A stretch of DNA of 23,745 bases from an uncultured Nitrososphaerales archaeon (lineage in GTDB: Archaea > Thermoproteota > Nitrososphaeria > Nitrososphaerales > Nitrososphaeraceae), in contig CAVPXM010000007.1 of assembly GCA_963709405.1 (NCBI GenBank), positions 1 to 23,745 on the forward strand. The letters run 5' to 3'. This document shows positions 1 through 23,745 of this stretch, piece after piece. Position 1 is the first letter of the stretch. Each line of letters begins with the position of its first letter. Made by a program: the position numbers and the translations under genes. Below the pieces are notes generated by a model. The model was given only the letters and a program-made list of their open reading frames with translations, was not told the origin of the DNA and did not search any database.

Positions 1-119
1 ACGATCAATCGTCATTTTGATATACTCAAGACACTTTATCCTGCTACGCACCGATTTAGTGCTATAGTTTATGGTTTGTATATTTTTGACAGGTTACCTA
101 AACAATCGAACAAAACCTG

Positions 120-863
120 TCATTTCTCATTTTGTGTCGTAATATCAAAGACGATTGCTCTAGTTGGCTATTCTATCTAAATCTTCAAATAATAACGGTA
201 AGCAAATAAGAAAGATTTTTTTTATCTACAAATCTTCGCAAATTCGAATTAAGATTTTCAATTATTCCTATATCATGGGATAATAATTTTTTATGTATTA
301 GTCCTTCTGTAAAACCTTCTCTCTCTACACTCCATGTATCTATTCCTACACATTTTATATTGTGGCCTACAATCCACTCTGCAGCAGAAAGTTCCAAATA
401 TATAAAATTACCTTCAATCTTTTCATATTCCTTTTTATAACTAATTCTAATATCTTTGGAATCCAATTTAGGACTTGTACCTGTATAAAATAAAATAATA
501 TCTCCTGACTTTACTATGTTTAAACACTTCTCCAAATCGGAACTTGTAATTCCTTGCCCAGTCTGAATTGTGGACATGTCTAGTACAACAGCATCGCCAA
601 TAAATTTATCAGGAGGCTCTTTATCAATTCCAATTCCATCGGGCATAAAGTGTTTGTGAGCATCTACATGCGTTCCGGTATGAGCCCATTGCTATACGTG
701 TAATGTTGGTATTTGCATCTTTTCCTATCGTTGTAACTGGCTCAAATGTTGGTTTAGGATCACCTGGGTATACTGGGATATTTTTATTTATGATGTGAGT
801 TAGATTGTAAAATTCTCTTGAGATTGTAATTAAATTACTATTCCTACGATTTTTTTGAATCAT
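120..863 (-). pseudogene. Cyclase-family metal-dependent hydrolase (kynurenine formamidase-like), frameshifted
   Basis: ORFs 624-920 and 185-646 join as LTHIINKNIPVYPGDP...MGS[H]TGTHVDAHKHF...VGIDTWS...IIENL. A 2-nt deletion near 680 breaks the HTGTHVDA motif. Further shifts near 220 and 170 hide the C-terminus (LICLPLLFEDLD..TRAIVFD). Start codon uncertain. Confidence 0.88.
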
Positions 864-1119
864 ATTTATATTGTTATATTGTATATCTTTTATTTTCAGT
901 CCATTATATCTAATTATCATTTATGGAGTATAGCCGAGTAACTTTTTGTGCTTTTGTATACATTGAGTCATGAAGACTGTACAAATGTAAAATTGGACAA
1001 ATCAAATTTAAATTAGCGCAAAACATAATTGGGCCAAATTCGATACTAGTGTTAAAGAGTATTCTGAAAATCACTTGAATTTGCAATTAGGGGTGTTTGA
1101 CTAGATAATTGTAATACAA

Positions 1120-1429
1120 TTAAACCTCCACGTAAATAGTATCATCTTCTAATGTGATTCTATATGATCCGAGTGGTTGAAGTTTCTGTGGAAACCAGAT
1201 TAGATCACCGGTAGTTATATCCCATTTTGAACCATGCCACGGACATGTCAATTCCTTACCGTCAAGTCCACCGCCATCATGAAGTTCATTCGGCACTAGT
1301 ACAAATATTACTTGTAGCGTAATATCTTCCCTTTACATTAGCAACTAGTATTTCTTTACCGCCTGCTGTTATATGGGTCATTTTTCCTTCAGGTATGTCG
1401 GATGTTTTTCCGACGATTATTTTTGCCAT
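1120..1429 (-). pseudogene. Rieske-type [2Fe-2S] ferredoxin, frameshifted (absent from ORF track)
   Basis: Manual translation gives MAKIIVGKTSDIPEGKMTHITAGGKEILVANVKGRYYATSNICT, then a shift near 1290, then ELHDGGGLDGKELTCPWHGSKWDITTGDLIWFPQKLQPLGSYRITLEDDTIYVEV*. The CPWHG box is intact; the first CxH box is corrupted. Confidence 0.9.
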
Positions 1430-1726
1430 AAAAAAGCATAGAGTTTGCCTTATTTTAAGATGTCATTCAAAAAGACTGACACGAAACCAGTCATAAATCA
1501 TACTACATAAACTTGATTATTCCAACATCATCTTGCATTTTGTCGATATCCAATAAAGACATATTATGCTGCCGGACAAAGTTATCAATGTTAAGATTCA
1601 TTAGACAAGAGGATGATAATTTGATTTCAATTAGGAAGTGACTAATGCAAATAAAGTTTATAAGAAATTCATCGACAGATAATAGTAATAATAAATGGAC
1701 TAGTTCTTCCTAATTTTAGATCTAAT

Positions 1727-1972
1727 ATGATAACTATTGTAGGTATAGTTATAGTAATTATTGGTGTTGCCGGATCTATACGTTACGGATCTGAATTTAT
1801 AAAATCATAAAAGGCTACTACTCAGTTGCCTTATACTAATATACCTTCTAACAGTAATGCGATATCTATGATAATAGAAATAGGATTTATTATTACCTTG
1901 GTAGGATTTGGAATGTTAAGTTATGCCATAGCCAATAAATTAGATAAACCGTCCGAGTTCTATCAAAGCTAA
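1727..1972 (+). pseudogene. Small two-helix membrane protein with in-frame TAA at 1808-1810
   Basis: MITIVGIVIVIIGVAGSIRYGSEFIKS*KATTQLPY...MIIEIGFIITLVGFGMLSYAIANKLDKPSEFYQS*. Two hydrophobic segments lie in the same frame on either side of the stop. Confidence 0.55.
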
Positions 1973-2189
1973 GTTAGTTTGTACAAGCAGAAGTATTAAT
2001 ATTGTAGTTAGATATCCTATATAATAGTTATTTAGAATTAGTCAGATTTTCTATATCTATTCTCTTAAAAATGTGTGGTTGAGTTGTTCGAATTTATTGG
2101 TATTCTTAAATCGGATTCAGAACTAAATCGACATTTCTGGTTCTAATTACGAAGATATAACAGTTTATTTGTAGACATTTCTGCATAAC

Positions 2190-2232
2190 ATAGATATAGA
2201 TTTGATGGTAGTGTACATTTCCTTCTTTTACT
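2190..2232 (-). repeat. Isolated 43-bp exact inverted copy of IS630 transposase coding sequence 14465-14507
   Basis: The reverse complement AGTAAAAGAAGGAAATGTACACTACCATCAAATCTATATCTAT is identical to 14465-14507. Identity stops abruptly on both sides. Confidence 0.95.
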
Positions 2233-2233
2233 G

Positions 2234-2263
2234 ATACTACTGATGAATTACTATCAGTAGTAT
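2234..2263. other. Perfect hairpin, 11-bp stem and 8-nt loop
   Basis: ATACTACTGAT (2234-2244), loop GAATTACT, ATCAGTAGTAT (2253-2263). Confidence 0.85.
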
Positions 2264-2752
2264 AAAAATACGATTTAATATGATATGTAATTGACATGAT
2301 GGGAGTATAAGATGAATTAGAATAAGCAACTAACCACATATAGATATAATAAAAATGTGTATTGGTAGATATTACTACCGATGACCTTTACATCACCATA
2401 TTAATTTCTTTCATTTTATTTAGGTTTGATAGTTTTGAAAAGACTTGATACTTTCGAAGTTAGTACTTAGTTCATCCAGGAAAAAGATTTCGGTTAGTTG
2501 GTAATCGTGCTCAGATGTTACATGAAATAATGGATAGTATGATATGTTTAAATATTGATGTGATGAATTAGCTATATTGGTTTCAATCTTTTGATTTAGA
2601 AAAACTCTAGTAGATATTTAAATCTAATAAATGAATATAAAAATTGATATTAATTGCATACTTCAGAAGACGATAAGACCAAAAGGAATTACCTAAACAA
2701 GGGTAAAAAGCAGTATCAGTAGCGAGACAAAATACCGCAATCCATAGTTAAT

Positions 2753-3521
2753 ATGATTATGGGTAATGATGCGAACAACATTTTAAAGCATAGGATGGTC
2801 GATACTGAAACACTTGTATCTCAAACCCAGAATAGAATTTGGAGTGCCTTGAAAAGACACTATCAATACGATTCAACATTAAAACCCGGACAAAATTTCC
2901 TCCTAAAGCATGTGAATTCAAAAATTCCATTAGTAATCATGTATGCGGATCTAGTTGGCTCAACTAATATGAGTATGACCCTACCCATAGATAAAGTGGT
3001 AACTATAATAAGAGCATTTTCATACGAAATATCTTCAATAGTTCAGAGTTATAACGGTTATGTATTAAGGTAACGTAGGAGATGCTGTTATTGCATTCTT
3101 CTCATCGGACTATAATAAATTACTAGCATGTGATAAAACAGTACAATGTGCTCAATCCATAATAACCGTAATCAAGAATGGAATTAATCCTATATTGAAT
3201 CAATATGATTACCCTGAACTTAGTGTCAAGATAGGAATTGATGAAGGTGAAAATGTAATTGTGCAATATGGACATGACAAAGTCTCCCCTATTGATGTTC
3301 TTGGCTACTGCATGAGTATAGCGGCGAAAATAACTTCATTAACCTATTCAAACACGATTATGATAGGTGACGATGTATATAATTCACTTCATCCACAAAT
3401 GAAGTCTAAATTCAAGGAGATTAAATACAATACTGAGGAATGGAAATACACTAATAGACAAACTGGTCAAGTTTACAAGTCTTCATGCAATGTAGTTTCG
3501 TCAATATCATTATCTTTTTAA
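2753..3521 (+). pseudogene. Class III adenylate/guanylate cyclase domain protein, frameshifted
   Basis: Motifs MYADLVGST, GYVL[KY]VGDAVIAFF (shift near 3070), KIGIDEG and DVLGYCMSIAAKI. The true start may be upstream (about 2655). Confidence 0.9.
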
Positions 3522-3599
3522 TGTATTTATTTAAGACATACTATGGTGAAAGATACTGCTAGAAGAGACTAAGACAACATGTTAGTATAGATTGAGTAG

Positions 3600-3848
3600 A
3601 TGCCAACAGCATATATTTTAGTAAACTGCACCTTAGGTTCTGAGGAGAAAATTATTGTATGACAGATCTAATTTGAATGATGTAAAGGAGGTAAGAGGGA
3701 CTTACGGTGTTCACGATGTATTTGTTAAAGTAAAATCAGATAATACCGAAATAATGAATCATACCATAACAAATAAGATAAGAAATATACAGGCATTACA
3801 TCCACTGTAACTTTGGTTGTCATCGAAGAACAAGGTGGAAAGGAATAA
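3600..3848 (+). pseudogene. Stand-alone Lrp/AsnC ligand-binding domain protein, frameshifted (absent from ORF track)
   Basis: MPTAYILVNCTLGSEEKII / SNLNDVKEVRGTYGVHDVFVKVKSDNTEIMNHTITNKIRNI / GITSTVTLVVIEEQGGKE*, with shifts near 3660 and 3790. Confidence 0.85.
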
Positions 3849-3860
3849 TGTAACTAATTT

Positions 3861-4067
3861 TTACTCTTTTCTTAACTTCTCCTTTTCCTCTTGTTTTATT
3901 CTCTTTATTTCATATATTATCAATCCTGTACTTACCGCAATGACAATCCAACCGGATGTTCCAATTATTACATATTGTTCATATATCGGAATGAATAAGA
4001 GGAGGGGTGGAGTGACTGCACCTATCCACCATATAATAATTAAGATTTGAACATTAATTCGGTACAT
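3861..4067 (-). CDS. Small membrane protein (two predicted helices, charged tail)
   Basis: 68-aa ATG ORF with two hydrophobic stretches and a KRIKQEEKEKLRKE tail. Confidence 0.7.
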   Translation of the reverse strand: MYRINVQILIIIWWIGAVTPPLLLFIPIYEQYVIIGTSGWIVIAVSTGLIIYEIKRIKQEEKEKLRKE

Positions 4068-4671
4068 AAAACATTATTATCCTATATAATATTATTATTC
4101 GATGAATGATGGATTTGCCTAAAGTCAGTACGACCTGATATATTAATTTGCACATATTGTCGTCATTCATTATGATGTCCTGTCTGTAATCTTCTCATTT
4201 AGGTAGTTAAAGACTTTGAATTTTAAGGCATATGATTTGTAGGATTAATTGTAAAATGAGTGTAGCATCTGTGAGATGTATGAAGACAAAAAGGCAAAGT
4301 ATAGCTAATCCTTTCTCCTAACAAATTTTATTTTGTACGCATTTCATTATTTTCAAAAATAAGATAAATTAGCATTGTCTTTATACAAGCGATCAGCGTA
4401 ATTAAGCGGCAGATCTACTGTTGAATCTTCTTTCTATCTATTGGATTTACCCATTCGACCATTCTCAGCTCGAGTTATAGTATATAGTCTGGCAGATGCG
4501 ATCAGTAATAGATGTTAAAATAGTGTTATGTGTGCAATTACATGGAATTACTCTTAATATGTTCTTTAAACTACAGCATAATGCTCTTTTCAAGCACTTT
4601 TCTGCATGTCTCCCCCTCCTCTTTGGGGTCCTCCTTCAATAAATACGTACAATCATTTGTAATCATAGAGA

Positions 4672-4965
4672 ATGATGGCATTTAAAACGCTTAGACGCAG
4701 TAAGAAACACTACACGAGACAATCATCAATATCATTACCTTACAATTCCTATCCAATGACTATTACAAGTACTGTTTATTCTAATAATGATAAGATGAGA
4801 AGATCGAGTCCAGATATTCCGTTTAAAGTTTTAAGACTAAACCCAAATAAGCCAATAATGTTTCTGAAAATTAGAAACGGATCAAATCAATTTGATATTA
4901 TCGATAACCTAAAAGATAGCGATGAGGATTGTGTTACTCTGATTGTCCCATCCGTCAAATTATAA
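4672..4965 (+). CDS. Hypothetical protein or fragment
   Basis: 97-aa ORF only; no motif recognised. Confidence 0.25.
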   Translation: MMAFKTLRRSKKHYTRQSSISLPYNSYPMTITSTVYSNNDKMRRSSPDIPFKVLRLNPNKPIMFLKIRNGSNQFDIIDNLKDSDEDCVTLIVPSVKL

Positions 4966-5252
4966 TAATAATTTCTAATTGAATTGATACTCTGATGGAT
5001 ATTTAATTTCAATTGCTGAATTAAGCCATTGCCATGTAGTGTAATGTTATGCGATATTGGACATCTCATCATTTAAAAGTTGTCATCGTTAGTTAATATT
5101 AAATTTTGCTCTATCTACCCGTTCTATATCCTATAATTTTTAGTTCATATTTCAACTTTAGTAGTATATTAGTAAATCTTACTTTGTATTTGCGATTCAT
5201 ACTTCGATTTTTGAATTTTGCAATGAGGAAAACAGTGGCATCTTTAGATTTA

Positions 5253-6137
5253 GAGCCTATCCCAAAATTATCCTCCTGTATATAGTAATGCAACAACCCA
5301 AACATACTAACGCAAAATAGTTTTCTATCTTCTTCTCATATCTAAGAGTTTTCTGAGCCTGTTATGCCAGGAATTAGTTCTTTCAACAACCCATCTTCTT
5401 CTTGTATTATGCTTATCGCTCTTTGTTATTGATTGTTCTCCTCTATGTCGAATATGTGGTAAGTATCCTTTCTTGATAACACCATTCTCGATCTCTAGAA
5501 AGTCATATCCTTTATCAAGACAGAGGTTCTGTTTCTCTTTATTAATCTTATAAGACGGTCTTTTAACTACGATATTATCCAGTGTGTTTATGCAGCCTTC
5601 ATATCATGTGGTAACCAGCCGCAGTTATAACAACGGATAATGGAATACCTTGTCCATCAGTTAATACATGACGTTTTGTTCCTAACTTACCTCTGTCTGT
5701 AGGATTAGTGCCAGTCATTTCCCCCCTAAATGTGCCTTTATACATACACTATCAAGTGATTGCCATCTCCAACGAATACCTACTACATCATCATACACTA
5801 TTAGGAGTCTAGTCCATAATTTTTTAAATACCTTCAATATTGACCATTGTTGGAATCGTCTATTGCAGGTTGATCCAGAGCCATATTCCTTGGGCAACAT
5901 CTTCCATTGACACCCAGTTCTTAAGACATATAGAATACCATCCAGTATCTTCCTAAATGATACCGCTGGACGTCCTATGGTATTATTTGGTTTTTCAGGT
6001 GGAAGTATCAACCTTATCTCATCCCATAACTCATCTGGGATTCTCTTGACAGTTGGAATGTACTTGATTCTGTCGTAAGCGACATCAATGAACAGACATT
6101 CTCAAGCTATATGTCTATCTATTTTTGGGATGGGTTC
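5253..6137 (-). mobile_element. IS5-family insertion sequence (IS1031/IS427-like), 885 bp
   Basis: TIRs GAGCCTATCCCAAAA (5253-5267) and the reverse complement of 6123-6137, GAACCCATCCCAAAA (13/15). TTA flanks both ends (5250-5252, 6138-6140). Confidence 0.9.
5257..6075 (-). pseudogene. IS5-family transposase, several frameshifts
   Basis: IPDELWDEIRLILPP..GRP..ILYVLRTGCQWKMLP..GSGSTCNRRFQQW..SLDS. After a G-run shift near 5722: TGTNPTDRGKLGTKRHVLTDGQGIP..LCLDKGYD..RRWVVERTNSWHNRLRKL..RRIILG*. Start approximate. Confidence 0.9.
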
Positions 6138-6340
6138 TTAGTAGAATAAGAATATGTGGGAATCGGAATTAGGTATGAAGTAGCGAACTTTTTGTTAAAT
6201 GCCATTCTATTGTTGGTCTGTTTGAATTCTAAAACAACTAAAATTGCCTACTTATTTATTATACATCGAAGCTAATCTAAAGAAAGATAATATCGTTCTG
6301 TTAATTTTTCCTAAACGTCTGAATTGCGGAGTATATTCAA

Positions 6341-6763
6341 TCATGTAAAAGCACTTTCGTTTTCTAATATAAATGGTAATACCTTATTTTGAATAGTATA
6401 AGCAACGTTAGAATCCAAATCAAATGATAAGAGTAGATAAAGCTTGTTTACATCATCTTTTTTATCAATCATTATTGGAATTGTCGCACGAATCATTTTT
6501 TGTCACTTTCCTATAGAATATTGTAATTTACCAATCTTTGATTCATAATCTTCTCTGGTGGGAGCACGAAGAACAGCTTTCATAGCATAATCTGAAGTTT
6601 CTTTCTCTGTCAGCAAAGGAATCAAGTTTTCTCTATAAGAAGTTGTTCTTAGATTTCCAAGTTTATTTGCAATACCTGCAAATCTAATAGAAGTGTCCAA
6701 TTCTTGTATTTGTTTGCAAACGTCTTCCAAAGCCGATACAGGCACATTATTTATTAGTTTCAT
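6341..6763 (-). pseudogene. DUF6659-like (roadblock/profilin-like) thaumarchaeal protein, frameshifted
   Basis: CKQIQELDTSIRFAGIANKLG..YRENLIPLLTEKETSDYA..IGKLQYSIGK, continuing in other frames as KMIRATIP and YLLLSFDLDS..IQNKVLPFILENESAFT*. Confidence 0.7.
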
Positions 6764-7046
6764 TCTCTTATAACAATAACGATAATCCTAGAATGTGTCC
6801 AGTTTTGTCTAAATCCTGATTATGAAATATTGATGCCCAATCTTCTTCATTTCATCAAAAAAGGAACAATTGAATTTGATCCCATAAACTATATTGTACT
6901 TGAAAATAATGATATAATGATGAATCTTTTCCGCTCTAATTTATTATGAAAAATGTTATTTAAAACTAACCCAAGTAGACGGTTGCTCGAGTATTTTTCA
7001 TTTTTATATTGAGACGAGGATTAAATATTTGAATTTAATTTTTATA

Positions 7047-7457
7047 CTAGGAAGCTTGTGGCGTTACAGATCCTGATGATGGGGCTGGTTGTGATGATGG
7101 GGCTGGTTGTGATGATGGGGCTGGTTGTGATGATGGGGCTGGTTGTGATGATGGGGCTGGTTGTGATGATGGGGCTGGTTGTGATGATGATCCAGAAGAG
7201 TTTGATGTTGGGGTTGACGGGGTGCTTTTTGGCAATCCACAAATTTCAGATTCCGTCTGATTGACGAAATTGAGTCTAGGATTATCTGACCTACAGAACT
7301 GCTTTACTTGTTCTGGAGTCAGTCCATGCGAATCCTGACCTTGTTGAGCTTTAACCTGAGTTGTAGTTATTATAAAGAGAGCTAATGTCATCATACTAAG
7401 TTGCAAAATATAACTAAGGTGTATTTTATCCATCTTTGTTAATTGAAAGACATCCAT
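7047..7457 (-). CDS. Predicted secreted protein with a two-Cys domain and (SSQPAP)6 tail
   Basis: Signal-like segment ending VKA-QQ, Cys pair in QFCRSD..EICGLP, Ser/Pro-rich repeat C-terminus. Confidence 0.8.
   Translation of the reverse strand: MDVFQLTKMDKIHLSYILQLSMMTLALFIITTTQVKAQQGQDSHGLTPEQVKQFCRSDNPRLNFVNQTESEICGLPKSTPSTPTSNSSGSSSQPAPSSQPAPSSQPAPSSQPAPSSQPAPSSQPAPSSGSVTPQAS
7074..7189. repeat. Perfect 18-bp tandem repeat, 6 copies plus a partial copy
   Basis: Unit TGATGATGGGGCTGGTTG starting at 7074, 7092, 7110, 7128, 7146 and 7164. Confidence 0.97.
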
Positions 7458-8207
7458 TTTAAAAGTTTTTGTATCGCTCTACTCATTTCCGGCTTCCTCA
7501 AGTCCTTATTTTTAAAATTTTTATTTATCAATTTAATAGATTTATTAAATTTATAATGATTTAAAGATTTGATGGTAATTTAATTATAATCAAATGTAAC
7601 CTAAAAAAGACAACTGGGATCAAAAAGTCGCTTGTATTGACAAAACGTTCCACACTAACTTATATCTCAACGCTGCTTGCATACATCTACTTTTCTTGTT
7701 CTGCTATGGCCTAATTATCAGATTGGGAATTGGGTAATTCCCATTGTAATTCCTCAGAATTTGAAGAATGTCATATTAGAACTTCTGTGAGTATTGTGAA
7801 AGATGATTTGATAAGACTTGTATGATGTTGCCTTATGTCCCATAAGCTAAAGGACATAGTTTCCAGTACCTGTATCTATTCTTCGTCTTAAGGTCAGGAT
7901 GGTTTATAAGGGAAATATGATTTGATTATGTCCTATATTATATGTTATATATTATATATTATCGAATTATCCATATTATTATGGAAAAGATATCCTCATC
8001 ACAACTATCTTCTAAGTGACACTGCCACACCCAATGGTACTATTGAAAATGATGAATTCTACATCGATATAGGACGAATGGCACATCATATCACAATAAC
8101 TTCTTTGAGAATACCAACTTATATGGCATAAGTATTGACGAGTTTTGATCAACAAAATATCTCGAGCCGTCAATTAACGAGTATAAAAAGCTTCATAATC
8201 TTTATCC

Positions 8208-8921
8208 GGCCCTGTTAACTTAGAGATAATTCCACCTTCTTAGATCGTCAAATTTAGTACTAGATTTTATAACGCTATTGTGCATAAATACGAACAGAAT
8301 GAGCCATTTGTGAACGTGTCTAAGATTGCATAATCCAGCCATCATACATGGATAGTAATCATCAAATGCCTCAGTTCTACCCTTTAGATATTCTATCGTT
8401 CTTTCAACTATACTCTTTTCGTATGGCGAATGTAATCTATGCTTTAGTCCTAATGATATACATACTTCCGGATACCATGTTCCATCATCACTATAAACCA
8501 CGTGTTTGCAATAAATCTTGATTAACGATCTTAGGAATGATTCAGCTACAATCATATTCCTGTGTCTTGAGATGTAAACTCCAAGAATTTGTCTGTGTAT
8601 TGGTTCTACGGCAACCCATAACCAAGCCTGGTCAGGACCAATCTGCACCATGGTTTCATCAATTAGAAAAGCTGCCACTCTTTTACAACAGTATAGACGT
8701 CTGGGATTGAATCTCTGAACCCATTTCCATATTGCAACATGACTCCTTCCTCTCTCTTTCCAAATAGTTGGATTGCCTTAGATGTATTTATGAAACTTAG
8801 GCCTAGAAAATATAAGTATAATGCATACAATATTGTCTCCGCGGATGTTCTCTCACGTTCAAATAAATTCATTGAATATGAGAGAATGTTTGCAGCTATA
8901 GCTTTATCGCTAAGTTAACAG
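8208..8921 (-). mobile_element. IS6-family insertion sequence, right end clipped
   Basis: Left end GGCCCTGTTAACTTAGAGATAA (8208-8229). The right copy TTATCGCTAAGTTAACAG (8904-8921) matches 17/18 but lacks the terminal GGCC. Confidence 0.85.
8220..8872 (-). pseudogene. IS6-family DDE transposase, frameshifted
   Basis: YALYLYFLGLS, FLIDETMVQIG..WLWVAVEP, VYSDDGTWY and KSIVERTIEYLKGRTEAFDDYYPC across ORFs 8663-8872 and 8220-8678. Confidence 0.92.
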
Positions 8922-10096
8922 TTATGTAAACATGTAGATGCTTTCTCCATGTAAACTGTTTATACTAGTTTTGCCTCTATGTTTTTATTATAATCACATG
9001 CCCAATCAGATACTGCTTTACCTATATCACGTTCATTTTGAAAGGTGGAATTGTTTATTGCTTGTCGTTGCATCCATAGCCATCTTACCTCTATCAGATT
9101 GAGCTCGGGTGATCTGGTGGGAAGAAATACAAGGTGTATCCTTGGATGATATTTGGATAATACTGCTTTCACCTTGTTTGATTTATGTATCGATACGTTA
9201 TCAAGTATCAGAAATATCTGCTTGATACTATCGTCATACTTTTGGTCCATTCTTTTGATAAAATCTAAAAACTGTTTTCCGGTTTTCTTTTTGTAGCCAT
9301 GCGTCCACATTTGATCATTGGTATAATCGTATATACCAAACACGTTTAGAATTCCCTTTGTCTTTTGAGCTTTGGATACCTTAGACTGTGTAGAGGACCA
9401 AGATGTACCGCCATATGTTTTTGCTACTATCGGTCCTTTCTCATCCTCGTAGAGTAGTACTGAGTCAGAAGACAGGTTACTGTATCTTAGTTCTTCAATT
9501 CTCTTTTTTTCAAATGATATTCAGGATCTAGGCTGTATCCCAGAGTAATCTTTGACTGCCTATATTTTATTCCGTGTTTTAGGAGGATATTTCTAACCTC
9601 GGTGTGGCTGATAGCATCTACAAGGCTCATCTCCTTGGAGACAAATCCTGCTAGTACTCTTAATGACCATGTGGAAAATGGTAATCCATAATCTTTTCTT
9701 GAATTTTTGGTTGCTATCTCCACAATCTTATTCTCCATATCGTCAGATATTTTGATTGGTTTATGCTTGTGTATTTTTGATGCTATTCCATCTATACCTT
9801 TTTCATTGAAACGATGAATCCATTTTCTTATGTTGCTATCATGATGGTTAGTTGCCTTCCTTATTTCAGGAACTGCGTATCCATCATCCTTAAGAAGAAT
9901 AATCTTTGCACGGTATCCAGATTCTCTATCCTCAAGTATGCTATCATGTAACCTATTCTTTTCATTATTTGTAAGCAATCTGAGGAATGTATCCCTCATG
10001 CTGATAATTTAAAAGAGAGTAAGCTAAAGGTGTTATGGTATCTGAACGAGCACTGTTAGTTTAGAGAAGAGCATTACATATTCTTTACATAACTGT
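8918..10096 (-). mobile_element. IS630-family insertion sequence (copy A)
   Basis: Perfect 16-bp inverted repeat TTAACAGTTATGTAAA (8915-8930 and 10084-10099), which includes TA at 8916-8917 and 10097-10098. Confidence 0.88.
8960..9999 (-). CDS. IS630 transposase, HTH plus DDE, split at an A7G run (about 9503-9510; possible programmed -1 frameshift)
   Basis: HTH ORF 9487-9999. The second frame reads LLYEDEKGP..FGIYD..ILDNVSIH..FLPTRSPELNLIEVRW. Confidence 0.9.
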
Positions 10097-10199
10097 TAAG
10101 ATAGATAAGCCTAATATAGAGGCGTGCTTTCTGCGGGCATGTATTATTAAGTTAATTACTGGACTAAAAGAACGTCTTCAAATAAGAAATATCTACAGA

Positions 10200-10601
10200 T
10201 TGTTGTCTAATTATTATCCCTGGCTTAACCACATTATAAGTATGATTAAACCTCGCAAATCACAGAAATTACCTCCTAGGTGTATTGTGCATGAGAGATA
10301 TGAAAGATTTTTTAGATTGCTTGGTGCAAACAACAATCAAGCCAAAGCACTAAGCGTAGCTCAGATTTATGGGTTGTTGGATGACCCGTATGACAAAAAC
10401 ATTAAGCGAGCTGTTAGTGAATATCTTAAAATAGATCAAGAAAGTTTAATGGAATTACTGGATATTGGTGTAATGAATTGCTCATGGATTCATGGTGCAA
10501 TACAGCAAATGAGATCTACGATAGCAGACCAACAAAGGTCTCACTATTCTCCTACCACCGATGTTGAGGAGGAGATTACTAAGGATCTCAATATAGTATA
10601 A
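10200..10601 (+). CDS. Hypothetical protein
   Basis: Intact 133-aa ORF convergent with the Rep-like gene; the start may be the later ATG (MIKPRK). Confidence 0.65.
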   Translation: MLSNYYPWLNHIISMIKPRKSQKLPPRCIVHERYERFFRLLGANNNQAKALSVAQIYGLLDDPYDKNIKRAVSEYLKIDQESLMELLDIGVMNCSWIHGAIQQMRSTIADQQRSHYSPTTDVEEEITKDLNIV

Positions 10602-10663
10602 GAGGGATTCGCTTCATTCCATTTATGAGTAGAGGCGCACAAAAAACATACATTCTCATCTGA

Positions 10664-11545
10664 TCAGGCACCCAACTTTTCATGTATAGCTGCATCTAAC
10701 CTAACACCAGGATACTCTTGACGTTCTTTTCTAATTCTAATTCCATCTTTCATATCCTTTGAGTAAATGCGAAGTAATGCGTGTTCTCCGTCCTCCCACG
10801 TCATCTCGAACTTCTCGCCTGCATACTCACTTAAAGAATCTGTACCAAAGTGCCACATTGTTACGATCCAAGAGTTATGGTTTGGAATTTGAATTTGAGG
10901 CAATGGTGATATCGTATGCGGGCAGCATGTTACTGATGCTAATAGCCTTTCCTCTACTGATGTCAGTATATTTGACAAGCGGATAAGACCTTCATGATCA
11001 ACAACTACTGGTTTCATTGAACATGATATAATGACACTGACAGTATCAGAGTGGTGTACGACTGTCTTTGCCTCCATATCACACATCCGAATAGGCAATA
11101 GAGAAATATCTTTACTTAATTCATTAGGTATTAGCTCGGGATGGATACGAAGTATTGTTGACCAAATCCCTTCAGTTTTAAATCTAAGGCGGATATCATG
11201 TACAGAGTGTCTTTCCGATGGCAAGGTATCGACAAATGACACAGATGACAGTTGGGGGACCACCGTACGGTTATCTGTCATCCCTGTTCTAGGTTTAGTA
11301 AAGTTTACTCCTTTTAAGCTGTAAAATGCAGGACCGGAGTAATACTCTAATTGTACGTAACCATTTTTCATAAGTGTTGAAATCTTGTTCCTAAATGTTC
11401 CGTGCGTCATGCTATATTTTTTACCATCTACTTCAAAGCTTAGAAAATCGCGAAAACAAAATGGTCTTTTCTCTATTAGCACTAGTCTTTGCATATGCAT
11501 CTTCATTGGATGATCGAACTTTACCTTACCCACTATCTCATTCAC
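10664..11545 (-). CDS. Winged-helix protein with Rep_trans-like motifs; candidate rolling-circle replication initiator
   Basis: Longest intact ORF. wHTH-like HGTFRNKISTLMKNGYVQLEYYSGPAFYSLKG, then VHDIRLRF, TMWHFGTD, LLRIYSK and IRIRKERQ in the order of Rep_trans motifs. The ORF is secure; the function is inferred. Confidence 0.6.
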   Translation of the reverse strand: MNEIVGKVKFDHPMKMHMQRLVLIEKRPFCFRDFLSFEVDGKKYSMTHGTFRNKISTLMKNGYVQLEYYSGPAFYSLKGVNFTKPRTGMTDNRTVVPQLSSVSFVDTLPSERHSVHDIRLRFKTEGIWSTILRIHPELIPNELSKDISLLPIRMCDMEAKTVVHHSDTVSVIISCSMKPVVVDHEGLIRLSNILTSVEERLLASVTCCPHTISPLPQIQIPNHNSWIVTMWHFGTDSLSEYAGEKFEMTWEDGEHALLRIYSKDMKDGIRIRKERQEYPGVRLDAAIHEKLGA

Positions 11546-11581
11546 CAGATTGCTGAATACCAGTAAATGTCATTGTCATCG

Positions 11582-12432
11582 TTAGTTTGCTGATTTTAGA
11601 TTCTCAGCATCTACTATTCGAACTTCAGTTATCTCTTCATTTATAAGATCAACCTTCGCAGCGAATAAAACTATAGAGACTCCTTTGTTCCTACTATAAG
11701 ATGAACTCATATGATGACGTAAGTCTTCAAATGAAACTTGGAATTGAACATCGAAGAATTTCCTCATATTTTGGTTGACTTCTTTCTGACTTGAAGACAT
11801 CAACTTCGATTTTAAATCTTTGAGCTGTGTTTGTAGCATAGAGTTCTCCGCAGACTTGGACGTTACTTCTAACTGGAGCCTTTCAATTTTGGTTTCAAGC
11901 TCTCTGATTTTGCTCTGTTCAGATAATTGTTGGTCTGTATTAATTAGTGAATTAGATTTCCTTACTACATCTTCTAATTCATTATCTGCATGAAAATTCT
12001 CAGTATATTTGACCTCTTCATTAGCAGATCCTTCAGTATTTACGGCATTGTTATTATTCGAGTCAGAAGCTGGTTCAACAACTGTATTTCCATGAGTGTC
12101 GACCAGCAATTGTGGGATAGCCTCTTGCTCCTGTCTAGAGAACGAAAAATTTTCGTTCTTCTCTACCTTTTTAGGCTTGGTCTTCTTCTTCCACTTATCT
12201 GGATAATGTAGTTCGATAATTCGAGTTGAGACAAGTCCTTGCGCTATTTCTTCACGCAACGCATCTTAATTTCTTCACATATGCTCTCACTATCTGAAAC
12301 CTTACGCTCGAATGCCTGGCCTAATTTAATAATCAGATCTTTGCGCTTGCCTAACATCGCCCTAAATTCTTTTTTGACTTCCTCAATGACTGTCTGTAGA
12401 TCTAAATTGTCATTTTCGATTGCGTCGCTCAT
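11582..12432 (-). pseudogene. Coiled-coil hypothetical protein, one frameshift near 12263
   Basis: ORFs 12244-12432 and 11582-12259 join as SICEEIK[NA]LREEIAQG with one added A. Basic KWKKKTKPKK patch and heptad region KIRELETKIERLQLE. Confidence 0.75.
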
Positions 12433-12452
12433 ATCTAAATTCTCCTCCTCTT

Positions 12453-12692
12453 TTATCTAGAGTGATTTTGATTGGTGTGATTTTCGTTCTTCATCCATGC
12501 TTTAGATAATGGGGTTTCTAGTTGTTCTATTCTAACTATGTCATCTTCATGTAGCCTGTAAGCATGAGAACATTCATGATTTAATTCTGTCAAAGCCTGT
12601 TTTAGTTCAGCTATTTCTTTTTGTTTCTTCTGACAATTGATACAGTTCGATTCATTATCTCTGTATGTTGTATTAGAATCGCTATATCTCAT
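12453..12692 (-). CDS. Small CxxC plus coiled-coil hypothetical protein
   Basis: 79 aa, CINC followed by a heptad pattern; 2-bp spacing to the upstream gene. Confidence 0.7.
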   Translation of the reverse strand: MRYSDSNTTYRDNESNCINCQKKQKEIAELKQALTELNHECSHAYRLHEDDIVRIEQLETPLSKAWMKNENHTNQNHSR

Positions 12693-12694
12693 GC

Positions 12695-12922
12695 TTATTC
12701 TGACTCCTGAAATTTAGTAACACAGTCGCTGCAAACTAATAGAGAGATTACTCCAAGGGGTCCAGCTCTTACTTTGATCTTATCGGTAGCTTTAGCATAG
12801 CATCCTGCCGTTTCACATATAATATTAAGCTCTGAATTGTTCTGATTACTTTCTATGGAAGTAAATCTTTTACTCAATACGAGTATGATCCGCACACTAA
12901 AAATAGGTAAATGTTTTTTCAT
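12695..12922 (-). CDS. Small zinc-finger-like protein
   Basis: CETAGC...CSDC Cys pattern. The true start is probably downstream of 12922. Confidence 0.7.
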   Translation of the reverse strand: MKKHLPIFSVRIILVLSKRFTSIESNQNNSELNIICETAGCYAKATDKIKVRAGPLGVISLLVCSDCVTKFQESE

Positions 12923-12927
12923 ATTTT

Positions 12928-13728
12928 ATGGCTAAAGATGTGAAAAACCCTTCTCAACTAAGTGAGCTCGAAAATCATTTCGTTGATGTTTACATTATGA
13001 ATTGGAACCTGATCGCCTATATTTTGAGGACACAGTACGCTGATCCGAAAGATTTTGCAGAAAAGATACTCATAAAGACTATCAGGTCTAAGACTAAGAC
13101 CGCCGAAAGCTTCTTATTTTTGTACGGATATAGAGAACCAACTGGCATTTATACACCTTCTAAGTTAAATGAAATTCTTAAAAGAGATCTCGGAATATTC
13201 CATAGCGATTCATCCAATACAGAGCCATTTTTGCGCCCAAATATTATAACACAGGTTCTACAGAAGTTGGAACGATATGAAATATATCATAATGTAAGAG
13301 GGAAAAGAGAACTGAAACGTAAAAGAATAGGGCCAGAAAAATCAGCTTCGAGCTTCAAACGATTAGGTGGGAGGCCTTCAGCTTACATGATTTCAGACAT
13401 CTACTCTAAATCAAACGAATTTATCAGCAATCCAGATATAAGGAATTTGATACACAAAAAACTTATTGATCATAAAATTGGCCTATTTGTATTGAAATAT
13501 ATGTCTATGGCAGTTTTTTATTCATTTAAGATAGATAAAGAGGCAGCTTCCAAAATACTTCTAATAGTGAGTCCTCCACCCGCTAGCGTAGATCTATCTA
13601 ACATCCAGTCTAAATTCGACGAAACCGCTTCTCTTGATGAGATCAAATTGGAAGGGCTTGCTGAACAAAATGCCAAATTTATATTAGATAGTCGTTGTAT
13701 TTTTCAGCTACTGGTTTATTCGGACTAA
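12928..13728 (+). CDS. Hypothetical protein, possible winged-helix regulator
   Basis: Intact 266-aa ORF divergent from the operon; PNIITQVLQKLERYEIY helix followed by a basic wing ending GGRPSAY. Confidence 0.7.
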   Translation: MAKDVKNPSQLSELENHFVDVYIMNWNLIAYILRTQYADPKDFAEKILIKTIRSKTKTAESFLFLYGYREPTGIYTPSKLNEILKRDLGIFHSDSSNTEPFLRPNIITQVLQKLERYEIYHNVRGKRELKRKRIGPEKSASSFKRLGGRPSAYMISDIYSKSNEFISNPDIRNLIHKKLIDHKIGLFVLKYMSMAVFYSFKIDKEAASKILLIVSPPPASVDLSNIQSKFDETASLDEIKLEGLAEQNAKFILDSRCIFQLLVYSD

Positions 13729-13845
13729 TACTGCATTCCTTATAACCTGTAATAAGCCAGCGGTGCCATAGTACTGTACTAAATCCAAGCATTTGCAAAT
13801 GGTGCCGCAGATATGATATAGATAAGTATTCAAGATTCAAATAAA

Positions 13846-14042
13846 TTAGCCGACATTCCTCTTCGTTAATATCGCTGGCTTAACATGCACCAATTTGGGA
13901 TTATGCTGTATCATTGAGATAATCTGATTGAATCGCTGATTAGTCTCATCACGGATAGCTTGAATGTCCTGTTCATATTTTTGCTTCATGGCCTGTATCT
14001 CTCTATCCTTTTCAGATAATTTTGATTCAATGCTTTTGCCTC
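13846..14042 (-). pseudogene. C-terminal coiled-coil tail of a probable tyrosine integrase, truncated by IS630
   Basis: SKLSEKDREIQAMKQKYEQDIQAIRDETNQRFNQIISMIQHNPKLVHVKP resembles tails I recall from Nitrososphaeraceae integrases. No catalytic residues remain, so the call is from recall only. Confidence 0.55.
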
Positions 14043-14573
14043 TACCAATTAAGATAAGTATACTCACATATTATTGATGGAATTGTCATATTCCTCGTAC
14101 AGGAAGAGCTATAGCTTTGTTCATTGATCTGCTTTCCTGAATGAGTCTTGACTCTTAGTAGAGGAGAATTAGAAACTTGGTACAGGAAGGAATCACGAGC
14201 GGGACTAAAGGAGAGGCTATTACTTGTTCTCAAAGTCGAAGGTGAAGGAATGATTCCAGCTCGTGTTGCAAAGGAGCTGCACAGAAGCAGAACATGGACT
14301 TCTGATTGGCTTGCAAGATATCGTAAGGAAGGTATTAACGGACTAGAGAATAGGCCTAAGAGTGGTAGGCCCTCAAAGCTACCTAAAGAAGTTGCTCTTA
14401 AGGTAAGGAAGAAACTGAAGGAAGGAAAACAGGGCTGGACTACACAACAGGTAAATGAAATGATAGTAAAAGAAGGAAATGTACACTACCATCAAATCTA
14501 TATCTATACATTGCTTCATAAGTGGGGATTCAAACAGAAGGTACCTAGGAAAGTGCACGTTAATACTGTACCA

Positions 14574-15571
14574 TGCTTTGTTGCGCGATTCATTATGTTG
14601 TAAGTGATATTTATTTGACCACTCTGCATTTAGCTACCCAATAATAATTATTCTGGCATGATTGACTGGCCTTCGTATAATCATTCATTAGTAAGACGTG
14701 GCCAAGTACTCTTAGATTTTGATGTACTTGATGGATGGGATCATGAATTATCTCAAATGAATCTTGGTAAGGTTGGTGAACCTTACGACTATCCAGATTC
14801 CTTTATTAAGATCCTAGGTTACATGAGAGCTTATTTTCATCTACCATATAGACAGACAGAGGGCGTAGTTATAGCACATGCAAGTACAAAGGTTCCAGGT
14901 ATACCACATTATAGTACCATTAGTAGACGCATAAACAGGCTAGAGATCAAAATCAATGAAAAATTAGGAAATGATATTGTCATTGCTATAGACAGTACCG
15001 GTATTAAAGTAGCTAATCGAGGTGAATGGATCGGCATAAATGGCATGTTAGGAAAGGATATCTAAAGATACATGTAGCAGTTGACATCAAGAAGAAAAGA
15101 ATCCTGTCTTTGGAGGTAACTAGTGAAGAGGTACATGATGGTAGGATGCTAAGCAAGCTAGTAGACAATGCTTCTGAGAATAATCATGTGAAGGGCATGT
15201 TAGCAGATGGTATGTACGACAGCAATAACAATTTTAGATACCTGTCAAAGAACCATATTAAACCAGGTATAAAGACAAGAAGTAATTCCAAGGTAAGGTC
15301 AACTAACTGTCATGCTAGGAATATGTCTGTAGTAAAACAACAAGCAAATCTCAAAAGATGGAAGCGTAGCGTGAGCTATGGACACAGGTGGATGGCAGAA
15401 ACAGCATTCTCTTCAATTAAAAGAATGTTTGGTGAACATGTAACAGCTAGAAAATTTCCTAATATGGTAAAGGAAATCTTCCTAAAGGCAACTCTGTATA
15501 ACATGTTCAATCGAATGACCTAACTAACGGCTTGCATAACCTAAAATCCTAATGAATCATGCAACAGAGCA
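14574..15571 (+). mobile_element. IS5-family insertion sequence (ISH1/IS903-like), 998 bp
   Basis: 22-bp TIRs TGCTTTGTTGCGCGATTCATTA vs TGCTCTGTTGCATGATTCATTA (19/22). 8-bp target duplication CTGTACCA at 14566-14573 and 15572-15579. Confidence 0.95.
14658..15523 (+). pseudogene. IS5-family transposase, single 1-nt frameshift near 15031
   Basis: WPSYNHSLVRRG, LPYRQTEG, IAIDSTGIKVANRGEW / RHKWHVRKGYLKIHVAVD, LADGMYDS, YGHRWMAETAFSSIKRMFGE. Confidence 0.93.
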
Positions 15572-16685
15572 CTGTACCACAAAAGGAGAAAAAGCAGTTT
15601 AAAAAAGAGCACAGAAAATACTAGATTGTCTACCGAAGGACTTTACTGTAGTATCACTGGATGAATCATTCTTCTTCTTTGACAGCCTTGTTAGAAAAGT
15701 ATGGATCTATAAAGATTCCAGACCTGTAGTTACAATAACAGGCTCGCACAGAAATTTTTGTATGTTTGGAGCTATTAGTCTTGAAGGAAAGCAGTTATTC
15801 AGACAGTTTGAAAAGTTTGATGAGGATACATTCTATGAATTCCTAAAACAGATACATTACAAATTCCCAAAATGTTATTTATTCTTAGATAAGGCACCTC
15901 AACACTATAAATCTCATAAAATAAAAAAGTACTTTGAAGAACATAAGGATAGTCTAATACCAATCTATCATCCAACAGCATCACCAGAGTTTATGGTGCT
16001 GGAAGAATGCTGGAATATATCCAAAAATGATTTGTTAGTATTAGCATATTATTCGGCATTTGCAGAATTTAGAATAAGGTTAGGACAGTACTTTAGGACC
16101 AAACATTTCAATCTAAATATGAGAAATTACCTCACTAGGAATATGTCAGAGAACTTATCTTAATTGGTGTAGGTATACCAAATACGATACCGGTGCAAAT
16201 AAGTAAAATGGATATCCCTTTTCTGTCATTTTTGAGTCTACAATCGAAAAAATGAAAGATCTTGTAGGTCAATTCAACCAATGAATTTGATATATTATTA
16301 AAAAGTTGCTAATATCGATTAACAGGAACAAAAAAGAATAAGTCAATATCACGGAACTATATTTGTTAGGTACACTCATCGAAGCAAATTAGGATAATGG
16401 AATGTAGATTTTAGTTCCTAAGTTTGTCCATCATTATGGTTGATTGTTATTGAAATAATAACATCATCATTGAAAACACTGAATAATTTGTATCAAGCAG
16501 CTAACTATATGTTATTATTTGATACTTTGAATATTCAATAGGTATCAAATATTCATCTGCTTTGAATAATAGAAAGTCGAAAATTTTAGAAATTAGTCCA
16601 CGGCACATAAATAGCACATTGACAAAAAGAGATTGTAGTATGAACTTTGGTAATAGAATAGGACCAAGTTTTAATTGAAAATACA

Positions 16686-17049
16686 TTGTTAGCCGCTGCT
16701 AGGTGCGATAGAGAATTAAAGGGATACTATCCTCTTAAGAATATTCAAAATTACAAGTTAAACTATCAATCGATAGATTCAATTAATAGACTTTTTTGGA
16801 AAATGAAGCCAGGAGATTGCTAAAAGAACTAAAGCTATTAATCGCAATAGAGCAGAAACGATAACAGTCGGTTTATGTATAATAACTACATTGATGTTTA
16901 AACTAGCTTTCGAAGAGGTTACTGTAAGTTCAAGTGGACTCAGAGAGGGAATACTATCATCATTTCTGTCGCTAAGAGATATAAAAAATAATACGAATAA
17001 TAGAAAAACGATAATACCACCAACATTGAATGTACAGCAACTCAGCTAA
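16686..17049 (+). pseudogene. ppx: 3' part of Ppx/GppA-family exopolyphosphatase (absent from ORF track)
   Basis: Manual translation gives YYPLKNIQNYKLNYQSIDSINRLF / EIAKRTKAINRNRAETITVGLCIITTLMFKLAFEEVTVSSSGLREGILSSFL, containing the GLREG motif. Degraded sequence may extend upstream to about 16460. Confidence 0.8.
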
Positions 17050-17062
17050 GATAATCGGTACT

Positions 17063-17142
17063 CAAGTTATATGTATCGACAAAAAGGATTGAAATATTAG
17101 TCCCAGTAACCCTAAAGACTCTAACGACTTCAGAAAACAGGT
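17063..17142 (+). repeat. Direct repeat copy A (pairs with 22534-22631)
   Basis: 17063-17098 vs 22534-22569 match 35/36; 17099-17142 vs 22588-22631 match 41/44. Confidence 0.93.
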
Positions 17143-17206
17143 GTTTTGTTGCATGACTCTGATCCTCGTCTCTTATGGTTTAGAAGAGTAGTTATGCAAC
17201 AAAGCA
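17142..17206. mobile_element. 65-bp MITE-like element with IS5-type ends
   Basis: TGTTTTGTTGCATGACT and the reverse complement of AGTTATGCAACAAAGCA match 15/17 and resemble the ends of IS5 14574-15571. No target duplication. Confidence 0.7.
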
Positions 17207-17604
17207 GATTGCATTCCACGAATAGGAATACGAATACGTGTATGGACGAAGCCCTCTAATTAACAAAGGACTTAGTGAGTCCTGAGCGTAAGTAACTAGA
17301 ATGAATAACCTAAGATCCAACTCTTTTCATCTTGGACCCACATTTTGGACACGCAGCTTCCTTATGTTGTGTTCCACAGGCCATACAATAGTACTTCAAT
17401 GATGAGCCATTACTAGTATTAAGCATAGAAGACATTGAGCCACCTATTGCATTCATTCGTTTAAGCATTATCCTTCGCATATACATATTTAACAAAATGA
17501 ATACTCCAAATATGACACCTAAGGATATCGGAAATGGCAATAAGATAGAGAACGTAAGACTTATTCCAAAGAATATTCCTAGCCAAACTAATTGGTTAAG
17601 TAGG

Positions 17605-18641
17605 TGTTGTACTTGCACAGATAGGTTACATTATTAAGTACCTACATGAGTTACACTTTGCTGCTTAGTTCTTATACTTATGGTGGATGTAATTAATCTT
17701 TGTAGAAACATCTCTGATGGAGTAAGACCATTTATGCCTCCATGTTCTCTAGTTTCATTGTACGCTTTTATAAACATATCGTATCTTAGCTTACCATCAT
17801 CTATGTTTGGTATATCTTCTATTGCTAGGAACTCATTTTTCACTATCTTGTTATATGCTTCTATTTTCCCTTGTAGCTGTGGGTAAGAATGAATTTGGTA
17901 TTTGCTTATCCTTTATCTGATTGTGTACAAGGAAATGTCTGAACATTTTGGATGTAAACTGCTTTCCATTGTCATGCATTACTCTATCAGGTTTACCATT
18001 GATCACTATCCAATCCTCTAATACATTCAGAATATCCACTGACCTCTTTCTTTTAGACCATCTGCTTGCTACTTTTCTTGAACAATCATCCAGACAACTG
18101 ATTATGTAATTCCTTTGACTAGAATTACTCAGATAGAAAGGGCCAAGGATATCCATCTGTACCATCTCATTTGGATGCTTCATGACAAACCGTTTGTAAG
18201 TTCTTGTTTTGGCCTTACACTTGAGGATATTAAGCCCATGTCTCTTTAGTATCTTGTATATAGTTCTGGTACTTAACGAGATTCCAACAACCTTTCTTAA
18301 TCTAAACTTGATCCTGCTACATCCAAACCTTTTGGTTAGTCGTAGATCAAGTATTGTCTCTTCTATTTCTGATGTTACCTTTCTATATGGAGTATTATGA
18401 GGTCTTTTAGAGTTATCTAGAAGTCCTTCTATCCCTTTCTGTTTGTATCTGTTATTCCACTTGTAGTAAGTCTTTCTGGATGTACCGTATCTTTTACAAA
18501 TATTAGATACTGTATCGCCAGTCCATTCTTTCTCATGTATTAGATTAAACCTTGTTCTGATTTCTATATGGATTCACTTCCTGCCAGAAGTGTAACCCAT
18601 GTCTGTAAGCTAAATTGTCACCTATGTTAGGAAGTACAACA
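17605..18641 (-). mobile_element. IS481-family insertion sequence, 1037 bp
   Basis: TGT...ACA ends with long imperfect TIRs beginning TGTTGTACTT. 6-bp target duplication AGTAGG at 17599-17604 and 18642-18647. Confidence 0.93.
17634..18577 (-). pseudogene. IS481-family transposase (HTH plus rve/DDE), frameshifted
   Basis: ICKRYGTSRKTYYKWNNRY..SKRPH is in frame with VQMDILGP..CLDDCSR..HDNGKQF; the tail is YNETREHGGINGLTP. Shifts lie just after the GTG start and near 17880. Confidence 0.92.
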
Positions 18642-18721
18642 AGTAGGATTTGCTTGTTATTGTTGATACTCATTCTTGACTCACACTCATTAATACTTTT
18701 GTTGTACAACTATTACCAGAA

Positions 18722-18979
18722 TCATCCAAATTCCACTTCAAATCTGTTCTGTAGCTCGCAGATCCTTAGCCATATCTTTCTGGCTAGTTCAAAACGGGTT
18801 GATACCTTTAGATGATTCAATATGACATGTACGAATTGTAGGCACAGAACTTGGATATGTAGACCGAGTAGGGCTACCACAATTGCGGCCGCTGTCATAA
18901 CAGCAGCAGGTGCTGCTATTGTCAGAGCTGGTCTTGTTGTTATCGTTACTGTTGCTGTTGCAGTTTCTTTGTTATTCAA
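18722..18979 (-). CDS. Hypothetical protein with Ala/Thr-rich hydrophobic N-terminus
   Basis: LNNKETATATVTITTRPALTIAAPAAVMTAAAIVVALLGL looks signal-like. Start and downstream frame are uncertain. Confidence 0.35.
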   Translation of the reverse strand: MNNKETATATVTITTRPALTIAAPAAVMTAAAIVVALLGLHIQVLCLQFVHVILNHLKVSTRFELARKIWLRICELQNRFEVEFG

Positions 18980-19179
18980 TTTTTGTCTACATGTATATCT
19001 AGCATTGGCGTGATTATAAGAATAGATACAAATTCCAATGTTGAATTCCACATCTGGATTCCAAAAACTGGAATCGAGCGGCCTATTTTTATACTTAGTT
19101 GATGCTACAAGAATTAGGGCCGACTTAATTGATATGACACACGATTCAGACAAAGACGTGCAAGCACCAAATATCTGAA

Positions 19180-19559
19180 ATGCTTGCTATAGCCGCGATG
19201 ACCTTGTTACTGATCCATATAGCAGATGGATCTATGGAACGGATTATCAAACATGGATTTTTACCAGTGAGTATGGATAAGAGGCCCTTTGGTATATCTA
19301 ACTTTGGTATATCATCAATAATCTTGTTCTTCCTAGCTTTTGGGATCGATATACGAGAAAAAAACACATCAAACGTAACAACAACTCTCCTTATAGTGGG
19401 TGGTGCACTTATCGGAACAACTGCGTTAGGAGTATCAGTGATGAATAGAGGCGGATGGATGACAACATTTTTGACAGTAATTGTAATAGGATACGTAATA
19501 ATGGGACAGGTATACTGAGAACTATACAACAGAGGAAGGTTACATCCAAAATTGTCTAA
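19180..19559 (+). CDS. Multi-pass small membrane protein, probable frameshift near 19507
   Basis: Four hydrophobic segments in ORF 19180-19518; an alternative frame continues GILRTIQQRKVTSKIV*. Confidence 0.7.
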
Positions 19560-19995
19560 ATTATTAGAAGTAAAAGAACAATTTGACGCCGACGCATTGT
19601 AAAACAAGCATCAAAAATATCTTCCGAAGGTTGACGCAGACGTTATTAATGATCTATTAAACTCGTCAACTAGAAAATCCTCTAGTCACACAATCTATAT
19701 GTTGAGAGGTCTTTACCAAAGAAGGAATTGATTCTCAAAAAGCCGAAGATTTCATATTTCAAAAGACTGGGATGATGCTTGCAATATATGACAATGACAC
19801 TCATTGTGTAATAAATCAAAAATTAACACTGGAAATGCTCAAAGAAATATCTGATTCTGAAGACGTTTTGGAAGTTACTGATGTGGTAGCATTCGAGGAT
19901 TTGGTCCATCTCATGAACATTTAGATTATAAAGATGCACATGATTGCTATTTGTCACAGGAGCAATTTGAGAATCAAAGATTACCAATTAAATAA
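19552..19995 (+). pseudogene. Hypothetical protein, multiply disrupted (absent from ORF track)
   Basis: Fragments LSKLLEVKEQFD, QKYLPKVDADVINDLL, EVFTKEGIDSQKAEDFIFQKTGMMLAIYDNDTHCVINQKLTLEMLKEISDSEDVLEVT and GSIRGFGPSHEH exactly fill the gap between the neighbouring genes. Confidence 0.6.
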
Positions 19996-19996
19996 A

Positions 19997-20428
19997 ATGC
20001 GACCTAACACGCGATATTCCAAGGTTTTAGTAATCGTAAGTCCCCAGTTTATGCATTAACAGGAGTAATTGGATTTCTCTGATTAGCTGGGATTATTATA
20101 AGCGGAGGACTGTTACCAAATATGAATAAATATGCTTCTCCAGTAGTTCACACATCATCTTCTTCACTTCCGTCTGTGTTAGGAGTGATTCATGGATATG
20201 TAGGTCGGCCAACAGGACTACCAGCTATGGGTGGCCGCAGTAGTAGCTGCAGAACAACAGACGGGTTATACCGTAAATTCAATTGTTTCTATAGATGGCC
20301 AATACTCCTTTACTTTACCACAAGGAAAATATATCATATTGGTTGCTTATCCTGATGGAACCAACAAGAAAGTAAGTGATTTTCAGGTAGAACAGCGAAC
20401 GGCTCACAGTCTTGATGTTAGATACTAG
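19997..20428 (+). pseudogene. Membrane-anchored carboxypeptidase-regulatory-like (beta-sandwich) domain protein, frameshifted
   Basis: Hydrophobic N-terminus, then GVIHGYVGRPTGLPA / VVAAEQQTGYTVNSIVSIDGQYSFTLPQGKYIILVAYPDG. Confidence 0.72.
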
Positions 20429-20582
20429 AACTACCTTTTATTTTTAATCTACTTAAGATGTGAACGAATTCTTTTTACAAATTTTGTAGTGAGAATCGAT
20501 TGCAGCACCATAGATTGTAACAACGAGATATAAAAATACTTATAACAACGAGAAACAAGTACAGATCGGGCAAACAAATTGA

Positions 20583-21214
20583 ATGGCAACAAAAAAACAA
20601 CTAAACCTTCAATTATAATTGGCAGTGGGCAACTACTGTGGTAGTGATCATATTTGCTGCTATGATTCTCGGAATACAAAGCCAAACATTGCATACCGTA
20701 TTAGCACAAAGTGCCAAGAGTAATGCAACAACACCAGCAACAAATACTGTTATAACAGTCACCCCAAACCAATCAAGTAACAAGACTTTCTGGATAAGGA
20801 CGGTACACTTTGATGGATCAACAAGCTTAAAAGCTGGCGTAGCATGTGGTAATTGTAGCCAGAATATTCCACCGCATCCAGCTGAGAAGTTTCCAAATAC
20901 TACGTTGCCTGCAGGGCCAGGGCTTGTGTTAAGAGCACCCAACAAAGTAGGAGCTTGGGATATGAGATTATTTACCTTTGCTCCGGATTAAATAGTCGTT
21001 AATCAAGGCGACACGGTCACTCTTCATTTCTTAGGCTGTACAAGGTACGCATCATGTGATAACTGTTGAAGGGGTTGGAACCTTTCCACTTGATAGGGGA
21101 CATATCCACACAGTATCGTTTACCGCGGACAAACCTGGAACAATAGCGTACTGGTGTCACATACATGTGCCGAACATGGTTGGCCAGATATTGGTACTTC
21201 CTAAACCAGCGTAG
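20583..21214 (+). pseudogene. Secreted cupredoxin (type 1 copper) domain protein, disrupted
   Basis: Signal-like N-terminus; FTFAPD*IVVNQGDTVTLHFLG / VQGTHHVITVEG..FTADKPGTIAYWCHIHVPNMVGQILVLPKPA*, giving a His plus C-x2-H-x3-M ligand set. In-frame TAA at 20989 and a shift near 21037. Confidence 0.88.
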
Positions 21215-21499
21215 TAGATGACAACGATGCGATATCAACCTCCACATATTGAGCACTCTCATCTCATATTTTTTGCAACGATTTCAACATAATTTAACGT
21301 AATTCCAAGTAATTTGTTGTTTATGTCTTTTGCATACTGGTATGAATACGACAACAATGACATTTATGATGAATATTAGGATTACAAATAACACGACTCG
21401 AAGAATATTTAAAATGATGTTTGAAACTGAGTGTAGAAAGCTCGAAATGGTAATTACATATAGATATTTAATATCTGGCTCACGAATATTCTATGATAT

Positions 21500-21965
21500 T
21501 TGCGGGCCTTCAAACATAGCTTCGTTGTGAATTGTCCTATAGATAGGGTTTGGGAATTTTTATACAGATATCAAACATCTTGAAATAATTACCCCAACCG
21601 AGATAGAACTCAAAATTACTAGTGCCACAAGCCAAAAACTTACCCAAGGATCAGAATTTTGGCTTGAGGGTAAATTAATGATCTCCAAGAGAAGATGGCA
21701 TTCCGTAATAAAATCCATAGAACCATATAAGTATTTAGATGAAATGTTAACTGGCCCATTAAAAGAGTGGAGGCACTTGCACAAATTCAATGATATTAAC
21801 ATCAACAACAATCAAAAGCAAACTGAAGTAATAGATCAGGTTGACTTTGAACTTCCATATAATCCTGTAGGAAAGTTATTTGAAGGTTATGTAAGTAGGC
21901 GACTTGTGAAATTTTTCGATTATAGGAATGGAGCAACAATCAAAAGTTTAGAAGATAATACGTAG
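21500..21965 (+). pseudogene. SRPBCC (START-like) family protein, frameshift in the T-run near 21560
   Basis: FKHSFVVNCPIDRVWEF / YTDIKHLEIITP..WHSVI..DEMLTGPLKEWRHLHKF..TEVIDQVDFELP. Confidence 0.85.
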
Positions 21966-22273
21966 ATAAACAGTAACTGCATCAGGTTCTTTGTTTGATG
22001 ACAATTTTTTCTTGTCAATTCAAGACAAAGGCGATATTGGAACAGACACGCAACATCTATTGTTGTTTTTGTTGCTGTGGTCTTCCGATATGGGAGACGC
22101 CGAGGGCGGATAGAGCACGCAAGATTAAGAGTAAATCAAACTGATTGTAAGAAAAGCCGAAAGTGAAAGTGAAATAATTGTCGCAGATATTATTTCTTGC
22201 CACTAATGTCGTTCAAATTTACCACTAGATCGAATGCATACCTACCCAATTAAAGATACAGGCAATTGCTGAA

Positions 22274-22498
22274 TTAGGCATAGGTTATTATATGAAGTTG
22301 TTGTTGGAGTAATGCCGAACTAAAGATCTGCTGGTGGAATCGGATCTCTCCCAGCATTAATACCCTTTTACTGTGTCTGTTATCCATATGTACGCTTACC
22401 GAAAGATATGGATATAATATAGACGACTGTTCTCCAGGCTTTAGAATAATTTCTGGAGTAGGTGCTGTACTAAAGGGTGGCTCCTCATTTTCTATCAT
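22274..22498 (-). CDS. Hypothetical protein or fragment
   Basis: 74-aa ATG ORF behind an AT-rich leader; no motif recognised. Confidence 0.3.
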   Translation of the reverse strand: MIENEEPPFSTAPTPEIILKPGEQSSILYPYLSVSVHMDNRHSKRVLMLGEIRFHQQIFSSALLQQQLHIITYA

Positions 22499-22533
22499 AA
22501 ATTATTATTAAAATCAGTCAGATAATCGTAATC

Positions 22534-22631
22534 CAAGTTATATGTATCGACAAAAAGGATCGAAATATTTAAATTTAATTTAAACTGAGTCCGAGTAACC
22601 CTAAAGACTTTAACGACTTCAGATAACAGGT
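22534..22631 (+). repeat. Direct repeat copy B (18 bp longer than copy A)
   Basis: See copy A; extra AT-rich segment at 22570-22587. Confidence 0.93.
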
Positions 22632-22746
22632 TATTTAGAGATTCTCTCAAGTATAATGTTCTCTGCTATCCCATTTAACAAGATTCAAATATTGATAGGT
22701 AAGTGAAGGTTAAAATTGTAAACCTGCGATATCAATGTATACATAA

Positions 22747-23210
22747 ATGAAAACCTTGTTAATTTTACGTCATGCTAAATCAAGTTGGAAAAGTCCTGGA
22801 AGTTATCTGATCATGATAGACCTCTAAATAAGCGAGGTAAACATGATGCACCGCTTATGGGACGTCTATTAAGAAAAGGAGCTTGTTCCGGATCTAATTA
22901 TTAGTTCAACTGCAGTTCGTGCAAAAGATACAGCATTAGTAGTTGGTGAAGTTGTAGGATATACCAAAAAAATAAGCTTTTTCTTCATTATATTCTGCTA
23001 GTCCTGATGCATATATACAAGTCATTAAATGATATAGCAGGTGACAATAATTATTCTACAATACTGGTGGTCGGCCATAATCCCGGGTTGGAAGAATTAA
23101 TTGAAGGACTTACTGGAAACCTTCAACAACTATCAACATGTGCCTTAGCTATTATAGAGATACCTATAGAAAAATGGTCATTTATAAAAGAGAAACAAGG
23201 GCAAGATTAA
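22747..23210 (+). pseudogene. sixA: SixA-type histidine phosphatase, frameshifted
   Basis: MKTLLILRHAKSSW / DHDRPLNKRG / PDLIISSTAVRAKDTA / LVVGHNPGLEELI. Confidence 0.9.
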
Positions 23211-23609
23211 TAGATTGCATTAGCATTAAACGCTAAAAATCCAATTCTTGTGCAATAAAATAATCAAAAAGGAATTAGAGGTCAAAATTCACAATCGGGG
23301 TGATGTATGCATTAATTGCAAAGCTTCTGTACCAAATCATGGCGAAGATAACTTACAAAATGCTTTTTCTATTTTTATTTTTCTGTAGCTATAAAAGCGT
23401 ATATGAAGTGATTCATTGTCGGAGGAATCTTCGCCTATATGAAAGATAAGCACACGATTTTCAATTTCCTATCTGTCTTTGTAAACAGTTCATGATAACG
23501 TAATTGTTCCGCCCATGAAAGGAGTGATAAACGTTTCAACATAATGATTGGGATTCCCAACATCATAAAATATATCCCAATTTGTTGCTCTATCGCGCAA
23601 GAAGATTTC

Positions 23610-23745
23610 GTAGGGGATTTGGAGCAATTGAAGTCATTAACCATGACTTTAACATCATCCGAAGGAGCCCCAATATATGAAAAGAAGGAGGCAATCCACA
23701 ATGCTCTATATGCACTATATTGAAAACGGCCTAAACCCAATGTCG
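23610..23745 (-). pseudogene. N-terminal fragment of an MFS transporter
   Basis: AYRALWIASFFSYIGA, then in another frame SWLMTSIAPNPL. Similarity is lost below about 23610. Runs to the window edge. Confidence 0.65.

Follow-up and report, generated by a model that had tools for sequence, protein, structure and literature searches.

How does an exact, spacer-sized piece of a transposase gene come to lie by itself in intergenic DNA, joined to a perfect hairpin, and does it serve any function there? The question arises in a soil archaeon with an assembly of 4.83 Mb in 100 contigs (91% complete, 3.7% contamination). It contains an archaeal amoA gene, which identifies the organism as an ammonia-oxidising archaeon. 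The window analysed here, meaning the whole stretch of DNA under study, is the entire contig C7 (23.7 kb); coordinates given without a contig name refer to it, and the main features are collected in Table 1.

A transposase fragment next to a hairpin

Positions 2190–2232 are an inverted copy, 43 nt long and 100% complementary, of a stretch within the IS630-type element of the same window, with 12,232 nt between the two arms. An earlier note on this DNA had described an exact 43-bp copy of the interior of an IS630 transposase gene about 12 kb away, and the match indeed holds at 43 of 43 positions. A match of this length far exceeds chance in a window of 23.7 kb. The first base, 2190, is part of the native flank, and its agreement with the element is due to chance, which leaves 42 of the 43 nt (2191–2232) as copied IS DNA.

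One nucleotide past the 43-mer begins a perfect 11-bp stem, also reported in the earlier note and confirmed here, in which ATACTACTGAT at 2234–2244 pairs with ATCAGTAGTAT at 2253–2263 around a loop of 8 nt. Perfect stems of at least 11 bp with loops of 3–12 nt number one in the window and 64 across the genome; by chance, 0.175 per window would be expected, and at least one was present in 11% of the windows simulated. The stem on its own is therefore unremarkable, but its position beside the 43-mer is not. Genome-wide, this particular hairpin occurs only at C7:2234 and at the counterpart of this site on contig C48. An IS200/IS605-type or REP-like hairpin element was ruled out, as the hairpin is unique in the genome. 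A 77-aa open reading frame that runs across the site (2106–2339) was likewise rejected as spurious, having no Pfam match and being broken by 536 bp of extra sequence on C48.

Table 1. Coordinates of features at the scar, of its flanks and of the source element in the window
Feature	Position	Strand	Remarks
Rieske-type gene	1123..1429	-	Left of the scar; 103 aa and open on C48; frame change on C7
Native intergenic DNA	1973..2189		3' of a small gene ending at 1972
Joint of the C7-only 536-bp deletion	2190..2192		TA = 2191–2192; C48:6671–7206 absent
42 nt identical to positions 439–480 of the IS630-type element	2191..2232	-	At this site the transposase sense strand is the minus strand of the window
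17 nt missing from the allele of close strains	2233..2249		G, left arm 2234–2244 and GAATT
First native bases right of the scar, including right arm 2253–2263	2250..2263		X1, X2 and X15 contigs fit up to L002:1601
Cyclase-domain gene	2654..3479	+	Right of the scar; 278 aa and open on C48; stop and frame change on C7
IS630-type element	14041..16176	+	HTH and DDE_3; matching 43-mer at 14465–14507, in the HTH-coding part

The source element in the window encodes HTH_32, HTH_33 and HTH_23 domains (within 14148–14603) and a DDE_3 domain (15762–16163), and is interrupted by an IS5-like element at 14574–15571. Its imperfect terminal inverted repeats (14039–14072 and 16140–16173) are 82% complementary, and the boundaries of the copy lie at about 14040–14044 and 16172–16177, with TA at the right end. 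A full-length IS630 copy on contig C21 still reads as two open reading frames. Further along the window, two direct repeats of about 99 nt (17049–17147 and 22520–22636, the second with an 18-nt insert) share 90% identity at a distance of 5.5 kb; they could be the bounds of an inserted element or paralogous upstream regions.

Two other species of the genus retain the native DNA to the left of the fragment at the corresponding site, and in these species, as in C48, its sequence runs on past the point where C7 is cut. A short intergenic motif at about 2137–2199 (C48:7154–7261), with the core TATTTTATGTTATGCAGAAA, recurs at at least seven other loci (on contigs C26, C86, C65, C37, C73, C90 and C76), and two other species of the genus share it at this position. 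It might represent a promoter or RNA element common to these loci.

The counterpart contig carries a larger patch

Contig C48 contains a near-duplicate of the part of the window that holds the fragment: C7:1–8919 and C48:1–9385 are 98.3–99.8% identical, in inverted orientation. The pair belongs to a set of near-duplicate stretches in the assembly with identities of 97–99.8%, which also includes C20:16500–18297 with C35:5270–3454 and C37:40600–42600 with C65:3630–5632. These stretches represent either a strain mixture or genuine recent duplications.

C48 also holds the hairpin and the same 42-mer (42/42 positions of IS 439–480), and there the 42-mer has company. It abuts IS positions 678–709 (31/32), followed by IS positions 911–931 (21/21); the three pieces share one strand and keep the order of the element. 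The IS630 pieces are followed by 116 bp resembling the 3' part of an open reading frame with the Pfam domains rve and rve_3, at 83% identity (100 of 121 aligned columns). This last piece reaches at best 83–85% identity to any copy in the assembly, compared with 94 of 95 identical positions for the IS630 pieces. The third piece, IS 911–931, is also similar to the rve gene at 18 of 22 positions, and its derivation from IS630 is probable rather than certain. At the inner joints, pieces 1 and 2 share a microhomology of 2 nt (TA), pieces 2 and 3 share none, and piece 3 and the rve piece share 8 nt (AATACCAA).

Taken as a whole, the patch measures 235 bp (L002:1602–1836, where L002 denotes the C48 form of the locus) and is fully accounted for by 17 nt with a fold-back, the three IS630 pieces and the rve piece, with no native sequence within it. 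Together with its flanks it matches only C7 and C48 in the genome. No end of the element is kept in the patch, and on these grounds a MITE or an internally deleted, mobile derivative of IS630 was rejected as well. As a separate observation, two IS630-type copies (C20:17767 and C35:3985) are cut at element position ~673 (ATCTATA) and joined to the same unique DNA, and the second piece of the C48 patch starts at the same point of the element; position ~673 may be a recurrent break or insertion point.

Relative to C48, contig C7 lacks 536 bp, and in C48 both edges of the missing segment carry TA. At the right edge of the deletion the C48 sequence aligns across with the same intergenic site in genomes G004 and G005 and with the motif family of the genome, which indicates that the C48 form is ancestral there. 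The seemingly isolated 42-mer is thus the remnant of a larger patch of transposon pieces, left alone by a later deletion on C7. The earlier note had stated that no other IS sequence lies nearby. This is correct for C7, which has lost the 536 bp carrying IS630 and rve-type pieces, but incorrect for C48, where such pieces directly adjoin the 42-mer.

The remaining differences between the two contigs consist of 70 substitutions and 25 small indels, 19 of which have the extra bases on C7, mostly single and outside homopolymers. Between positions 7200 and 8919 of C7 the contigs differ by only 2 substitutions and 1 indel. Apart from the 536 bp, a single indel above 20 bp, a tandem-repeat change of ~54 bp, separates the contigs over ~8.8 kb at ~1% divergence. 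The tandem array in question, at 7056–7217, consists of an 18-nt unit (TGATGATGGGGCTGGTTG) in seven overlapping register copies, and is apparently about 54 nt (three units) shorter on C48, as judged from overlapping matches between C7 and C48. The 42-mer and hairpin are identical on the two contigs (70/70), as is the 74-nt feature as a whole, for which about one difference would be expected, a number too small to judge selection.

C7 looks like the poorer or decaying copy. It may be a duplicate undergoing decay, represent a minor variant of the locus on C48, or reflect a consensus with weak polishing. The lone 43-mer on C7 might be a false joint or a product of a chimeric read in a low-quality contig. 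The indel spectrum of C7 resembles consensus error, the genes on either side have lost their reading frame on C7, and none of the contigs from four metagenome runs extends over the C7 joint. The 42-mer and hairpin, however, stand on two contigs that differ by ~1% around them; the two sides of the C7 joint share only TA, too little for a mis-join in the assembly graph; and the differences on C7 are distributed non-uniformly, as the near-identity of 7200–8919 attests. We regard an artefact of assembly or consensus as very unlikely. The artefact suspected in the earlier note is thereby unlikely for the 42-mer and hairpin, which are present on two contigs, and could still apply to the C7-only joint at 2190–2192.

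Very close strains carry a different allele

Assembled contigs, rather than raw reads, of four metagenome runs were aligned on the C48 form of the locus, in which L002:1601 corresponds to C48:6611 and to window position 2250, within the hairpin loop, and L002:1837 corresponds to C48:6847. Contigs from X2 and X15, which come from two studies, follow the right flank with no mismatch in 480 nt and one in 200 nt, respectively, and both diverge from the locus at L002:1601 with an identical 30-nt continuation. On the other side of the patch, contigs from X2 and X6 come in from unlike sequence at L002:1837, one of them with 1,269 nt before it. The flanks of the strains without the patch differ from ours by 0 letters in 480 nt and 1 letter in ~640 nt. 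These very close strains have neither the left hairpin arm nor the 42-mer; where the present genome has 235 bp they have a different stretch of at least 1.27 kb, known from its 30-nt loose ends. The earlier note had proposed a search for the empty site in relatives, and strains X2, X15 and X6, with their near-identical flanks, supply a site without the fragment.

The point of divergence is informative about the hairpin. The left arm repeats the native right arm perfectly in inverted orientation, and the contigs leave the shared flank inside the loop, which implies that the left arm arose with the rearrangement, as an inverted copy of that flank.

The allele of the close strains was followed by its loose ends. 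Its 20- and 22-nt loose-end motifs have no match in this genome at up to 3 mismatches, and a 23-nt loose-end motif has no match in 61 genomes of the family. In metagenome contigs this 23-nt motif and a 33-nt pattern from the native flank gave 0 matches each. A 35-nt pattern across the joint of fragment and hairpin gave 0 matches in genome contigs, among which our own genome was possibly excluded. None of the contigs of the four runs bridges the joints of C7 or C48. L002:1672–1833 is uncovered in all four, which proves nothing; the contigs that fit L002:1619–1660 alone are ordinary IS630 copies. X15 is an RNA library which may contain DNA; it carries the allele without the fragment and is silent on expression. 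In other species, the flanking genes are present in genomes G004, G005 and G006, where divergence prevents an alignment of the intergenic DNA towards the hairpin; only the left side of the locus is informative in this comparison.

The X2-type flanks are nearer to C48 than those of C7 are, yet C7 has the scar in common with C48 and X2 lacks it. This discordance suggests either that alleles have recombined or that C7 contains many consensus errors.

One repair event or stepwise decay

We conclude that the 43-mer is very probably non-functional debris, whatever the exact route by which it arose. Such scraps are common in this genome, which supports this conclusion. There are six other isolated IS630 bits, and of 49 IS5-like loci 22 are full-length, 14 are partial and 13 are shorter than 100 bp. 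A comparison of the genome with itself (identity of at least 97.5%, parent repeat multicopy and at least 400 bp) found 24 further isolated 30–60-bp pieces of multicopy repeats, eight of them from the interior of the repeat. The fragment on C7 is missing from this list because the scan skips pieces that lie within longer duplicated stretches. Elsewhere, C37:40900–42400 and its twin on C65 are composed of numerous short fragments of different multicopy repeats placed end to end, one of them an 86-bp piece of an IS5-like element, and patchworks of transposon scraps seem to be common in this genome.

As to the route, we lean towards a single complex and error-prone repair of a DNA break. An ancestral break would have occurred in the intergenic stretch 3' of the small gene, and the gap would have been closed by error-prone, synthesis-dependent repair. 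One of the ends may have folded back on itself and used its flank as the template for 11 nt, which would have created the hairpin; synthesis might next have taken 42 nt from an IS630 copy, skipped ahead two times within IS630, to 680–709 and then to 911–931, switched at the 8-nt microhomology into an rve-type IS gene and finally rejoined native DNA. The outcome would be the 235-bp patch of fold-back and transposon pieces that still stands on C48, and a later loss of 536 bp between two TA dinucleotides left C7 with a lone 42-mer beside the hairpin. We infer one such event, with a self-primed fold-back, from which the 42-mer remained as a scrap without function.

Several properties of the locus are those of break repair. 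Close relatives have an allele without the patch, and the filler can be traced to templates and to the adjacent flank (11/11). The earlier note had named a repair scar as a fallback explanation, and the anatomy of the locus speaks for it. Microhomologies at the joints vary, at 2, 0 and 8 nt inside the patch and 2 nt at the C7 deletion. Other properties count against a single repair. The joint between pieces 2 and 3 has no microhomology, and the resemblance of piece 3 to the rve gene is difficult for a single-event account. With only 83–85% identity of the rve piece, a single event requires a donor copy outside the 91%-complete assembly. The scar-free X2, closer to C48 than C7 is, needs the recombination or consensus errors mentioned above. 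Polymerase theta is credited with templated insertions in eukaryotes; we know of no enzymes for such repair in this archaeal group.

The patch could also have formed by stepwise decay, in which an rve-type element and an IS630 copy inserted at the site, one within or next to the other, and were trimmed by at least five separate microhomology deletions, that of C7 being the latest; the product would be equally functionless. Truncated and nested insertion sequences abound in the genome, as exemplified by the IS5-like element within the IS630-type element of the window, and the pieces of the patch are collinear, as deletions would leave them. A 536-bp deletion with 2 nt of microhomology did occur at the locus, and the two IS630 copies cut at ~673 end where piece 2 begins. 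Deletions, however, do not make an 11-nt inverted copy of the native flank, and the near-identical flanks of the patch-free strains leave little time for two insertions and at least five deletions. Over ~8.8 kb, a single further indel above 20 bp separates C7 from C48, and no native sequence is left inside the 235-bp patch. Taking both sides together, we consider stepwise decay rather unlikely as the source of the patch.

Is the fragment a guide or a regulatory RNA?

The earlier note had likened the fragment and hairpin to an anti-transposon small RNA or to a captured, guide-like fragment, and had proposed a search for similar fragments that share the hairpin. Scraps turned out to be common, but neither the hairpin nor a flanking motif is shared. 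No stem of at least 8 bp lies within 70 bp of any of the six other isolated IS630 bits, and no stem of at least 9 bp lies within 45 bp of any of the 24 isolated scraps, against a background of 17 in 2,000 random windows. Rfam models yielded no match, either in the whole window at gathering scores or in 1950–2760 at E values up to 1, and the hairpin is not followed by a T-run on either strand. Combined with the absence of the fragment from very close strains and the lack of likeness to a CRISPR repeat or to the length of a spacer, these results speak against both interpretations.

The complementarity itself is real: the plus strand of the window is complementary to the sense strand of the transposase gene at 43/43 positions, in the HTH-coding part. 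If the plus strand of 2190–2263 were transcribed, for example by read-through from the gene ending at 1972, 42–43 nt of the RNA would pair with IS630 mRNAs in trans and could dampen transposition. The 43-mer matches seven IS630 copies at 97.6–100%, it derives from a part of the element with better-than-average conservation (97.7% identity, rank 54 of 1,111 windows), and a stretch of 91 nt is predicted to fold into a stable stem-loop (−18.2 kcal/mol, z = −2.13). Against such an RNA stand the origin of the fragment as a leftover of a larger patch, isolated only by a later deletion, its absence from the close strains, the 0/6 and 0/24 scraps with a hairpin or shared flank, the missing T-run and Rfam match, and a target that is an internal coding stretch rather than the start region. 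A trans-antisense RNA is accordingly a highly improbable explanation. One may speculate further that a plus-strand RNA of this scrap, perhaps along with those of other IS scraps, acts in trans on all IS630 copies as a crude anti-transposon memory. The idea is far-fetched; if it were true, patches of transposon debris would be an archaeal counterpart to the piRNA clusters of animals.

A stray CRISPR spacer would require that Cas1–Cas2 placed an IS630 prespacer into a palindromic site outside a CRISPR array. The fragment is roughly of spacer size and lies beside a 30-nt palindrome, and the genome does contain a CRISPR array, the sole one found, at C46:1440–1734 near a contig end, with five copies of a 30-nt repeat and four spacers of 36–37 nt. 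But the repeat of this array is unlike the hairpin, the spacers are shorter than the 42-nt fragment, no direct duplication flanks the fragment, and the adjoining pieces on C48 are not what an integration event would produce. Searched genome-wide with up to 5 mismatches, the repeat occurs only as its five array copies, none of them near the fragment, and the four spacers have no matches elsewhere in the assembly and thus no self-targets. We consider misdirected spacer integration next to impossible.

Significance of the scar

A guide-like or regulatory element at this locus would have mattered, but the evidence says debris. Our verdict is that the feature is ordinary IS debris at a repair or deletion scar, and neither a guide nor a regulator. 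In the near-identical pair of C7 and C48 and the alleles of close strains, nature has recorded a break in an ammonia-oxidising archaeon with unusual clarity. Its repair seems to have involved a fold-back and several template jumps, and the mended stretch was trimmed later by a microhomology deletion. If this is confirmed, templated, microhomology-driven repair would have left a natural footprint in organisms whose repair pathways are little studied. The locus also holds a caution. Exact, spacer-sized transposon fragments are common in IS-rich genomes, with 24 more in this one, and isolated IS fragments without a recurring scaffold should not be called captured guides.

Comparison with known systems

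The feature resembles CRISPR spacers and orphan repeat-spacer units in that a short piece of a mobile element lies beside a palindromic stretch. Unlike them, it lacks a CRISPR repeat and a flanking duplication, and its length is wrong for a spacer.

Antisense RNAs that repress transposases are described for IS200 (art200; PMC4513863) and for ISPpu9 (Asr9/Ssr9; PMC8450116), and antisense transcripts over transposase genes are described in archaea (PMC6523106). Like art200 and Asr9, an RNA from the plus strand of the window would be complementary to a transposase mRNA. As these accounts present them, the known antisense RNAs are encoded in or beside their own element and act at the 5' region (PMC4513863, PMC8450116), whereas the RNA considered here is hypothetical and would come from a distant, unconserved scrap directed against internal codons.

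IS630 belongs to the same superfamily as Tc1/mariner, with a cut-and-paste, TA-targeting mechanism in common, according to PMC2170065, and IS630 elements are reported as widespread in archaea (PMC13343696). The closest process described lies within Tc1/mariner, where the element Ozma is reported to have given rise to the Gnome, Elf and Goblin MITEs through microhomology-mediated miniaturisation (PMC3814204). The patch shares with these MITEs the combination of non-adjacent, collinear pieces of one element with joints at short microhomologies. In the description of PMC3814204 the Ozma MITEs keep both ends of the element, stay mobile and multiply; the patch, by contrast, has no IS630 end and nothing mobile, is single-copy apart from the C7/C48 pair, and contains an rve-type piece and a fold-back of host DNA.

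The patch also looks like the filler DNA seen at natural breaks (PMC2567098) and the template switching proposed in the MMBIR model (PMC2621351), both described there for eukaryotes. A full-text literature search on templated insertions, microhomology and archaea gave no archaeal study among the 12 of 17 matches listed. As in filler DNA and MMBIR, native DNA was lost at our locus and a short patch was apparently copied from elsewhere in the genome, with several template jumps, microhomologies of 0–8 nt and an inverted copy of the flank (PMC2621351, PMC2567098). Unlike the eukaryotic cases on which these accounts are based, the patch described here is archaeal.

Follow-up and report, generated by a model that had tools for sequence, protein, structure and literature searches.

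Remnant of a probable integrative element in a soil ammonia-oxidising archaeon encodes a candidate TBP-fold replication initiator

The window, the whole stretch of 23,745 nucleotides analysed here from an uncultured Nitrososphaerales archaeon (GCA_963709405.1 CAVPXM010000007.1:1-23745), carries at 10664-14067 a minus-strand operon, a divergent 266-aa gene and an integrase tail, with IS630-type elements on both sides (Table 1). ORF coordinates agree with the compact operon of the original prediction, with gaps of 2, 20 and 36 bp between genes, and the ORFs of 293, 266 and 225 aa are, as was also claimed, the longest of the window: among its 91 ORFs that reach 50 aa, the next in length encodes 170 aa. 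The module had been placed at 10100-14042. It is real, but 10100-10600, including the 133-aa ORF, lies outside its conserved part as judged by comparison with other copies, and family searches with the 133-aa ORF gave no significant match.

Table 1 Features of the module and its flanks in the window.
Feature	Position	Strand	Basis or remarks
IS630-type element A	8913-10100	-	frameshifted transposase ORFs 8960-9343, 9487-9999; left flank, not module
133-aa ORF, outside module	10200-10601	+	tblastn: in C7 and near-identical twin C21 only
Junction remnant downstream of 293-aa gene	10600-10663	-	'293b' ORF start, GC-rich TTG(T/C)GCGCC motif; downstream-end alignments
293-aa gene, winged helix and TBP-fold domain	10664-11545	-	AF2 model, 517 homologues
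DNA element in linker-coding part of 293-aa gene	11222-11293	-	candidate origin/nick or recombination site
Coiled-coil gene, frameshifted here	11582-12432	-	ORFs of 62 aa (12244-12432) and 225 aa (11582-12259)
79-aa protein, CxxC and coiled coil	12453-12692	-	ORF
75-aa four-cysteine Zn-ribbon protein	12695-12922	-	operon gene 1; C-x4-C ... C-x2-C read in sequence
266-aa divergent gene, variable slot of element	12928-13728	+	ORF
73-aa ORF, converging on 266-aa gene	13846-14067	-	integrase C-terminal tail
Tyrosine integrase C-terminal tail	13846-14044	-	about residues 340-405 of 405-aa form
IS630-type element B	14044-14574 and 15571-16177	+	Pfam HTH_32, DDE_3, DDE_Tnp_1_5, DDE_Tnp_1; repeat boundaries (both listed for element B together with its IS5-like insert); truncates integrase
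IS5-like element splitting element B	14574-15571

A further revision concerns the coiled-coil gene. Its 62-aa ORF shares 16 bp with the 225-aa ORF, and contigs from runs X1 and X4 have one additional T after 12263, which yields a single 283-aa coiled-coil frame; fused versions of 264 aa and 225 aa occur in C73 and C49. The two ORFs are a single gene of 283 aa that a 1-nt frameshift has broken. The Zn-ribbon gene keeps its position in C49, C73, C12 and many other loci, and homologues of the 79-aa protein occupy the equivalent position in C49, C73, L023, L089 and L122. The 266-aa gene had been described as an HTH-like regulator, of which the divergent orientation was confirmed and the HTH or regulator assignment was not supported: a Pfam search gave no match, the Atlas model was poor, and neither a family nor a confident fold was detected. 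This protein has just 16 relatives, all without a name, and in other copies its slot is taken by an RHH gene and two winged-helix-like genes.

At the other end of the module, the 73-aa ORF aligns with residues 332-405 of the tyrosine recombinase that contig C49 carries in intact, 405-aa form (PF00589 match, E 9.3e-13), which bears out the predicted integrase-like tail and supplies its full-length form. The tail in the window is 73-80% identical to those of C49 and C73 and lies downstream of the catalytic domain, which is absent together with its active-site Tyr; the alignment indicates that the ORF is a non-functional remnant of a PF00589 family member. Immobilisation by IS630, as originally proposed, is supported because homology to the integrase stops at 14044, the position at which the repeat starts, and because a public soil contig (run X4) crosses 14044 without the IS630-type insertion and continues into the integrase codons FLDYTALEA. 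Elements A and B both fit IS630, having a DDE_3 transposase with N-terminal HTH domains, and the transposases of both are broken. Element A (DDE_3, PF13358, 5.2e-24, and HTH_32, 5.3e-13, across 8960-9999) has at least 8 genome copies at 99% identity and is missing from C21, a near-identical version of the locus. In element B, DDE_3 and HTH matches lie at 14148-14603/15762-16163 (PF13358, 6.5e-13; HTH_32 in the flanking elements, about 5e-13), and joints 14564->15571 in 4/4 runs represent element B without its IS5-like insert.

Downstream of the 293-aa gene, homology of the window copy to other copies is lost at 10600-10663. Between copies, homology stops within tens of bases beyond a GC-rich motif that lies shortly past the 293-aa stop codon; this motif, TTG(T/C)GCGCC, is rare (50 in 4.8 Mb, both strands). 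The ends of the window copy have been destroyed by IS elements.

Comparison across genomes showed how the module is distributed. The family was found in 79 of 201 Nitrososphaeraceae genomes and in 14 of 18 genera, with a patchy spread, often in several copies and many with stops, and the genome studied here holds at least 5 more copies or fragments. The 293-aa protein has 517 homologues, and its family comprises 965 protein clusters at 50% identity and is confined to Nitrososphaeraceae. The order integrase, divergent gene(s), Zn ribbon, coiled coils and 293-aa gene is the same in C49 and C73, which are other contigs of this genome, and recurs in other MAGs and in metagenomes, as the outcome of the gene-order check that had been proposed. 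The flanks vary from copy to copy. Among the 39 loci with enough flank, a same-strand tyrosine recombinase lies within 6 kb upstream in 25, with 2 uncertain and 12 having none. No ORF of the module gave a significant PHROGs or Pfam match, to virion or conjugation genes or otherwise, in agreement with the predicted absence of capsid and conjugation genes, and no relatives were found in a viral collection.

Two checks named in the original prediction concern tRNA-linked att repeats and a circular form. No convincing att repeats were seen in C49 or L023, nor tRNA repeats of at least 12 nt in L045, L047 or L059; tRNA linkage (tRNA-Ile or tRNA-Met) was limited to 5 of 61 loci, all in distant sub-families and not in the clade of the window; and no circular contig occurred among 146 loci. 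No RNA evidence was found.

The missing att repeats in the loci checked, together with the 12 of 39 testable loci that lack an integrase, might suggest that the cluster is a normal part of the chromosome, a host operon specific to the lineage and lying by chance near integrase debris and insertion sequences. Consistent with this, the 293-aa homologue adjoins core genes (NAD kinase, PIN) at L034 and L133, where no integrase is present. However, L034 and L133 occupy the same tRNA-Ile at which L045 has both an integrase and a homologue, and the multi-copy, fragmentary and patchy family, its variable flanks and the rate of integrase linkage make a host operon highly improbable. We are instead confident that 10600-14044 is the remnant of an integrative element, decaying and immobilised, of the 'cryptic integrated element' (CIE) kind in soil Nitrososphaeraceae. 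The conserved order, the patchy multi-copy spread and the integrase linkage also uphold the small integrative element family of ammonia oxidisers that had been proposed. When intact, the element would be small, about 4.5-6 kb, and it contains a tyrosine integrase with a coiled-coil tail, the variable divergent slot, and the operon that encodes the Zn ribbon, a pair of coiled-coil proteins and the 293-aa protein. In the window copy the integrase has been cut to its last ~65 residues by the IS630-type insertion, the 283-aa gene carries its 1-nt frameshift, and the downstream end has been lost beside another IS630.

The 293-aa gene is the best-kept gene of this copy. The AF2 model of its product (pLDDT 87) shows a winged helix (residues 6-81), a disordered linker (86-99) and a TBP-fold domain (108-293). 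In 65 diverse members, Y261, D236, R272, C175 and W226 are each present in 65/65 and H116, H232 and K263 each in 64/65, while position 274 is E in 62 and D in 3, and position 117 is D in 46 and N in 19. The conserved Tyr, Asp, Arg, His, His, Lys and Glu are located on sheet strands. A set this polar and this catalytic in appearance would not be expected of a plain DNA-binding saddle. The C-terminal domain (108-293) matched the TBP 2z8u_B over its full length (Z 8.4, 142 residues, rmsd 3.6; TBPs overall Z 7-8.4) and RepDE (4cwc_A, Z 6.2, 145 residues, model 108-291 to chain 39-227; 4cwe_A, Z 6.4), where Z 6-8 is a range that the tool rates as common and TBPs outscore RepDE (8.4 vs 6.2). Foldseek likewise returned TBP (E 2.5e-4) and 4cij_B (4.7e-3), and the named clusters nearest to language-model features of residues 100-293 were Rep_trans and Phage_CRI, at a borderline 0.89-0.90. 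By eye, the R-I-Y-x-K and R-x-E motifs resemble RIYNK and RVE of RepC; linear mapping of the aligned ranges would equate Y261 with RepDE Y191 and the acidic residues with D46/D142/E214.

At the level of sequence, searches gave a different outcome. Pfam gave no match, TBP included, for the 293-aa protein (E<=0.1) or for the 65 members (E<=1). PF02486 and PF25227 each had 0 matches when the whole genome was searched at E<=1; B. subtilis and Haloferax volcanii, respectively, served as positive controls. A PDB profile search returned nothing, and hhalign against a shallow alignment of 12 RepC homologues gave Prob 0.24. Membership of Rep_trans (PF02486) or Rep-Arvir (PF25227) at sequence level is not supported by these profile searches. 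One source labels a homologue 'ArsR family regulator'. The 'Rep-like' reading of the original prediction can be kept because of the fold match and the conserved residues; its extension to membership of any Rep family by sequence cannot. In L041, a Prim-Pol gene lies immediately upstream of the 293-aa homologue, and another replication protein can therefore accompany this family.

Several of these observations would also fit a non-catalytic DNA-binding regulator or architectural protein, with replication carried out by host proteins or by another gene of the element: TBPs, proteins that do no more than bind DNA, head the fold matches, Rep families were undetected by sequence, a homologue bears the ArsR name and another is paired with the Prim-Pol ORF. 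The wHTH proteins of small thaumarchaeal elements may likewise be regulators, according to the available text of Krupovic et al. 2019 (PMC6563490). Against this, the conserved set on the sheet strands (Tyr, Asp and Arg invariant; His, His, Lys and Glu nearly so) is unlike TBP, no TBP family is among the Pfam matches, the RepDE match spans the whole domain, and Rep_trans and Phage_CRI are the nearest named language-model clusters. We regard a regulator as unlikely, and lean slightly towards the 293-aa protein being a rolling-circle initiator; by a similarly narrow preference, the model-based comparisons suggest that it may represent a third TBP-fold Rep family.

The DNA encoding the disordered linker has features of its own. 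A 7-bp inverted repeat (arms 11239-11251 and 11275-11287) surrounds the palindrome ACCGTACGGT, accompanied by TGTCAT(CAG) direct repeats and the palindrome TTATCGATA. This motif is kept in 28/28 family genes examined, and the same-codon share is 0.91 in the linker DNA vs 0.63 overall, indicating suppressed synonymous change. Truncated paralogues in at least 10 loci all start at one point of the linker hairpin. According to the accessible part of PMC5703833, the dso of the pT181 family sits within rep, where the coding sequence is dispensable. On these sequence features we tentatively consider the linker-coding DNA of the rep gene as the site of an origin.

The shared start point of the truncated paralogues, and the breaks in homology between copies within tens of bases past the GC-rich motif, could also mark sites of strand transfer. 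The TBP-fold protein would then be a nickase or relaxase acting in transfer or recombination (MOBT-like or a Rep-type transposase), not in vegetative replication, and the accessible text of PMC6499999 and PMC7563843 describes Rep_trans relatives that work as relaxases in bacteria. Conjugation genes, however, were undetected in or near the element, the integrase as usual partner already accounts for integration, and our literature searches returned no archaeal precedent for relaxases of this kind; we consider this role improbable.

The explanation that we favour as a whole, a decayed integrative element with a TBP-fold rolling-circle initiator, is reasonably probable. The 293-aa protein would serve as replication initiator of the element, its winged helix binding element DNA and Tyr261 of the TBP-fold domain nicking one strand, with the aid of a metal bound by Asp236, Glu274 and Asp/Asn117 and/or His116/His232. 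From this nick the excised circle would replicate in the rolling-circle mode, as with Rep_trans (RepC/RepD) and Rep-Arvir (RepSNJ2); more speculatively, the origin would lie within the rep gene, in the linker-coding DNA. The full combination, in which a third TBP-fold initiator family has its dso in that DNA (inverted repeat, palindrome and TGTCAT iterons) and nicking there drives the 'TBP-only' truncated copies, is less likely than not.

Soil ammonia-oxidising archaea drive nitrification. To our knowledge, no genetic system is available for them, and no replication protein has been assigned to their small integrated elements. The large unnamed 293-aa family could fill this gap and may account for the replication of many such elements. 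Should the protein be a rolling-circle initiator, TBP-fold Reps would be present in a third lineage and in one more phylum-level group of archaea, and the protein with its 70-bp candidate origin would be a minimal replicon candidate for shuttle vectors. If the joint reading is true, the self-replicating plasmids most common in these archaea would be the integrase-plus-Rep elements. The window copy itself is dead, and its value is that of a well-preserved example.

Among known proteins, TATA-box binding protein is the top structural match to the C-terminal domain and shares its pseudo-two-fold beta-sheet saddle, but identity is 6-10%, and the 293-aa protein differs in its invariant Tyr/Asp/His/Glu/Arg/Lys set, fused winged helix and mobile-element context. 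Another counterpart is a 361-aa protein on another contig of the same genome (family profile E 5.6e-13 over the TBP-fold domain), whose gene follows an integrase and a Zn-finger gene in the same element order and which has the H-N-I-H, C-S-x-x-P, R-x-Y-x-K and R-x-E motifs in common; its N-terminal region and length differ, and it is a distant paralogue missed by tblastn.

Two features of a CIE were found, namely an integrase (intact in C49, a tail in the window) and the absence of virion and conjugation genes. The CIEs of Thaumarchaeota described in the available text of the 2019 survey (e.g. NitUzo-E2, PMC6563490) are similarly small, with a tyrosine integrase, wHTH and hypothetical genes and a thaumarchaeal host, lack capsid and conjugation genes, have short or undetectable att sites and in some cases carry transposon insertions. 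Compared by description, that text names no CIE signature gene and leaves the replication protein of small CIEs open, whereas here the winged-helix and TBP-fold family is such a signature.

Rep_trans (PF02486: RepC/RepD/RepDE of pT181-type plasmids and RepSTK1; 4cwc, 4cwe, 4cij) differs in lacking any sequence or profile similarity; the 293-aa protein has a shorter domain, an N-terminal winged helix, an archaeal integrative element as its setting and an activity that is putative. In common are the TBP-like fold over the full catalytic domain, the conserved Tyr in R-I-Y-x-K, the R-x-E strand and, by linear mapping, acidic residues in the same chain order, a DNA-binding domain in the same protein and, possibly, an origin inside a dispensable stretch of rep. 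Rep-Arvir/RepSNJ2 (DUF7845, PF25227; Wang et al. 2026, PMC13107129), for which the accessible text has 0 occurrences of Nitroso or Thaumarch and so does not mention Nitrososphaeraceae, is unlike the 293-aa protein in its lineage, its profile (no PF25227 match), its reversed domain order (winged helix first in the 293-aa protein), its third C-terminal domain and its catalytic domain of about 300 aa vs about 185 aa. The same text establishes a precedent for archaeal Reps that pair a TBP fold with a wHTH domain, and the likenesses are a TBP-fold putative nuclease with wHTH in archaeal mobile elements, an absolutely conserved Tyr with acidic residues, a connection to integrases and integrative elements, and a link to Rep_trans that is visible by structure only (PMC13107129).

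ORF calling across the window confirmed the described layout, a minus-strand operon with intergenic gaps of 2, 20 and 36 bp and a divergent 266-aa gene, and the ORFs of this module (10600-14044) are the longest in the window, the remainder of which is mostly insertion sequences and broken genes. Pfam and PHROGs identified IS630-type transposase pieces flanking the module on the left and right; the right-hand element is interrupted by a nested IS5-like one. Neither collection recognised any module protein, no tRNA genes were found within the window, and a promoter and terminator scan, conducted with bacterial consensus sequences, gave nothing above shuffles. The 73-aa ORF was rightly labelled an integrase tail, being 73% identical to the last 74 residues of a 405-aa tyrosine recombinase encoded on contig C49 (C numbers denote contigs of the same genome). 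The label of regulator for the 266-aa gene is unsupported: this gene had no match in Pfam or PHROGs, no usable Atlas match and only 16 close relatives.

Features of the module, of the 293-aa protein and of the linker-coding DNA within its gene
Feature	Position	Strand	Basis or remark
Zn-ribbon gene, 75 aa, four-cysteine	12695-12922	minus	ORF calling
79-aa gene	12453-12692	minus	ORF calling
62-aa ORF	12244-12432	minus	ORF calling
225-aa ORF	11582-12259	minus	ORF calling
293-aa gene	10664-11545	minus	ORF calling
266-aa gene	12928-13728		divergent from operon, converges on 73-aa ORF
73-aa ORF	13846-14067	minus	integrase tail
7-bp inverted repeat	arms 11239-11251 and 11275-11287		window
Inner palindrome	linker-coding DNA		ACCGTACGGT
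Direct repeats TGTCAT(CAG), two or three	linker-coding DNA		
Second palindrome	linker-coding DNA		TTATCGATA
Winged helix	residues 6-81		model
Disordered linker	residues 86-99		model
C-terminal domain, two beta-sheet/helix halves	residues 108-293		model
Second ORF 3' of the 293-aa gene ('293b'), examples	C73:35366-35791; L023:8839-9100; L095:2427-2993; L146:10060-10764 and others		

Further divergent copies and fragments occur in the genome (4.83 Mb in 100 contigs, completeness 91%) on C49, C73, C12, C17, C44, C6 and C79. A search for full-length integrases, as the original prediction had proposed, was successful: C49 shows the window's gene order beside the intact 405-aa recombinase gene (PF00589, E 9.3e-13). 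This order recurs on C73, where the integrase is internally deleted and an insertion sequence sits inside the 293-aa gene; the divergent slot there differs from that of the window, holding a ribbon-helix-helix gene and two other genes. Another element of this genome, at 3108-6945 of locus L169 (C73:99000-108532; L numbers denote related loci), comprises a 353-aa integrase, an inserted transposase gene, a 57-aa Cys-rich gene and a 361-aa distant paralogue. The profile of the 293-aa family matched this paralogue at E 5.6e-13 (hmmsearch), and motifs common to it and the 293-aa protein can be read by eye.

At many related loci (L023:3655-5176, L025, L026, L031, L066, L097, L107, L115 and L116) a different full-length integrase lies directly upstream of a truncated window-type tail (aa ~287-404), which suggests that integrases were replaced repeatedly or that insertions became nested. 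Solitary pieces of this integrase type were also seen amid unrelated genes: an N-terminal one (residues 1 to ~324) at C26:19262-20298, adjoining a gene for a secreted repeat protein, and a C-terminal one (residues ~304-399) at C43:9214-9528, after carboxylase and CBS-domain genes. An SSV-type split integrase was considered, since N-terminal pieces (C26, aa 1-324) are found apart from C-terminal ones (C43, L023 and others); it was ruled out because the breakpoints vary (aa 287, 295, 301, 304, 334 and 340) and the C49 gene is intact in place.

In database searches, 517 of 1053 candidates proved to be homologues of the 293-aa protein at E ≤ 0.001, and the family had 965 cluster representatives at 50% identity. 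Its 66 loci in species-representative genomes were all from MAGs titled Nitrososphaeraceae, Nitrososphaerales, Nitrosocosmicus, Nitrosopolaris or Thermoproteota, and 285 relatives were on metagenome contigs. Within the taxonomic family, matches were present in 79 of 201 sampled genomes (including one unpublished, G035), in 47 of 114 high-quality genomes and in 14 of 18 genera; across the 201 genomes they were often multiple per genome and often contained stops. In 103 loci the homologue includes the N-terminus; linkage to an integrase was assessed in the 39 of these with 3.5 kb or more of sequence upstream, by a Pfam scan of the 170 ORFs there that are 140 aa or longer (those of 110-139 aa were left out). 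A Phage_integrase or integrase-SAM match lay upstream on the same strand in 22 of the 39; three more (L023, L115, L119) were found by tblastn only, giving 25 in all. Two loci were uncertain (L049, L071), and 12 had no integrase (L033, L034, L046, L047, L058, L080, L083, L084, L121, L133, L152, L154). Taken together, the recurrence of gene order and integrase linkage in other loci strongly supports the proposed reading as a small integrative element, which we regard as very probable.

Of the tRNA-linked att repeats that had been proposed for checking, the tRNA linkage was seen in a few loci. A tRNA gene was directly upstream in 5 of 61 loci scanned, namely tRNA-Ile at L045 (followed by an integrase) and at L034 and L133 (no integrase) and tRNA-Met at L047 and L059; none was from the window's close clade. 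Att repeats were not found, nor were tRNA-derived repeats of at least 12 nt downstream of L045, L047 and L059. None of 146 related loci was a circular assembly with terminal overlaps of 15-200 nt, and 40 pattern matches in a viral collection yielded no relatives. In one Nitrososphaeraceae MAG, a Prim-Pol ORF (L041:4243-4740; PF09250, E 5e-9) is directly upstream of the 293-aa homologue and 3' of an integrase.

The copy in the window is dead, a remnant of the element. As a whole, the window's contig (C7) is a mosaic: it combines versions, 98-99.8% identical, of the contig ends C48:1-9385 and C21:308613-314560 with differing IS insertions, a pattern that suggests either strain variants merged in a single MAG or a recent segmental duplication. 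On C21 the module has lost 1.8 kb (window 11000-12813) and has more frameshifts; it is one of these near-identical versions and hence not an independent copy. Near-identical DNA was present in 20 of 24 listed public soil metagenome runs (17 studies), and five runs contained half or more of the sampled words; no RNA runs were among the 24. Contigs of four runs (X1-X4) were compared with the window: the deleted form was present in X2 and the full form in X1, X3 and X4. In X1 and X4, an extra T after 12263 fuses the 62- and 225-aa ORFs into one 283-aa frame, as in the fused genes of C73 and C49, and in X4 integrase codons continue past 14044 in place of IS630. These contigs, together with the C73 and C49 forms, indicate that the window's integrase was cut at the IS630-type insertion and that one operon gene was frameshifted; the 293-, 266-, 79- and 75-aa genes are intact. 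The remainder of the integrase was not found beyond the insertion sequence by tblastn, so a deletion or rearrangement accompanied the insertion. At the downstream junction there is a short remnant (10600-10663) that includes a GC-rich motif rare in the genome. No joint that 'goes back' was seen among the contigs of X1-X4. One X1 contig joins 13638 to 16179, a variant that lacks the integrase tail and nested insertion sequences and is apparently an IS-adjacent deletion.

Elsewhere in the window, 16891-17049 is a fragment of a Ppx/GppA-like gene; an intact Ppx/GppA gene of 519 aa lies on C73, a few kb from that contig's element copy and on the opposite strand. At 17597-18646, broken rve-type transposase ORFs lie within a ~1.05-kb repeat that more than ten contigs carry at 90-99.6% identity, and a 165-bp end piece of it is just 3' of the C49 element copy. 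The ORF at 7047-7457 opens with a signal-like stretch and contains PSSQPA seven times in tandem; this repeat is open in other frames too.

An AlphaFold model of the 293-aa protein from a 65-sequence alignment was confident (pLDDT 87, pTM 0.64). An earlier model from a shallow alignment, A1 (pLDDT 67), gave a meaningless Foldseek match to a Roco COR domain (TM 0.18) and was superseded by the model from alignment A2. The winged helix matched many regulators (Z up to 8.8). Along its full length, the C-terminal domain matched TATA-binding proteins (TBPs; best 2z8u_B, Z 8.4, 142 residues, rmsd 3.6) and, more weakly, the rolling-circle initiator RepDE (4cwc_A, Z 6.2, 145 residues, model 108-291 on chain 39-227; 4cwe_A, Z 6.4), with 4cij_B appearing in the Foldseek list; by themselves these predicted fold matches prove little, as such Z values are within the common range for the tool. 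Among 65 members, down to 28% identity, Tyr261, Asp236, Arg272, Cys175 and Trp226 are present in all, His116, His232 and Lys263 are kept in 64, Glu274 is Glu in 62 and Asp in three, and position 117 is Asp in 46 and Asn in 19. Residue alternation along the predicted strands would place D117, H232/D236, R259/Y261/K263 and R272/E274 on the same sheet face. In a dozen or more loci, '293b' encodes the TBP-fold domain alone, with all conserved motifs, in an ATGA overlap with the full 293-aa gene; a SWIM-type zinc-finger gene is 3' of it in L146, L025 and L026, and only its first codons are left in the window.

The DNA coding for the linker carries four features, all kept in the 28 family genes extracted. 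In 19 distinct intact genes, the same codon was used at 63% of identical amino acids overall, at 91% across residues 85-95 and at 86% across 90-99; synonymous change is thus suppressed over the linker DNA. Homology of '293b' and of other truncated copies starts at one point, just 3' of the inner palindrome. Because pT181-family plasmids are described as having their double-strand origin within rep, in a stretch with dispensable protein sequence (PMC5703833), we propose by analogy that the linker DNA is a candidate origin or nick site. It may instead be the core of an att site or some other hot spot of recombination; an att core common to both element ends was not found. It is this embedded element and the protein family, rather than the window copy, that are of interest.

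No description of the 293-aa family was found in the literature searched. Small cryptic integrated elements that encode a wHTH protein besides the integrase are described from Thaumarchaeota, but no signature gene is named for them and no replication protein is assigned (PMC6563490). The prediction of a Rep-like gene is supported as regards fold and conserved residues; membership in any Rep family at the sequence level is not. Pfam matched neither the 293-aa protein nor the 65 members, PF02486 and PF25227 had no matches in the whole genome (positive controls included), a PDB sequence-profile search gave none at E ≤ 10, and hhalign was negative against a RepC alignment of almost no diversity. 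Language-model features of residues 100-293 were nearest to the Rep_trans and Phage_CRI clusters (0.89-0.90), a borderline score and only a lead. Overall, a Rep function is plausible and slightly favoured, but unproven. TBP-fold rolling-circle initiators are described as Rep_trans in bacteria and, since April 2026, as Rep-Arvir/DUF7845, with a wHTH domain, in archaea (PMC13107129, whose main text makes no mention of Nitrososphaeria). The residues D46, D142, Y191 and E214 follow one another along the RepDE chain (PMC13107129), and the 293-aa protein has the same Asp, Asp, Tyr, Glu order; linear mapping of the aligned ranges places Y261 near RepDE Y191, and by eye the RIYNK and RVE motifs of RepC homologues resemble RIYSK and RKE in the 293-aa family.
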